DNA from: an uncultured Holophagales bacterium
GTDB taxonomy: Bacteria > Acidobacteriota > Thermoanaerobaculia > Multivoradales > UBA5704
Assembly (NCBI GenBank): GCA_963842525.1
Contig: CAWJGT010000023.1
Span: 352,001 to 416,000 of the forward strand
Direction of reading: 5' to 3'
Length of the DNA: 64,000 nucleotides
Part shown: positions 1-64,000 of the stretch, one piece after another
Position numbering within the stretch: position 1 is the stretch's first letter
Layout of the letters: each line of letters opens with the position of its first letter
Made by a program: the position numbers and the translations under genes
The notes under the pieces: model-generated
The model's database searches: none
What the model saw: only the letters and a program-made list of their open reading frames with translations
Told to the model about the DNA's origin: nothing

Positions 1-1
1 C

Positions 2-1888
2 CGTTTGCTCCAGACGCTGGAGGGCCATCCAGGTGGAGCGCTGTCAGTCGCCTGGGCGCCAAACGGAACACGACTGGCTTCCGGTGGTCGTGACCAAATG
101 CTTCGGCTGTGGCGTCCGGGCCACCACCAACCTGAGCTCGTCCTACAACACAATCAGGGCGATGTTTACGCGGTCGCATGGTCTCCAGATGGGAAGTTAT
201 TGGCTGGCGCTTCTGATAAAGTCCGAGGTTGGGATTCAGAGAGTGGCCAGTTGATCTTTGAGTTTGGAAAGAATGCAGGAGCAGCCGCGTGGTCTCCCGA
301 CGGCCAGCAACTTGCCGTCAGTACCAATGACCACATCATCCTTTGGAATCTAGCAGCAAGGCAGTCCGTCCTATCCTTCCATGCTCACCAGAAGCCTATC
401 ACTGCTCTTTCATGGTCTCCCGACGGTCGGTTATTAGCATCTGCCTCCCTCGACGATACAGCCGGGCTCTGGAATACAGTAGATGGCACGCTCATCCAAT
501 CCCTTGCCCATCGGAGCTGGGTCTTGGATGTTTCTTGGGATTCCAGAGGTGGGCAACTCGCCTCGGCCTCGGACGATCAAAGAATCCGAATCTGGGATTC
601 AGTCACAGGAAAGCTCATCCAATCTTTTGCGGGTCATGGATCTGCCTTCCATGCTGTGTCCTGGTCTCCAGAAGGAGGGCGGCTTGCGGCAGGCTCCGAC
701 GATGGCCAGATTGAGATCTGGGACGTCGAGGCCGGTCTTTCTGTTCTCGTATCGCAGAGCTCTCGGACTTCCGCTCACATGATATCTTGGGACCACAATG
801 CTGCACGCCTTGCCTCCTCCTCGGCAGATGGAATTCGGATCTGGGACTCTCGAAGCGGAAAAGTAATACTCAGCCGACAAGAACCAGCAGGTTATTATTT
901 TTGGATACCGGATGGAGAGAAACTACTCGCTATCGACTTGCTTTATGGAGAAGTCAGGATCTGTGATATAAGCGAAAGAGAAGACGTGATTCTCAGGTCT
1001 TCGCGAAAAGGAAGCTATAAGCCCCCGTTCGTCGCCTTCTCTTTATCTCCTGACCATCATTGGTTAGCATATGGCGATTTCCAAGGCCTTATGTATGTCG
1101 GCAAAACCGCGGACCATGCTAGTCTGCGATCTATAAAAAAACACAATAGTTGGGTCCACGCTATCGCTTGGTCCCCTGATGCAAATCTTATAGCTTCCGC
1201 CGCTTCTGAGCCTACCATCCAGATCTGGGAACCCAGTTCCGGGAGAAGCATTCATACACTCTTGGGGCATGAGGATATGATTGGGGTTCTTGCCTGGGCC
1301 TCAAATGGAGCCTTGCTTGCTTCTGCTTCAACAGATGCAACAGTCCGGCTCTGGGAGCCCGTCTCCGGGCAGTGTCTCGCAACCCTGGAAGGTCACCTGA
1401 GCGCTGTTGTAGCCCTCTCGTGGGCATCCGACAACGGCCGGCTCGCGTCCGCTTCCGTCGATGGGACAGTCCGTCTTTGGGAGCCGAGTTCCGGTTCACC
1501 TCTCCATACCCTCGACGTCCCCGCGCCCATTGACCTGGAATGGTCCCCCGACGGAACGCGAATAGCGGTCACATCAAATCGTGGGTTTATAGAGCTATGG
1601 AACGTCGCCACCGACCCACCTCGCCCTCTCGGCCGGCTCTATCAGACCCCGGACGGCACCGGCTTTGCCGCCACGCCGGACGGCTACGTTTCCGGCCCGC
1701 CGGAGGCGCTCGAATGGGTGCGCTGGGGTGACGGGTGGGCACTCTATGATCTGACGGATGTGCCAGATCGGCTGTCGCCCGAGCGGGTCGCAGCAGCACT
1801 TCGGGGTGAAGGCCTTCCGACAGGTAGGCGAAGACGAGGGGCTGTCCCTACGAAAGCGTCCCGGCGGCGGCCAAAGCCAGGGGGCTGA
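2..1888 (+). CDS. WD40-repeat beta-propeller protein, 5'-truncated by the window edge (probably the C-terminal part of a STAND/NACHT-WD40 protein)
   Basis: About 13 repeats of the form GH...V.A.AWSPDG..LASAS.D..IR.WD; ORF is open from the window start. Confidence 0.9.
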   Translation, partial: RLLQTLEGHPGGALSVAWAPNGTRLASGGRDQMLRLWRPGHHQPELVLQHNQGDVYAVAWSPDGKLLAGASDKVRGWDSESGQLIFEFGKNAGAAAWSPDGQQLAVSTNDHIILWNLAARQSVLSFHAHQKPITALSWSPDGRLLASASLDDTAGLWNTVDGTLIQSLAHRSWVLDVSWDSRGGQLASASDDQRIRIWDSVTGKLIQSFAGHGSAFHAVSWSPEGGRLAAGSDDGQIEIWDVEAGLSVLVSQSSRTSAHMISWDHNAARLASSSADGIRIWDSRSGKVILSRQEPAGYYFWIPDGEKLLAIDLLYGEVRICDISEREDVILRSSRKGSYKPPFVAFSLSPDHHWLAYGDFQGLMYVGKTADHASLRSIKKHNSWVHAIAWSPDANLIASAASEPTIQIWEPSSGRSIHTLLGHEDMIGVLAWASNGALLASASTDATVRLWEPVSGQCLATLEGHLSAVVALSWASDNGRLASASVDGTVRLWEPSSGSPLHTLDVPAPIDLEWSPDGTRIAVTSNRGFIELWNVATDPPRPLGRLYQTPDGTGFAATPDGYVSGPPEALEWVRWGDGWALYDLTDVPDRLSPERVAAALRGEGLPTGRRRRGAVPTKASRRRPKPGG

Positions 1889-2094
1889 GCCAGGTTTCCG
1901 CCGTCCACGCCCAACCCATAGACAAGCGGCCCCCGATCCCCCTGTGGCGGACTGCATCGGGAAAGCTGCCGACTGTGGCGGGAGTCTCGTTGCCGCCGCT
2001 CCCCGCCCTGAGGCTCGCGGTCGGTTTCGCATCGACCCCGAGCCTCGTCTCGCCGACCCAGGCCGGCAGCTCATTGACCGTGATCAAGGTCTCG

Positions 2095-2480
2095 CTGCTC
2101 GTGATCTGAGCCTTTCTGCCCGCAGCCAGCGGCTTTCGACTCCCTGACAAAGCAACGCTGACACGTGTCGACGTCCCGGTGACAGCAGCCAGCGGCTGGC
2201 TGACCCAAGCCAGGGCCTCTCTGCTCCCGAGGCGGCTCTCTCTGCTCGCGGTCAGCGGCTGTCGGCTCCCTGTCAGAGTCACGTTGACACGGGTCAACGT
2301 CCCATGGATCGCAGCCAGCGGCTCTCTGATCCGGGTCAGAGCCTCTCTGCTCCCGAGGCGGCTCTCTCTGCCCGCGGTCAGCGGCTTTCTGGTCCCTGGC
2401 AGAGCCACGCTGACACGGGTCAACGTCCCATGGATCGCTGCCAGCGCCTCACTGACCCAGGTCAGGATCTCTCTCCTTGC
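2095..2480. repeat. Degenerate tandem repeat with a 63-bp period and a 126-bp higher-order unit
   Basis: CAGCGGCT-like motif at 2127, 2190, 2253, 2316, 2379, 2442; G(C/T)TGACACG at 2157, 2283, 2409. Confidence 0.85.
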
Positions 2481-2584
2481 GGTCAATGACTGCCTGATTG
2501 GGGTCAAGAACTTCCGGAAGAGCGCCGGCTCTGCCAGGACCGCGGCCGCCAGCGTCCTCGTCCAAGTCTGAAAACGCTATTCCC

Positions 2585-2702
2585 GCCGGTCTGCCGCGGG
2601 ATTCGGTGGCAAACGTGTCGCTGGTTCTCGCTGTCAAATAAAAACCAACTGGTGGAATGTGTCGGCCAGATCTCCGAGCGTGATCTCGAGTTGATCTTCG
2701 TC
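2585..2702 (+). pseudogene. mazF: C-terminal fragment of a MazF/PemK toxin, inverted relative to its antitoxin and frameshifted
   Basis: Reads GLPRDSVANVSLVLAV, then after a 1-nt shift NKNQLVECVGQISERDLELIF, matching the MazF GL..DSVANVSQ motif. Confidence 0.65.
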
Positions 2703-2707
2703 GCGGA

Positions 2708-2944
2708 TCACCACTCGACGCGCCGGAGCACGCTCCGTGCCGTTTCGGTCACGAAGCGATCCTCGGGCTCTGCGATCGAATCCCAGACTTCGTTCAGACG
2801 CTCAGTGATCGTATCCGGGTTGTGGCGGGCGAGGTATTCGACCAGTGCATTGGTGTAGAGCTGGCTCCTGGTCGTCTCCAGACGTTCGGCCACTCGCTCA
2901 GCTTCCTGGAAGATGTGGTCCGGAACAGAAATCGCAGTCTTCAT
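2708..2944 (-). CDS. Ribbon-helix-helix antitoxin (MazE6/ChpI-like)
   Basis: MKTAISVPDHIFQEAERVAERLETTRSQLYTNAL...ITERLNEVW...VEW; the stop overlaps a GTG ATC CGC toxin-like start. Confidence 0.8.
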   Translation of the reverse strand: MKTAISVPDHIFQEAERVAERLETTRSQLYTNALVEYLARHNPDTITERLNEVWDSIAEPEDRFVTETARSVLRRVEW

Positions 2945-3180
2945 ACTCGGAGCATAAGCCATCTCGGCGCTCCCAGGGCACCCCCGCCCGGCGCAAAAGT
3001 TGGCGCCTATGGGGGACGGGGCTGAGGGCCTACGGCCAGCCATCGAGGTGTCGCCTGTCAGGCCCCATCCCGCTTCAGCTTGTGCGGCGTACAGCGCCCC
3101 TCCGGGCCATGGTACGACGGCCCGGAGGGGTTGGGTTTCAGCCCTGCTGCGATGGCCGGACGCGGGTCGATCGCTCTTCC

Positions 3181-6399
<3,219 letters not shown>

Positions 6400-6900
6400 G
6401 GAGATCTTCCTCCCCGATCGATGTGAAGGCCCGGTCTTGAGCCCCTCACACCACTTAGACCCGCGACGCGGCGAAAACGATCCTGTGTGCCTCATCCCGT
6501 GAACCGAAGCGACATGTGTTTGACAGCGTACCGACTGCCCCGGCGCTATGCTCCCCTACTGTAGGACGCCGACCGTGGGGATCGTCATCGACTGCAGCGG
6601 CGACGTCGGTTCAAAAGCCAGCGCTGAGCAGACGGTCGAAGGCGCCGAGGTCGTCTTACCAGATCGGGACACCCCGTGGCGAACCTCGACCCGATCCAGA
6701 CGGCCAGCCTTTCAATTCGGTCCGCTTAGCGGCCGCTGAGACGCCCCGGGGCGTCTCGACAGCTCTGGGGGCAAGCGCGAGCGGCATGAAGATCTTGAGA
6801 TTTCTGCCTCGGTACGGCAGTGGCACCTTCCCGCCGTCCCGCAGCTCTTTGGCCTGCAGAATCTGGCAAACATTTTCGCCTCCTTCCACCAATCAGGTTT

Positions 6901-9352
6901 CTACTCGCTGCGCAGCGCCTCCGCTGGATCAACCTCGGCCGCACGGCGCGCCGGCTCCAGACAGGCGAAGATCGCGACGCCGAGCATCGCCAGCGGTGCG
7001 ACAGAGAAAGCCACCGCGTCGAGCGGCTCGACGCCGAAGAGCAGGCTTGCCATCAACCGCGTCACGGCCAGCGCCGCGCCGATCCCGAGCGCGAGGCCCG
7101 CCACGGTGAGCACCAGCCCTTCGCGCAGGACCAGGCGCAAGAGCCGCGCCCTGGTCGCGCCGAGCGCGGCCCGCACGCCCATCTCGCGCCGCCGCTGCGA
7201 GACGCCGTAAGAGAGCACGCCGTAGAGGCCGATCGCCGCCAGGGTCAGCGCGAGCGCGGCGAAGACGGCGAGCACGAGAGCCGCAAAACGCGGCTGCGCC
7301 ACCGCGGCGGACAGCCGGCTCGTCAGACTGCCGACCTCGTCGAGGGCGGCCAGCGGCTCGATGTCGCGCACCAGCCGCCGCAGGTCCGGCGCGAGAGGGA
7401 GCGGATCGCCCTTGGTGCGCACCAGAAGGAACACCTGGGCGCCGAGCTTCCCGGCCGTACGACCCCGCCGCAAGATAGATCTCGGGCTGCGGCGGCCGGC
7501 TGGGCCCATCCTTCAGGACATTGTCGACCACCCCCACGATCTCGGTCATCGTCTCGTCATCGCCCCTGGCGAGGATGCCGGTATACCTCCGGCCCACCGC
7601 GGGCTTGCCGTCCGCCAGGAACAGGCGCACGAACTCCTCGTTCACCACCATCGCCTGCGTGCCGGACGTGAGGTCGCCGGCCTGGAGGAAACGACCGCTC
7701 TTGACCCGCAGCCCGAGCGCCTGTCCGAAGCCCGGAGTCACCATCCAGGTATTCGCGCGGGCGACCGTCTGCTCGCCGTCGGGTCCGCCCGCGGGCAGGG
7801 TGAACCCGCTGATCGCAGTGCTGTTCCCGAACGGCGCCATGTTGGCCGCGCCTGCCGCCACCACGCCAGGCAGGGCTTGCAGGCGTGCCATCAGCGTATT
7901 CACGAGCGCCGTGCTCCGCACCTCTTCCCCCTCCACCGCCGGCAGAAAGAGCTGGGCCGTGAGCACGTTCGACGGCTCATAACCGCCATCCACCTGGATG
8001 AGCCGGGCGAAGCTGCGGATCAGCAGGCCGGCGCCGATGAGGAGGAGGACGGCGAGCGCGGCCTCGGACACGAGCAACCCACCGCGCAGCCTCTTGCCGG
8101 CCGCGCTCGTCGCCCGGTTGTCGCCCTCGTGCAGGACGGGCGCCAGCCCGCTGCGCGTGCCCCGCCAGGTCGGCACCAGGCCGGACAGCAGGCCGGCGAG
8201 CAGCGACGCGGCCACCGCGAACGCCAGGACGCGGCCGTCGAGCTGGATCTCTTCGAGGCGCGGCAGGTCTTCCGGCGCCAGCGCCGGGACCGCCCGCGTG
8301 AGCCCCCAGGCGAGCAGGATGCCGAGCGCTCCGCCGAACATCGACAGCACCAGGCTTTCGGTGAGGAGCTGGCGGGCCAGCCGCCCGCGGCCGGCGCCGA
8401 GCGCGGACCGGACGGCCAGCTCCCGCTGCCGTGCGACACCCCGCGAAAGATAGAGATTGGAGACATTGGCGCAGGCGATGAGCAGGACGAGGCCGACCGC
8501 CACGGCGAGCACGACGAGCGCCGGCCGGATGCTCGCCGTCAGCTCGTCGACCATCGGCCGGATACGCACCTCGACCGGCTGCCCCTTGCCGAACAACATA
8601 TCGGCCGCCATGGGCCGCGGCACCGCGCGTGCCGCCGCCGTCCCCTCGGCGGCAGCCTGAGAAGGCGTCATACCCGGCTTCAGCCGTCCCAGCGCCGGGA
8701 ACACGTGCATCCCGCGCTGCTCCGGGTTCTCCGGCCGAGGGATCACGTGCGGCATCCACAGCACGACCTCGGGGCTCGGGAAGGCGAAGCCCGGAGGCGC
8801 CACGCCGACGATGCGGCGGGGCCGGCCGTCAAGGAAGATCGACTGGCCGACAGCCGCCGGACTGCCGCCGAAACGCTCGCGCCAGAACGAATGACCGAGG
8901 ACGACCACGTCGTCAGCCCCTTCGACAGCCTCTCCGGGCTCGAAGAAGCGGCCTGCCGCGGGAGCCACGCGGAGCAGCGGAAACAGGGACGGCGACGCCG
9001 ACGCACCCGGCAGCCGCACCGGGTTCTCCCGCCCGACCGTAAAAACCTCGTCGTTGTAGGCGGCCACCCCTTCCAGTGTCCGCATCGCCGGCGTCCAGCT
9101 CTCCAGGGTCACATCGCTCAGGAGGGCCCAGACCAGCGGCGAATTGGCGCCCGGATGCTCCTCCGAGATGCTCACCAGCCGCTCCGGATCGGCATACGGC
9201 AGCGGCTTGAGCAGCACGCCGTAGATCACCGAAAAGATCGCCGTGTTTGCGCCGATGCCGAGCGCGAGCGTCAGGGAGGCGGCGGCCGTAAAGCCCTTCT
9301 GCCTTCCCATCCACCGCAGCGTATGCCGGACGTCCTGCCAGAGCTTTTCCAA
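6901..9352 (-). CDS. ADOP-type duplicated ABC permease (MacB/FtsX family), frameshift near 7450-7480
   Basis: LTLALGIGANTAIFSV, LLIACANVSNL, RQRELAVRSALGA, GLYGVLSYGVSQRRREMGVRAALGA, PARRAAEVDPAEALRSE, split over two frames. Confidence 0.9.
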
Positions 9353-9437
9353 AGGTCACCTCATCGAGCAGAATGCAGTCTACCCTTCCCTCTTGGACGA
9401 CCCGCGGCAGGGATCGGTTCCCGGTCCGAGGAGCCTC

Positions 9438-9885
9438 CTACTCCCCCCGCAACGCCTCCGCCGGATCGACCGCCGCCGCACGGCGCGCCGGGACCAGACA
9501 GGCGACGACCGCGACGCCGAGCATCGCCAGCGGTGCTGCGGCGAAGGCCACCGTATCGAGCGGCGTCACGCCGAAGAGCAGGCTCGCCATCAGCCGCGTC
9601 ACGCCCGCGGACGCGCCGATCCCGAGGGCCAGGCCGAGAGCGGTCAGGATCAATCCCTCGCGCAGGACGAGGCGAGTTGGCGCCCGGATGCTCCTCCGAG
9701 ACACTGACCAGCCGCTCCGGATCGGCATAGGGCAACGGCTTGAGCAGCACGCCCCAGACCACGGAAAAAATCGCCGTATTCGCGCCGATGCCGAGCGCGA
9801 GCGTGAGAGAAACGGCGGCCGTGAAGCCCTTCTGCCTCCTCATCCACCGGAGCGTGTGCCGGACGTCCCGCCAGAGCGTCTCCAC
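9438..9885 (-). pseudogene. Internally deleted paralog of the ADOP permease (first ~70 aa joined out of frame to the last ~75 aa)
   Basis: METLWRDVRH...EHPGANS is followed directly at ~9670 by RLVLREGL...VDPAEALRGE. Confidence 0.85.
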
Positions 9886-10007
9886 AGGTAACCTCGCCTT
9901 CGCCTGCTGTCCAGGAAACGAAGTCTATGCGCGGCATCCCTCAGGGGCGGCTCACCAGACCGCTTGCTCCGGATGATCCTGCCGGCGTCTTGCGGTAAGA
10001 TGACTCC

Positions 10008-10994
10008 ATGCGGCCAGTTTTCGCGGATCCCAAGACCGACTTCGTCTTCAAGCGTATTTTTGGCAGCGAAACCCACAAGCCGCTCCTCATCGAGCTGCTC
10101 AACGCCCTGCTGGAGCTCTCAGGAGACCACCGGATCGTCGACCTCAAATACCTCTCCCCCGAGCAGCACGTGCCGGTCGAAGAGCTGAAGCTGTCCGTGG
10201 TTGATGTCAAGTGCTTCGACCAGCGCGGCCGGCACTACGTGGTCGAGATGCAGGTGCTCAACGTCGAGGGATTTGAAAAGCGGGTGGTCTACAACGCTTC
10301 CAAGGCCTACGTCACCCAACTGCGTACCGGCGAGGACTACCCCGGCCTCGACGACGTGGTGGGGGTGACGATCTGCGATTTTCTGCTCTGGCCCGGACCA
10401 CCGGCTCCTGGTGGCGCGCCGGTGCCGATGCTCAGCCGCTGGCGGATGCAGGAGCAGCACGGTGGCGCCCTCGGCCTTTCTCAGGTCCAGTACGTGTTCC
10501 TGGAACTGCCCAAGTACCGTGCCGGCGCCGATCCGCGGGGAACGATCGACCGTTGGGCCTACTTCTTCCGCGAGGCGGAGAACCTGGAGATGGTGCCACC
10601 AGCCCTGGCGCAGCCGCCATACCGTGAGGCCTTGGAGGTTGCTCGCATAGCGGGCTTCAGCACCGGCGAGCTCGACCTCTACGACCGAGCGAAGATCGCC
10701 GAGCAAGACGCCCGTGGCGCCCTCAGCCTGGCCGAACGGCAAGGCCGCGAAGAGGGGTGGCGCGAAGGCCACGACGAGGGGTTGCGAGAGGGCCGCGACA
10801 AAGGACTGCGAGAGGGCCGCGACGAGGGGCTGCGAGAGGGCCGCGACGAAGGACTGCGCGAAGCGATCCTCATCCTTTGCCAGACCCTGGAGATCGATGT
10901 CGACGCGGAGCGTGAAGCCCTCCTGGCCGGTCTGGGAGCTGGCGAGCTGAAAGCGCTGCAAGCCCGCCTGCTGCGCGAGCGGCGCTGGAGCTGA
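10008..10994 (+). CDS. Rpn family recombination-promoting nuclease / PD-(D/E)XK putative transposase
   Basis: DPKTDFVFKRIFG, VVDVKC...VEMQV, FLELPK; C-terminal (EGLREGRD)n. Confidence 0.9.
   Translation: MRPVFADPKTDFVFKRIFGSETHKPLLIELLNALLELSGDHRIVDLKYLSPEQHVPVEELKLSVVDVKCFDQRGRHYVVEMQVLNVEGFEKRVVYNASKAYVTQLRTGEDYPGLDDVVGVTICDFLLWPGPPAPGGAPVPMLSRWRMQEQHGGALGLSQVQYVFLELPKYRAGADPRGTIDRWAYFFREAENLEMVPPALAQPPYREALEVARIAGFSTGELDLYDRAKIAEQDARGALSLAERQGREEGWREGHDEGLREGRDKGLREGRDEGLREGRDEGLREAILILCQTLEIDVDAEREALLAGLGAGELKALQARLLRERRWS
10741..10863 (+). repeat. Coding 12/24-bp tandem repeat (EGxREGRD) in the Rpn tail
   Basis: GAGGGCCGCGAC.A.GG.CTGCG repeated. Confidence 0.8.
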
Positions 10995-11044
10995 AGTGCT
11001 CTCCCAGGAGGCATCTTTTTTCAGTCCTTCGGAGCGCCAGCGGA

Positions 11045-11345
11045 GCGTCGAGAGGAGATCTCGAAGGGCTCGGGAGGATTCGGAAGACCTTCCGGACGGT
11101 TCTGAAGAGCTTCCGGACAGTTCTCCAAGGCTTCCGGACGGTTCCGGAGGGCTTCGGAAGAATTCTGAAGCCTTCCAGAATTTTTTCCAGCCCTTCGGAA
11201 AAATTCTGGAAGCCTCCAGAAACGTTCTTCAGGGCTTCCGAGCTGTCCTGAAGCCCTCCGGAAGACTTCTGAACGACTCGAAAAGTTTCTGGAAGGCTTC
11301 CGGGAAGCTGTGGAGCTTCCCGGAATTTTTCTTCAGGGCTTCGGG
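11045..11345. repeat. Degenerate tract with ~10.5/21-bp periodicity between convergent genes
   Basis: CTTCCGGA at 11089, 11110, 11131 and CTTCGGA at 11152; TTC/CTC recurs every 10-11 bp for about 28 turns. Confidence 0.8.
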
Positions 11346-12106
11346 TCCACGGCCTTCGGTTGCGGCTTCCCCGAGATCGTATCGTCGATCCACCGCGCAT
11401 AGGCCGAAACGCGCGTGTAGTACTCGACGACGCCGTAGACGCCCTCCCGGCCCTGCTCCCGGTTGTCCTGACCGGAGCTGACTCCGGCGACAAACAGGGT
11501 CCCGTCCACTTCGAGCAAAGCCGGGCCGCCGCTGTCTCCGGGTCCGCTGATGCCTTCGAGCGGAGTGCCGCCCGGAGGCTCGTCGAAGCGGAAGACCAGC
11601 ATTCCCTGGGTTGTCTTCCACACCTCGTTGGTGGCTCCCCGGAAGAGGCCGTCGCGCTTCTCTGGCCCGGTGAGGCCGGTCCCGAACCCTCCTCGTCCGA
11701 CGAAGGTTACGATCCTGCCGGCCTCATCCCGGCCGCGATAGAGCGCGACCGGCCGGGTTCCCTGCACCTCCCGCACGAGCTTCACGAGGGCCAGGTCATC
11801 CTTGCCCTCTCTCCCATCCGGATAGACAGCCACCTCCGCCACCTCATACTCCGCGTCCGCGCACCGCACCGTATGCGCTGGCTTGAACCACTTTGCGACA
11901 TGGGCGGCGGTCAGGATCCAGGCCGGAGCGACCAGAGTCCCCTCGCCTCCAGGCAGGTTCATCGCACAGGTCACAGGGAAGCGGGCTCCCAGCTCCAGAT
12001 ATCCAGCGTCCTCCCGATCGTGACGGATCACGATCGACCCCGCGGGTACCGCCATGGCCACGATCAGCACCGGCAGCAGGGCTCGTTCAACGGACCGTTT
12101 TCTCAT
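11333..12106 (-). CDS. Secreted trypsin-like (S1) serine protease
   Basis: Signal peptide; WILTAAHV, DLALVKL and GDSGGP catalytic-triad motifs. Confidence 0.9.
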   Translation of the reverse strand: MRKRSVERALLPVLIVAMAVPAGSIVIRHDREDAGYLELGARFPVTCAMNLPGGEGTLVAPAWILTAAHVAKWFKPAHTVRCADAEYEVAEVAVYPDGREGKDDLALVKLVREVQGTRPVALYRGRDEAGRIVTFVGRGGFGTGLTGPEKRDGLFRGATNEVWKTTQGMLVFRFDEPPGGTPLEGISGPGDSGGPALLEVDGTLFVAGVSSGQDNREQGREGVYGVVEYYTRVSAYARWIDDTISGKPQPKAVDPKP

Positions 12107-12208
12107 GTCCCACTCCTTTGCGGGCGGCGCAGATGGCGAAGGCAACTATGCTCGCGAGCGTGCGTATCATGGCTTGACCGGGCGGTGCCCGGCTTTCAAA
12201 AAATTGCG

Positions 12209-13138
12209 ATGCTGACGACCGAATCCGATCTCGTCCGTTCTCCCCGCCATCCCGAGATCGACCATGTCCTGTTCGCGAGCCGGCATGTGCTGGTCGGGCA
12301 ATTCCGGGTCGCCGTGGGCAACGCCGTTTTTCACGACACGGGTGCGATCCAGAACTACCTGGTCGCCTTTCCTCGCATCAGTGTGCGGATTCGCCACGAA
12401 GGAAGGCCAGCCTTCGTCGCCGACCCTTCCATCGCCACGATCTACAACCGCGGTCAGATCTACCGGCGGGACGCTATCTCCGCCGACGGGGACCGCAGCG
12501 ACTGGTTCGCGATCGATCCGCTGCTCGCCCGCTCGATCGTGGCGAAGCTCGATCCTTCTGCCGCAGAAGCTCCGGAGCGTCCGTTCCGCTTCGAGTTTGC
12601 TCCGGTCGCGGCGCAGCTCTTCTTACGGCAGCGGCTGCTGGTCCGGCGAGCACAGGCTGCACCGCTCGAAGAGCTGGAGATGGAGGAAGAGGCCGTCGGC
12701 ATCGTCGCCGATGTCCTCTCTGCGGCGGGTGCAGCTTTTGGGAGGAAGCCGGACGCTCAGAAGGTCGATCCGCGGCCGCTGGCGGAGCACGCTCGCGAGC
12801 TGCTCGCCACGACGTTCGCCGAGCCGCTCTCCCTGGTGGAGATCGCAGACCGCCTGGGCTGCTCCCCGTATCATCTCTGCCATTGCTTCCGCCGCGCGAC
12901 CGGAACGACCCTCCATGGCTACCGGATGCAATTGCGGCTGCGCACCGCGCTCGAACGGTTGGGCGAGCCGGACGTCGACCTGACGGAGCTGGCGCTCGAC
13001 CTCGGCTACTCGAGCCACAGCCACTTTACGATGAGCTTCGGGCGCTTCTTCGGCGCGGCGCCTTCGAAGCTGCGCACGCAGTTGCGGGCGGCGTCGCGAC
13101 CAGCAGGAGGCGATCCCACTCCGGCTCGACCGAGGTGA
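12209..13138 (+). CDS. AraC family transcriptional regulator
   Basis: C-terminal double HTH: PLSLVEIADRLGCSPYHLCHCFRRATG...LALDLGYSSHSHFTMSFGRFFG..PS. Confidence 0.9.
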   Translation: MLTTESDLVRSPRHPEIDHVLFASRHVLVGQFRVAVGNAVFHDTGAIQNYLVAFPRISVRIRHEGRPAFVADPSIATIYNRGQIYRRDAISADGDRSDWFAIDPLLARSIVAKLDPSAAEAPERPFRFEFAPVAAQLFLRQRLLVRRAQAAPLEELEMEEEAVGIVADVLSAAGAAFGRKPDAQKVDPRPLAEHARELLATTFAEPLSLVEIADRLGCSPYHLCHCFRRATGTTLHGYRMQLRLRTALERLGEPDVDLTELALDLGYSSHSHFTMSFGRFFGAAPSKLRTQLRAASRPAGGDPTPARPR

Positions 13139-14363
13139 CAGTGGCGAGCAACGCCAGGCCAATGCCTGCGGCGCCGGTCAGGAAACCGACGTCCTCCCCC
13201 CAGACCGACGGCCAGTCCTGGCCGGCGACCCGGGCCTCGAGCCCCAGCCGGTACCACAGGCGCGCGGCGTCCGCGAACAGCTCGTTCCCGCCGGCCTGGT
13301 AGATGCGGTTGTACAGGTGGGCGAGCCCGAGAGCGCCGTGGCACAGTCCCGTGGCCTGCACGCCGGCATCTTCCGGCGCGGCGCAGGCCGCATGGGCGGC
13401 GATCGCCAGCGCCATGTCCTCCCACTCTTTCATCCCGACAGCGCGGGCGGCATAAAGAAGGGTCGCAGCAACCCCTGGATCGCCGTAGCACCAGGCGAGC
13501 CGCGAGGGCTTCGCCTCGATGCCTGTGCCGACCCGGGAGGGGTAGCAGGCCCCCTTCTGCCCTGCGAGAGGCTGCAGCGCCAGCCAGCGCACCGCACCGT
13601 CGAGCAGGGGGCGCGCCCGGTCCTGCCGGATTCCCAGGCGGCAGGCGGCGGCCAGCAGGGCGATGATGCCGGGGACGCCGTGCGCCACCCCCAGATCGTA
13701 ATAGCCGTAGGGCGTGTGCTCCCGGCCGGCGCTGGACAGGACCTCGGGGGGCCTGAACCAGGTGACCTCCTGTCCGTTCCTCTCGGCGCTCTCGTCCAGC
13801 CGGTCGACGATGGCCTCCAGGCAGCGTACGGCCGACGGGCGGGGGAAGCGCTCCAGGGCATAGACGCCGAAACCGACGAGCCCGCTCGTGAGGTCGTAGT
13901 CGCCCGCCCAGGAGAGGCGGTCGAGCGCCGTCAGGAGGGCCTGGTCGACCTCCTCGCCCATGTCCTCGTCTTCGACTCCGCTCGCCTCCTCCTCCTGCTC
14001 GTCCTGGCCGTCCAGCAGGCTGCCCAGGTGCTCCGCGGCCCAGGCGACGCCTGTAAAACCGGAGTAGAGGGCCGGGCGGGTCGGGGCCATGGCGAGGGCC
14101 TCGACCGCCTGGTTCAGGCGCTGTCGCGCCCACGCGGCATGGCGTTCGGCCCCCGTGGCACTGAAGAGATAGCCGTGGAAGAGCGCCTGGCCCGCGGCGC
14201 CGCCGCCCAGGGAGACGACGCGGTCCATCCAACCGTCGGCGTGATATTCGCGGGGATCTCCAGGGGACCAGGCCTCTAGGGCCTGGGCGACGGCGTTCAC
14301 CGCCTCCCAGGCCCGGACTGCGAGGTCGCCATCGAGCAACGGGCGCCAGCGGCTCGATTTCAC
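13026..14363 (-). CDS. lanC: Lanthionine synthetase C (LanC) family cyclase
   Basis: LYSGFTG, YDLTSGLVG, GVAHGVPG, AWCYGDPG, GLCHG, GFLTGAAG; Zn-ligand motifs intact. Confidence 0.9.
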   Translation of the reverse strand: MKSSRWRPLLDGDLAVRAWEAVNAVAQALEAWSPGDPREYHADGWMDRVVSLGGGAAGQALFHGYLFSATGAERHAAWARQRLNQAVEALAMAPTRPALYSGFTGVAWAAEHLGSLLDGQDEQEEEASGVEDEDMGEEVDQALLTALDRLSWAGDYDLTSGLVGFGVYALERFPRPSAVRCLEAIVDRLDESAERNGQEVTWFRPPEVLSSAGREHTPYGYYDLGVAHGVPGIIALLAAACRLGIRQDRARPLLDGAVRWLALQPLAGQKGACYPSRVGTGIEAKPSRLAWCYGDPGVAATLLYAARAVGMKEWEDMALAIAAHAACAAPEDAGVQATGLCHGALGLAHLYNRIYQAGGNELFADAARLWYRLGLEARVAGQDWPSVWGEDVGFLTGAAGIGLALLATVTSVEPEWDRLLLVATPPATACAASKAPRRRSARSSS

Positions 14364-14367
14364 AGTC

Positions 14368-14550
14368 CTAATCGCAACAAGCAATGGTCCCCGGAAAGCT
14401 GCAGTCGCAGGTGGCGTAGGCTTGAGTCCAGCCTGGACAAGTATAGCGGCCCTGGGTGGGAGCTGCCCCAACCACTTCCTGCAGATTGCGCTCGGACAGG
14501 TTGCGCAGGGTCTCTCGGTGGAGCTGGAGCTTCTTGACGTTCTTGTTCAT
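14368..14550 (-). CDS. lanA: Lanthipeptide precursor 1 (60 aa)
   Basis: MNKNVKKLQLHRETLRNLSERNLQEVVGA-APTQGRYTCPGWTQAYATCDCSFPGTIACCD; AAGGAG RBS; 4 nt upstream of lanC. Confidence 0.85.
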   Translation of the reverse strand: MNKNVKKLQLHRETLRNLSERNLQEVVGAAPTQGRYTCPGWTQAYATCDCSFPGTIACCD

Positions 14551-14667
14551 GCGGCTCTCCTTCAATAAAGAGTTGTGTGTGCCAGGTTCTCGCCTCAGAC
14601 CAGAAACCGGCCGGGCCGCTTCCTGGCTCACATCTACTGTGGCGTAATCGGCGACGCCCGGCTATCA

Positions 14668-14829
14668 GAGTGGAAGAGCGCCTGGCCCGCGGTGCCGCCG
14701 CCCAGGGAGACGATGCGGTCCATCCAACCGTCGGCGTGCTGTTCGCGGGGATCTCCAGGGGACCAGGCTTCGAGGAGGGCCTGGGAGACGGCGTTCACCG
14801 CCTCCCAGGACCTAGAGGCTCGATTTCAC
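14668..14829 (-). pseudogene. lanC: Duplicated, disrupted 5' fragment of lanC
   Basis: Near-copy of ~14175-14363 (GTGAAATCGAGC...GGCCAGGCGCTCTTCCAC) with a deletion and an early TAG. Confidence 0.85.
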
Positions 14830-14863
14830 GGTCAGCCAGCGCCTCCGCGGAGCGTCGCGCTAC

Positions 14864-15043
14864 TTACCCGCAACAAGCAAAGGTTTCCGGGAGACTGCAG
14901 TCGCAGGTGGCGTAGGCTTGAGTCCAGCCTGGACAAGTTCGGCCCTGGGTTAGAGCTGCCCCGGCCACTTCCTGCAGATTGCGCTCGGACAGGTTGCGCA
15001 GGGTCTCTCGGTGGAGCTGGAGCTTCTTGACGTTCTTGTTCAT
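14864..15043 (-). CDS. lanA: Lanthipeptide precursor 2 (59 aa; absent from the supplied ORF track)
   Basis: Hand translation: MNKNVKKLQLHRETLRNLSERNLQEVAGA-ALTQGRTCPGWTQAYATCDCSLPETFACCG*; GAGGAG RBS. Confidence 0.85.
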   Translation of the reverse strand: MNKNVKKLQLHRETLRNLSERNLQEVAGAALTQGRTCPGWTQAYATCDCSLPETFACCG

Positions 15044-15190
15044 TCGGTTCTCCTCTGCGAAGAGTTGTATGTGCCAGGTCGCACCTCAGGTCAGGAACCG
15101 GCCGAGCCGCGTCCTGGCTCGCGTAGAGTCTGGCGCGACCGGGCGATGCCCGGCTATCAAAAAATTGCTCCGCGGAGGCCTACCGGATGC

Positions 15191-15249
15191 GTCCCCCCTC
15201 TCCCGGCGGGGGGTGGAAGGAAGACGGGAGAGGGGGACAGGGGGTGAGG
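15191..15249. repeat. REP-like palindrome (CCCTCTCCC...GGGAGAGGG family)
   Basis: GTCCCCCCTCTCCCG...CGGGAGAGGGGGAC stem; related copies at 59312, 62927 and partly 63942. Confidence 0.7.
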
Positions 15250-15294
15250 ATACAGGGCGACGCCGACAGCAGGACTTTCGAAAAGCCCCCTTAC

Positions 15295-15708
15295 TTACTC
15301 ACCCTTCTCGCAGTTGACCATCCAAGGCGTGCCGAACCGATCGGTGACCATGCCGAAGCCGCCGACGGCCCAGAAGGTCTTTTCGAACGGCATGATCACC
15401 GTCCCACCCTCCGCCAGCGCATTGAAGGTGCGTTGTGCATCGGCCGACTTCTCGATGTGGATCGACACGAACAGGCCTCGGGGTTTCTCGTACCGGTCCG
15501 GCGGAGCGTCGGACGCCATCAAGGCCTGGTCGCCGACGACGAGGTGGGCATGCATCACCCTGTTGTGCGTCTCGGGCGGCATCTCGGCTGCCATCGGCGA
15601 CTCGCCATAGGTCATCATCATTTCGATCTTGCCGCCGAACACCTGCTCATAGAACCGGAACGCTTCCGCGCACTGGCCTTTGAAGTTGAGATATGGAGTG
15701 AATTTCAT
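15295..15708 (-). CDS. VOC/glyoxalase family protein (PhnB-like)
   Basis: PYLNFKGQCAEAFRFYEQVFGG, VMHAHL, FEKTFWA..FGMVTDRFGTPWMVN. Confidence 0.9.
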   Translation of the reverse strand: MKFTPYLNFKGQCAEAFRFYEQVFGGKIEMMMTYGESPMAAEMPPETHNRVMHAHLVVGDQALMASDAPPDRYEKPRGLFVSIHIEKSADAQRTFNALAEGGTVIMPFEKTFWAVGGFGMVTDRFGTPWMVNCEKGE

Positions 15709-15738
15709 GCTGTCCTCCTTTGGTGGTTTCGAGTGACT

Positions 15739-16035
15739 CTAACCGCCGGCGATGGCAGCTACGATGAGAAAAGGCTCCGCTCCCGTCGCGACTGCCTCGG
15801 GGACCGGGGCGTCCGGCGGCTCATGGGAGAGGTCCTGCTCACAGGCAAAGAACCTTACGAAGGGACGACGACGCAGCGTGCCGTGGTCGCGGATCGTCCC
15901 GCGCAGCACCGGATAGCGGGCTTCGAGAGCATCGAGGATCGAGCGCTGCGTCGCCGGGCCCTCGACCTCCAGCTCCACCTCTTCGCCGGTGCGCGCCAGC
16001 GTCCGCAGATGGGGAGGAATGACGACCCGGATCAT
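15739..16035 (-). CDS. MoaD/ThiS ubiquitin-like protein
   Basis: [14 protein letters not shown]...[10 protein letters not shown]...AIAGG, ending in a C-terminal GG. Confidence 0.85.
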
Positions 16036-17147
16036 GGCAGCGTCTGGACCTCGACGGAGAGGACGGGCGGCAAGTCCCGGACGATCGGAGCCCAGGTGTC
16101 CCCGGCGTTGGACGAGGCATAGACCTGCCCGCCGGTCGTTCCGAAGTAGATGCCGCACGAATCCAGAGCATCGACGGCCATCGCGTCGCGCAGGATGTTG
16201 ACGTAGCAGTCGCTCTGCGGCAGCCCGTTCGTGAGCGCCTCCCACTCGTTTCCGCCCGTCCGGCTGCGGTAGACACGCAGCTTCCCGTCGGGGGGAAAAT
16301 GCTCGGAATCGCTCTTGATCGGGACGACGTAGATGGTCTCGGGCTCGTGCGCGTGGACCGCGATCGGGAAGCCGAAATCGCTCGGCAGGTTGCCGCTGAC
16401 CTCGTGCCACGACTCGCCGGCGTCGTCGCTGCGCATGACGTCCCAGTGCTTCTGCATGAAGAGCACGTCCGGGCGCGACGGGTGCATGGCGAGGCAGTGG
16501 ACGCAGTAGCCGACCTCGGCATCCGGATCGGGAAGCTCGTACCCCATCTTCAGGCCGCGGTTCACCGGCTGCCAGGTCGCCCCGCCGTCGTCGGTCCGGA
16601 ACGCGCCCGCGGCCGAGATGGCGATGAAGATCCGGTCGGGATTTCTCGGATCGAGGAGAATCGTGTGCAGGCACATCCCGCCGGCACCCGGCTGCCAGAG
16701 GTGTCCCTTGGCGCTGCGCAGCCCGGGGAGCTCCTCCCAGGTCTGGCCGCCGTCGACCGACCGGAACAGGGCGGCATCCTCCACCCCTGCGTAGACGGTA
16801 TCCGGATCGGTCAGCGACGGCTCCAGATGCCAGACGCGCTTGAACTCCCAGGGGTGCTGCGTGCCGTCATGCCACTGGTGCGTGCCGGGGACCCCGTCGT
16901 AGGCGAATTTATTGCCGACCGCGTCCCACGTGCTGCCGCCGTCGTGGGAGCGCTGGATGATCTGTCCGGACCAGCCGCTGGACTGCGACGCATACAGCCG
17001 GTCCGGGTCCACGGGAGAGCCCTTGACGTGGTAGACCTCCCAGCCCGCGAAGTGAGGCCCGCTGACGTCCCACCGTTCGCGCTTTCCGTCCGACGTCAGG
17101 ACGAACGCGCCCTTGCGTGTACCAACCAATACCCGTACCCCGCTCAT
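16032..17147 (-). CDS. BNR/Asp-box repeat beta-propeller protein (sialidase-like fold)
   Basis: [10 protein letters not shown] start; repeated RS.DGG.TW Asp-boxes. Confidence 0.85.
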
Positions 17148-17376
17148 CCGTAGCTCCTTTCTACGCTGAAATCCCGCCGGCGAGCATCGCGCCGGGGCAC
17201 AGTCTATCCGAAAGCGGTGTCAGGTCGACGTTGCCATCGACTCATTCGCTCTCGGGGTTCTCAGGTAGCCCGGACGGGGCCTCCGTCCGCTCATGCACCC
17301 CTCGTGTAGTATTGCCTGGGGCGGAGCGCACCCCCCAACGGAAACCGAGGGCATTCTGCTCGCAGGAGGAACCGCG

Positions 17377-18453
17377 ATGGCCAGCGAAGTCTCCGAGACT
17401 CACCACTCGCCGCCCGCGCTCGCCGAGATGCACGTCGTCTGGGTCACGGCCGGCCTCGGATGCGATGGCGATACCATCGCGATGACCGCCGCCACCCAGC
17501 CCAGCCTCGAGGATCTGGTCATGGGCGCGCTGCCCGGTGTCCCGCGGGTCCTGCTGCACAACCCCGTGCTCGCCTACGAGAACGCCGACGAGTTCCTCGC
17601 GATCCTGCGCCGCGCCGCCGACGGGCAGCTCGATCCGTTCATCCTCGTCTTCGAAGGCTCCGTCCCCGACGAGACGCTCGCCGGTGAGGGGTGCTGGGCC
17701 GGCCTCGGCGTCGATCCGCTGACCGGCCAGCCGATCTCGACCTGCTCCTGGATCGACCGCCTGGCGCCCCGCGCCTGGGCGGTGGTCGCGGCCGGGACCT
17801 GCGCGACCTACGGCGGTATTCATGCGATAGCCGGCAATCCCACGGGCTGCCGGGGCCTGCCGGACTACCTCGGCTGGACGTGGAGGTCCAAGGCGGACAT
17901 CCCCATCGTCTGCGTCCCGGGCTGCCCGATCCAGCCGGACAGCTTCATGGAGGTCCTGCTCTACCTGCTGTACCAGGCCGTAGGCTCCGCGCCGATGATC
18001 CCCCTCGACCAGGCGCTGCGCCCCAACTGGCTGTTCACCGAGACGGTTCATGAAGGATGCGATCGCGGCGGGTTCTACGAGCAGGCCGACTTCGCCAAGG
18101 AGTACGGCACCAAACCGTGCATCGTGAAGCTGGGTTGCTGGGGCCCGGTCGTGCAGTGCAACGTCCCCAAGCGCGGCTGGATGAGTGGCATCGGCGGCTG
18201 CCCCAACGTGGGAGGGGTCTGCATCGGCTGCACGATGCCGGGCTTCCCCGACAAGTTCATGCCCTTCATGGACGAGCCGCCTGGGGCTCACATGTCGACT
18301 GCGGCGGTCGTCACCTACGGGCGCACCGTGCGGGCGCTGCGCCAGTTCACTCTCGGCTCGATGAATCGCGAGCCGGAGTGGCGGAGGCCGGGCAACGGGC
18401 CGACGGCAGCCGGCGAAAACCTGGGCGGAGTCAAGGGAAAGCCGGGGAAATAG
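17377..18453 (+). CDS. hhyS: Group 1h [NiFe]-hydrogenase small subunit
   Basis: GLGCDGDT, GTCATYGGIHA, PGCP, HEGCDR..FY, CIVKLGCWGP, CPNVGGVCIGC; no Tat signal. Confidence 0.9.
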   Translation: MASEVSETHHSPPALAEMHVVWVTAGLGCDGDTIAMTAATQPSLEDLVMGALPGVPRVLLHNPVLAYENADEFLAILRRAADGQLDPFILVFEGSVPDETLAGEGCWAGLGVDPLTGQPISTCSWIDRLAPRAWAVVAAGTCATYGGIHAIAGNPTGCRGLPDYLGWTWRSKADIPIVCVPGCPIQPDSFMEVLLYLLYQAVGSAPMIPLDQALRPNWLFTETVHEGCDRGGFYEQADFAKEYGTKPCIVKLGCWGPVVQCNVPKRGWMSGIGGCPNVGGVCIGCTMPGFPDKFMPFMDEPPGAHMSTAAVVTYGRTVRALRQFTLGSMNREPEWRRPGNGPTAAGENLGGVKGKPGK

Positions 18454-20239
18454 ATGCCGGTCGACGGTAGAAACCTGACGGATTTGTCCTGGGATCCGAT
18501 CACCCGGATCATCGGCAGCCTCGGCATCCACACCAAGATCGACTTCGCCAACCGGCAGGTCGTGGAGTGCCGGAGCACCTCCTCGATCTTCCGCGGCTAC
18601 AGCGTCTTCATGCGCGGCAAGGATCCTCGGGACGCCCATTTCATCACCAGCCGGATCTGCGGCATCTGCGGCGACAACCACGCGACCTGCGCGGTCTATG
18701 CCCAGAACATGGCGTTCGGCGTCAATCCGCCCTGGCTCGCCGACTGGATCATCAATTGCGGCGAGGCAGCGGAGTACATGTTCGACCACAACCTCTTCCA
18801 GGACAACCTGGTGGGCGTGGACTTCTGCGAGCAGATGGTACGCGAGACGAACCCGAGCGTGCTCGCCCGCGCCGAGACGACGCCGGCGCCGCACGCTGGG
18901 CGCCACGGCTACCGCACCATCGCCGACATCATGCGTTCCCTCAACCCCTTCAGCGGCCCGCTCTATCGCGAGGCCCTGCAGATGAGCCGCCTGGCTCGCG
19001 AGATGTTCTGCCTGATGGAAGGGCGCCACGTCCACCCCTCCACCCTCTACCCCGGCGGCGTCGGGACGGTGCCGAGCGTGCAGCTCTTCACCGAGTACCT
19101 CGTCCGCCTCATGCGGTACATCGAGTTCCTCAAGCGGATCGTCCCCCTTCACGACGACCTCTTCGACTTCTTCTACGAGGCGCTGCCGGGATATGAGGCG
19201 GTCGGACAGCGGCGGGTGCTCCTCGGCTGCTGGGGCGCCTTCCAGGACCCGGTGGCCTGCGACTTCCGCTACGAGACGATGCCCGCCTGGGGTAGGGCGA
19301 TGTACGTCACGCCCGGGATCGTGGTCGACGGCCAGCTCCTCACCACCGATCTCGTGGAGATCAACCTCGGCATCCGCATCCTGCTGGGCAGCTCCTTCTA
19401 CGACGACTGGCAGGACGGCGAGACGTTCGTGAAGGCCGATCCGCTGGGCAATCCCGTCGACCAGCGCCATCCCTGGAACCAGACGACCCATCCCAAACCG
19501 CAGAAACGCGATTTCGCGGGCCGCTACACCTGGGTGATGTCGCCCCGCTGGTTCGAACGCGCGCTCGCAGTCCTACCTCGCCCTGGACACCGGCGGCGGC
19601 CCGCTGGCGCGGTTCTGGGTCACCGCGCTCGCCGGGCTCGTCGACATCAGCACCGTCAAGGCCACCGGCCATAGCGTCAAGATCCTCCTGCCCAGGACGG
19701 CCTCGCTGCCGGAGACCGAGTTGGAATGGAAGATCCCGCGCTGGGCCAACACTCTTGAGCGGAACCGGGCTCGCACCTACTTCCAGGCCTACGCGGCGGC
19801 GGCGGCCCTCTACTTCGTCGAGCGGGCGATGAAGGAGGTCCATGCCGGCCGTCTGCAGACCTGGAAGGAGTTCCAGGTACCCGAGGAAGGCATCGGCTGC
19901 GGCTTCCACGAGGCGGTGCGGGGATTGCTCTCCCATCACGTGGTCATCCGTAACGGGATCATCGCGAACTATCACCCCTACCCGCCGACCGCCTGGAACG
20001 CCAGCCCCCGCGACTGCTTCGGAGTCCCCGGCCCGTACGAGGACGCCATCCAGAACACCCCGTTGTTCGAGGAAAATGGACCCGAAACCTTCAAAGGAAT
20101 CGATATCATGCGCACGGTGCGCAGCTTCGACCCGTGCATGCCCTGCGGGGTTCACATGTACCTGGGAAACGGCAAGGAGATCGAGGTGCGCCACTCGCCC
20201 ACGTTCGGCATTTCGGCGCCCTCCGTGGAGATTCGATGA
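18454..20239 (+). CDS. hhyL: Group 1h [NiFe]-hydrogenase large subunit, +1 frameshift near 19564
   Basis: L1 SRICGICGDNH and L2 RSFDPCMPCGVH with a cleavable C-terminal tail. Confidence 0.9.
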
Positions 20240-21523
20240 ATCTCGCGTCCGTCGAGCCGATCGCCGATGCCGTCCTCTTCGAAGGCTACCTTCTCTACCC
20301 CTATCGGGCCTCCGCGCTCAAGAACCGCCACCGCTGGATCTTCGGGGTGCTCTGCCCACGGACTGCGAGCGAGGCGCGGGGCGGCCTCGAGCCCTGGACC
20401 CTGCAGAGCGAGTGCCTCCTGGTGGGTAGTGCGGAGACGGAGGTCGAGGCGGTCGTCCGCTTTCTCCACCCGCTCCGCCGCGACCTGGGACGCCTCGGCC
20501 AGCCGGCGGCCGAGCTGCCGGCGACCGGGGCCGACCTCCAGCCGGTGGACTCGCTGCAGGTCGGTGACCGCCTGATCGAAGCCGGCGAGGAAGCCTCTCC
20601 CGCGCGGATCTGCCCTCGACTCCTCCGCCTTCGCGAGCTGGAGGAAGGCTGGGTCCGGCTCCCTTTCGCCTGCGCCGCGCGGCGCGATTTCGAAGCGATC
20701 CGTGACGGAGCGGGTCTGTCGGTGGCAGCATTCGTGCGGGAGCAGGAACGCCTCGAAGGTCTCGTGGAGATTGCAGCGGCGCGCGTCGCCGATGACGTCT
20801 TCAAGCTGACCGTGCGGGTGTTCGAACGTGACGCCGCCGCGCGCGGCGGCGACCGAAGGAGACCGCAAGGTCCTCGATTCGTTCGTCTCGACTCATTGGA
20901 TTCTGGGCGTCCGCGGCGGCGAGCTCGTCTCGCTCCTGGATCCGCCGCCGCCGCTCCGCGCTGCGGCGGAGAGCTGCCGCAACCTCGGGGTCTGGCCGGT
21001 GCTGGTCGGGGCCAGAGGGCGGCGCGACACCGTCCTGTGCTCTCCAATCATCCTCGACGACTACCCCGCGGTCGCGCCGGAGAGCCCGGGAGACTCCTTC
21101 GACGGCACGGAGATCGACGAGCTCCTGACCTTGAGCATCCTGGCGCTCTCCGCGGAGGAGCGGCAGCGCATGGCGGCAGCCGACGAGCGCACGCGCGCCC
21201 TCCTCGAGCGGACGGAGGGGTTGCGGCCGGAGCAGCTCCAGCGGCTCCATGGCACGCTGCGGAGACCTGCCCCGGCTGCCGGCGCCTGGCTCGGCCCCGG
21301 CGACCGGGTCCACCTCCGGCCGCGGGGCCGCGCCGACATCTTCGACCTGGCGCTCGCCGGCCGCCGCGCGACCATCCTCTCGGTCGAGCAGGACGTCGAG
21401 GACCGCGTCTACTACACGGTGACGGTCGACGACGATCCAGGCCGGGATTTGGGAGCGGAAGGCAAGCCCGGTCATCGGTTCTTCTTCGCTCCCGAAGAGG
21501 TCGAGCTCGTGGAGAGCGAATGA
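20236..21523 (+). CDS. Conserved hypothetical protein of group 1h clusters (HhaC-like), frameshift near 20820
   Basis: IADAVLFEGYLLYPYRASALKN, LCSPIILDDYPAVAPESPGDSFDGTEIDELL, DDDPGRDLG...HRFFFAPEEVE. Confidence 0.7.
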
Positions 21524-22002
21524 TGCGCGTCCTGGTCGGCGGCATCGGCAACGTCTTCCTCGGCGACGACGGCTTCGGCGTCGCGGTGGTGGAGCGCCTG
21601 CGCACAGCGCCGCTGCCGCCGGAGGTGGACGTCGTCGACTTCGGCATCCGCGGCGTCGATCTGGCCTACGCGCTGAGCGAGTACGAGGCCGCCATTCTCG
21701 TCGACTGCGTGCGGCAGGGCGGAGCGGCGGGGACGCTCTACGTGCTGGAGCCGGAAGTGCCGGCGGGCACGGCGGGCGTCGCCATGCATGCCATGACGCC
21801 GGAGCGCGTGCTCCAGTGGCTGCCGCCGGGCAGCGCGCCGCCCATCCTGCGCCTCGTCGGCTGCGAACCGGTCGACTTCGGGCCAGAGGGTCTCGGGCGT
21901 GAAGGTCTGTCGGGACCGGTGCTCGCCAGCGTCGAAGAGGCCGTCGGCCTCGTGAAGGGGCTCCTCGACGAGCTGACGCGGGTCGGGGCAGGCCATGCAT
22001 GA
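21520..22002 (+). CDS. Hydrogenase maturation protease
   Basis: VLVGGIGNVFLGDDGFGV, DFGIRGVDLAY, LVGCEP. Confidence 0.9.
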   Translation: MMRVLVGGIGNVFLGDDGFGVAVVERLRTAPLPPEVDVVDFGIRGVDLAYALSEYEAAILVDCVRQGGAAGTLYVLEPEVPAGTAGVAMHAMTPERVLQWLPPGSAPPILRLVGCEPVDFGPEGLGREGLSGPVLASVEEAVGLVKGLLDELTRVGAGHA

Positions 22003-22324
22003 GCTGGCGATCACTCAGGAGATCGTAGCCCTCGTCGCCGAGCGCGCGGGCGAGACCCGGGTCACCCGCATCGTCCTGGAGATCGGCCGATTGTCGGCGG
22101 TGTTGCCGGACGCCGTCCGCTTCTGCTTCGACCTCTGCGCCGAGGGGACGCCGCTCCAGGGCGCGACGCTGGAGGTCATCGAGACGCCCGGACAGGCGCG
22201 CTGCCGGCAATGCGGGGAGACGGTGAGGCTCGAGCGGCCGTTCGGCTGGTGCCGTTGCGGCGGCTCGGACCTCGAATGGCTCAGCGGCGACGAGCTCAAG
22301 ATTCGCGAGATCGAGGTGACCTGA
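21995..22324 (+). CDS. hypA: Nickel chaperone HypA
   Basis: MHELAI start; CxxC...CxCG Zn site. Confidence 0.95.
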   Translation: MHELAITQEIVALVAERAGETRVTRIVLEIGRLSAVLPDAVRFCFDLCAEGTPLQGATLEVIETPGQARCRQCGETVRLERPFGWCRCGGSDLEWLSGDELKIREIEVT

Positions 22325-23112
22325 TGTGCACCACCTGCGGCTGCTCCGGCCACACCCACGAGCCTCACGACGACGATCATGGACGCCATCCCCACGCGCC
22401 GCACGAGCACGGCCCTGAGCACGCTCATCAACACGAGCACGCTCCGCCGGCCGCCACCGTGATCCGCCTCGAGCAGCAGATCCTGGCCCGCAACGACGAG
22501 CAGGCAGAGCGCAATCGCCGCCGGCTCGCCGCGCAGCGGGTTCTGGCCCTCAACCTGATGAGCGCTCCTGGAGCGGGAAAGACCACCCTCCTCGAGCGCA
22601 CGGTGCGCGAGCTGGGCGGCAGCCTCCCCTTGCAGGTGATCGAGGGAGACCAGGCGACAGATTACGACGCCCGCCGCCTGCGAGAGACCGGCTGCCCGGT
22701 GGTGCAGCTCAACACCGGGACCGGCTGCCACCTCGACGCCAGCATGGTGGACCGCGGCCTGCACCACCTCCCGCTCGCCGACGGCTCGATCCTGGTCATC
22801 GAAAACATCGGCAACCTGGTCTGTCCGGCCTTGTTCGACCTCGGCGAGCACGCGCGCGTGGTGGTCGCGGCCGTGACCGACGGGGACGATAAGCCGGTCA
22901 AGTACCCCCACATGTTCCGCGCCGCCACCCTGGTCGTGCTCAACAAGATGGACCTGCTGCCCTACGTCGCCTTCGACCTCGACCGCTTCCAGGCGTTCGC
23001 CCGGCAGATCAATCCGGGAGTCACGGTGCTTCCGCTCTCGGCCAGCCGTGGCGACGGCGTCGACGCCTGGATCGGCTGGCTCCGCGAGCAAGCTCGGAAT
23101 GGCGCCGCGTGA
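22324..23112 (+). CDS. hypB: Nickel-incorporation GTPase HypB
   Basis: MCTTCGC, His-rich tract, SAPGAGKTTLLE, GCHLDA, ENIGNLVCPA, NKMDL. Confidence 0.95.
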   Translation: MCTTCGCSGHTHEPHDDDHGRHPHAPHEHGPEHAHQHEHAPPAATVIRLEQQILARNDEQAERNRRRLAAQRVLALNLMSAPGAGKTTLLERTVRELGGSLPLQVIEGDQATDYDARRLRETGCPVVQLNTGTGCHLDASMVDRGLHHLPLADGSILVIENIGNLVCPALFDLGEHARVVVAAVTDGDDKPVKYPHMFRAATLVVLNKMDLLPYVAFDLDRFQAFARQINPGVTVLPLSASRGDGVDAWIGWLREQARNGAA

Positions 23113-25435
23113 AGACGTCCCGCTTGCCGAGCTGACGGACGCATTCCTGGACGGCCAGGCCCCGGCCGACCTCCAGGAGGCGCTCTCCATCCCTCTCTGC
23201 TCGGTGGCGCCAGCCACGGCGGCGACGCCGGCTCCTCCAGCGCCGCCGGCACGCCTGTATGGCCGGCCGGAACGAGCGAGGGAAGGGAGCTGCAGCTCGT
23301 CGAGGCGCGCTACCGGGCGCTGGTCGAGCAGATCCCGGCAGTGGTGTTCCTCGCCTCGGTCGAAGGAGGCTTGAACGACATCTACGTCAGCCCGCAGATC
23401 GAGTCGCTGCTGGGGTTTACGCAGAAGGAGTGGACCAGCAATCCCGTCCTCTGGTTCCGGCAGCTCCACCCCGACGACCGCATGCGGCTCAGCCGCGAGT
23501 TCGCGAAGACCTGCGTCACCGGCCAGCCGTTCCGCAGTATCGTGCGGGTGTTCGACCGTGCCGGCGCCCTGGTGTGGGTCCATGCCGAGGCGAGGCTGGT
23601 GCGCGACGGGTCCGGTCGTCCGCTCTTCCTGCACGGCGTCGGCTTCGACGTCACCGAGCAGCAGAAGGGCGAGCAGACGCGCCAGCAGCTCCTGCTGGAG
23701 CAGCAGGCGCGCGCGGCGGCCGAGGAGGCCTGGCGGCGGGCTTCCTACTTGGCCCGCGTGAGCCACGCGCTGAGCGCGAACCTCGACTATCCGTCGATCC
23801 CCGGCGAGGTGGCGCGGCTGGTCGTCCCCGAGCTGGCGGACCTGAGCGCGCTCACAGGGCGCTCCAAGGGCTCGCTGCAGACGCTGGCACTTGTCCACAG
23901 GGATCCAGCGCGGCTCGAGCTGGCGAGGCGGCTCTGGGATGGCTATCCAGAGGGGTTGCACGCTGCGGGCGAGATCGGTCGCGGCAGGTGGAACGGAGAG
24001 CCTGAGCTGGTCTCCGAAGTCGACGATGCCGTCCTGGGCGCCATCGCCCGTGGTGCGGAGCACCTCGCGCTGCTGCGCCAGCTGGCGCCGAAGTCCTTCA
24101 TGATCGTGCCGGTCCGCGGCCGGAATCTCGTGCACTGCGTCTTGACTCTGGTGACCGCCGAGTCGGGACGGCGCTACGGGCCCGAGGATCTGGCTGTCGC
24201 GGAGGACGTCGCGCAACGGGCTGCCCTGGCCATGGACAACGCGCAGCTCTATCGGGAAGCGCAAGAGGCGAGCCGCCTCAAGGACGAGTTCCTGGCCACC
24301 CTCTCGCACGAGCTGCGTACGCCGCTGAACGCGATCGTCGGCTGGACGCACATCCTGCAGGCCAACGCCGACGATGCGTCGCCGAACGTGCGCAAGGCGA
24401 TCGAAACCATCGCGCGCAACGCCCAGGTGCAGAACCAGCTCATCGCCGATATCCTGGATGTATCGAGGATCGTTGCCGGAAGCTCTCGCCTCAAGGTCCA
24501 GCCGGTGGACCTGGTCAGCGTGATCGAGGCGGCGCTGGACACGGTGCGTCCGGCAGCCGAGGCGAAGGAGATCCTGCTGCAGACGATCTTCGACGCCTCG
24601 GCGGGATCTGTGTCGGGGCGACCCCGACCGGCTGCAGCAGGTGGTCTGGAACCTGCTGTCCAACGCGATCAAGTTCACGCACGCGGCGGGGCAAGGTGCA
24701 GATTCGTCTGGAAGCCGTCGACTCGCATCGTCGAGATCGTGGTCGAGGACAGCGGTCCCGGGATCGATCCGGAGTTCCTGCCCTACGTGTTCGAGCGTTT
24801 CCGCCAAGCCGATTCCTCCAGCACCCGCCGTCACGGCGGGCTGGGGCTTGGATCTGGCGATCGTGCGGCATCTGATCGAGCTGCACGGCGGCACCGTCCA
24901 CGCCGCCAACCGCGAGGACCGGTCTGGCGCCGTCTTCAGGGTCACGCTGCCCGGCGTAGCGTGGCGTCCGGCGCGACCCACGCGTTCTCCCACCCCGCCA
25001 CCGCGGAGGAAACCGGGTGGCTGCAGGCGACGCCTCGCTCGCCGGCCTGCGGGTCTGGTAGTAGACGACCAGCGGGACGGGCGCGAGCTGGTAGCCACGG
25101 TGCTCGAGCGATGCGGCGCCAGGTCACTGAGGCCGCCTCGGCACGCGAGGCCTACGAGGCGCTCCAGCGCGCCGCTTCGATGTCTTTCTCGCCGACATCG
25201 AGATGCCCGAAGAGGACGGCTACTCGCTGATCCGCAGGATCAGGAGCTATCGGCAGGGTGGGAAGATGCGCGCGCGCTCACGCCTATGAGAGCGCTCAGG
25301 ATAGCGTGCGAAGCTTGGAGGTGGCTTTCAGATGCACTCTAGAAACGGTGCAGCTTGCGAGCTGGCGGCGGCGGTGGCCAGCCTGGTGCGGATCAGGAAG
25401 CGCGGTTGGGCGGGGAACGGCGAGCTCGGCTGATG
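23099..25435 (+). CDS. Hybrid sensor histidine kinase PAS-GAF-HisKA-HATPase-REC (multiple frameshifts)
   Basis: YVSPQIESLLG..LHPDD (PAS); FLATLSHELRTPL; NLLSNAIKFT; DSGPGI; GGLGLG; LVVDD (receiver). Confidence 0.8.
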
Positions 25436-25464
25436 GGTTCGGGGATGCGCAGGTATAGTGGTGC

Positions 25465-27683
25465 ATGGAACGTCGCTAGATAGCGGTACGCGGCATGTAC
25501 AGGGGGTAGGCTTCCGGCGTTGTCTACGGGTTGGCGGGACAGCTCGGGCTCCACGGATCGGTGCGGAATAGGGCGGCGAGGTGCTCATAGAGGTAGAGGG
25601 CTCGCTTCGGTGCTAGACGGTTCTGGACAGGATCGCTGGGAGCTGCGCCTCTGGCTCGCATAGAGGACTGCGCTGGACGTAGAGCGAGGGCAGGGATAGG
25701 CGCGCTCGGACGAGCGCGATTACGGATCGCGCGAGCGATGACGCGGCGACGGCGCGCTCGGAATCTCCCCCGACGTCGCCTTGCGAACACTGCCTCGCTG
25801 AGCTGCACGATCTGCGGATCGCGCTATCGCTACGGTTCTCAATTGCACGCAGTGCGGGCGCGGCTGACGATCACCTCGCTCTGCGTACGACGCGAACGCA
25901 CCACCTGGCGGCGTCGCCTCTGTCTGGTGAGACAGTAAGAGAGCTCGGAGGATCGCAGGTTCCACGCTCAGCGCATCGCCTGCGCGGCTTGCGGCTCGCG
26001 GCTCCGGTGGCGCAACGCTGGCGGCGGCGACGCGGATGATGCGGATGATGCGCTCGCGGCGCGGCGCGGAGGATCGCAGCGGCGGCCTCGTCGCGATCAA
26101 AGGAGTGGCGGCTTCATCTCGCCTGCGATGCCGCTCAGGAAACGCGGTAGACGCCTGCGGGCGGGCAAGGGACGAGGCGACAAGCGTTCGCGCTCATGGT
26201 GCAGACTTGCGACGGCACGCTGGCTGTGCGAGCTGGACGAAGCGGCTGAGCGCTGCTGGCGCCGCGGAGCGGCGGTGGTCTCCTGCGCGGCGGCGCGGAG
26301 CGCGGTGGCGCTGGGCGTCGCTCCCGGGGGCGCTCTCCTCGGCCTGCTCCTGCTCTACTCGCCGCTTCACGACTTCTCCTGGAGCGGCTGGGGCGACGGT
26401 AGTGCTCACGAGCGGCAACGCAGCGGCGAGCGATGGCGATAGAGGAAGGCGAGGCGCGGCGCGGCTCGGGGATGTCGCTGATGGATTCTGACTCGCGACG
26501 CTCGATCGCGTGCGCTGCGACGACAGCGTAGTGCGCTGGACCGGACGGCGGCTGATCTCGATGCGCGCTCGCGCGGCTGGGCGCGCGGCCGGTGAGGGCT
26601 GGCCTCAAAGCGTCCGGCGGTGCTGGCTCTCGGCAGTCATGAGAAGAACACTTCTGCCTGCTGCGGGGGGAGAACGCTATCCTCTCGCACCACATCGGCG
26701 ACCTGGACACAGTAGAGGCGATCCGCGACCTGCGGTGGCTCTCTCCAATACCAGCGCCTGCTCGACTTCACGCGCAGGTAGTGGCCTGCGACCTGCACGC
26801 GGACTATGCATAGACGGTTGGCGCGAACTCTGGCGGCCTGCGAGGTCTGCCGCTGGTGCCGGTACAGCGTCACTATGCGCACGTTCTCAGCGTGCTCGCT
26901 GAGCACGAGCTGGTGGGTGGCGCTCGGCATCGTCCTCGATGGTAGCGGCCTGGGAACGGACGGGACAGTCTGGGGCTGCGAATCCCAGGCGGTGGAGGCG
27001 GGGATGGCATGTCTAGACCAACAGAGCGGGTGCGCCTGCCGGGGGCGAGGCGCGTGCGCGAGCCTGGAGAATGGCGTCGCCTGGCTGCTCGGGCCTGGGA
27101 TGGCGAGCTGCTGCGCTCGACCTGCCGTGCTCGCGGCAGAGCCACGAGCGCGGCACGCGTCGAGCGGCTGGTGCTCGCGGAATACAGGCGCGCTCGCCTC
27201 GAGCGCGGCGGCTGTTCGATGCGGTGGCCGCTCTTCTCGGCCTGCGTTCCAAGGTGTCGTTCGAGGGACAGGCCGCCATGGAGCTGGAAGCTATCGCCGC
27301 AGCGGGGCCGGCACGGCGTACGCTTTCGCTCTCGACGCAGCCGCGGACGGTTTCGTGCTGCGCTTCGACGCGGCGATCCGCGCCATTGCCGAAGAGGTTG
27401 CCGCCGGCGCTGATCCCGGCCGGATCTCCGCCCGCTTCCATCGGACGCTCGTCGACGCGCTGGTCGCCGGCGCGCGCCGGGCACGCGAGGAACAGGGGCT
27501 CGAATGCGCGGTGCTTGCCGGCGGCTGCTTCCAGAACGCCGTCCTCCCGAGGGGACAAGCGAAGCGCAGGCGGCGGCGGGATTCACGGTGCTCGTGCCCG
27601 TCAACGTCCCCCCGAACGATGGTGGACTGGCGCTCGGCCAGGCCGTGGCCGCCGCGGCGGAGGAGCTGCTGCCATGTGCCTAG
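25465..27683 (+). CDS. hypF: Carbamoyltransferase HypF (heavily frameshifted in this sequence)
   Basis: Fragments VQGVGFR, RRFHAQ, AIKGV, CDDSVVR, HIGDL, LDGSGLGTDGTVWG, RLFDAVAALLG, EGQAAMELE, GGCFQN, PPNDGGLALGQA appear in the expected order across frames. Confidence 0.85.
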
Positions 27684-27933
27684 CGATTCCCGGCCAGGTC
27701 GTCTCGTTCGAGGACGAGGCCGGACAGATCGTCAAGGTCGACGTGGCGGAAGTGCGCCGCCGGGTGCACGTCGGGCTTCTGGACCCCCTGGAAATGGCGA
27801 CAGGGTGGAGTCCACGTCGGCCGCAATCTCGAGGATCGACGAGGAGGAGGCGGCACGGACGCTCCGCTTCCTCGAGGCGCTCGGCGCGCAGTTCCAGCAG
27901 GAGCTCGAAGAGCTGCGGAGAAGTGAGCCATGA
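27674..27933 (+). CDS. hypC: HypC chaperone (frameshifted)
   Basis: MCLAIPGQV start; AISRIDEEEAARTL end. Confidence 0.85.
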
Positions 27934-28538
27934 GCCTCCGCGGCGCCGACGCCCGAGCTCGAGCCGCCCTCCGGCCAGCGCGCCCCCGACCTGCACGCGC
28001 TCGGGCAGGCGCGGTTCGGCCGTTCGCAGCAGGCGGTCGAAACCTTCTTCACGGCCCAGGCAGACGCCGTGTCGGCGGCCTGCTGGGCGATGGCGCGGCG
28101 CTTTCACCGCGGCGGACGGCTGCTGGCCTGGGGAGCCGGGGCCGCGGCGAGTGACGCCTGGCACGTCGTAGACGAATTCGTCCATCCGGTGATCGTCGGC
28201 AAGCGCGCACTGCCAGCTCTGGTGCTCGAGGACGAGCCCGCCGTCGTCTCTCCCTTCTCGGGCGCCCCACCGACATCGCGCTGGCGATTTCGCCGGGCGG
28301 CGACGATCCGCACGGAGCGGCCCTGCTGGCGCGGGCGCGGCAGCGCGGCCTGTTGACCATCGCCCTGACCGGCCGAGGGGCAGTGGACGCTGGAGCCGAC
28401 CATTGCTTCGCGGTCGAGGATGACGACCCGACGGTCGTCCAGGAAGTGCACGAAACGCTCTATCACGTGCTCTGGGAGGCGTCGACGTCTTCCTCGAGCA
28501 GCCGGGGCTCCTTGAGCCAGGGAATTTTCGTTCCATGA
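27930..28538 (+). CDS. SIS-domain (GmhA-like) protein 1, frameshifted
   Basis: ACWAMARRFHRGGRLLAWG..ASDAWHV..EFVHPVIVGKRALPAL; VQEVHETLYHVLWE. Confidence 0.75.
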
Positions 28539-29184
28539 GCCACGGCCCCGAGTCCTTGCTCTATCCGTTCCTCGGCTCCGAGACCGCGGACCCGGCCCCG
28601 GTGCTGGCGGACGTCCGTGCCTCCACCCTCCGCAAGGCTGTCGACGTCGTGGCGCTGCGCGCCGCCCTCTGGGAGCGCCACGCCGGAGATCTCGCCGCCG
28701 CGGCCCCAATTCTTCGGCCGCGTTTCTTGTGGGGCGCAAGGTCCTCGCCTTCGGCAATGGCGGCAGCGCCACGGATGCCCAGGACCTGGTGAGCGAGCTC
28801 GTCACGCCACCCGTCGCCGGGTGGCGCTCGCTGCCGGCGCTCGACCCAACCCGCGATAGCGCAGTGCTGACGGCGATGGGCAACGACGTCGGCTACGAGA
28901 ACGTCTTCTCGCGCCAGGTGATCGCCTTGGGCGAGCCGGGGAACATCGCGGTCGGCTTCTCGACCAGCGGCAACAGCGCCAACGTGCTGGCCGCTTTGGA
29001 GCGGGCGAGGAAGCACGGGCTGCAGACCCAGGGCTTCAGCGGCACCGACGGCGGCGACATGGCTGCCGCCGGCCTGGACATCTGCATCGTGGCGCCGTCC
29101 AGCTACATACCCCGCATCCAGGAAGCGCACGCCACGGCGTGCCACACAATCTATCACCTGCTCGAAGCCATCTTCGACTCATGT
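28535..29184 (+). CDS. SIS-domain (phosphoheptose isomerase GmhA-like) protein 2
   Basis: AFGNGGSATDAQ, TAMGNDVG..VFSRQ, STSGNSANV, RIQEAH. Confidence 0.8.
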
Positions 29185-30311
29185 AATACATCGATGAATA
29201 CCGCGATCCAGAACTGGCCACCGCCCTCCTGCGGCGCATCGAGAAGCTCGCCGCCGGGGACCGGCGCAAGTTCATGGAGGTGTGCGGCGGGCACACGCAC
29301 GCGATCTACAAGCACGGCCTCGATCAGCTCCTGCCGGATGGCATCGAGCTGGTGCACGGCCCCGGATGCCCGGTGTGCGTCATCCCCATGGGGCGGGTGG
29401 ACGACGCGATCGCGATCGCCGAGCGGGGCGTGATCTTCTCGACCTACGGCGATATGATGCAAGTGCCCGGAAGCCGCAAGAGCCTGCTCGATGCCAAGGC
29501 GGCCGGCGCCGACGTGCGGGTGGTCTATTCTCCGCTCGACGCCTTGCAGCTCGCCGTCCGCCACCCCGACCGCGACGTCGTCTTCTTCGCCATCGGCTTC
29601 GAGACCACCGCGCCGGCCACCGCCGTCACCGTGCTCCGCGCGCGGGACCAGAGACTGCTGAACTTCTCCGTGTTCTGCAACCACGTCACGATTCTGCCGG
29701 CGATCAAGGCCATTCTCGACTCGCCCGACATGCGGCTCGACGGTTTCATCGGTCCGGGTCACGTCTCGACCGTGATCGGGACCCATCCCTATCGCTGGAT
29801 TCCGGAGCGCTACGGCCTGCCGATCGTTATCTCCGGGTTCGAGCCGCTCGACGTCCTGCAGTCGGTCGCCATGCTCCTCGAGCAGCTGCGCGCCGGCCGC
29901 TGCGCCGTCGAGAATCAGTATCTGCGGGTGGTGCATCCCGCGGGTACTCCTCGAGCGGTCGAAGCGATCGCTCAGACGATGGAGCTGCGGCCACAGTTTG
30001 AATGGCGGGGGCTCGGATTCATCGGCCAGAGCGGACTGCGACTGCGCCCGGAGTTCGCTGATTGGGACGCCGAGGCCCGCTTCGCCGTACCGGGTCTGCG
30101 GGTGGCCGATCCCAAGGCCTGCCAGTGCGGCGAAGTCCTCAAGGGCGTCCTCAAGCCCTGGGAATGCCGGGTCTTCGGCACCGCCTGCACGCCGGAGACC
30201 CCGATCGGCACCTGCATGGTCTCCTCGGAGGGGGCATGCGCCGCCTACTACAACTATGGCCGCTACGATCTGCGTCGCCGCGCCGCCGAGGCGGCCGGGG
30301 AGGCCGGGTAG
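29181..30311 (+). CDS. hypD: HypD (second codon reads TAA in this sequence)
   Basis: M*YIDEYRDP, MEVCGGHTH, HGPGCPVC, GFETT, PGHVS, GTCMVSSEGAC. Confidence 0.95.
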
Positions 30312-31403
30312 TGGGCGGCAAGCCGACGCTCGGCGAAGCGATGGCGCGGATCGACAGCGCCGCGGAGCATCGTCGGAGCGCGCCGACGTTCCGCGACGAA
30401 CGGGTGACGCTCTCCCACGGGTCCGGCGGCAAGGCCACCCGGATGCTGGTCGAGGCGATCTTCGCAGCCGAGCTGGCGAACCCCTTCCTGAATCCGCTGG
30501 ACGACGCGGCGCTGTTGCCTCCAGCCGCCAATGGACTCGTCTTCACCACCGACTCCTACGTCGTCAAACCGCTCTTCTTCCCCGGCGGCGACATCGGCCG
30601 GCTTGCCGTTTGCGGCACGGTCAACGACCTCGCCGTGGCGGGGGCGACGCCGCTCTATCTCTCGCTGGGCGTCATCCTGGAGGAAGGTTTCCCGATCTCC
30701 GACCTGCGCCGCATCGTGCAATCGCTGCGTCAGGCGGCGGACGAGGCGGGCGTACGAGTCGTAACCGGCGACACCAAAGTGGTCGAGCGCGGCAAGGCGG
30801 ACGGCGTCTACATCAACACGGCCGGCATCGGCCAACTGCGTCGCGGGGCGCGGCTCGCGGCCGCCGCGGCGCGCCCAGGCGACCGCATCCTGGTCTCCGG
30901 CCGCCTGGGCGATCACGGCGTGGCGATCCTGGTGGCGCGCGCGGAAGCTCGACCTCGAGTCGGAGGTGCGCAGCGACACGGCGCCGCTCCACGGCCTGAT
31001 AGCCGACCTGCTGGATATGGCCGGCGCCGGCGTGCGCAGCCTCAAGGACCCGACCCGCGGCGGCCTCGCCACGGCGCTCAACGAGATTGCGCTCGCCGCG
31101 GATGTCGGCATCGCCGTCGAAGAGTCACAGGTGCCGGTGGGCGCCGAGGTGCGCGGCGCCTGTGAGATCCTCGGCATCGACCCGCTGCACCTGGCAAATG
31201 AGGGAAAGCTGCTGGCAATCGTTGCGCCGGAGTGTGTCGCCGTGGCACTCAGAGCACTGCGAGCCCATCCCCTCGGGCGCGAGGCCGCGATTGTCGGCGA
31301 GATCGTCTCCGAGCCGCGCGGCATGGTGTTCCTCCGCACCGCAATCGGCGGTCACCGGGTGCTCGACATGCTCTCCGGCGACGCGTTGCCGCGTATCTGC
31401 TGA
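30311..31403 (+). CDS. hypE: HypE, frameshift near 30945
   Basis: LSHGSGGK, TTDSYVVKPLFFPGGDIG, GDTKVV, DPTRGG, ANEGK, C-terminal LPRIC. Confidence 0.95.
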
Positions 31404-31459
31404 ATCCGGGGCCACGGCTCGACGCTGATTCCAATCGGCTCTTCCCGGCTCCTGGTTGG

Positions 31460-31665
31460 GAAGGCGCAGACCTGATCGACGGCGGAGACGACAAGGAGAT
31501 CCTCGTGGGAGACCTGGTAAACGACATCATCGTCGGCGGCAACGGGAACGACGATCTGTATGGCGGAGGGGATAACGATGCCATCGTAAGCCAGGCCGGG
31601 ACTGACGGCAGCGGCGGCACGGATTATTGCGATGCCGAGACCGAGCTCAACTGCGAGGGCCTGAG
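31460..31665 (+). pseudogene. Orphan C-terminal fragment of an RTX/hemolysin-type Ca-binding repeat protein
   Basis: GADLIDGGDD, GGNGNDDLYGGGDND, GGTDYCDAETELNCE; no credible start. Confidence 0.55.
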
Positions 31666-31762
31666 CCGTCCGAAGGGTCTGTGCACCGCAGGCCCGCCGA
31701 CTCACGTCCGCGCGCTGAAATATTTCCTGGCCTTCCTGCCACTCATGGCTGGAGGGCCAACA

Positions 31763-32071
31763 ATGCCTCACGCAGACGTCTCCGCGAAAGTCGCTCATCT
31801 CACGGATCGAGAATTACTGGACCTCTACCTCTCCTTGCCTCCCACGGCACGCGACGAAAAGTTCGTCGACACCGCGCAAGCCGCGGAGATCACAGGTGTA
31901 TCGATCCGTACCATTCAGCTTTGGATCGAAAACGGAGCCGTGCGAGCAATCGTCATCGGCAGGAAATACAGAGTTGTCCTGGACTCCCTGAGGGCACATC
32001 TGGAGATTCAAATGTCCAAACAGCTTGGCGAGCATCCCATGTCTTCCACAAAGTTCACGAACTTCACGTAA
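31763..32071 (+). CDS. Excisionase/MerR-like helix-turn-helix (HTH_17) DNA-binding protein
   Basis: FVDTAQAAEITGVSIRTIQLWIENGAVRAIVIGRKYRV; GGAGG RBS. Confidence 0.8.
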   Translation: MPHADVSAKVAHLTDRELLDLYLSLPPTARDEKFVDTAQAAEITGVSIRTIQLWIENGAVRAIVIGRKYRVVLDSLRAHLEIQMSKQLGEHPMSSTKFTNFT

Positions 32072-32174
32072 CCGGCGCATCCGGCGAAATTCGTGCTAGC
32101 CCCATCTCCTCCGGGTTGTTAATTTGCACCGGTTGAAAGCAATCCAGCCAACCGAACCAAGGAGGAATCCAGCC

Positions 32175-35100
32175 ATGAGAACCATCCGACTGTCGTTGCT
32201 CGCGTCCTGTCTCGCCGCTTTGCTGTCTACCCCTGCTGCCAGGGCAGTCTGCACCTTCCCGGCCGCAGCTCGTGAGCCGCAGGATCGGGACTCTCGCCCT
32301 GGCACGTGCCGGGAAGCTCCGCGGCAAGGTGGTGGACCTGCAAGGCCGCCCCCTGGCTGACGCCGCGGTCCTCGCCATCCCCCTGGGCGCTCTCGGAGAG
32401 CGGGCCTTCTCTCCGTCCGATCCCGTGGCAGACCGGGTGACGACGGATTCTCAAGGCCGCTTCGAGCTTCGTCACGTGCGGCCCGAGCAGAGCTATGAGG
32501 TGCGGGCTTCCCGGGCCGGAGCCTTCCCGGCGGCACAACGTGCCACGGTGGGCGATCCCTTGGCGCAGACGACGCAGACCCGCGAGCTGACGCTCGTCTT
32601 GGCCCCGGCCCGGTCAGCTCGGGGCAAGGTCCAGGATCCTGCGGGCCGGCCGATCGCGGGGGCCGAAGCGGTCGTGCGACCGGCCCTGCGTCCCGGTTCT
32701 CCGGCCAGCGCGGCTGACGGCGAGGCCGGCACTCCCCCTGTCTTGAGCGATGCCCAGGGCCTTTTCTCGTTTCCTGAGCTGCCGGCCTCCGAAGTGGAGC
32801 TTACGGTCCGCCGGAAGGGGTACGCCCCCGCGACCCTCCCGGCGCTTCGGATTCCTGCTGGGACAGGACCCGCGGACCTGGGCATGGTGACCCTGCGCCC
32901 CGGAGCCACCCTCGCCGGCCGCGTGATCGACCAGCACGGCCAGGCCGTCCCCGGCGGCGAAGTCTTCCTCCTGAGTCAGCCGGCCAGTCCCAACGAGACA
33001 GAGCGGACACTGAAAGGACGCAAGCCCTCCACAATGGTCGCGGCGGATGGACGCTTCTCCATCGAGGAGCTGGCCCGGGGGGCTCCGGTCCATGTGGCCG
33101 TCCGGGCGTCCGGTTATTTGATCAGTCAGCTCCGTGCGGTCCGCCCTCCCACTCCCAAGCCGGTCGTGATCCGTCTGGAGCCCGAGGCGACCCTGCGGGG
33201 CCGGGTCGTCGACGAGACAGGCGATCCGGTGCCCGGCGCGCGCATCGATCTGCACTGGCAGGCGTTCCTGCCGGAGGAACCGGACCGCCCGGTGGGAGAG
33301 CCGATCCTTCGCAACACGCGGGCCGATGGCGACGGTCGCTTCGAGCTCCGCGGCCTTCCCGCCGGAGCCGCGCGGGTCAGCGTGACCGCGCCGGCCTTCG
33401 TTCCGCTCGAGGGTGTCGAGGTCGGTCTGCCCCGGCCGTCGACCGCCGGAGAGCTCCGGCTGGTGCTGGAACGGGGAGCGCTCCTCCAGGGGCGTGTCAC
33501 CACCGCGGCCGGCGAGCCGGTGCCGGCGGTCCGTGTCGGCGTCAGCGGATCTTCCGCTGCCACGAACGACGACGGCTTGTACTGGCTCGAAGGCGCGGAG
33601 ATCGGCCGTCAGGATGTCATCTTCCTCCATCCGAGCTGCGGCCGGCTGGCGAAGCCGTTCAAGATCCGGCCGGGGATCAACGTGCTGGACGTGACGTTCG
33701 AGCCCGGCGTCGAAGTCACGGGACGCGTGATCGACGACACCGGCAAGCCCGTGCCGAACGCCAAGGTCGAGCTTGCCCCCGAGAACCGTTTCGAGCCAAG
33801 GCAATATCGGGACATGACCGGCGAGGACGGCCGCTTCCGCCTCGCACCGGTGCTGGCGGGCAAGTACCGGTTGAAGGCCGGAGCCGACGGCTTCACCGAC
33901 ACCGAGCACCCGGGGACGCTCGCGGTCGACGGCGAGCCCGCGACCAACCTCGAAATCACAATCGAGAAAGGGGCCGTCCTCTCCGGAAAGATCCTCGGGC
34001 TCCCCGCGGAAGACCTGCCGCAGGTGGAGGTCGAGGCTCGTGGCGACCGCGGAGAGACGGTGGCCGCCTGGACCGATGGCCGGGGCCGCTACGAGATCCG
34101 GTCCCTCGCGCCCGGCGACTGGACGGTGACGGCCCGGCTCTGGGACGACCAGCGGCAGGCCAGGAGCCGCGTCGCCATCCGCCGGTCCGACCGCGAGGTG
34201 ACGCGCGATCTGGAGTTCGAGAAACGCCTGGCGCTGACCGTCCAGGTGCTCTATGACGAAGAGCCGCTCCCCGACGCCTGGGTCTCCCTGGGCGGACAGC
34301 GGATCACGGCCGAGCGCATTGCCACGACCGACTACGAAGGGCGGGCCCGCTTCGACGACCTCGCGCCGGAAATCTACCGCGTCGGGTTGCGCCACGCCCG
34401 GAACATGATCGTGCACAACGACCAGATCGACCTTCAGCAGGACAGAGACCTGATCATCCGTCTCCAGGGCGCCACGATCGGCGGTCTGGTGGTGAGCGCG
34501 GCAGACGGCGAGCCGGTCCGGGATGCCCTGCTCTCTTTGCGGCCTGTGGAGGGGCCGGAGTATCTCGTCACCACGGGAACGAAGAGCGACGGCCGTTTCG
34601 TAGTCCACCGGGTGCAACCGAACCGCTACCGCCTCCAGACCGATGCCAAGGGGTTCCTCGCGGCCGAGCAGGAGATCCAGGTGGCCGCCGGCCAGACGCT
34701 CGACAACCTGGAGCTCCGGCTGAAGCCGGCACCGGGCGCCAAGGTCCGCGTCCGGCTCGCCTCCGGCCAAGTCCCGTCCCGCATGCACGTGCAGGTCCGC
34801 GACGCGTCCGGCGGGACGGTGCTCGCCGAGACGCACGAGGTGGATGCATCAGGGGAGATCGAGCTGTCCCTGCCGCCCGGCTCCTGGACCCTGTTTCTCC
34901 GGGCCGATAACAGTGCCCTGGCCACGGCGGGTCTGATGATCCCCGCCGCCGGGCCCCTCGCACTGACCCTGGCGCCGGCCGGAAGGCTCAATGTACGCGT
35001 CCCGGCGCTCGTCACCTCGGTCCTGATCGGAACGGTCCACCTCCTCGGATCGGACCAGCAGCCGTTCTGGACGCTCGGCCCGGGAGGAAGGGTCGAGCAG

Positions 35101-35436
35101 CAATGGTCGCTCGTCGGCGGAAAAGTGGTGATTGATGGGGTGCCCGCCGGAAGCTGGCTCCTCCAGGTGGAGACCCCGGATGGGCAGAGATGGCAGGGCG
35201 CGGCGGTGACCTCGGGAGCGGCGGAGGCGGCGGTGACGATCGAATCAGCCTCTCAGCAGCAAGCGCACTCGGTACCGTTATTTAGCTCTACGGGAGACCC
35301 TTTCCGCTCAAGAGGAAGGCCTTTCCGTGAGCACGTCCTGCACGACGGTTCAACGGCTAAGGTGCCGCCGCAGCCGACGCATCGAGGTCAGCGCGGAAGC
35401 GCCTGGCGTCGATGGAGGAGATGGACTACCTCGTAG
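32175..35436 (+). CDS. Carboxypeptidase-regulatory-like (transthyretin/Cna-B fold) repeat protein; signal peptide out of frame at ~32270
   Basis: Repeated GRVVD..G.PVPGA.V / TD.DGRF.L..L.PG.Y modules; upstream MRTIRLSLLASCLAALLSTPAARA with GGAGG RBS. Confidence 0.75.
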
Positions 35437-35484
35437 CGCCCGCGCTTCCCTTCCGGGTGGATTTTGCGGTACAAGGATGTGCTC

Positions 35485-36870
35485 ATGAGCCACCTTGTCC
35501 GATCCTGCACTCTTACGCTGCTCGCCTTCCTCGCCTTGGGAACCGCTCTGGCGGCCAACGATCTGGCTGAACGCCACTGGCCGCAGTGGCGCGGCCCGCG
35601 CGGCGACGGCGTCGCTCCCCACGGCGATCCGCCGACGACCTGGAGCGAGACGGCGAACGTCCGCTACAAGGTGGAGATCCCGGGCCGTGGCCACGCCTCG
35701 CCGGTGGTCTGGGGCGAACGCATCTACCTGCTGACGGCGATCGACGCCGAACCGCCGGCCCAGGCGGCGCCGGCCGAGGTGGCGCCAGCCGCCGGAGCGC
35801 CGGAGGCCGGAGCGCGCTCGTTCCGCGAGCGCGGCGTGGCTCCCGACCACGACCTGCGCTTCGTCGTCCTGGCGCTCGACCGCGCCACCGGCAAGACCGT
35901 CTGGGAGCGCGCGGTGGTCCGGGCGCGTCCGCACGAGGGCACCCACACCGACGGCACCTGGGCGTCGGCTTCGGCGATCGCCGACGGCGAGCGGGTCTGG
36001 GCGTTCTTCGGCTCGCGCGGGATCTACTGCCTGCGCAGCAGCGACGGCGAACCGCTCTGGCAGCACGACCTGGGCGACATGCAGACGCGCAATAGCTTTG
36101 GCGAGGGCGCTTCCCCGGTGCTCGCCGGCGACACCCTGGTGGTCAACTGGGATCACGAGGGCGAGAGCTTCGTCGTCGCCCTGGACGCCCGCACCGGCGC
36201 CGAGCGCTGGCGGGCCGCGCGCAACGAGCCCACCTCGTGGTCGACCCCGCACATCGTCGAGGTGGACGGCCAGCGGCAGGTTGTGGTCAACGCCACCGGC
36301 AAGGTGCGCTCCTACGATCTCGCCACCGGCAAGTTGATCTGGGAGGTGGGTGGGATGACGGCCAATGCCATCCCCACGCCGGTCTCGGCCGGCGGCCTGC
36401 TGTTCGTCACCAGCGGCTTCCGCGGCAACGCACTCAAGGCGATCCGGCTCGCCGGCGCGCGCGGTGACCTGACAGGCACCCTCGCGGTCGTCTGGAGCCA
36501 TGACCGCGACACGCCCTACGTGCCGTCGCCGTTGCTCTACGACGGCGTGCTCTATATCCTCAAGCACAACACCGGCATTCTGAGCGCCCTGGACGCCGCT
36601 ACCGGCAAGGTGCACTACGGCCCGGAGCGGCTGGAGGGAATCGAGGGCGTCTACGCGTCGCCGGTGGGCGCCGCGGGCCGCGTCTACGTCGCCGGCCGCA
36701 ACGGGGCCACCGCCGTCCTCGGCGCCGGCCCCGCGCTCAAGGTGCTGGCGCTCAATCGCCTCGACGACGGCTTCGAGGCCTCGCCGGCCGTCGTCGGCCG
36801 CGAGATCTACCTGCGCGGCCGGCGCCACCTCTACGCCATCGCCGAGCAGGCACCCACGGCCAAACGGTAA
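35485..36870 (+). CDS. Secreted PQQ-like beta-propeller repeat protein
   Basis: Signal peptide; WPQWRGP, GHASPVVWGERIYL, ALD..TG...W repeats, YASPV. Confidence 0.85.
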   Translation: MSHLVRSCTLTLLAFLALGTALAANDLAERHWPQWRGPRGDGVAPHGDPPTTWSETANVRYKVEIPGRGHASPVVWGERIYLLTAIDAEPPAQAAPAEVAPAAGAPEAGARSFRERGVAPDHDLRFVVLALDRATGKTVWERAVVRARPHEGTHTDGTWASASAIADGERVWAFFGSRGIYCLRSSDGEPLWQHDLGDMQTRNSFGEGASPVLAGDTLVVNWDHEGESFVVALDARTGAERWRAARNEPTSWSTPHIVEVDGQRQVVVNATGKVRSYDLATGKLIWEVGGMTANAIPTPVSAGGLLFVTSGFRGNALKAIRLAGARGDLTGTLAVVWSHDRDTPYVPSPLLYDGVLYILKHNTGILSALDAATGKVHYGPERLEGIEGVYASPVGAAGRVYVAGRNGATAVLGAGPALKVLALNRLDDGFEASPAVVGREIYLRGRRHLYAIAEQAPTAKR

Positions 36871-36994
36871 AGCAGCTCCGGGACGCGGCTTCTCGTCCCC
36901 CTCCGCTCACTGATCGCCCTCTATGAAGCGGCACCTCTGTGAGCGCGCCCGCGGGCGAGGGTTACAATCGGTTCTCGTGAGCACCGCCTCCGTC

Positions 36995-39327
36995 ATGAGC
37001 CGGGAGCACTGGGAGCGGACCGGCGAGCTGCTGGAGGGGGCTCTCGCCCTCCCGCCCGGCGAGCGGCCGGCCTACCTCGCCGCGGCCTGCGGCGGCGACG
37101 CGGACCTGCGCGCCGAGGTCGAGGAGCTGCTGGCGGTCGACCCCGGCCTGCTGGCCGGCCTCGAACGGCCGGCGCTCGACCTCACCGTCCCATCGTGCCC
37201 TCCCTGGCCCACTGTCCCGGGCTACGACCTGGTGCGCGAGATCGGCCGCGGCGGGGTCGGCGAGGTCTACGAGGGCCGGCCGGAGGGGGAGCCGCGCCGC
37301 GCCGTGGCGATCAAGGTGTTGAAGCGCGGCATGGACAGCGAGGAGGTCCTGGCCCGCTTCCGCGTCGAGCGGCAGGTCCTCGGCAACCTCAAGCACCCCA
37401 ACATCGTCCACCTCTTCGACGCCGGCCTGTGCGGCGATGGCCGCCCCTTCCTGGTGATGGAGCGGATCGAGGGGGAGCCGATCGACGGTTACGCGCGGCG
37501 GCACGGGCTCGACGCGCGGCGCATCCTGGGGCTCCTCCTCAAGGTCTGCGACGCGGTGCAGGTGGCGCACCGCAACCTGGTCGTCCACCGCGACCTCAAG
37601 CCGGGGAACATCCTGGTGGACGTGGCCGGGGAGCCGAAGCTGATCGACTTCGGCATCGCCAAGCTCCTCGAGCCGGGGTACGACGGGGCGGCGCCGGCCA
37701 CCCGGCTGGGCGGTCAGCCGATGACGTCCCTCTACGCCAGTCCGGAGCAACTCGCCGGCGGGCCGATCACCACCGCCACCGACGTCTATGCGCTCGGGGT
37801 GGTCCTCTGCGAGCTGCTGAGCGGCGAACGGCCCACGCCGGAAGGGGGTGTGCCCAGCGGGTTGCGGGGGGACCTCGCGGCGATCGCCGGCAAGGCCCTG
37901 CGCCACCGCCCCGAAGAGCGCTACGGCTCGGTCGCGGAGCTCGCCGACGACCTCCGCCGCCACCTGGCCGGGCTGCCGGTCGAAGCCCGGCCGCCGACCT
38001 GGGCCTACCGCGCCACCCGCTTCCTCTACCGGCGGCGCCGGGAATCGCTGGCGGCCGCGCTCTGCCTGCTGGCGCTCGCCGGCTACGAGGCGCGCCGGGT
38101 GGCCGAGCACCGGCGACTCACGGCCCAGCTCGAACGGACGGGGCGCCTGGCCCGCTTCCTGGGCCAGGTCATAGCTCCCCCCAACCTTTGGCGGGAGGGG
38201 CGGAGCGAGCTGACGGTGCGGGAGATCCTCGACCGCGGACGGAAGAAGATCGAGGGTGAGCTCGCCGCCGAGCCGGAAGCTTCCAGGCGATCGCCCTCAC
38301 CTCGATCGGCGAGGCCTACCTCCGGATCGGCCTCTACCGCGAGGCCGAGGAGGCGCTGGACACCGCCCTCGAAGTCCGCCGCAAGGCCCTCGGCCCGGAG
38401 CATGCGCTGGTCGCCGACAGTCTGGAGGTGAAGTCGGGGCTCAAGGTCCACCGGGGGCGGTTCGCCGAGGCCGAAAAGCTGCTGCGCGAGGCCTACGCCC
38501 TGCGCCTGCGGGTCTTGCGGGCGGAAGACCCGCGCTTGACCAACACCGTGGTCGGGCTGGCCGCGCTGCGCATGGACCGCGGGCACTACGGAGAGGCGGA
38601 GAGCAGCTTCCGCGAGGCGCTGGTGCGGCTGAAAGAGGCCGGAGAAGGGGGGACCAAGGCCGAGGCGGCGGTGCGCGGCAACCTGGCGCTCTGCCTCTTC
38701 TACCGCGGGCGCCTGGCCGCGGCGGAGGGCGAGGCGCGGACGGCCCTCGCCCTCTCGCTGCGCCACCTGGAGACCGGGCACCCCCAGATCTCGGCCCACT
38801 GGACGGCCCTGGCGCGGGTCCTGGCGGCGCAGGGGGAGTGGGCGGCGGCGCGCGGGCTGGTGGAGCTTGCCTGGACGGTGGTCGAGCGCCGGCATGGCGA
38901 GGAGCATCCGGCCTCCGCCCGGCTTCTGACCCTGCGCTCCCAGATCGCGGCCGGGGAGGGGGACCTCCCCCGGGCGGACCGGCTCGCCTCCCGCGCCCTC
39001 GCGGTCTGGCGCCGGAACGCCGGCTCCGAGCTCCATCCGGACGCGGCCTCGACCCTCGCCACCCTGGCCGGCATCCGGCGCCGGCACGGACGGCTCGGCG
39101 AGGCGCTGCCGCTGGCCTCCGAGGCCGTCGCCCTGCGACTGCGGAGCCTGGGGCCGGACCACCCGGACCTCGCGGGCGCCCTCCTGGAGCTGGCCCGGGT
39201 GCGGCGCGCCCAGGGGGCCGGAGCCGAGGCGGCGCCGCTGGTCGAGCGGGCACGCGGCATCCTCCTGCGCGGCGGCCTCGCGGACCACCCCTGGCTCGCC
39301 GAGCTGGCGGCGCTCAAGGCCGGCTGA
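36995..39327 (+). CDS. Membrane Ser/Thr protein kinase with C-terminal TPRs, frameshift near 38285
   Basis: IGRGGVGEVY, AIKVL, HRDLKPGN, DFGIAK, YASPEQ; TPR repeats ending LGPDHP. Confidence 0.9.
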
Positions 39328-39923
39328 GCTCGCGCGCCAGCCAGCGCTTGGCCGTCGTCCAGTCCCGCTCGACCGAGGCCCGCGACAGGTCCAGCACGCC
39401 GGCGATCTCCTCCACCGTCAACCCCGTGAAGTAGCGCAGCTCGACCACCCGGGCCGGGCGCGGATCGATCGCCGCCAGCCGGCCGAGCGCCTCGTCGAGG
39501 GCGAGGACGAGGGCCGGCGGCAGGCCGCGCTCCACCGCCGGGTCGAGGCCCGCCTCCAGGGCCAGCGGGGGGACGCCGCTGCCGCGCTTCGCCGCCAGGC
39601 GCGCCCGCGCGTGGTCGACCAGGATCTCGCGCATCAGGCGCGAAGCGCAGGCGAAGAACTGGGCCCGGTCGAGCGGCCCGGCCGAGCCTCCCGCCCACCA
39701 GCCGGAGGTAGACCTCGTTGACCAGCGCCGTCGGCTGCAGGATGTGCCCCGGCGCCTCCCGCGCCAGATAGAGGCGGGCCAGGCGCCTGAGCTCCTCGAC
39801 CACCAGCGGCATGAGCCGGGCCAGCGCCTCGTCGTCCCCCTGCCGCCAGCGGACGAGGACATCGGTGATCGAGAGGCCGGAAGGAGTCTGGAGGTGCGGG
39901 AGGGGCGGGCGCTCGAGGGGCAT
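39314..39923 (-). CDS. ECF sigma factor (TIGR02999-like, kinase-associated), frameshift near 39690
   Basis: HILQPTALVNEVYLRL, MREILVDHARARLAAKRG, VVELRYFTGLTVEEIA, RDWTTAKRWL. Confidence 0.85.
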
Positions 39924-40009
39924 GAGGGGTTTTACGGGCGGATTCCGCAAAGGGTTCCAGGACCGGGCCCGGAGCGCAGCTCCAGCCCATTTTCCCAAGG
40001 AGAGTGAAC

Positions 40010-41609
40010 ATGTTTCGATCCGCCGGCGTCCGCATCCTGTTCCTGCCGTCCCTCGTGTTCCTGGCCCTCGCGGGCTCGCGGGCGGAAGGGCAGCTCTATC
40101 TCCCCTTCGACGCCAACCAGACCTGGTACGTCTGCCAGGGGTACCTGGGTACCGCCTCGGGTACCCACAACAACAAGCACGCCCTCGACCTCACGCTCAA
40201 TCCGGACGGGATCGGCACGGCCGGCTGCGACGGCAATCAGAACTACTCCGCAGGCCAGCCGGTCCTGGCTCCCGGCAAGGGGACGGTGACTCACCGGGAC
40301 TATGAGATGCAGACCTGCCCGCCTGAAGAAGAAATCGACGATGGGGTGTGCGACGAAGTGTGCGATTGCACGTGCATCGAGATCTGGACCAGGGACCTGA
40401 TCTGCCTCAACCTGGACGTCGGAGGGAGCCTGGTGATCGGCCACTTCGCCCCCGGCAGCCGCGTGCCGCAGGGGCAGGTCGAGGCCGGGGTCGTCCTGGG
40501 CACGCTGGCGGTTCAATCCGACCGCTGCAGCAACGACGGGATCCACAACGGCGAGTACGCCCACATCCACATCGCGGCCTACGAGAGCGACGACTGCAGC
40601 GGCGATTCGACGACCCCCTTCAGCGGAGACACCTATGGGTTCTGGGGCGTCCCTGACCTGCCGGACATGTCCGACCGGTCCGGGCTGCCCCAATTATTCC
40701 GCAACCACTGGTTCGGCACCGGCCTGAGCAACCTCGAGGTCCAGGGGGATTGGGACGACGCGGGCCACCTGGGGACCGAGACCGACTGCGACGAAGGCCA
40801 CGGCTTCAACGAGGTCTATTTCGGGCACTGCCCCTCGGGCGACGAGATCATCAGCGGCTTCCGCTTCGAGAACCTGCCGGTCGGGAGCGGGACCTACATC
40901 TCCTCGGCCGCCATGGTCCTCACCGCCGACGGACCCTACTGCTCGTCGCTCGACGTCAAGATCTCGGCCGAGAAAGGCATGTACGCAGAGCCCTTCGTCA
41001 GCTTCAAGATGCCATCCGACCGCATCGACTGGACCTACGGCGAAGTTGTCTGGACGATCGACGAAGACTGGGATCTCGGCGACATCGTCGAGACTCCGGA
41101 GCTCCGCTCCACCCTGCAGCCGATCGTCAGACCTTCGTCCTGGCCGCGCGATTTTAACAGCGTGGCCTTCCTGACCCAGCCGAACGGGTACAAGCGGAAC
41201 CTCCCATCGCCGGGTGACGGCCTGGGAGCGGGCTCAGTTCCAGCCCGTCCATCTGCCGCCGCGCCTGGTGGTGACCCAGTTCCGCACTCTTTCGCCGTTG
41301 GACGACTGGAAGGGGAACAATCCGCCGATCGCCAACGCCGGACCGGACCAGCTCTACTCGGGCTCCGGCATCCGCATCGACCTCGACGGACGGGATAGCT
41401 CAGACCCGGACCAGCAGGCGATCGCCTACTCCTGGGCCCAGGTCGATGGCCCTCCGGTGACGCTCCACGACTCGCTCACTTCCACCCCCTGGTTCGTCAC
41501 CGGCCTGGTGGCGGACTTCTACGAATTCGAGCTCACCGTGACCGACGACGGCTGGGGGGAGCTGCTCACCCGCGACACCGTAACCGTCACCTTCGACACG
41601 ACACCGTAA
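40010..41609 (+). CDS. Secreted Cys-rich protein with an M23-like N-terminal domain and a C-terminal PKD-like domain, frameshift near 41200
   Basis: Signal peptide; LPF...WYVCQGY, HALDL, GQPVLAP..GTV, HIH; NNPPIANAGPDQ...LDGRDSSDPD...YSWAQ. Confidence 0.6.
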
Positions 41610-41743
41610 GCGTCACCCGAGAATAGGTGCCTGGGGATTCCACGGGACGCGAGCTGTAGGCGGTGGCGCGCAACGTGCACCGGAACCAAGCGGTACCAGG
41701 GAGCAAACGAGTTGCTCCCCCTACGCTCTGAAGGGAGTGACCG

Positions 41744-42220
41744 ATGACCGAAGCGATGACCGAAGCGATGACCGAGCCGGTGGACGAGCAACTGCAGGCG
41801 ACGCCGAGCGCCGAGGCGCGGGCTGACCAGCCGCAGCCGCTCGAGCTGGGCGAGTTGATGGTGGCGCTCACCGCAGACGATGTCGAGCGCAGCTTGCACT
41901 TTTATGCCGATGGATTGGGGTTCACCGTCGAAGAGCGCATGGAGAAGGACGGCAAGCTGCTCGGCGTGATGCTCGTCGCCGGGGCATGCCACCTCGGGCT
42001 GTCGCAGGATGACTGGGGAAAGGGGCGCGATCGGAAGAAGGGGATCGGGTTCCGCATGTTCGTCGACACGATGGACCAGGACCTCGACGCGCTGGCGGCG
42101 AGGTTCCGCGAGCAGGGCATCGAGGTCGATGGCCCCAAGACCGAGTCGTGGGGCGAGCGGGCGCTGACGGTGGAGGACCCGGACGGGTTCAAGCTGACCC
42201 TGAACCGCAAGCCTTCCTGA
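41744..42220 (+). CDS. VOC/glyoxalase family protein
   Basis: DVERSLHFYADGLGF, SWGERALTVEDPDGFKL; start lies in a 12-bp ATGACCGAAGCG repeat. Confidence 0.85.
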   Translation: MTEAMTEAMTEPVDEQLQATPSAEARADQPQPLELGELMVALTADDVERSLHFYADGLGFTVEERMEKDGKLLGVMLVAGACHLGLSQDDWGKGRDRKKGIGFRMFVDTMDQDLDALAARFREQGIEVDGPKTESWGERALTVEDPDGFKLTLNRKPS

Positions 42221-42509
42221 GCCGGGCCGACTCTCACGCCGAGGGCGCTCGTCGGCACCGTGCTCCTCGTCGCCGCGGCGCTCCGCAGGGTCCCCGTCGC
42301 CTGGCCGCAATGGGCCAAGGCCGCGGCCTACGGAATCGGCACGATGGCCACTTTCTGGTTCCTGCAGAGAGAGCCGCCTCGCTGATGTGATCAGCGGTTT
42401 CTGCCTGCGCGCTGGCTCGCCATGGACTGGAGGCCGCACTCTTTTAGGTGAGGGCCACGTGGGCCCTCACCCGAACGATGCAGCGTTCTCCCTATGGAGG
42501 ATCGGCGAC

Positions 42510-42686
42510 GTGAAAAAACAGCGGCCTGTCAAGAAACTACAGCTCAGCAGCGAGACCCTGCTCCGTCTCAACCAGCTCCCGCTCGTGCAAGGCGGAGGGT
42601 TCGCGGGCACCCTGACCTTCGAGGGGACCTGCGAGAACTCCCTTTGCCCTGTTTGCACGGAGCTGTGCACCGGCGACACGCAGTAA
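42510..42686 (+). CDS. Orphan lanthipeptide-like precursor 3 (58 aa)
   Basis: GTG start with GGAGG RBS; MKKQRPVKKLQLSSETLLRLNQLPLVQGG-GFAGTLTFEGTCENSLCPVCTELCTGDTQ. Confidence 0.7.
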   Translation: MKKQRPVKKLQLSSETLLRLNQLPLVQGGGFAGTLTFEGTCENSLCPVCTELCTGDTQ

Positions 42687-42727
42687 CGGAGGCACTCATA
42701 GATGTAGATATTGATGGAGGAAAACGA

Positions 42728-43006
42728 ATGCGACTCACCTACTCGAACCCGTCCATCCGGCGTCTGGCGCTCGTGCTCGCGCTGGCGCTCGCCTCCTCGG
42801 CACTCGTGCTGCTCGTTCCCGGTACCGCCAGCGCGGCCTGCGCTTACGATTTAGAGGTCCGGACCTACTACTACAGCGACCCGGAGCTGACCAACTTCGT
42901 CGGCCAGTGCTTCAAGGCCTGTTGGTCGGGGACGACCTGCAGCGGCGAGCAGACCGAATACTCCCAGATCGTGAGCGTGCGTATGTGCCCCCCGCTCTGC
43001 CAGTAG
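42728..43006 (+). CDS. Small secreted Cys-rich protein (DUF6289-like)
   Basis: Signal peptide; YYSDPELTNFVGQC..AC.....CSGEQTEY. Confidence 0.65.
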   Translation: MRLTYSNPSIRRLALVLALALASSALVLLVPGTASAACAYDLEVRTYYYSDPELTNFVGQCFKACWSGTTCSGEQTEYSQIVSVRMCPPLCQ

Positions 43007-43096
43007 CCACCGGGCGCGGACCGGGGCGGGTGCCAACGTTGAGAGCGCCCCGCGTCCTACGCCCATAGGTGCCAGGGGAACATCCGGGGAAGGCCG

Positions 43097-43190
43097 CGGG
43101 AAGCGGCGGACAAGCTCAAGGCTGGCGATCGCAATGCCCGGTTTCCGACAGGGAGCTTTCCACCTCATCTGCCGTTCGTCAGCGATCAGC
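43097..43190 (+). pseudogene. Possible C-terminal remnant of a Y1/RAYT-like transposase
   Basis: Reads REAADKLKAGDRNARFPTGSFPPHLPFV, resembling the FP.G.FPP tail of such transposases (from recall only). Confidence 0.4.
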
Positions 43191-43224
43191 CTCCCCAAAC
43201 AACTCTTGACGGGACCTCTATCTT

Positions 43225-43930
43225 GGAGAGCTTGTATCGTCTTGGCGGAGCTTACGGCGTCTCCGGGCAAGCTTGCGTTGTCTGGGCGGAGCCTGCGTTG
43301 CTTCAGCGAAGCTTGCGCCGGCTCGTCGCGAGCTTCTGGCGCCTTGGCGGAGCTTGTGTCGTCTCGGCGGAGCCTGCGGCGTCTCAGTGCAAGCTTAGGT
43401 TGTCTTGGCGGAGCTTGCGTTGTTTCAGCGGAGCTTGCGCCGGCTCGTCGCAAGCTTGTTTCGTCTTGGCGGAGCTTGTGTCGGCTTGGCGGAGCTTGCG
43501 GCGTCTCAGTGCAAGCTTACGTTGTCTTGGCGGAGCTTGCGTTACCTCAGCGGAGCTTACGCCGGCTCAGCGTAAGCCCCGCTGGCCCGATGTAAGCTCC
43601 GCTACGCCAGTGTAAGCTTACATCGGCTCAACGTAAGCTCCGTCAGGCCGTTGTAAGCTCCGCTGGCTCAATGCAAGCTTACGCTGGCTCAGCGTAAGCT
43701 CCGCTGGCCCGATGTAAGCTCCGCTACGCCAGTGTAAGCTTACATCGGCTCAACGTAAGCTCCGCCAGGCCGTTGTAAGCTCCGCTGGCTCGATGCAAGC
43801 TTACGCTGGCTCAGCGTAAGCTCCGCTGGCCCGATGTAAGCTCCGCTACGCCGGTGTAAGCTTACATCGGCTCAACGTAAGCTCCGCCAGGCCGTTGCAA
43901 GCTCCGCTGGCTCGATGCAAGCTTACGGCG
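43225..43930. repeat. Mirror-symmetric array of 35 AGCT-centred cores at 20/20/21-bp spacing (61-bp and 122-bp higher-order periods)
   Basis: Cores at 43229, 249, 270, 290, 310, 331 ... 880, 900, 920; left arm GCGGAGCTTRC, right arm GTAAGCTCCGC. Confidence 0.95.
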
Positions 43931-43950
43931 GCTCAGTCTGGGACCTCGGA

Positions 43951-43976
43951 CGGGGCGGGGGAAAAACCCCGCCCCG
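43951..43976. terminator. GC-rich hairpin downstream of the 44005-44520 gene
   Basis: CGGGGCGGGG-GAAAAA-CCCCGCCCCG, a perfect 10-bp stem; no clear U-tract. Confidence 0.45.
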
Positions 43977-44004
43977 CCGCAGGGACTTGCAGGAATCCGG
44001 GGCC

Positions 44005-44520
44005 TCAGCCCAACGGTGCGAGCGCTCGGGCCAGCGCGATCCTGCCGCTGTGCTCCAGGGCGATCCCGCCAGCCGCGTCGTACAGCCAGGAAAGATCCCG
44101 GGGCGCCGAGAGCAGCGCGTCCACGACGTTCAAGGCTGCGGCCACCTCCTCGTCGAAGAGCCGGAGGTGACCGACCCGCTCGCCGGAGCGGAAGAGCGGA
44201 AAGCCGTGCTCGTCCGGGTCCGGGCCAAGCCGGTACCGGCGCTCCCGGCCCGTGCCGGGAAGGATCGCCGCGGCGAGCTGCGCGACGTCGAGACGGTTGA
44301 GGATGGCGAAAGGTGCGTCGCGGTCGAGGCTCTCGCCCTCGCGCAGCAGGGCGAGCCAGCCGGACCTGGTGGCTTCGAGACGCCACGGCCCGGCCGTGTC
44401 GGCCTCGCCCGCGGTCAGGGGCTCGTCGCGCTCGGCGAGGAGCGCGAGGTACTCGGAAGTGAAAACCTGGGTGGGAACAGCAGCGGACGGACGGGTGCTA
44501 CCATCAACAGAGTTGCGCAT
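44005..44520 (-). CDS. Hypothetical protein (171 aa)
   Basis: ATG with AAAGGAG RBS; GC3-rich codon use; ERDEPLTAGEADTAGPW motif; no recognised domain. Confidence 0.75.
   Translation of the reverse strand: MRNSVDGSTRPSAAVPTQVFTSEYLALLAERDEPLTAGEADTAGPWRLEATRSGWLALLREGESLDRDAPFAILNRLDVAQLAAAILPGTGRERRYRLGPDPDEHGFPLFRSGERVGHLRLFDEEVAAALNVVDALLSAPRDLSWLYDAAGGIALEHSGRIALARALAPLG
44496..44504 (+). promoter_or_regulatory. Extended -10 promoter element, antisense to the 44005-44520 gene
   Basis: TGCTACCAT (TGn-TAnnaT) inside codons 6-9 of the opposite-strand gene. Confidence 0.5.
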
Positions 44521-44592
44521 GGGACGTTGACTCCTTTGCGTGACAGGGCTCGGGTGAGCTTCCGACTCACTCGGGCCCGCCTTCCTGGTTTT
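44511..44592 (+). ncRNA. Putative cis-antisense sRNA (~80 nt) covering the start codon and RBS
   Basis: Follows the -10 element; contains anti-RBS CTCCTTT; ends in a 13-bp hairpin (44546-44578) fully paired only on the + strand via two G-U pairs. Confidence 0.5.
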
Positions 44593-44778
44593 CAGCTCTG
44601 GCCGGAACCGCTCCGGCCGCATCAGCCAAAGACACTGCGGGTCCTTTTCAGATCCGTCTCGGGATTCCTGTCGCCTCACCTCCTCTCGCGGGTTGTTGCG
44701 CTGTACTACTGCCCCCGAGAGTAGGAGAAAAAATAGCGGGAGTCAATACTTCCCGCGCACTTCTCAAGACTCAGAGAT

Positions 44779-47734
44779 TCAGAGGTCAGAGCGAAATGGG
44801 GACAGCACAACCCGAAATCCGATGAAGTCGACCCAGGCGTCCAGGTCGAACCTGATGCGGGCGGCACAACGGACATCCTCGGAGCTGAAGTAGAACGCGC
44901 CGCCACGCAACACGCGGAGGCCGTCTACCGAGAGAGCCTCGCGCCGGGCCCGCTCCTTCGACCGAGCCGGGTAGGGATATGGCCTATACAGGCTTCGAGT
45001 CCATTCCCAGACGTTCCCGCTCATCTCCTCGCAACCGTACGGGCTCGCTCCTCCCGGAAAGCAACCCACAGAACTCGGGGTTCCGATCCCGCTCTCGTCG
45101 AAATTCGCCTGCTCCGGGTCGGGCTCCTTCCCCCACGGGTAGATCCGACTCTCGGCACCGCGAGCCGCCTTCTCCCACTCCGCCTCCGAAGGCAACGTCA
45201 CCCCCAACCGCCCCGTGGCCAACCCCTCCCAGAAGTCGTTATCCTCCGCCAGACTCTGCACCCGGACCGCCGCGGTCTCCCGCAGGCGCTCGTCCAGCCA
45301 GCCGCAATACGCCAGGGCGTCGTGCCAACTTACTCCAGTGACCGGGTTGGTCGAGGGACCCGCCAAGCTCCAAGGATCGGCTGTATACGAGGTCTGCTCG
45401 ATGAAGCTCCGGAACTGCTGCACCGTCACAGGAAACCGCGCCAAGTAGTACGCCAGTAGCTCGACTTCATACGCCTCATTCCCCATCAGAAACGATCCGG
45501 CCGGGACGTGGACGAAGCCCAGGAGCGGCTCCTGCGGCAGGAACCACGCCTCCGCGTTGAACCGCGGGTCCCCGAGACGGCTCAGGACTTCACCGGCCTG
45601 CGCCCGCTGGACCGGCGCTGCATTTTCACCACGCATCGTCCGCAGCAGCGCTTTGACTACCATCTGTCGGCAGGCCGGCGTCACACCGCCAGATCCGGCG
45701 TCCACGACCGCACGGCCCGCCAAAATGACCGCCTGCCCCGGTGTGCCGGGCGCCTGGTCCAGAAGCGACTGCACCACTGCGCTCGCCGCTTCGTCCCGCC
45801 GCTGGCCGATCCCCAGGTACCCGATGGTCAGGAGGATCACCTCGTGCCAGGGCGCCTCGTCCACATGCCCGGCCAGCGCCTCCACCACCGGCCCGATCTC
45901 CTGCTGCCCGAGCTGCGCCAGGGCGACCGCCGCCAAGTACTCCTGGAAGGTCAGGTGAATGAAACCGTACTGGCGGCCGCCCCGGTCGAGGAGCAGGGCG
46001 GCGTGGCCCCGCACGTCCTCCAGGAACTGCCGGGTCGCCCGCTCCGGGTCCTGCTCGCCCCGCTCCCGGTAGATCCGTTCCAGCTCCTGATGCAGGTCCC
46101 ACTCCTTGACCAGGCCCACGCCCGGCGACGTCCGGTGCATCCAGAGCGCCAGCGGGGCCAGGATCTTCAGGGTCTCCACCAGATCCAGGTCGCGGGCGGC
46201 CCGGCCCTCCAGGCTCCGCACCAGGTTCCAGCTCCGCAGCAGCGTTTCCACGTAGGTCTGGTACAGCTCGACACGCCGCTCAGGAAGGGTCACCCCTTGC
46301 CGTTTCATCAGGGCCAGGATGGTCAGCAGCAACGGGTTCGCGGCGAGCGACCGCACCCCAGGGTTGCGCACGGCGGCGAGCAGCTCTTCCTGCTCGCGCT
46401 GCGCGTCGAGGGCGGCCTTCTTCGTGTCCCCCGCCGCCGCGCGCTCCAACGCGGAGGTCCACTTCGCCACGAAGGCCTGAATCTCCCTGTCGTCGAAGTC
46501 CACCAGCGTGCCTTCGACCAGCCCTTCGGCGGCAGGCCGGACCTCCCGGTAGCCCACGATACGGCTCGTAAGGACAAACTTGTTGCCCTGCTTGCGGTAG
46601 AGCTCGTAGAAGTCCCGGACCCGCTCCACCACGGTATTGCGCAGGCCCAGGTCCCGGACCTCGTCCAGACCGTCCAGGAGAAACAGGACGCCGCCCCGAG
46701 GGGAGCTCGCGCTCGAGGAGGGCGTCGAGGGGCAGGTCGAGGCCCCGATGCTCCTGGTGGTAATGGGGAAGGAAGCGGCCGAGAGGGATGTCCTTTTCGG
46801 CAAGGGCATTGGCATAGGCGGAAAGCGGGAGGAGCACCGGCAGGCGGTCTGCCAGGCCCAGAGCCTCGCCCTGGGCGAGAGTGAGGGCCAGGTATTTGAG
46901 AAAGGTGGTCTTTCCCGATCCCGGATCTCCCAGGAGGACGAGGCCGTCGTGGCTCTGCAGGAGATCCAGGACCGGCTGCGGCTCGCTGAGCTTCCGGCCG
47001 ATGGCGTCCGCTTCGTCCTCAGTGGGCTTCCTGCCGGCCAGGCGGAGACGCTCCCAGGTCTCACCCTCGGGCGTCTCCAGGCGGGCCTTCAAGGGAACGT
47101 ACATCTCCAGCAGGGGGAGCCGGATCGGTACGCGGTCCGAGACGCCGAAGCCCTTGAAGTCCAGATAGCGGTAGCGCTCGACGAGGTGGGCGAGGTACCG
47201 CTCCCGAACCTGGACGAGGTCGGCGGCCGGGGCTCGGCGGGAGCCCTTCGGCTTGCGGTTTCTCCTCTTCTCGAGATTCCGCAGAGCCGCCACCACCTTG
47301 GTCGCCAGAGCGTCGGGATTGGCGTCGAAAAAATCGACAGTCGCTTCCTCCCGGACCCGCTGGCGGAAACGCTCCAATCGCTCGTAGAGCTCGTCCGGCT
47401 CGCGCAGGCTCCGCGGCAGCGGGAAGTCCTCCGCGGACAGGAAGATGAGCCGGGGGATTCCCGCGGCACCGGCGGCCTCGTATTCGCGCTCCGTGAAGGA
47501 GGTCTGTGAGCCCGGAGGTGAGCTGCCGTAAAGGCCTCCAACGAGCCCCACGAGCACGTCACACTCGGCGACCTTTTCGCGGCAAAGAGCGTCCGGCACC
47601 TGGTCGCGTGCCCCGAAGTCCTCCATCCGGACGCACGTGCAGTCATCGCAACGCTGGATCGCGCGGTACACCGCATCGCGGTAGGGACCGAGATCGCGGG
47701 CCGTGGAGCTGAGGAAGACCTTGATGGTAGACAT
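44779..47734 (-). CDS. DUF4062 + NACHT NTPase + FGE-sulfatase (C-type lectin fold) protein, frameshift near 46695
   Basis: [22 protein letters not shown]; Walker [10 protein letters not shown]; Walker B LLDGLDEV; NPLLL; [12 protein letters not shown]; [28 protein letters not shown]. Confidence 0.9.
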
Positions 47735-47855
47735 GGGGCTGCCGGTGATTTTAGCAGCGGCCTTGAACGCGTAGACGCTGGAGGCGTTCGCGTGCCGCGC
47801 CGGTCAGGCGCGGGCAGGGTGTCCTGGCCAGCCTCCTTTCGGGATCATCGAACAG

Positions 47856-48593
47856 TCATCGCGCGGCGAGCCGGCGCGTCACCACAGGCCTCGTGAGGTC
47901 CTTGAGCGCGTCCTTCCCCACCCAGCGCGCCGCGGCCTCCGGGGAAGCCGACAGACGTCGGGCCAGCGCCACCGCGGCGGCGTTGAGCGCGGGGTTGCGC
48001 CTGCCGATCCGGCGCAGGGCCCAGCTCACGCCCTTCTTGACGAAGTTCCGTTCGTCGGTGGCGGCGCGCTCGATGAGGGGCAGGCTCTCGAGGAACGGCT
48101 CGTCGGCGGCTTTCTTGTCGTGCCCGGCGAGGCTGGCGAGGAGCGCAAAGGCCGCGCGCTTGACGAACTCGTCGCGCTGATCGCTCCACTCTGCGACCTT
48201 GGCCCAGGCGTGCGGCGTGCGGTCGAAGAGATGAAAGCACACGGTGTCGCAGATGCCCCAGTTGTCGAAGTCGCGGCACCAGCGGTCCATCTGCGCGGGC
48301 GTGACGCGCGCCGGCTCGTCGACAAACGAGGTCAGCATGCGGGCCTCGTACCAGCCGGTATCCCAGAGGGCAGCGGCAAGCTCGTGGTTGCGCCCGAGGC
48401 GCTTCGCCAGAACCTGGATGTTGGCCATCGACACGCCGAAAGCCTTGCTCGCGGTAATGCCGAACCGCGCCAGGTTTTCGCGGTCGCGTTGGGTGCTCGC
48501 CTGCTCGAGCCACGACAGCGCCTCCTGCACCTGCTCCTCGAGTGGCTGCTGTGCGCCGGGCGCCTTGACGGGCGTGCTCTTTTTCGTACTCAC
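47856..48593 (-). CDS. DNA alkylation repair protein (AlkD-like HEAT repeat)
   Basis: FGVSMANI, LAAALWDTGWYEARML, FDNWGICD, DERNFVKKGVSWALRRIG. Confidence 0.85.
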   Translation of the reverse strand: MSTKKSTPVKAPGAQQPLEEQVQEALSWLEQASTQRDRENLARFGITASKAFGVSMANIQVLAKRLGRNHELAAALWDTGWYEARMLTSFVDEPARVTPAQMDRWCRDFDNWGICDTVCFHLFDRTPHAWAKVAEWSDQRDEFVKRAAFALLASLAGHDKKAADEPFLESLPLIERAATDERNFVKKGVSWALRRIGRRNPALNAAAVALARRLSASPEAAARWVGKDALKDLTRPVVTRRLAAR

Positions 48594-49558
48594 AACTCGA
48601 GCTCCTCCCCATCCTCCAAAACCCTGAACCCCCGTGCCTCGATCGCCTTGCGGGCCGGCCCGTCCTTGTCCAGGGCCGGATTCGAATGGTTCAGGTGGGT
48701 GAAGTAGACCCGCAGCTTGCCGGCCTTCACGAGCGGCTCCAGGAGGTCCATCGAGTCTGTGATGAGCGGGTGCTTGATCTTGGTGACGTCCCGGTCCGGC
48801 AGCTCGTCGGGAGAGTAGAAGGTGGCGTCGAGGAGGGCGTAGTCGACTTTCTCCTCTTCGAGGAGCCGGGGCAGCGGGCGGGGCCAGGTGCGCCAGGTGT
48901 CGGTGTCCGGGACGTAGAGAAGGGCCTTCTTCGGGCCGCGGATCAGGAAGGCCATGGTGTCGCTGTACTCGTCCCGGTGCGGCACAGGGAATGCGGTGAC
49001 GGTCACCCCTTCTCCCAGGGAGAAGGGCTCGCCGGGCTTGATCTCGCGCAAGGCGACGTTGTTGAGCCGGACGAGCTGGCTCCACGGGCCGTTGGTGCGC
49101 AGGTACTCGGCCATGCGCGGCGAGCAGTAGACGGGGAGGTCCTTGGTGTTGAGGCTCTCGAAGCCGAAGTGGGCCAACCCCAGGTAGTGGCCGATGTGGG
49201 CGTGGGTCAGCAGCACGCCGTCGAACGGTGCCCGGTCCACCTTTCCCTCCGGGTGCTTGCGAAAGGTGTGGACCTTTTCGATCTGGGCCGGCAGGTCCGG
49301 CGTGGCATCCACCAGGAAGGTGCGGTCGCTCGCCGGGAAGTCGATCGCCAGGCTGGACACCCGCCGGACGAGCTTCAGATCCTTCCGCGCCGCCACACAC
49401 AGGGCGTGCTCGCAGCCCGTCTGCGGAAACCCGCCGTCCTGGGCGGTGCCGAGGACGACGATGCGGGGTGATTGCTGTTGCGGAGAAAATACCGATGCCG
49501 AGCCCTCCAGGAGCAGAGAGGCCAGCAGGAAGGAAAACAGCGTGGTCGGGAACGACAA
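48590..49558 (-). CDS. MBL-fold metallo-hydrolase, PqqB-like
   Basis: VLGTAQDGGFPQ.GC..C, LTHAHIGHY, VPHRDE, YVPD, THLNHSNP. Confidence 0.85.
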   Translation of the reverse strand: MSFPTTLFSFLLASLLLEGSASVFSPQQQSPRIVVLGTAQDGGFPQTGCEHALCVAARKDLKLVRRVSSLAIDFPASDRTFLVDATPDLPAQIEKVHTFRKHPEGKVDRAPFDGVLLTHAHIGHYLGLAHFGFESLNTKDLPVYCSPRMAEYLRTNGPWSQLVRLNNVALREIKPGEPFSLGEGVTVTAFPVPHRDEYSDTMAFLIRGPKKALLYVPDTDTWRTWPRPLPRLLEEEKVDYALLDATFYSPDELPDRDVTKIKHPLITDSMDLLEPLVKAGKLRVYFTHLNHSNPALDKDGPARKAIEARGFRVLEDGEELEL

Positions 49559-49567
49559 GGGCGGATG

Positions 49568-49843
49568 CTACTTGAAGCTGGTGGCGACCTTTTTCGAGCC
49601 GCGGGTGCCGGATCTCCTTCCGGAGTCTCCGGCGGCCCACTCCTTGATCTCCGCCGCCGTCTCCTGGGCGGGCCGGGAGAAGGAGCGGGTCGTCTTCTTG
49701 TCCGCCAATACGGCCTCGCCAATCTCCCTGGATTCCTCGTTGCTGAGCCGATCGAGCAGGCGCGCTCGCGCATCTTGCATCTGTGCCGGGACCTGCGCAA
49801 GGAGAGCGAGGATGGACGCATCGCTGGGAGAGAGGCTCCTCAT
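49568..49843 (-). CDS. Hypothetical protein (91 aa)
   Basis: Co-oriented ORF filling the gap 12 nt after the nitrilase-like gene. Confidence 0.5.
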   Translation of the reverse strand: MRSLSPSDASILALLAQVPAQMQDARARLLDRLSNEESREIGEAVLADKKTTRSFSRPAQETAAEIKEWAAGDSGRRSGTRGSKKVATSFK

Positions 49844-49855
49844 AGCATCTAGGTA

Positions 49856-51620
49856 TTACAGAAGACGGATTTTGTCAAGCTTTTTTAGCGGCTGCGGGGG
49901 CGGCGCGCCTTCCGGGAGCTTCCCTTTCTTCGGCTCGGAGCTCTCCTTCCTCGACTCCTCCTCCAGGAAGACTGGATGGATGCCCCCGAGGATGGGATAG
50001 CCTGCCGCGCCCCCATCGGACCGCCCGTCCGCGCTCCACTCCTCGTCGAGCTGCCGGGCGAGGTTGAGGACGATTCCCTCCGCTCCCGAAGGCAGATCGA
50101 TCTGCCGCGCCGCTCCCGATTTGGCATCCTTCCAGAGCCCGATGGTGCGGGCGGGCGCAACTCCTGGAGGCCGGCTGAGCTCGGCCATGCCCACGCTGGT
50201 AAGCGTCAGGACCGACGAGCCCGGATCGTCCGCCAGCACCGTGGCATAGCGGGAGGACCAGCGCGAAGAGAGCTGGGGACCGTCCATCAACAGGGCGATC
50301 ACAAGGTTGGGGCCGACCGTGCGCACGAGCCGGGCCACGGGCTCCTGGCGGGCGAGGTCTTCGCAGACCAGGGCGCAGACAGAGAGCCAGGGGAGCAGAG
50401 AGACGAATGCGACGTTGCGCGCTTCGGTCATGGTGTGCTCCCACCAGAACCGTCCCGGATCGAGCTGCCCTCCGAGACCGTACTGGACGATCTGGGATCG
50501 GTCCAGACGCCAGCGGTGATGCTTGTTCTGCTGGATTGGGATCGAGTCCCAGGAGCTGATCGGCACCTCCAGCCCCAGATAGTTCCGCCCCGGCGTTCCG
50601 CGCCGGGATGGTTTGCCGATGCCGCAGAGCAGGGAGACCCGTCTCTCGAAAAGCCACGCCCTCACGGCGTTCGAACTCAGATTCGTCAAGGGCGAGCTCC
50701 GGCAGGACGATCATGTCGATCCGGCCAACGAGCTCGACTCCCCTTTCGTAGGCATTGGCGACCCGCTGGACCATCTCCCGCGCCCTCGACTCCTTGGTGA
50801 AGGTGAAGAAGCCGAAGGATTCCGCCATGTTGGTGAGGGTCCCCCAAGTCGGCCGCGCCGGACGGAACTGATTCGGCCGAACCGTCTTCGGCCAAGGCAG
50901 GAGCAGCAGGTTCAGGTTGTGCCTCTTCACCTCCCGCGGGCGGTTGACCGGCAGGGTATACCAATGGGGCCGCACATCGCCTCCGGGCACGAGGGCGAGG
51001 TGGTGCGAGAGCGAGCTCAAGGTGATCCCGTTCTGGGGGGTGTGGGACTTGGGGAGAACCCGGGACTTCGAGAAGTGGATGTCGTAGCAAAGCGTCGAGC
51101 CGCTCGCGGAGTCCGGAATCAACTGGCTCTCCGCCTCGATATTGAACCGGTCGCGGCGACCTGCCAAAGAGAAACCCACTCCCCAGCAGGCCTCATCGGC
51201 GGCCGCGCAGATCTGGAGCAGGCTGTTGCAGACCCGGTTCTTTCCGCCGACCTCCTCGAGGGGGTCGTTCATGTGCTCCCGGAGGATCGTCCACCAATGG
51301 ACAACCTCGGCAGGAGGTGCGGCTCGCCGCGACCAGCGCCGCCGCTACCTCTCTCCAATCTCCCGGATCTTGCCGCTCCATTGCTCCGACGTCACCTGGA
51401 GACATCCATCTTCTGCAGTCCCCGTCGGCGGCCACTTCGCCACCGCCGAGAGATAGGCTCCGGACTGCAGCAGCGCCGACGCGGCCAGCGCAAAGGCATC
51501 CGGCGGCCACTCGGGAGGCCCCTCCTTCTCCGCCAACTTGGGAGAGAGATAGTGGAAGAGCTCCCAAAGGGTCGCTCCTTGAGAAGCTCCTACGACGAGG
51601 GATCCGAAGCCTTCAGCCAT
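49856..51620 (-). CDS. Divergent carbon-nitrogen hydrolase (nitrilase-fold) protein, frameshifts near 51340 and 50685
   Basis: Putative Glu-Lys-Cys triad motifs IVLPELAL, QNKHHRW, LVCEDL across three consecutive ORFs. Confidence 0.6.
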
Positions 51621-51705
51621 TGCTCTCCGTACTATAGAGCAAGCCGGCCGTCCACGAGCTGTTCCGAGGGCCGACTCGCGCCGGCCCTCACATGGCAGAT
51701 TCCGA

Positions 51706-51975
51706 TCAAACGGCCGCGATCTTGGGCAGCACGAGATCCCGCATCGCCAGGTTGTTTCTCGGTCCGAGGACGTAGAAGAGGTCCGTCTTGTCCTGCTCGG
51801 TCAGCCTGTAGCCGGCTGGAAGGCCGAACACGTCCGGTTTCTTGGCGAGAAACGCCTCCAGTGTATTAAAGGCCTCCACGAGGGTTTCCACCTCGATGGG
51901 GCTCCGGCGTTCCTGGAAATCGACGCCGATCCGGGCTTTGAACGTCGGGAAGAATTGAGCCCCGCCTCCAAGAGG
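51706..51975 (-). CDS. Exon 2 of the intron-split two-domain hypothetical protein
   Basis: [20 protein letters not shown]...LVLPKIAAV*; 270 nt, in frame with exon 1 and homologous to its first domain. Confidence 0.85.
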   Translation of the reverse strand, partial: PLGGGAQFFPTFKARIGVDFQERRSPIEVETLVEAFNTLEAFLAKKPDVFGLPAGYRLTEQDKTDLFYVLGPRNNLAMRDLVLPKIAAV

Positions 51976-53992
51976 GTAGAGTCGGCGGCGGGCGCGGTGT
52001 CTGTAGGTCGAGGGAGTAGCTGTTTCCGGCGGCTTTCGCCACTCGCCGGTGCCTCAGTCTCGGCCGTGTCTCCGTTTCCCACCGCCGCTCATCGAACCGG
52101 ACTTGCGGATCTCCCGCATCCGGCTCTCGGACGGGCTTCACGAGAGGGCATGCACGGGACTTCCTTGCAGGCGCCTCTGGCGGATGTCGATCACTCCCGC
52201 CTTGCCATGGATCTCAGAGTAGCTGAATCGGCTGGTTCCGCTGACGCGCAGCTTATGCCGCCGGCAGAGGAATCGCCGAACCCGTGCCCGCACGTGCCAG
52301 CTGATGGCTGTGTCAGCTTGGCCCGTAAAACCGAAGCTGAAGTACTCGGCCCACCCCGACAGGAGTCGGTTGAGCCGGTCTCGCAGCTTGGGCCAAGGGG
52401 TTGGGTTTCCCCGGCGTAGCCGGATGTTGATCTTCTCCTTGAGCCTCTTCTGGGCCTTCTTGGATGGCCGAGCCGAGATGAATCTCTTCCCGCTCAGCCA
52501 GTGCCGCACCGGCCCGAAGGTGTAGCCCAGGAAGTCAAACGGCTCTTCTCGGGCGTGACAGAGGCGCGTTTTGGTGGGATGAAGCGTCAGCCCGAGCTTC
52601 GCCAACCAGCGCGATACCAGCGCCAGACTTTCTTCGGCCTGGCGGCGGCTTGCGCAGACAATCACGAAGTCATCGGCATAGGAGACGATCTGTCCCAACC
52701 GTTGCGTCGCCCCGGTCTTCCTCCAGTGGCGCAGAAGACGGTTGATGTAGATGTTAGCCATCAGAGGTGAAACAACTCCGCCTTGAGGAGTCCCCCGCTT
52801 GCTCTTCTTGCCGCCTGTTATCCGCCGGTTTCCCCTCTCATCCCTCTCTTCCGCCGGGGATTTCAGCCACAGCTTGAGCAGATGCAGGATCTTCCCGTCG
52901 GCCACCCGCCGGGCCACGCTCTGCAACAGCTCGGCGTGGGGGATGGTGTCGAAGTACTTCGTCACGTCGGCATCTACGACGTGCTGCTGGCCTCCATACA
53001 ACCGCCCCTGCACCTCGGCCAGTGCGCCGTGCGCACTGCGCTCCGGCCGGTAGGCATAGACGTTGTCCTCGAAATCAGCTTCGAAGATCGGCTCAAGGAT
53101 CAGCACGACGGCGGTCTGCACCACCCGATCCCTGATGGTCGGGATTCCGAGGGGACGCTCGCCTCCGCCGGGCTTCGGGATCATCACCCGCCGCACCGGT
53201 TGGGGGCGGTAGGTCTCTTCCACCAGTTCCTGCCGAAGCTCGGCCAGCCACCGCTCTACACCGTACGCCTCAATGTCCTCAAACCGGACCCCGTCGACTC
53301 CGGGCGCTCCGTCGTTGGCTTTCGCCTGTCGGTAGGCCCTCTCCAGGGTTTCCGCCCAGCACACCTTGTCGTACAGCGTGTAGAACCGAAAGTCTGGCTC
53401 CCGCTTGGCCTTCTCATACAGCTTCTTCCGGAGTCGCTCGACTTGATCGGGTTCTAGACTCATCGTCAATTCCCGGTCTCCTTCTCGTTGAGAAGCATGC
53501 CCGAACCAGGGCTCCGTCCCTCCACCGGCATTACCCGGCTTCCTCGGTACCACGGCCCGAGGCTGACCATTTCAGATCACCTCGGTTGGTGGCCGCGACC
53601 CACCACCTATGTGGATCTCACACGTTGCCTCAAAGACCTTGTCTGCGCATGCTGACCCCACTACCCCGGCTGGAGAGGACGGGTCTTCGGTCGGTTGCTC
53701 CCCCACCCCCCGACGGCCTTCCCCTTATGGCAGGAGGGTCGGCTCCAGCGAGAAACTATCGAGGCCTGCTCAGGGTTCACGTGCTTTTCGGCCTGCGCAT
53801 TTGCACCTCGGTTGCACCGAGGACTTCCCCGGAGGCTTCAGCCGGACGATTGCTCGAGCTCGGCTGCTCCAGTGGCTACCGGGCGAACCGACAATTCCCC
53901 GGGCGGGACTTCCACCCGCTGGCCTTCGAGACCCAGGAGGTCTCTCTGTAATCTGCAAATCAGCTCACATCAGACCTCCCTTCGTGTCGCAC
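51976..53992 (-). mobile_element. Complete group II intron (2017 nt)
   Basis: 5' GTGCGAC at 53992; domain V GAGCCGGATGCGGGAGATCCGCAAGTCCGGTTC after the ORF; 3' end CTCTAC at 51976; removal restores the host ORF. Confidence 0.93.
52138..53463 (-). CDS. ltrA: Group II intron reverse transcriptase/maturase, no endonuclease domain
   Basis: GAPGVDG, IPKPGGGERPLGIPTIRDRVVQ, GTPQGGVVSPL, YADD, FDFLGY, domain X LN..L.GWAEYF. Confidence 0.95.
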   Translation of the reverse strand: MSLEPDQVERLRKKLYEKAKREPDFRFYTLYDKVCWAETLERAYRQAKANDGAPGVDGVRFEDIEAYGVERWLAELRQELVEETYRPQPVRRVMIPKPGGGERPLGIPTIRDRVVQTAVVLILEPIFEADFEDNVYAYRPERSAHGALAEVQGRLYGGQQHVVDADVTKYFDTIPHAELLQSVARRVADGKILHLLKLWLKSPAEERDERGNRRITGGKKSKRGTPQGGVVSPLMANIYINRLLRHWRKTGATQRLGQIVSYADDFVIVCASRRQAEESLALVSRWLAKLGLTLHPTKTRLCHAREEPFDFLGYTFGPVRHWLSGKRFISARPSKKAQKRLKEKINIRLRRGNPTPWPKLRDRLNRLLSGWAEYFSFGFTGQADTAISWHVRARVRRFLCRRHKLRVSGTSRFSYSEIHGKAGVIDIRQRRLQGSPVHALS

Positions 53993-54637
53993 TGCCAGGG
54001 GATTCCACTTGAAGCTCTTCCGCGTGAGGTTGCTGCCCACGAGGGCTGCGGTCCGGGTGCATCCCTGTCCGGCCAACCAGTTTCCGAAGGAAGCCCCCGC
54101 AGGCGGCGTGGGTGTAGGTGTTGGTGTAGGCGTCGGCGTGGGGGTGGGAGTCGGCTTGGGCGTCGGGGTGGGCGTCGGCGTGGGTGTAGGCTTGGGCGTC
54201 GGGGTTGGAGTCGGCTTGGGCGTCGGGACAGGAGTCGGCGTGGGCGTCGGCGTCGGGAGGGGATCTGCAAGCCTGGGCAGCACGAGCTCGCGGAACGCCA
54301 GAGTGCCCCGCGGCCCGAGGACGTAGAAGAGGTCTGTCTTGTCCTGCTCGGTCACTCTGTAGCCGGCTGGAAGGCCGAATACATCAGGCCTCCGGGCAAG
54401 AAAGGCCTCGAGCGTGTTGAAGGCCTCGACCAGAGTCTCCACCTCGATAGGACTCCGGCGTTCGTCGAAGTCGACGCCGATGCGGGCTTTGAACGACGGA
54501 CGAAACTGCGCTCCGCTTCCGAGCGGTGCGTTCGCGCTCCATGAGAAGGTCTTGCGGACAAGGCGACCCTGGAGATTCACCAATGCAGCGGTCTTTGTGC
54601 AACCTTGAGCGGCCAGCCAATCTCCAAATGAGGGCAT
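53993..54637 (-). CDS. Exon 1 of the two-domain hypothetical protein with a Pro-Thr linker
   Basis: [20 protein letters not shown]...(PT)n...[19 protein letters not shown]...KWNPLA then the intron; AAGGAG RBS. Confidence 0.85.
54105..54260 (-). repeat. Coding hexamer repeat (Pro-Thr linker, ~50 aa)
   Basis: ACNCCN repeats. Confidence 0.9.
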
Positions 54638-54744
54638 GGGCTTCTCCTTTCATCGGCGGTATTGTTGATGTCCGACCGTCATCAGGTACTGTAGGCAGCC
54701 GAGGGGAAATCTCATTCCACGCCTGAATCTCATAGACTCCTCCC

Positions 54745-55611
54745 ATGCGCATCGTCTCCCTCGTCCCCAACGGCACCGAGATCCTCTTCGCGGTCGGCGC
54801 GGGCGACCTGGTCGTCGGGGTCAGCCATGAGTGCGACTGGCCTCCGGAGGCGCGGACGCGGCCGATCCTGACCGGCAGTGCTTTAAGACCGGGGATGAGC
54901 GCGGCGGAGGTGGATGCGGCGGTGGCGGCGCAGGTCGGGAGCGGGGCGAGCCTCTATACGCTCGACGAGGCGAGGATCGCCGAGCTTCAGCCCGATCTCA
55001 TCGTCACCCAGCAGCTCTGCCCGGTCTGCGCCGTCAGCACCGAGCAGGTCGAGGGCGCGGTCCAGCCCCTTTCCCGCTGCCCCGAGGTGGTGTCGCTCGA
55101 CCCGACGACGCTCGCGGAGGTCTTCGCCGACATCCGCCGGGTCGGCGAGGTCACCGGCCGGACGGCGGAGGCCGCAGCGCTCCTGACCGATCTCGAACGC
55201 CGGCTCGAGGCGGTGCGCGCGCAGGTCGCGGATCGGCCCCGGCCCCGCGTCCTGGCCCTGGAATGGCTCGATCCTCCCTTTGCCGGCGGCCACTGGGTGC
55301 CCGAGATGATCGGGCTCGCGGGCGGCCAGGACGCCTTTGCGCAGCCTGGCGACCACTCCCGCCGCCTCTCCTGGGACGAGATCCAGACGGCTGATCCCGA
55401 CCTGATCGTGGCCATGCCGTGCGGCTATGACGAGGACGGCGCCCGCTCCCAGGTCGACCTCGCGGCCGCTCTGCCCGGCTGGCAGGCGCTCCGTGCCGTA
55501 GACGCCGGCCGCGTCTTTCCCGTCGACGCCAATGGCTGCTTCAGCCGCCCCGGCCCCCGGCTGGTCGACGGCATCGAACGGCTCGCCGGGATCTTCCACG
55601 CGGCCGGGTGA
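54745..55611 (+). CDS. Cobalamin/Fe-siderophore-type substrate-binding protein (BtuF-like)
   Basis: MRIVSLVPNGTEIL, GVSHECD, LEWLDP..GGHWVPEM, FSRPGPRLVDG. Confidence 0.85.
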   Translation: MRIVSLVPNGTEILFAVGAGDLVVGVSHECDWPPEARTRPILTGSALRPGMSAAEVDAAVAAQVGSGASLYTLDEARIAELQPDLIVTQQLCPVCAVSTEQVEGAVQPLSRCPEVVSLDPTTLAEVFADIRRVGEVTGRTAEAAALLTDLERRLEAVRAQVADRPRPRVLALEWLDPPFAGGHWVPEMIGLAGGQDAFAQPGDHSRRLSWDEIQTADPDLIVAMPCGYDEDGARSQVDLAAALPGWQALRAVDAGRVFPVDANGCFSRPGPRLVDGIERLAGIFHAAG

Positions 55612-55765
55612 CGTGAAATCTTTTGCATCCTCGCATCATTCTCTAGAAGAAGTCTCCCGATAGGTCGGTCGCAACTTTGTTCCCGGTGCCCCGTATTGGG
55701 CCGGGACACGCACTCTAGCTGTATTCCGCTGTATGTCCCGGCTGTGTCCGGGGAGGGGTGATCTC

Positions 55766-58700
55766 ATGTCGCAACCACGATTGTTGTCGTTGTTGTCCAT
55801 CCTTTTTGCTTTCGCCGGCCCGGCGTTCGGGCAAACCGTTTCCTTCCTCGATGCCCAGGGCAACCCCGCCACGGTCTATCTCGAAGGCTCGCGTGTCTTT
55901 CTGCGGGTCGAAGACCCTGCCGCCAATACGGACGGCTCGACCACTGAGATCGTCGTGGTCGACGTCTCGGCTGCCCTGACAGGCGACGCCGAGCAGGTCC
56001 AGCTCACCGAGACCGGACCGGCCACGGGCGTCTTCGCCGGCTCGATCCAGCTCTCGCTCGCCGGGCCTTCCGTGGACGGGCTGCTCCAGACCTCGCGGTT
56101 CACGACCACATCTCCCCCAGCCTTCGACACCCTGACGGCCACCTACGGCGCCGCCTCGGCCAGCGCCGGCACGGAGGGGCCTACTGTCGCTGTGCTCGAC
56201 GCATCCGGCAACGAGGTCACGTCCTTCATGGTTGGGGATAAGGTCCACTTCCGGCTGCGCGACGGCTTTGCGAACGGCGGTCCCAGCGTGGACACGATCT
56301 GGTTGGAGGTGATGGCGACGGTCCGGAGCTGGAACGAATATGAGCTCGTCAATCTCACCGAGACCGGAGGGGATACGAGTGTTTTCGAGGGCTCGGTCCA
56401 GACGGTCCAAGGGATCGATCCGGTCCAGATGGACGGCGTGGTCGAGCTCGAACCGACAGATCTTCTCCAGGCCCGGCACTACTACCCCGCTTGGGGGCCC
56501 TATGTGATCGCTGAGGCCACCGCCTTGTCGGACCTCCCGGTGACGATCACATTCCTCGCGTGGAATTTCGCCACGGACGAGCCGATCTCCGAGATCTACG
56601 AATTCTCGTACTTCCAGATCCGGGTCACCGACGGCGCCGCGGCCGGCCAGAACACGATCACCGTCCGGGTCACCTCCGATCTGCGCGGCGACGAGGAGCT
56701 GATGACCCTCTCGGAAGACGGCAACAACCTCGGCACCTTCTACGCTCCCTACGGGATCGCTGCCACGATGAGCCCCACTCCTCCCGCCACGGACGGGTTG
56801 CTCGAGGTGACCGAGATCCCGGGCCCGCCGCACCAGTTCGATACCGTCCGGGCCACGCCGGTGACCTGCTCGGTCTCGCCCTGCCCCACGGCCGTGGCCG
56901 GGGTGATCGGCTCGTCCGTCCGGTTCCTCGACAGCCAGGGAGAGGACACTCTGACCTACTCCGCCGGTGACACGGTGACCCTCGAAGTGAGGGACTACAC
57001 GGTCTCTCAGCAGCCCATCGCGCAGACCACCGCGACGCTCGTCAGCCAGGCCGGCGATTCCGAGACCGTCAGCATCCTCGCGTACTTCCCTTACACAGGG
57101 CTGTACCGCGGAAGCATCCTGTGCGAGGAAGGGCCGCCCGTCCCGGGCGACGGAGTGCTCCAGGTCGAGGAGCCCGATACGATCACGGCGAGCCACCTCG
57201 ATCCCCTTGGCTTCTCCTCCTCGACCGACACCGCGACGGTCGGATCCGTCACGGTCGTCTTCCTCGACCGGTTCGGCAATCCGGCCGACTTCCAGTTCGA
57301 GAGCGCCTGGGCCCGCGTCCAGGCGAGGCACCCCGGCGCCAACCTCTCCCCGGGGACGGCCGACACCCTGGCCGCGACCCTCCAGACCGTGGATGTCGAC
57401 GGCAACCTGCGGGATTCCGAGCCCGTCCAGCTCACCGAGACCGGCCCGGACACCGACGTCTTCACCGGACAGATAAAGCTCTTCACGCACTACAACCCCC
57501 AGCCCAACGACGGCAGGCTCGATAGCTGGTACAAGTTGTTCCCCCAGCCCAGCATTCCGGACAACATCACCGCGACCGTGGACACGGTATCGGCGACGGT
57601 CCCGCTCCTCCGCTCGAAGATCTGGTTCATCGACTCCAATGGGGCCGACGCCACGCAATACCCCGCCGGCAGCCCCGTCTACGTCCGGCTGGAAAGCGAG
57701 GGGGTGAACTTCGACCCGGCGGTTGCGGATACGCGGTTCGTCCAGCTCGTGAACCTGTCCAACAACGATTTCGAGTACCCTCTCCTGACCGAGACCGGAC
57801 CCGACACCTCCATCTTCGAAGGCTCGTACGCCACCAACCTGGCCCCGCCCGAATGGGACGACGTCCTCAACGTGCAGCCTGGCCACACGATCCGGGCGGT
57901 CGACGCGGGGGGCTACGCGCCGAACATCACGGACGAGGCCAGTATCCTCGCACCCCTCCAGCCGGACGCGGTGAATGACACCGCCTCGCTGGCCGAAGAC
58001 GGTCCGGCGATCTCGATCCCGGTGCTTGCCAACGACACCGCCCCCGAGGGGCGCACGCTCGCAGTCTCGTCCGTGACGCAGGGCACCCGCGGTGCAACGG
58101 CGATTCAAGGCGACGGCACCATCACCTACACGCCGAACGCCAACGCCAACGGCTCCGATTCGTTCACTTATACCGTCACAGACAGCCTCGGCCTCACCGA
58201 CACCGCGACGGTTTCGATCACCATTTCGGCAGTCAACGACGCGCCTGATGCGGTGAGCGATTCAGGCAGTACCAACGAGGACGCGGCCGTCACGGTCTCC
58301 GTCCTCGCCAACGACAGCGATCCGGAGAACAACTCACTTGCGATCACCGCCGTCACCCAGGGGGCCAACGGCGCGGTTTCGAACAACGGCAACGGCACCG
58401 TGACCTACACGCCGGGCCTGAATTTCAACGGCTCGGATTCATTCAGTTATTCGATCGCCGACGGCAACGGCGGGGCGGACACGGCCACCGTGACCGTCAC
58501 CGTGCGCGACTCCTTCTCGCGGGTGGCCGTGCTCGGCACCAACAGCGTCTGGCTGCGGACCGGCTCGGACGTGCTATCGGGCGACGTGATCGTCAACCAG
58601 GCCGGTGCCGGGCCCTTCCTCAACGGCAGCGTCGAGCTGAGCCTCGGCGGGACGGTGACCACGCCGGCCGGCTGGGACGTCCAGGCGGACAGCGTCACGA

Positions 58701-59311
58701 TCGCCGGCGGCACGACGGTGGCGAGCGACCTCTTCTACAACCAGCTCACCAACAACGGCACGGTCACGGGCTCGCAGAGCAGCCCGCTGGCGCTGCCGGT
58801 CTTCGCCAGCCTGCCCACCTTCCTGACGGCCACGCCGGGGAGCACCGACGTCAACGTCGCCAACAACGGCAGCCAGACCCTCGCGGCCGGCAGCTACCGC
58901 GACCTGATCGTGGGAAGGAAGGCGACGGTGACTTTCACCGGTGGCGTCTATCACTTCCGCACGATCCAGGTCGACCGTGAGGCGAAGCTCTATTTCTCGG
59001 CGGCGAGCGAGGTCCGGGTGCAGCAGAAGCTGAGCACGAAGACCCTCACCACGGTCGGACCGGCGACCGGCGCCTCGATCACGGCGGCGAACATCGTCTT
59101 CCATGTCGCCGGAGTCAACGGCACGAGTGGCGGCCTGGCCGCGACGCCCAAGGCGGTCGACGTCGGGACCAACAACGTCTTCAGCGCGAACGTCTATGCC
59201 CCGAACGGGACGGTCTGGCTCGAGGATGGTACCCAGGCCCGCGGCGCCTTCCTGGGCCGCGACGTCCAGGTGGGGATCGACGTCCAGGTGACGCTCCAGA
59301 GCGCCTGGTAG
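55766..59311 (+). CDS. Large secreted surface protein 1: LTETG repeats, 2 cadherin-like Ig domains, C-terminal beta-solenoid
   Basis: Signal peptide; LTETGPDT.VF repeats; PDAVND...VLANDSD...YTP...GSDSFTY; ANVYAPNGTV. Confidence 0.8.
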   Translation: MSQPRLLSLLSILFAFAGPAFGQTVSFLDAQGNPATVYLEGSRVFLRVEDPAANTDGSTTEIVVVDVSAALTGDAEQVQLTETGPATGVFAGSIQLSLAGPSVDGLLQTSRFTTTSPPAFDTLTATYGAASASAGTEGPTVAVLDASGNEVTSFMVGDKVHFRLRDGFANGGPSVDTIWLEVMATVRSWNEYELVNLTETGGDTSVFEGSVQTVQGIDPVQMDGVVELEPTDLLQARHYYPAWGPYVIAEATALSDLPVTITFLAWNFATDEPISEIYEFSYFQIRVTDGAAAGQNTITVRVTSDLRGDEELMTLSEDGNNLGTFYAPYGIAATMSPTPPATDGLLEVTEIPGPPHQFDTVRATPVTCSVSPCPTAVAGVIGSSVRFLDSQGEDTLTYSAGDTVTLEVRDYTVSQQPIAQTTATLVSQAGDSETVSILAYFPYTGLYRGSILCEEGPPVPGDGVLQVEEPDTITASHLDPLGFSSSTDTATVGSVTVVFLDRFGNPADFQFESAWARVQARHPGANLSPGTADTLAATLQTVDVDGNLRDSEPVQLTETGPDTDVFTGQIKLFTHYNPQPNDGRLDSWYKLFPQPSIPDNITATVDTVSATVPLLRSKIWFIDSNGADATQYPAGSPVYVRLESEGVNFDPAVADTRFVQLVNLSNNDFEYPLLTETGPDTSIFEGSYATNLAPPEWDDVLNVQPGHTIRAVDAGGYAPNITDEASILAPLQPDAVNDTASLAEDGPAISIPVLANDTAPEGRTLAVSSVTQGTRGATAIQGDGTITYTPNANANGSDSFTYTVTDSLGLTDTATVSITISAVNDAPDAVSDSGSTNEDAAVTVSVLANDSDPENNSLAITAVTQGANGAVSNNGNGTVTYTPGLNFNGSDSFSYSIADGNGGADTATVTVTVRDSFSRVAVLGTNSVWLRTGSDVLSGDVIVNQAGAGPFLNGSVELSLGGTVTTPAGWDVQADSVTIAGGTTVASDLFYNQLTNNGTVTGSQSSPLALPVFASLPTFLTATPGSTDVNVANNGSQTLAAGSYRDLIVGRKATVTFTGGVYHFRTIQVDREAKLYFSAASEVRVQQKLSTKTLTTVGPATGASITAANIVFHVAGVNGTSGGLAATPKAVDVGTNNVFSANVYAPNGTVWLEDGTQARGAFLGRDVQVGIDVQVTLQSAW

Positions 59312-59355
59312 CCCTCGTCCCCTGCCCCCCTCTCCCGCGAGCGCGGGAGAGGGGG
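59312..59355. repeat. REP-like palindrome after surface protein 1
   Basis: CCCCCTCTCCCGCG-AG-CGCGGGAGAGGGGG. Confidence 0.75.
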
Positions 59356-59458
59356 TGATAGGAAAGCCTCGGCGTTCTCGCCTCTCTTCCTAGAGACGTT
59401 TCCCTCTGACTGTGTCCATTTGGATGTCCGGCTCTGTCCGGAGGAGAGAGGTGACTTC

Positions 59459-62400
59459 ATGTTGCAGCGACGGTGGTTGCTGTTGTTGTCCGTCTTTTTC
59501 GCTTTCGCCGGCCCGGCGTTCGGGCAGACCATGTCCACCCTTGCCGTGCTCGACGCGTCCGGCAACGAGATCGACTCCTTCCTGGTGGGAGACACGGTCT
59601 ACTTCCGGGTGGTCGATGCGCTGGCGAACGCCACTCCCGGCGTGGATACGACGCAGGTGCACGTCTTTGCGACCGTGCGGACCTGGACCGAGTACCAGCC
59701 CGTCTATCTCACCGAGACCGGAGGGGACACAGGGGTCTTCGAAGGATCGATCCCGACGGTCCATGGGATCGATCCGGTTCAGCACGACGGGGTGGTCGAG
59801 CTCGAGCCGGGAGACGTCCTCGCGGCCCGGCACGACGATGCCAATGGGGAGACCGAGTCGACAGCCGAGGCTACGGCCCTGTCGGACCTCCCCGTGAGCA
59901 TCGGATTCGTGGACGGCAGCACGGACGAGCCTGTCTCCACGGTCTACGAATTTTCGTCGGCCACGATCAGGGTCACCGACGGTGCCGCTGCCGGTCAGGG
60001 CGCCGTCAGCGTCCGGGTCAGCTCCGATTTGCGCGGTGACGAGGAGCAGCTCACCCTTTGGGAGGACATCTACAATCCCGGCGCCTTCAAAGGCTCCATC
60101 TACGTTTCTGCCACTCTGAGCCCCTATCCCCCATCGGCTGACGGGTTCCTGGAGGTGACCGAGAGCCCGGGCCCGCCGCACCAGCTTGACACCATCCGGG
60201 CCACGCTTGATACCTGCTCGGTTGCGCCCTGCCCCACGGACGCGGCCGCGATGATCGCCTCCTCCATCCGTTTCCTCGACAGCCAGGAATTCGACACCCC
60301 GGCCTTCGCCGTCGGCGACACCATGACCCTCGAGGTGACGGACTTCACGTCCACCGGGATGACCACCGCGACGCTCGTCAGCCAGTCCGGCGACGCCGAG
60401 ACCATCGACCTCCTCCAGGACTACGCCCATGCGGGTGTGTTTCGCGGCAGCATCCTTTCCGAGGAAGGCCCCGCCGTTCCGGGCGATGGTCAGCTCCAGG
60501 TCCAGGAGCCCGACACGATCACGGCAAGCCGTCTCGATCCCCTCGGCCTGTCGTCCGCGACCGATACCGCGCAGGTCGGAGCAGCCAGCGTGGAGTTCAT
60601 CGACCGGTTCGGCAACCCGACCGACGTCCAGTTCGAGGGCGGCTGGGCCCGGGTCCGTGTGACACAGCCCAGCGCCAACCTCTCTCCGGGAACCGCCGAT
60701 ACCCTGTACGCGACGCTCCAGACCGTGCGCGTCGACGGCACCGTGCGGGACTCCGAGACGGTCCAGCTCACCGAGACCGGACCCGACACGGGAATCTTCA
60801 CCGGGCAGATCAAGCTCTCGGTGTACTACATTCTCCAATCCGGCGACGGAGTTCTCACGAGCTTCTATACCTTCGGCGAGGAGCCCCCGGCCGCTGACAG
60901 CGTTGCCGCGATCGTGGGCACAGCCTCGGCAACGGCCTCGTTCCTCCGTTCGCGGATCTGGCTCGTGGACGTCAACGGAGCGGATGCGACGCAATATCCC
61001 GCCGGCGGCCGCATCTACGTCCGGCTGGAGACCGAAGGGGGAAATGCTGATCCAATGGCTCAGGACTCCTACTTCGTCTGGGTGCAGAACCTCTCCAACG
61101 CGGATTACGAGTACTCTCTCCTCCCCGAGACCGGTCCCGACACCTCGATCTTCGAAGGCTGGTTCGACACCAATCTGGCGCCGCCGGGATGGGACGGCTT
61201 CTTGAACGTGCAGCCCGGCCATACGATTCAGGCCGTCGAGGATCTCGGCTACGGCCCGGACGTCACGGACCAGGCCGGTATCATCGTGCCTCTCCAGCCC
61301 GACGCGGTGGATGACGCTGACGCCTTGGCAGAAGACGGTCCGGCAATTTCGATCCCGGTGCTGGCCAACGACGCCGCCGCCGAGGGGCTGACCCTCTCGG
61401 TCTCGGCCGTGACGCAGGGCGCCCACGGCACGGGGGTGATCAATGCCAATAACACCCTGAGCTATACGCCGGCCGCCAACTTCCACGGCACCGACTCGTT
61501 CACCTATACCGCCGTGGACAGCTACGGCTCCGTGGATACGGCCACGGTCACGGTCACCGTCACGCCCGTTGCCGATCCTCCGGTCGCGGTCAACGACAGC
61601 ATAGTCACCAACGAGGATACGGCGGCCACGGTCACCGTCCTCGGCAACGACGGCGACCCGGATAACGACAGTCTCACCGTGACTTCGGCCACCCAGGGCG
61701 CCCACGGATCGGCCGTGATCAATGCCAACGGAACGATCACGTATACGCCGAGCACCAATGCCAACGGGAACGATTCGTTCACCTACACGGTCTCGGACGG
61801 CAACGGCGGCTCCGACACGGCCACGGTCACGGTCAACGTGGCGGCGGTGAACGATCCGCCGGATGCGGTGAACGATGCGGCGACCACCCGCGAAGGGGGC
61901 GCGGTCACGATCACGGTCCTGGGCAACGACACGGACCTCGAAGGCAACGCTCTCTCCGTTTCGTCGGCCGGGACGCCCACCAACGGCTCGGCCGTCGTCA
62001 ATGGCAACAACACCATTACCTACACGCCGGGTGCCAACTTCGCCGGCATCGCATCCTTTACCTACACGATCGGCGACGGGCAGGGCGGAGCCGATACCGC
62101 CACGGTGACTGTGACGGTCACGGAGGCGCTGGAGCGCGTGGTGGTGCTGGCCACCAACAGCGCCCAATTCCAGTCCAGCGCAGACGTCTTGTCGGGCGAC
62201 GTGGTTGTCAACCAGGCCAGCCCCGGCCCCTACCTCAACGGCGGTGTCGAGCTGAGCCTCGCCGGCACAGTGACCATGCCGGCCGGCTGGGACGTCCAGG
62301 CGGACAGCGTCACGGTCGGCAGCGGCACGACCGTGGCGAGCCACCTCTTCTACAACCAGCTCACCAACAACGGCACGGTGACAGGCGTGCAGACCACGCC

Positions 62401-62926
62401 GCTCACCCTGCCGGTCTTCGCGCCGCTGCCCACCCTCCTGACGGGCACGCCGGGCAGCTCCGACGTTGTGGTGCCCAACAACGGCACCCACACCCTCGCG
62501 CCCGGCAACTACCGCGATCTGATCGTGGGAAGAAACGCGACAGTGACCTTCACCGGCGGCGCCTACCGCTTCCGCGGGATTCAGGTCGAGCGCGACTCGA
62601 AGCTCTACTTCTCGGCGGCCAGCGAGGTCCGGATTCAGCTCAAGCTGGTCGTCCGGAACAACACCACGGTGGCGCCGGCGATCGGCTCCTCGATCACGGC
62701 GGCGAACATCGTTTTTCACGTCAACGGGGTCAATGGCAGCGCCGGCGGTCTGGCGGCGGCGCCCAAGACCTTCGAAACCGGAACGGACTGTATTTTCAGG
62801 GCCAACGTCTACGCCCCGAACGGCACGGCGTTGTTGCGGGACCGCACCCAGGCGACGGGTGCATTCTTCGCCAGGGACGTTCAGGTGGGAGTCAACACCC
62901 AGGTGACGCTGCAGAGCGCCTGGTAG
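59459..62926 (+). CDS. Large secreted surface protein 2 (tandem paralog, 3 Ig domains)
   Basis: Collinear homology to 55766-59311, with the same ...QVTLQSAW end. Confidence 0.8.
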   Translation: MLQRRWLLLLSVFFAFAGPAFGQTMSTLAVLDASGNEIDSFLVGDTVYFRVVDALANATPGVDTTQVHVFATVRTWTEYQPVYLTETGGDTGVFEGSIPTVHGIDPVQHDGVVELEPGDVLAARHDDANGETESTAEATALSDLPVSIGFVDGSTDEPVSTVYEFSSATIRVTDGAAAGQGAVSVRVSSDLRGDEEQLTLWEDIYNPGAFKGSIYVSATLSPYPPSADGFLEVTESPGPPHQLDTIRATLDTCSVAPCPTDAAAMIASSIRFLDSQEFDTPAFAVGDTMTLEVTDFTSTGMTTATLVSQSGDAETIDLLQDYAHAGVFRGSILSEEGPAVPGDGQLQVQEPDTITASRLDPLGLSSATDTAQVGAASVEFIDRFGNPTDVQFEGGWARVRVTQPSANLSPGTADTLYATLQTVRVDGTVRDSETVQLTETGPDTGIFTGQIKLSVYYILQSGDGVLTSFYTFGEEPPAADSVAAIVGTASATASFLRSRIWLVDVNGADATQYPAGGRIYVRLETEGGNADPMAQDSYFVWVQNLSNADYEYSLLPETGPDTSIFEGWFDTNLAPPGWDGFLNVQPGHTIQAVEDLGYGPDVTDQAGIIVPLQPDAVDDADALAEDGPAISIPVLANDAAAEGLTLSVSAVTQGAHGTGVINANNTLSYTPAANFHGTDSFTYTAVDSYGSVDTATVTVTVTPVADPPVAVNDSIVTNEDTAATVTVLGNDGDPDNDSLTVTSATQGAHGSAVINANGTITYTPSTNANGNDSFTYTVSDGNGGSDTATVTVNVAAVNDPPDAVNDAATTREGGAVTITVLGNDTDLEGNALSVSSAGTPTNGSAVVNGNNTITYTPGANFAGIASFTYTIGDGQGGADTATVTVTVTEALERVVVLATNSAQFQSSADVLSGDVVVNQASPGPYLNGGVELSLAGTVTMPAGWDVQADSVTVGSGTTVASHLFYNQLTNNGTVTGVQTTPLTLPVFAPLPTLLTGTPGSSDVVVPNNGTHTLAPGNYRDLIVGRNATVTFTGGAYRFRGIQVERDSKLYFSAASEVRIQLKLVVRNNTTVAPAIGSSITAANIVFHVNGVNGSAGGLAAAPKTFETGTDCIFRANVYAPNGTALLRDRTQATGAFFARDVQVGVNTQVTLQSAW

Positions 62927-62970
62927 CCCTCTCCCCCTGCCCCCTCTCCCGCGAGCGCGGGAGAGGGGGA
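62927..62970. repeat. REP-like palindrome after surface protein 2
   Basis: Same stem as 59312-59355. Confidence 0.75.
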
Positions 62971-62974
62971 TTTC

Positions 62975-63922
62975 TCACTTTTGAATCGATCGCAGCCAGG
63001 CGATGACCTGGGCGTCCAGGCCGAGCCCTTCCCCCAAACCGGCGTTGAGCCTTCTTGGAAAGGCGACGTGGCCTCCGGTGCGCAGCCATTCGACCCGCAG
63101 CTTCGGCGCCTCGATGCCTTCGAGGGCCGGCCGCACGGACCCGGCGGGGACCATGGGGTCGTATTCAGAATTGATCAGAAGAGCGGGGATGCGGAGCTCT
63201 CCGAGCCGGGAGACGACGCTCGCGCGGGCATAATAATCCTTGGCGTCGGCGAAGCCGTGCCGGGGCGCGACAATATGGTCGTCCACACGCGAGAAAGGTG
63301 CGGATTTCGTCCAGCCGCTCGGCCGGGAATGGCACCGGCCGGCGGCTCGCGACGCCGGCATAGATCCGCTTGAGGTTTTTCAAAAGGTATTGCCGGTAAA
63401 CCCAGAGCGACGAGGCGTCGATCGCCACCTGTGAGCGGGCCAGATCGATCGGTGAGCAGACCGCCGCGACCGCGGCCACGCGCGGATCAGCCGGCTCCGT
63501 CGCGAAACGCAGGACCACGTGCCCTCCCAGGGAATAGCCGAGCACGTAGACCCGGCGATAGCGGTGCAGCTCCGCGCTCGCCAGCGCCGCATGCACGTCG
63601 GCCGTGAACCCGGCGTGGTAATAGTCGGTCGCCCCGGGGTCGGACCCACGCAGGTTGAGCCGCAGGCAGGAGAGTCCCGCCGCTTCGGCCGCGGCGGCGC
63701 CGCGGTGCATGTAGTGGCTCTCGATATACCCTCCGAGCCCATGGACCAGGACCAGGACCTCGTCGCTGCCGGGGATCTCGTGCAGCCGGCCGGTGAGCCG
63801 CACCCGCCCGGCCTGCGGGTCTTCGACGAAGGTCTCCCAATCCCGCGATTCCGGACAGGCGAACGGCCGCCGGCATGGCGGAGCCGGGGACCGATCGTCC
63901 AGGCGTGGGCGAAGAGGGACAT
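62975..63922 (-). CDS. Alpha/beta hydrolase (YheT-like), frameshifted
   Basis: LVHGLGG, LRLNLRG, YHAG, GYSLGG nucleophile, DPMV, GGHVAF. Confidence 0.85.
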
Positions 63923-64000
63923 GGCGAAGAATGGTACATCACCTCTCCCTCTCCCATCCCCCTTCCACCCCCCGCTGGCGGTCGGGTTGCGTTTCTATTG

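Follow-up and report, generated by a model that had tools for sequence, protein, structure and literature searches.

Extragenic phased palindromic repeat arrays with units of roughly two DNA turns in Acidobacteriota

What keeps 35 short sequence cores in strict register over roughly 700 bp between two convergent genes, and what could such a regular piece of DNA be good for? The locus that raises this question lies in a stretch of 64,000 nucleotides from an uncultured Holophagales bacterium (hereafter the window, to which all coordinates refer) and had first been described in a sequence-only reading. There, the repeat was portrayed as mirror-symmetric and interpreted either as a bipolar platform for protein polymerization or wrapping (centromere- or nucleosome-like) or as the template of a long structured or processed RNA. 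In the following, we describe the anatomy of the array, its occurrence and turnover in related loci, and the explanations that these observations favor or disfavor.

The array extends from 43228 to 43923 (no strand assigned) and is made up of 35 units, 20 or 21 bp in length and built around an AGCT (32 units) or AGCC (three units) core. Taking all AGC(T/C) occurrences between 43200 and 43950 into account, these cores fall within about 43228–43920 and follow each other at distances of 20, 21, 20, 20, 21, 20 bp and so on; 34 of the 34 intervals fit this series with zero deviations, which upholds the 20/20/21 spacing noticed at the outset. In the rest of the window, AGCY occurs on average 7.6 times and at most 17 times per 706-bp stretch as compared to the 35 array cores, and the array also harbors 11 of the 14 AAGCTT sites of the window. 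Since the mean spacing of 20.33 bp corresponds to two helical turns, all 35 cores come to lie on one side of the helix. Each unit is composed of a conserved part of approximately 11 bp (AGCT/AGCC plus flanks) and a variable linker of 9–10 bp, with all linkers being variants of three types. Across the 35 units, the information content reaches 1.7–2.0 bits at five core positions as opposed to 0.1–1.2 bits at the others, and the cores are thus far better conserved than the linkers, as would fit protein sites.

The units are arranged in two arms of opposite polarity. In the left arm (units 1–17, 43228–43565), the cores are asymmetric and carry the half-site GCGGAG 5′ of the dyad between AG and CT; in the right arm (units 18–35, 43567–43923), it is found 3′ of the dyad as its reverse complement, which confirms the proposed flip between the left 17 and the right 18 cores. 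The second half-site, CTTRC, is common to both arms. Every third unit (3, 6, 9, 12, and 15 on the left; 20, 23, 26, 29, 32, and 35 on the right) is palindrome-like with CTTRC on both sides, and the 21-bp step precedes them on the left and follows them on the right. When every possible centre was scanned, the best mirror centre was found at 43566, that is, at the polarity flip and just where the palindromic cores and the 21-bp gaps had been suggested to mirror each other. Of the 343 positions mirrored about this point, 218 form Watson–Crick pairs, 61 correspond to G–T, 21 to A–C, and 43 to transversion mismatches. The linker motif GGCTC/GTCTC does not take part in the inversion: as had been noted, it keeps one orientation in both arms, being present six times in the left arm and ten times in the centre plus right arm, on the plus strand throughout, and its complements are restricted to two GGAGCC cores.

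A further level of order is superimposed on the units. Self-identity at lag 122 amounts to 97.2% in the right arm, in line with the three near-identical 122-bp copies already recognized there, and to 87.7% in the left arm (about 0.53 at lag 20), and Tandem Repeats Finder (TRF) assigned periods of 20/41/61/122 to the array. The organization hence proceeds from 20/20/21 sub-units to 61-bp triplets and on to 122-bp higher-order repeats, with the linkers of equivalent old sub-units having diverged to about 50% identity and the cores being invariant. A coding repeat is ruled out by 4–11 stop codons in each of the six frames across the array and by a 61-bp period that is not a multiple of three, so that the original judgment in this respect was correct. 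An assembly artefact caused by fold-back, which had been named as one circumstance that could undo the whole observation, is unlikely, as the two arms are merely 64% complementary and thus too divergent for folded-back reads. The array is real, non-coding, and far from chance.

The G+C content of the window ranges from 64 to 76%, with 64% in the array region. Its genes encode, for example, a Ser/Thr kinase, TPR and PQQ propeller proteins, STAND NTPases, an FGE-sulfatase domain, and giant cadherin-like proteins, a set that is typical of a large environmental genome. The array itself sits between convergent genes, 82 bp behind a minus-strand gene (44520→44005) that is preceded by a good Shine–Dalgarno sequence and encodes P1, an acidic protein of 171 aa from no known family (44005–44520) that is predicted to form a homodimer. 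A G+C-rich hairpin with a 9-bp stem (43952–43975, no strand assigned), terminator-like for the minus-strand gene, separates the array from the P1 stop codon. The window contains a second array with a unit of approximately 21 bp (2115–2474), which does not adjoin P1.

Related loci were collected in a genome scan with the P1 alignment that was limited to a single representative of each species; it yielded 202 relatives, and 78 loci were fetched (1.19 Mb; 1.25 Mb including the window). They originate from Thermoanaerobaculia, Holophagales, or unclassified Acidobacteriota metagenome-assembled genomes (MAGs), one of which contributed 12 loci and two others seven each; the window's own genome is not among them (best identity 61%). 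In the 1.19 Mb plus window, 51 arrays of at least 100 bp were detected by TRF, 44 of which have a unit of approximately 21 bp or a multiple thereof (20, 21, 41–43, 61–64, 83–86, 119, or 126 bp). As higher-order periods such as 43, 61, 64, 83, and 85 bp are not multiples of three, the class as a whole can be regarded as non-coding; those of 61, 64, 83, and 85 bp also leave the average unit close to two turns. A profile search retrieved 91 P1 matches from the loci set, among them 90 full-length genes, and 20 of these 90 are followed by an array that starts 0–700 bp downstream. An autocorrelation scan independent of TRF (lag 19–22, threshold 0.58) delivered 33 periodic segments: 18 start no more than 600 bp past a P1 gene, in territory that makes up 4.4% of the sequence, and about 15 are spread over the other 95.6%, with one being located within 600 bp upstream of P1. 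Approximately half of the ~21-bp arrays thus do not adjoin P1. Two small ORFs that adjoin arrays upstream of P1 are not P1-like.

What these arrays have in common is their unit length, whereas sequence and mirror symmetry vary. Refinement by Fourier analysis gave a unit of 20.75–21.30 bp in 15 of the 20 P1-adjoining arrays, with a tail of shorter units made up by the window array (20.34 bp) and four others (19.4–20.3 bp). Their sequences are unrelated to that of the window array and mostly to one another, the few matches being other P1 flanks. The claim that it is the spacing that matters is thereby strengthened, and of the two properties expected from homologous arrays, spacing turned out to be conserved and mirror symmetry did not. 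All cores point in one direction in seven of the 22 arrays, and opposite orientations interleave in others; the window array is bipolar and is the only one with a clean mirror; bipolarity is hence no general property, given that the seven uniform arrays are strictly unidirectional. In the absence of a common motif, no single sequence-specific reader can serve all arrays. Intrinsic curvature through A/T phasing at about 10.5 bp was considered and is not supported: the strongest A/T harmonic was h1, h2, h3, and h4 in five, four, six, and five of 20 arrays, respectively (h4 in the window array), so that there is no preferential phasing at about 10 bp, which argues against the intrinsic, nucleosome-like wrapping that had been contemplated. 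A second gene conserved beside the arrays, be it DNA-binding or other, was not found in the related loci, where the neighbors are ordinary chromosomal genes that vary from locus to locus.

How quickly such arrays come and go can be seen from close relatives. Over 20 kb, the locus L007 shares 90–93% identity with L008 and L005; homology between L007 and L008 stops a few bases past the P1 stop codon and resumes after 256 bp in L007 and 48 bp in L008. The 48 bp of L008 amount to a plain terminator hairpin, and the 256 bp of L007 consist of ~21-bp units whose palindromic core is unrelated. This array occupies the exact position of the terminator hairpin in L008 and L005 and has no sequence in common with the hairpin that it replaces, which indicates that it did not grow out of it. 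An equivalent replacement distinguishes L013 from L042 (246 bp vs 62 bp), and the syntenic loci L063 and L064, with flanks that are 80–86% identical, carry unrelated arrays at the equivalent spot. Presence or absence was likewise observed for an array without link to P1 (645 bp in L039 vs 93 bp in L043). P1 paralogues within one genome share the gene, 140–250 bp upstream of it, and at most the terminator, not the array, the exception being L020 and L026, the youngest pair, which do share it. Judging from these comparisons, the arrays are dispensable and undergo very rapid turnover.

The explanation that, in our opinion, accommodates these observations best, and which we put forward as plausible but tentative, is that the array serves as a platform of double-stranded DNA whose sites are displayed on one helical face for cooperative binding of a protein. 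It would thus be a cis-acting duplex element, realized as a fast-evolving tandem array, in which a short dyad or half-dyad core returns at intervals of two turns (20.33 bp in the window array and close to 21 bp in its relatives). A dimeric protein could load onto it cooperatively, side by side, to give a filament of about 700 bp, which in the window copy would consist of two head-to-head halves joining at 43566. Located directly behind the putatively strong terminator of a P1-family gene and between convergent genes, such a filament may fulfil a structural role at the gene end, conceivably as a roadblock, as a boundary, or as the point at which a nucleoid protein nucleates. What the sequences show is the anatomy, a unit length conserved across related arrays of differing sequence, the link to P1 3′ ends, and the rapid turnover; that a protein binds, which protein it would be, and what its binding would achieve are points that we infer.

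Several observations suggest a duplex platform, namely the combination of strict phasing, conserved cores, and variable linkers over 35 units, the membership of a class with constant unit and unrelated sequences, the lack of a consistent strand preference in folding (see below), and the non-random location of the arrays (18 of 33 segments in 4.4% of the sequence, and one within 600 bp upstream of P1). Moreover, the free orientation of the cores would be tolerated by protein sites on duplex DNA, but not by base-pairing between units, and the two-turn unit that the arrays have in common is a feature of DNA in duplex form. On the other hand, the arrays have no conserved DNA-binding gene next to them, are dispensable and, as a class, free of a motif, P1 is acidic and has near-identical copies beside unrelated arrays or none, A/T content is not preferentially phased at about 10.5 bp, and the conservation of the cores could come from copying bias instead.

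This last point leads to the most serious competitor, a non-adaptive repeat that propagates itself, which we consider doubtful but by no means far-fetched. According to this scenario, a palindrome near a very strong terminator seeds amplification by slipped-strand events or unequal exchange, the short palindromic core persists because it anchors misalignment, and arrays expand, get replaced, and vanish quickly, with at most incidental help to termination. The presence/absence patterns and wholesale replacements in close orthologues (L007/L008, L013/L042, L063/L064, and L039/L043) speak in favor of it, as does the position of the L007 array at the terminator hairpin of L008 and L005, and the 122-bp copies of the window array, being 97.2% alike, point to very recent amplification. 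In addition, the 80 nt past the P1 stop codon fold markedly better than those past other genes (median −38.5 kcal/mol, n=76, vs −28.6 kcal/mol, n=624; p=3e-16), and such strongly folding 3′ ends would explain the enrichment of arrays at P1. A general enrichment of prokaryotic tandem repeats downstream of stop codons, as outlined in PMC12418385, is in agreement with this scenario as well. However, slippage alone gives no cause for a unit of approximately 21 bp across unrelated sequences, the L007 array is foreign to the hairpin that it replaced, the cores are invariant although the linkers fell to about 50% identity, and arrays accumulate at P1 to a large extent (about 20 of 90 genes, with just some 15 of the 33 segments in the other 95.6% of the sequence).

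Alternatively, the relevant molecule might be an RNA, with the plus strand being transcribed towards the hairpin at 43952–43975 and adopting either an imperfect duplex of about 340 bp between the left and the right arm or a chain of small hairpins, to serve as structured, processed, or sponge RNA. The window array lends itself to this idea: its plus strand is predicted to fold into a single long hairpin with −467.8 kcal/mol (z=−19, 20 shuffles) and its minus strand with −404.6 kcal/mol (z=−10), and 279 of the 343 mirrored positions pair if G–U is allowed. The GGCTC motif, whose constant orientation breaks the mirror symmetry of the DNA, would pair with itself through G–U, and an array at another locus (L016) features UUCG loops that close stems on the P1-sense strand. 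G–U also outnumbers A–C by 61:21; as the repeats inflate this count, the ratio by independent consensus positions, 11:3, is to be used instead, which alone is not significant. Pairing is almost as good in registers displaced by 61 or 122 bp, so that the arms exhibit no unit-specific covariation, and a duplex model leaves unexplained why the cores are more conserved than the linkers. Furthermore, 42400–44900 holds no promoter-like (sigma-70-like) site and thus none upstream of the array, and Rfam 15 gave no match at E up to 1 for either strand of 42000–45000 and one tRNA, nothing else, in seven related loci. Across the class, the better-folding strand relative to P1 is the sense strand in ten arrays and the antisense strand in ten, with one tie (21 arrays), for several arrays shuffled G+C-rich sequence would fold equally well, and unit–unit pairing is impossible in the seven of 22 arrays that are unidirectional. 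The structured RNA of the first reading would therefore be tenable for the window array and does not generalize across the class, and we consider an RNA element unlikely.

Another set of ideas takes the gene next to the array more seriously. In its broadest form, which we likewise regard as improbable, the Thermoanaerobaculia/Holophagales lineage would possess a ruler that writes or selects two-turn arrays of arbitrary sequence, preferably at the 3′ ends of genes for P1, a dimeric family of new fold, so that P1 and array would together form a new two-part system, chromatin-like or repeat-generating, in which the period rather than the sequence is the signal. More specifically, and with still less probability in our estimation, the P1 dimer itself could be the sequence-independent reader or maker (ruler) of 21-bp-phased DNA, with the array behind its gene acting in cis as a nucleation or storage site for P1. 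This would account for the specific enrichment of arrays at P1 3′ ends and for the confinement of both P1 and arrays to this lineage in the collections searched. A word-indexed protein search found 81 relatives of P1, the named ones stemming from Thermoanaerobaculia and Acidobacteria MAGs, and an exhaustive profile search found 722 cluster representatives at 50% identity, while P1 is absent from 72,556 plasmid and 50,697 phage records. Pfam, PADLOC, and PHROGs returned no match, nor did a sequence search of the PDB, the ESM Atlas provided no usable match, and NCBIfam just a 15-bit match to EutK (E 0.017) far under the cut-off of 218. No extra Pfam domain was present in the 14 longer relatives scanned.

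The structural model of P1 can be cited in favor of such a role. An AlphaFold model based on a 113-sequence alignment is confident (pLDDT 92.9, pTM 0.78), and a Foldseek search of the PDB was negative at E up to 0.001, as was a search of BFVD with a preceding model of lower quality. Hence, P1 combines a confidently modelled fold with the lack of a solved relative, which makes the family a new target in itself. Modelled as a homodimer, P1 scored 0.64 (best of three controls 0.00), with at least 97% of the contacts agreeing between runs and a partner pLDDT of at least 77. This mark was reached by 20 of 30 proteins whose solved structure is a pair of one chain and by one of 23 whose structure is a single chain, a rough calibration that relies on the author's own alignment. 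A symmetric homodimer is thus supported at the level of modelling. The N-terminal tail of P1 is basic and disordered, which counts for the ruler scenario; the protein as such, however, is acidic in 90 of 90 copies (pI 4.35–5.88), as is its best-conserved motif.

The distribution of P1 and arrays speaks against this role as well. Array-free P1 genes prevail (70 of 90), and the conserved core copies, which are found behind murB or within a psd/CDP-alcohol-transferase cluster, mostly lack an array. Conversely, about half of the ~21-bp arrays are located away from P1, including that at 2115–2474 in the window. With regard to sequence-specific reading, pairs of highly similar P1 proteins adjoin unrelated arrays (148/160 residues identical in L034/L051, 153/171 in L024/L020, and 156/175 in L012/L009), and the orthologues of L007 and L008 (144/156 identical) are followed by an array and a plain hairpin, respectively. 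Since near-identical P1 proteins go along with unrelated arrays or none, P1 is not a reader that co-evolves with the array, and its candidacy as cognate sequence-specific binder has to be dismissed given that proteins 92% identical adjoin unrelated arrays. The suggestion of the sequence-only reading that the 44005–44520 protein binds the array consequently did not hold up as far as a sequence-specific reader is concerned.

Finally, a plasmid- or phage-type partition centromere or iteron origin that has become chromosomal is highly improbable, because the resemblance of helically phased short sites by a small gene to sopC, pSK41 parC, and iterons is outweighed by the lack of ParA/ParM/TubZ, ParB/ParR, or ribbon–helix–helix proteins in the neighboring ORFs (18 and 8; Pfam and NCBIfam) and of Rep-family genes among the neighbors (Pfam and NCBIfam), by ordinary chromosomal surroundings that differ by locus (e.g., murB or mutS), by up to 12 such loci in one genome, and by searches of the plasmid and phage collections that gave a single irrelevant match (97 bp, 75% identity) and none, respectively. 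As histone-like genes are also missing among the neighbors in the same two databases, the neighborhood offers no partition or histone-like partner, and the centromere-like interpretation fails.

Comparison with known systems nevertheless helps to define what kind of element the array is. The repeats wrapped by ParR in pSK41 parC are 20 bp long, and the iterons of theta plasmids are repeats of about 17–22 bp spaced by about two turns, for example, incA behind repA of plasmid P1. A tandem-repeat centromere behind a gene is exemplified by sopC of the F plasmid, which follows sopB (PMC2910045). With plasmid centromeres, the window array shares short dyad sites that recur many times in strict register with the helix (34/34 intervals) beside a small gene, free divergence in sequence, and the proposed cooperative coating of one face; in contrast, it has no partner NTPase and no recognizable centromere-binding fold, is chromosomal and multi-copy, and combines near-identical P1 proteins with unrelated arrays. 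Similarly, the unit of about two turns, the position next to a gene, and the grouping by orientation are reminiscent of iterons, which differ in having a Rep gene, 3–9 units rather than 35, and direct rather than palindromic cores, and from which the arrays are further set apart by their hypervariability between orthologues. An analogy, and no more than that, may also be drawn to the higher-order-repeat satellites of eukaryotic centromeres, with diverged 20/20/21 sub-units embedded in recently homogenized 61- and 122-bp repeats, one conserved core per unit akin to a protein box, and rapid turnover, although the scale of 0.7 kb, the bacterial host, and the lack of evidence for a role in segregation are clear differences.

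In their genomic habit, the arrays are closer to REP sequences and BIMEs, which occur in enterobacteria and pseudomonads, are linked to RAYT transposases, and have units of 30–40 bp that are dispersed as one family in hundreds of copies. REP clusters and BIMEs are described as regularly spaced extragenic palindromes (PMC2817692). Common to both are an extragenic location mostly at gene 3′ ends, short G+C-rich palindromic units with regular spacing, polymorphism between relatives, and the tie to a particular small gene flanked by repeats. Unlike REP, however, each array has its own sequence, which is absent elsewhere in the 64-kb window and the 1.19 Mb except for a few P1 flanks, the unit measures approximately 21 bp, orientation does not alternate regularly, and P1 exhibits neither a Y1-transposase (HUH) signature nor a Pfam match, and a RAYT is lacking; a conserved His-x-His or Tyr is missing from the P1 alignment. 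REP-like dispersal was accordingly rejected, as the core 9-mers have just single, chance-level matches outside the array within the 64 kb, and matches in the 1.25 Mb are limited to a few P1 flanks.

Two further repeat systems were considered and discarded. CRISPR loci have repeats of 23–55 bp, unique spacers of similar length, and cas genes nearby, whereas the array has cores of about 11 bp, linkers of 9–10 bp that belong to three non-unique types, and no cas domains nearby (Pfam). In type III toxin–antitoxin systems (ToxIN-like), the repeat array precedes, on one and the same strand, a gene for an endoribonuclease toxin from which a terminator separates it, whereas here it lies downstream of P1, close orthologues of P1 have no array, and P1 matches no model in PADLOC, Pfam, or PHROGs. 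By analogy, then, the anatomy of the array resembles that of centromeres and iterons and its genomic habit that of REP/BIME, with the defining features of each being absent; the elements are extragenic phased palindromic repeat arrays. A literature search at listing level gave no description of gene-family-linked phased ~21-bp arrays in Acidobacteria.

If the phasing is functional, as the duplex-platform reading supposes, these arrays would constitute a bacterial repeat in which the period and not the sequence carries information, and they would offer, within a phylum about which little is known, a natural substrate for work on cooperative protein filaments or boundaries along bacterial DNA. 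If they are non-adaptive, there is still an unusual, lineage-specific bias in repeat-unit length that requires a mechanistic explanation. In any case, the arrays mark a hypervariable site with wholesale replacement between genomes of 90% identity and can therefore serve to tell strains apart; they are also probably one reason why contigs break in the MAGs of this group.

P1, the 171-amino-acid protein encoded beside the main array (minus strand, 44520 to 44005), belongs to a large and uncharacterised family, which, including the window protein and its relatives P0083-P0232, comprises 722 clusters at 50 % identity. Several members consist of two P1 domains fused in tandem (340-400 amino acids, with two matched stretches each). 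The AlphaFold model of P1 is of high confidence (pLDDT 92.9), and a Foldseek search with it returned no PDB match at E-values up to 0.001; structural modelling predicts that the protein forms an intertwined homodimer. Among the P1-bearing loci of related genomes, a number (L038, L039, L043, L047, L048, L049, L065, L071, and L074) carry two P1 paralogues on the same strand, 4-6 kb apart, within a conserved cluster that encodes a phosphatidylserine decarboxylase, a GNAT acetyltransferase, and a CDP-alcohol phosphatidyltransferase. This setting hints at an original function of P1 linked to phospholipid or envelope metabolism and not to DNA.

In short-read metagenome-assembled genomes, the contig often ends within a few hundred bases of the P1 gene (for example, at L015, L026, L066, and L076), which fits the idea that assemblies are broken by the arrays adjoining P1. 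If so, the share of P1 genes followed within 0-700 bp by an array of approximately 21-bp units (20/90) is probably an underestimate.

Such arrays also exist away from P1, as shown by a second tandem array at 2115-2474 of the window, in which the only P1-like gene is that at 44005-44520. This second array is of the same general type as the main array; it has periods of 63 and 126 bp, the former corresponding to 3 x 21 bp, and its units contain palindromes. It is directly preceded by a WD40-repeat gene (2-1888, plus strand), whose region (positions 1-2000) has a G+C content of 57.8 % as compared to 64-76 % in the remaining window, suggesting that this gene was horizontally acquired.

Further genes were noted in the vicinity of P1 or of its relatives. 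On the side of the main array opposite P1, a small ORF (42725-43006, plus strand) may be a gene; the N-terminus of its product would resemble a signal peptide, and the C-terminal half would be rich in Cys. It had no match in NCBIfam or PADLOC, and no counterpart is conserved across the other loci. At L042, the P1 gene is followed by a gene with an AbiEii domain (type IV toxin-antitoxin nucleotidyltransferase toxin; locus positions 10673-11488) and then by a 21/42/63-bp array approximately 1.1 kb downstream. In the window itself, a STAND NTPase gene (44779-47734, minus strand) is apparently split into two overlapping frames, of which the upstream part (46280-47734, minus strand) encodes DUF4062 and the NACHT P-loop and the downstream part (44779-47064, minus strand) the remainder of NACHT together with an FGE-sulfatase domain; the gene could be frameshifted or a pseudogene, or the split could be due to an error in sequencing.

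Follow-up and report, generated by a model that had tools for sequence, protein, structure and literature searches.

Type I toxins are typically hydrophobic proteins of <60 aa with a transmembrane helix, SymE and RalR being the known exceptions; the SymE family (Pfam SymE_toxin) adopts an AbrB-like swapped-hairpin fold, and the promoter of its antisense RNA SymR lies inside the 5′ end of symE, the RNA being about 77 nt long. RNA-OUT of IS10, a stable ~70-nt stem-loop antisense RNA with its promoter just inside the gene, binds the mRNA across its ribosome-binding site (RBS) and start codon and restricts translation in the multicopy setting. SymR overlaps the RBS and start codon of symE, the product of which is a 113-aa non-hydrophobic toxin (relevant passage of PMC4147584). 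Type I toxin–antitoxin and similar cis-antisense systems are known from very few phyla, and they easily escape detection, as it is the toxin that searches set out from (corresponding passages of PMC12390103 and PMC5367252). In the pertinent parts of these two sources, type I systems are named for Proteobacteria, Firmicutes, Tenericutes and one cyanobacterial candidate only (PMC12390103), and Acidobacteria are mentioned for type II families only (PMC5367252).

In this study, a locus of an uncultured Holophagales bacterium, a soil acidobacterium with a genome of 9.9 Mb, was analyzed in a window of 64,000 nt (the whole stretch of DNA under analysis). The preferred reading, to which a probability of about 0.75 is given, is that an antisense RNA represses the gene at this locus within a self-contained and portable module; the locus itself is probably a self-contained gene module. 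No description of the small RNA or of the protein family was found in the main texts of the literature on antisense RNA in Thermoanaerobaculia and on type I toxin–antitoxin systems in Acidobacteria. The features of the locus are collected in Table 1.

Table 1. Positions of the observed and predicted features in the window.
Feature	Position	Strand	Basis and remarks
Family A CDS, 171-aa acidic orphan protein	44005–44520	−	ORF, 81 homologs, alignment A1, paralogs
Extended −10 TGCTACCAT of the predicted antisense RNA	44496–44504	+	sequence; inside codons 6–9 (D-G-S-T) of the minus-strand ORF
Predicted ~84-nt cis-antisense small RNA	44511–44594	+	model R1 match, 57.5 bits
Stem-loop 1 of the small RNA	44512–44544	+	MFE fold, RNAalifold consensus; contains the start-codon and SD complements
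Shine–Dalgarno AAAGGAG	44531–44537	−	sequence; inside the region covered by the antisense RNA
Stem-loop 2, terminator-like hairpin	44546–44578	+	sequence, fold; GGGCTCGGGTGAG-CTTCCGA-CTCACTCGGGCCC
SD-like box GAGAGGAGGTGAGG, close to where the predicted leader has its 5′ end	44674–44687	−	box shared with paralogs
Candidate sense promoter TTGACT-17 nt-TACTCT	44718–44746	−	alignment with paralog promoters
G+C-rich hairpin CGGGGCGGGGG-AAAAA-CCCCGCCCCG between stop codon and array	43951–43977		sequence
Tandem array, periods 20/41/61/122	43228–43935		TRF; ends about 70 bp after the stop codon

The gene and its predicted antisense RNA

The minus-strand ORF is, as judged from sequence comparison, a real gene for a 171-aa protein. 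The ORF list gave it a GTG start and a 224-aa form, and the ATG was chosen because the N-termini of paralogs and homologs fix it. The protein family, termed family A, comprises 81 homologs of about 160–190 aa and has 17–19 copies in the 9.9-Mb genome, the paralogs being just 40–62% identical; its conserved motifs are RDEPxTAxEADxAGPW and LPGTGR, and an AGGAG-type motif lies upstream of the ATG in the paralogs. No conserved neighbor gene was found around the 17 family A loci of the genome, nor among 144 foreign family A loci, in which the largest neighbor cluster comprised 17 loci.

A preliminary description of the locus had taken the protein to be soluble and without a known domain, and both were borne out, with a GRAVY of −0.14 and no known domain from Pfam, NCBIfam, PADLOC, PHROGs, Foldseek or VIA-align. 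In detail, no Pfam family matched at E up to 0.1, SymE_toxin included; the best NCBIfam match was EutK (E 0.017, 15 bits vs. a cut-off of 218); PADLOC and PHROGs gave nothing usable, and the ESM Atlas no usable match; and the PDB profile search gave a single match at E 1.2. Of the structure prediction that had been proposed, the model itself was obtained (AF2, pLDDT 80.3, mixed beta strands and helices without a membrane segment) and a match was not, as Foldseek found none at E up to 0.001 in PDB and BFVD. The wide VIA-align search of the model had its best Z of 4.7 to YaiA over 51 residues, and an AbrB-type entry was absent among the rows shown. Foldseek (PDB and BFVD) and VIA-align revealed no catalytic fold, and Pfam, PADLOC/PHROGs, Foldseek against PDB and VIA-align assigned family A neither to a nuclease nor to any other toxin fold or family. 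A YegP/DUF1508-like beta-beta-beta-alpha repeat was considered and dropped, since it rested on Foldseek rows at E about 1 alone. The earlier suggestion of nucleic-acid binding became less likely, as the protein (pI 4.98; family median 5.14) and all partner proteins of the RNA described below are acidic.

The sequence statements of the preliminary description all hold, namely TGCTACCAT at 44496–44504 on the plus strand, the ATG (complement at 44518–44520), AAAGGAG, and a hairpin with two G-U pairs on the plus strand. The predicted promoter TGCTACCAT has TGn directly before TAnnnT, the extended −10 arrangement with which a −35 box is dispensable; no −35 box accompanies it at this locus, and a simple consensus scan called no sigma-70 promoter in 43000–45500. 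The predicted RNA gene (44511–44594, that is, G000:C23:396511–396594 in genome coordinates) would be fully complementary to the RBS and start region, as is computationally expected of a type I antisense RNA. The plus-strand RNA folded at −43.0 kcal/mol (z −4.83, 0/200 shuffles as good), and its complement at −29.6 kcal/mol (z −2.32, 5/200 shuffles as good). Stem-loop 2 has 13 bp including two G-U and pairs fully on the plus strand only; on the gene strand both G-U positions become A-C mismatches. Its tail is GCCUUCCUGGUUUUCA, with a T tract that begins about 10 nt past the stem, while GUUUU follows immediately 3′ of stem-loop 2 in the family consensus and GTTTTTG in many loci. The simple terminator scan did not list this hairpin, and Rfam 15 (cmscan of 42000–46000, both strands) gave 0 matches at E up to 1, with SymR, RNA-OUT, Sok, Sib and others covered. 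At this locus alone the antisense-RNA features are weak, and it is the comparison with 12 paralogs and 141 foreign loci that lifts the prediction above chance.

The candidate sense promoter (TTGACT at 44741–44746, TACTCT at 44718–44723) is a weak match that the simple scan did not call; with it, the 5′ UTR would be about 190 nt long. The corresponding paralog promoters, TTGACA-N17-TAcAAT, are near consensus. TTGAC-N17–19-TAnnnT was present between −280 and −80 in 95 of 131 foreign loci, upstream of the RNA end, and therefore the two transcripts would overlap over the initiation region only. In the predicted leader, 8 of 13 aligned paralogs had an GAAAGGAGGTG-like box around −150 to −170, and GGAGG occurred at −160/−150 in 12 and 10 of 131 foreign loci vs. 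1–6 in adjacent bins; this SD-like box was confined to the long-leader subclass. An upstream ORF at the box was rejected by eye, no start codon lying at a workable distance in the sequences examined.

Conservation and covariation of the RNA

A covariance model, R1, built solely from 12 paralogs of the 9.9-Mb genome, was applied to 160 family A loci from other genomes and metagenomes, and 141 of them (74/80 genome loci and 67/80 metagenome loci) had a match covering the start codon. The matches in these loci were always antisense and ended about 10 nt inside the CDS; one further metagenome locus, L115, had a match away from the gene start. The cassette is not universal in family A, since 19 of the 160 loci, several of them without upstream sequence, had no match at the start, and of 18 loci of more distant homologs from other genera, one had an R1 match at the gene start.

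The hairpin covariation across homologs that the preliminary description had proposed to look for was found, both sides changing in 17 of 26 pairs of alignment A5 (8 of 12 in helix 1 and 9 of 14 in helix 2), with 207 compensatory cells. In A5, which like A4 was fitted to model R1 and so is biased toward pairing, 97.6% of 1849 cells were paired vs. 84.7% in shuffles, a value reached by 0/500 shuffles; the paired cells amounted to 96.9% in helix 1 and 98.3% in helix 2, and slid controls gave just 36–57%. G-U cells outnumbered A-C cells 330 to 9 in A5 (323 to 9 in A4), therefore the structure should work on the antisense strand; on the sense strand 80.3% of the cells were paired. Consistently, a model-free test on 149 genes with at least 130 nt upstream gave an unbroken stem of at least 11 bp in 81 genes on the antisense strand and in 6 on the sense strand, and the antisense strand folded better in 14 of 16 paralog leaders of the genome itself.

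The antisense −10 was conserved as well. Of 76 unique foreign loci, 70 carried TGnTAnnnT at a single fixed offset and 75 carried TAnnnT there, any other offset having 2/76 or fewer, and the motif was also seen in the paralogs of the genome. The residues encoded by this region vary (DGST, NGST, DRST and others), therefore the constraint acts on the DNA. Stems were conserved and loops variable, the loop columns, including that of stem-loop 1, carrying little information, which is expected if each copy recognizes its own mRNA. At the level of sequence, comparison among loci establishes the RNA gene together with its structure, strand and fixed position. The proposal of a cis-antisense RNA over the RBS and start codon, in a symE/symR-like layout, thereby gained support, with promoter, two helices and strand conserved or covarying in the paralogs and the 141 foreign loci.

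According to the preferred reading, repression by the antisense RNA, a sigma-70-type promoter about 200 bp upstream would give a long-leader mRNA for the 171-aa acidic cytosolic protein, and the extended −10 in codons 6–9 would give the ~84-nt small RNA from the opposite strand, with perfect complementarity to the SD, the start codon, the opening ~10 nt of the CDS and ~50 nt of leader, the second of its two stem-loops serving as terminator. The RNA would pair with the initiation region, and most likely ribosome binding would be blocked and/or the duplex cleaved, so that synthesis of the protein would require the mRNA to outrun the RNA, a logic as in symE/symR-type type I pairs and IS10 RNA-OUT. 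The cassette, consisting of leader hairpin, RBS, ATG and first ~10 codons, would be a portable unit. Transcription, repression and a harmful or dosage-sensitive nature of the protein are inferred.

Partner families, mobile elements and tandem arrays

Going beyond the preliminary description, the cassette was seen not to be specific to family A. R1 had 22 matches in the 9.9-Mb genome, 10 of which overlie starts of ORFs missed by the protein search; these belong to family B (111–122 aa), apart from single genes of families C and D and a degenerate copy of family A. Of 61 genomes of the order, 34 had R1 matches, as many as 29 in a single genome, and more than 200 loci were recovered with the model, the 5′ end of the RNA lying 10 nt past the ATG in most partner ORFs examined. 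Judged by sequence, the same cassette heads at least four other small acidic families without detectable homology to family A: the hhalign probability among families A–E was 13.7% or lower, and families B, C and D had no match in Pfam. The AF2 model of family C (pLDDT 88.5) was a helical bundle with no PDB match at E up to 0.001. All partner proteins, family A included, are acidic (pI 4.2–5.6), 96–200 aa long and without a membrane segment.

A true type I toxin–antitoxin system, in which the 171-aa protein would arrest growth with the antisense RNA as antitoxin, is favored by the many diverged copies, each of which keeps a dedicated predicted repressor RNA. The copies are numerous per genome and form solitary loci without a protein partner, like chromosomal type I families, and the paralog sense promoters are near consensus, as would suit such a system. 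However, the 171-aa protein departs from the typical type I toxin profile (<60 aa, hydrophobic, transmembrane helix), and the searches above gave no fold or family of a nuclease or another toxin. The layout equals that of symE/symR as presented in part of PMC4147584, yet small size and hydrophobicity characterize nearly every type I toxin known (passages of PMC4147584 and PMC12390103), in contrast to the partner proteins here. We regard toxicity as a substantial possibility that is nevertheless somewhat improbable. A type I system would be a special case of the best explanation with this one added claim.

In genome G020, 12 cassette-headed family C genes were examined, with about 64–89% identity. 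Four 6.1-kb copies were compared, three of which have a 2.6-kb unit in common and the fourth about 1.2 kb of it; the order in the unit is the family C gene, a RadC-like JAB protein (PF04002, E 7e-27) and a tyrosine integrase (PF13356, PF00589). Further, integrase or RadC matches lay within 1.5 kb of the cassette in 7 of 29 further loci, taken one per genome. These repeated units favor a control cassette of mobile elements like IS10 RNA-OUT/RNA-IN or FinP/traJ, in which the RNA would throttle the first gene and thereby the operon, and the solitary family A genes would be remnants or cargo. However, the family A loci, including the present one, have no integrase, RadC or other conserved neighbor, and the paralogs at 40–62% identity are therefore no recent transposition copies, which makes this reading unlikely for the locus. 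The closest integrase match on its contig is about 27 kb off, and no terminal repeats were seen at family A copies.

The preliminary description had also proposed one joint system of the gene and the phased array next to it. The two halves of this array have opposite unit orientation (GCGGAGCTTGC and GCAAGCTCCGC), and the hairpin between stop codon and array has no T tract on either strand; the terminator scan returned part of it on the minus strand. When arrays of 120 bp or more were counted, most of them with a period of 21 or 42, 22 of 112 foreign loci had one within 600 nt after the stop codon, starting 5–255 nt after it in 21, and 9 of 123 had one 150–700 nt before the ATG. Occupancy was 16–18% in the bins 100–300 nt after the stop codon vs. 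0–2% further out in the same loci, and past 1400 nt none of about 95 loci had an array. In the 9.9-Mb genome, an array lay within 1 kb downstream of 5/22 cassette loci and upstream of 3/22, vs. 3.5% of random 1-kb windows, a null that ignores the intergenic location of arrays. An initial rejection of the array link, made from the unit words of the present array, was too narrow and was withdrawn, TRF on all loci giving a partial association.

These counts would suit a gene and array acting as one functional unit, e.g., with the array as a protein-binding platform or structured 3′ UTR, and the enrichment beside the gene is the part of the earlier proposal, and of the expected co-occurrence of homologs with phased arrays, that stood. 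Against a joint unit, about 75–80% of the loci have no array, and array sequences differ between loci. Among the 263 arrays of at least 150 bp in the genome, 180 are of the ~21-bp period class, and only 8 of these are near a cassette; the unit words of the present array form clusters at five further sites, all of them away from paralogs; word sharing of the arrays with the small RNA or CDS did not exceed the cross-locus control; and an acidic protein is a poor DNA-binding candidate. A joint unit is accordingly held to be quite improbable, and the array is a frequent but non-obligatory neighbor of family A. Separately, the array as a sponge or target of the small RNA was rejected (longest words shared by an array and the leader/RNA of its own locus, median 7 vs. 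a cross-locus control mean of 7.4).

The remaining alternative, that there is no antisense RNA and the hairpins belong to the sense leader (thermometer, riboswitch or protein site) or to DNA (a REP-, MITE- or attC-like repeat), is disfavored and very improbable: the element is multicopy, the complement of the hairpin is also a hairpin and the sense SD and AUG lie in a weak local stem, but the 330 to 9 excess of G-U over A-C would leave the sense strand with 2–4 A-C mismatches per stem, the T tract 3′ of the stem is on the antisense strand only, the −10 is antisense-oriented at a fixed distance, and the register with the ATG is fixed, unlike that of REP or MITE elements.

Comparison with described systems

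As a tentative and rather doubtful generalization, the loci may represent an undescribed antisense-RNA “guard cassette” superfamily of Acidobacteriota, a ~105-bp homologous unit in which a ~85-nt repressor RNA gene is interleaved with RBS, ATG and first ~10 codons, and which recombination or descent would have placed before at least five small acidic effector families without detectable homology, including the lead gene of RadC–integrase units, with 20–30 copies per genome and a tendency to adjoin 21-bp phased arrays. Should the guarded proteins prove to be toxins or effectors of mobile elements or defense, the phylum would have here its first type I-like system, with a family defined by the RNA antitoxin, not by the toxin. 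Here it is the RNA that is the conserved, searchable part, and through it at least five orphan families come to light whose sole common feature is the guard; a defined RNA, promoter and set of targets would give a handle on the function of abundant “hypothetical proteins.” The locus further offers an unusually clean case of a promoter written into codons, the N-terminal residues being dictated by an opposite-strand −10 box, and links antisense control to RadC–integrase units and to the many 21-bp phased arrays of the genome.

With respect to the leader, the perfect SD-like GAAAGGAGG box, far upstream of the real RBS and near the long-leader 5′ end, resembles the STAB-SD type of 5′ mRNA stabilizer of Bacillus, purely in sequence and position. 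IS10 RNA-OUT/RNA-IN is alike in having an antisense stem-loop RNA from an intragenic promoter over the RBS and start codon. In contrast to IS10, no transposase is involved here, the family A copies are old, diverged (40–62%) and without terminal repeats seen, the RNA had no Rfam match at E up to 1, and the link to mobile elements is confined to partner families other than A. The Ibs/Sib, Ldr/Rdl and hok/sok families likewise have several diverged solitary copies, each with its own cis-antisense RNA over the initiation region (as far as treated in parts of PMC4147584 and PMC5367252), whereas their toxins are hydrophobic and <60 aa and the proteins here are acidic, soluble and of 96–200 aa.

The likeness to symE/symR of Escherichia coli lies in a short cis-antisense RNA opposite the 5′ end of the gene, over RBS and start codon, in a target that is a relatively large, non-hydrophobic cytosolic protein, and in the proposed block of translation (relevant part of PMC4147584). 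The two are, however, unrelated in sequence, with no Pfam match for the family A protein and no Rfam match for the RNA; the family A protein is acidic with an unrecognized fold; the host belongs to the Acidobacteriota; and here one homologous RNA cassette serves at least five families without detectable homology.

The target gene and its predicted antisense RNA

All sequence features named in the preliminary description, that is, the ORF, its ATG, the AAAGGAG, the -10 and the hairpin, were present at the target locus in the host genome G000 (9.95 Mb, 34 contigs; window G000:C23:352001-416000). In the mechanical ORF list the target frame starts further out, at a GTG (44679), and has 224 aa, but as the N-termini of paralogs and homologs always coincide with the ATG position (M-R/K-x-x-x-D/N-G/x-S-T), the target protein was taken as 171 aa. 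A simple scan of 43000-45500 called no sigma-70 promoter, the hairpin was absent from the terminators listed by a simple scan, and an Rfam search at the target returned 0 matches at E up to 1. Without its relatives, the target would show no more than a weak -10 plus a hairpin whose T tract is displaced. The predicted RNA folded at -43.0 kcal/mol (z -4.83) and its complement at -29.6 kcal/mol (z -2.32); a weak local stem encloses the SD and AUG of the sense strand.

Features of the target locus and its surroundings (window positions)
Feature	Position	Strand	Basis or remark
Glyoxalase/bleomycin-resistance-type gene	41744-42220	+	PF00903, E 2e-14
Small ORF just past the array	42494-43006	+	weak DUF6289 match, E 0.019, below cut-off
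Tandem array	43228-43935		halves oppositely oriented
Target ORF	stop end 44005; ATG complement 44518-44520	-	sequence
TGCTACCAT, predicted -10 of antisense RNA	44496-44504	+	sequence
Predicted antisense RNA	44511-44594	+	
AAAGGAG, SD of target gene	44531-44537	-	sequence
Hairpin GGGCTCGGGTGAG/CTTCCGA/CTCACTCGGGCCC	44546-44578	+	perfect 13-bp stem, two G-U pairs, plus strand only
SD-like box GAAAGGAGGTG	44674-44687	-	~25-35 nt into predicted long leader, far from real RBS
Candidate sense promoter TTGACT-17-TACTCT	44718-44746	-	weak match, uncalled by simple scan
Apparent STAND-type gene, two overlapping frames	44779-47734	-	upstream neighbour of target
ORF with rest of NACHT and C-terminal FGE-sulfatase domain	44779-47064	-	FGE-sulfatase E 1e-43
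ORF with DUF4062 and NACHT P-loop	46280-47734	-	

The target protein had 81 homologs (114-235 aa, E up to 0.01), and a profile built from 41 homologs, searched against 1.84 billion representatives at E up to 0.001, matched 722 clusters; the named relatives are Thermoanaerobaculia/Holophagales MAGs of the Acidobacteriota. G000 holds 19 copies of this family (family A) by single-sequence search and 17 by profile, and 8 of 201 sampled genomes of the class carry it (G000 counted), all 8 within three taxonomic families. Judged from these relatives, the target ORF is a genuine conserved gene. The earlier view of a soluble protein without a recognised domain was borne out: Pfam, PADLOC and PHROGs searches gave no match, NCBIfam gave EutK alone and sub-threshold, a PDB profile search with family A gave a single match at E 1.2, and an Atlas search gave no usable match. 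The AF2 model (pLDDT 80.3, pTM 0.59), two beta-beta-beta-alpha units followed by a helical hairpin, had no Foldseek match in PDB or BFVD at E up to 0.001, and VIA-align reached a top Z of 4.7. The protein is soluble and acidic (pI 4.98; family A median 5.14, range 4.23-6.53), which does not favour nucleic-acid binding; the suggested nucleic-acid-binding family is unlikely.

Conservation of the antisense RNA and of the promoters

Leaders were extracted from 16 family A paralogs of G000, and 12 of them carried the same hairpin 23-26 nt upstream of the ATG. Read as antisense, this hairpin is an unbroken stem of 13-15 bp whose G-U pairs occupy constant positions and behind which a T-rich tail stands; on the sense strand the G-U positions become A-C mismatches. 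The antisense strand gave the better fold in 14/16 leaders, the other two being near-identical distant copies without the element. The stem sequence varies among paralogs with pairing retained, and codons 6-9 retain TGnTAnnnT on the antisense strand. RNAalifold with the 12 sequences predicted an extra 5' stem-loop that includes the sequence complementary to the start codon and to the SD.

A covariance model of the antisense RNA (R1; 85 positions, 26 pairs), with the 12 G000 paralogs as its only input, was applied at E up to 0.01 to loci fetched via the protein alone. R1 matched 68 of 80 metagenome loci (67 at the gene start, the match in L115 lying elsewhere), 74 of 80 genome loci (with a second match in one locus) and 2 of 18 distant homologs from other genera (one, in L016, at the gene start), the upstream DNA being too short in several of the misses. 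All matches at genes were antisense and ended ~10 nt within the CDS. These counts indicated that the cassette, that is, the RNA gene interleaved with the RBS, ATG and first ~10 codons, is a feature of the main clade of family A rather than of the whole family.

In the R1-based alignment of the 75 genome matches (A5), which is biased towards pairing by being fitted to the model, 97.6% of 1849 cells were paired vs. 84.7 +/- 0.5% in shuffled alignments (0/500 as high), while slid controls gave 36-57%. Seventeen of the 26 pairs were altered on both sides, with 207 compensatory cells, and G-U vs. A-C cells numbered 330 vs. 9 in A5 and 323 vs. 9 in A4, a second such alignment of foreign loci. This strand asymmetry is hard to explain by fitting to the model, and the covariation of the hairpin that had been proposed as a check was found. 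Further, a model-free count in the 149 genes that had 130 nt or more of upstream sequence gave unbroken stems of at least 11 bp in 81 on the antisense strand vs. 6 on the sense strand. The predicted promoter is conserved among homologs as well: in 76 unique loci with the antisense stem, TGnTAnnnT occurred at one exact offset in 70 and TAnnnT in 75, with any other offset in at most 2/76. Because the encoded residues differ yet T, A and T are retained, the constraint acts on the DNA, and the A/T-ending codons GAT, GGT and TCT at the -10 appear to stand out within a G+C-rich gene.

Predicted paralog sense promoters are of the TTGACA-N17-TAcAAT type, ~185-215 bp upstream of the ATG (~115-150 bp in two copies), followed by the GAAAGGAGGTG box. 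Eight of 13 aligned paralogs carry a perfect SD-like box of this kind at the same leader position, reminiscent of the STAB-SD stabiliser of mRNA or of a standby site for ribosomes. GGCGGTA (as in TAGAATGGCGGTA) stands directly 3' of the sense -10 in several paralogs (e.g., the G000:C9:640894 and C3:809995 leaders) as a conserved G+C-rich element at the probable discriminator or start site. Of 131 foreign loci, 95 contain TTGAC-N17-19-TAnnnT, its positions peaking near -160 and -220/-230, and GGAGG was enriched at -160/-150. From these positions, the predicted sense and antisense promoters are convergent and the RNA end precedes the sense start site; the predicted transcript overlap would be limited to the initiation region.

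The cassette in other protein families, its neighbours and arrays

R1 had 22 matches in G000, 12 of them the training paralogs, and the remaining 10 lay antisense over the starts of ORFs missed by the protein search: family B (six intact genes of 111-122 aa and one broken copy), family C (one gene, 136 aa), family D (one gene, 96 aa) and one degenerate family A copy. A family B protein search of G000 gave 8 matches. Across the order, R1 at E up to 0.001 matched in 34/61 sampled genomes (G000 counted), the highest number in any genome being 29; one of them, G020, had 13 matches and zero family A genes. ORFs were read at a single match per genome in 29 genomes and at a further 34 matches in G020, G065 and G201. 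They belonged to families A, C (most frequent), D, E and one additional family, with a few broken frames, and in most the RNA 5' end lay 10 nt beyond the ATG.

Comparison of families A-E by hhalign, with small input alignments for B, D and E, gave a probability of 13.7% or lower over short, N-terminal stretches only. A Pfam search of families B, C and D gave no match, and the family C model, a helical bundle (pLDDT 88.5), had none in the PDB at E up to 0.001. All intact guarded partner proteins are acidic (pI 4.2-6.6). On this comparison, what the families share is the leader hairpin, RBS, ATG and ~10 codons, and the residues M-x-D/S-x-x-x-S-T of the first codons are a consequence of the -10 box spelled on the opposite strand. 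These comparisons point to a new, portable antisense cassette common to protein families without detectable homology.

The family A paralog C3:1050286-1050789 has a family B fragment ~1.6 kb upstream (G000:C3:1052376-1052537, minus strand; residues 13-66 at 76% identity), so guarded genes of different families can be close neighbours. Two R1 matches stand 850 bp apart at G065:C3:3069255-3070194.

Family A genes are solitary, as the largest cluster of shared neighbours comprised 3 of 17 G000 loci (+/-6 kb; the gene and overlapping other-frame ORFs set aside) and 17 of 144 foreign loci (+/-3 kb). The family C unit of G020 runs family C gene, RadC-like JAB gene, tyrosine integrase, and spans 2.6 kb in 3/4 copies compared, with ~1.2 kb common to the fourth. 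G020 has at least 12 family C copies. In L276 (G020:C28:59600-65700) and its sister loci L277-L279, the family C gene of the ~2.6-kb unit is guarded by the cassette, the RadC-like JAB protein has 329 aa and the tyrosine integrase 400 aa; just beyond the unit in L276, inspection of the translation by eye alone showed a PIN-like ORF preceded by a small ORF. RadC/integrase matches within 1.5 kb of the cassette were found in 7 further loci of 29 (one per genome); the integrase match closest to the target is ~27 kb off, outside the window. The ~780-bp overlap of the two STAND-type ORFs upstream of the target suggests a frameshift, in a pseudogene or by assembly error, and FGE-sulfatase-like ORFs also occur near two other family A paralogs.

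The gene and the phased array beyond its stop codon had been proposed to form one system. Words of the target array's unit, a test blind to arrays of other sequence, formed five other clusters in G000, zero near a paralog. TRF found 263 arrays of at least 150 bp in G000, 180 with periods near 20/21, 41/42, 62/63 or 84, about one per 55 kb. An array lay within 1 kb after the stop in 5/22 G000 cassette loci (at 4-245 bp) and within 1 kb before the ATG in 3/22 (at 178-290 bp), vs. 3.5% of random 1-kb windows, a null blind to arrays being intergenic. In foreign loci, whose distance bins serve as an internal control for array position, arrays occurred in 20/128 and 22/124 at 100-300 nt after the stop, in 1-3 of ~105 at 600-1400 nt and in 0 of ~95 beyond 1400 nt; overall, 22/112 had one within 600 nt downstream and 9/123 at -700 to -150. 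The units, often with short palindromes, are unrelated in sequence among loci, and arrays shared no sequence with their own local RNA or CDS above the cross-locus control. The array placement is a real positional tendency, and to that extent the proposed co-occurrence holds; the remaining foreign loci have no array there, and the array is neither required by the module nor specific to it, which leaves the idea of one system only partly upheld.

Mechanism and relation to known systems

The comparative evidence strongly supports antisense control at the target locus as the probable mode of regulation. Cis-antisense repression of translation initiation, in which the RNA would act on the mRNA of its own gene, is the best-supported reading of these sequences. 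In the RNA family, stem columns are rich in information and loop columns poor, as would be expected if each RNA recognised its own copy.

Toxicity of the protein would decide whether the system counts as type I. Type I systems are placed, in two sources, in Proteobacteria, Firmicutes and Tenericutes plus one cyanobacterial candidate, with SymE as the sole type I toxin present in more than one phylum (PMC12390103, PMC5367252). Literature searches for Acidobacteria or Thermoanaerobaculia, supplements aside, yielded no description of this system.

On sequence, the target is excluded from the SymE, SymR and RNA-OUT families (no Pfam, no Rfam match), but the layout is shared. IS10 RNA-OUT has the same layout. 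The symE/symR-like arrangement first proposed for the target, now seen as a conserved RNA gene across the RBS and start, is supported by comparison. According to PMC4147584, SymE is a 113-aa non-hydrophobic protein and SymR overlaps the symE RBS and start, acting mainly on translation; in common with symE/symR, the target has a predicted antisense RNA across the RBS and start.
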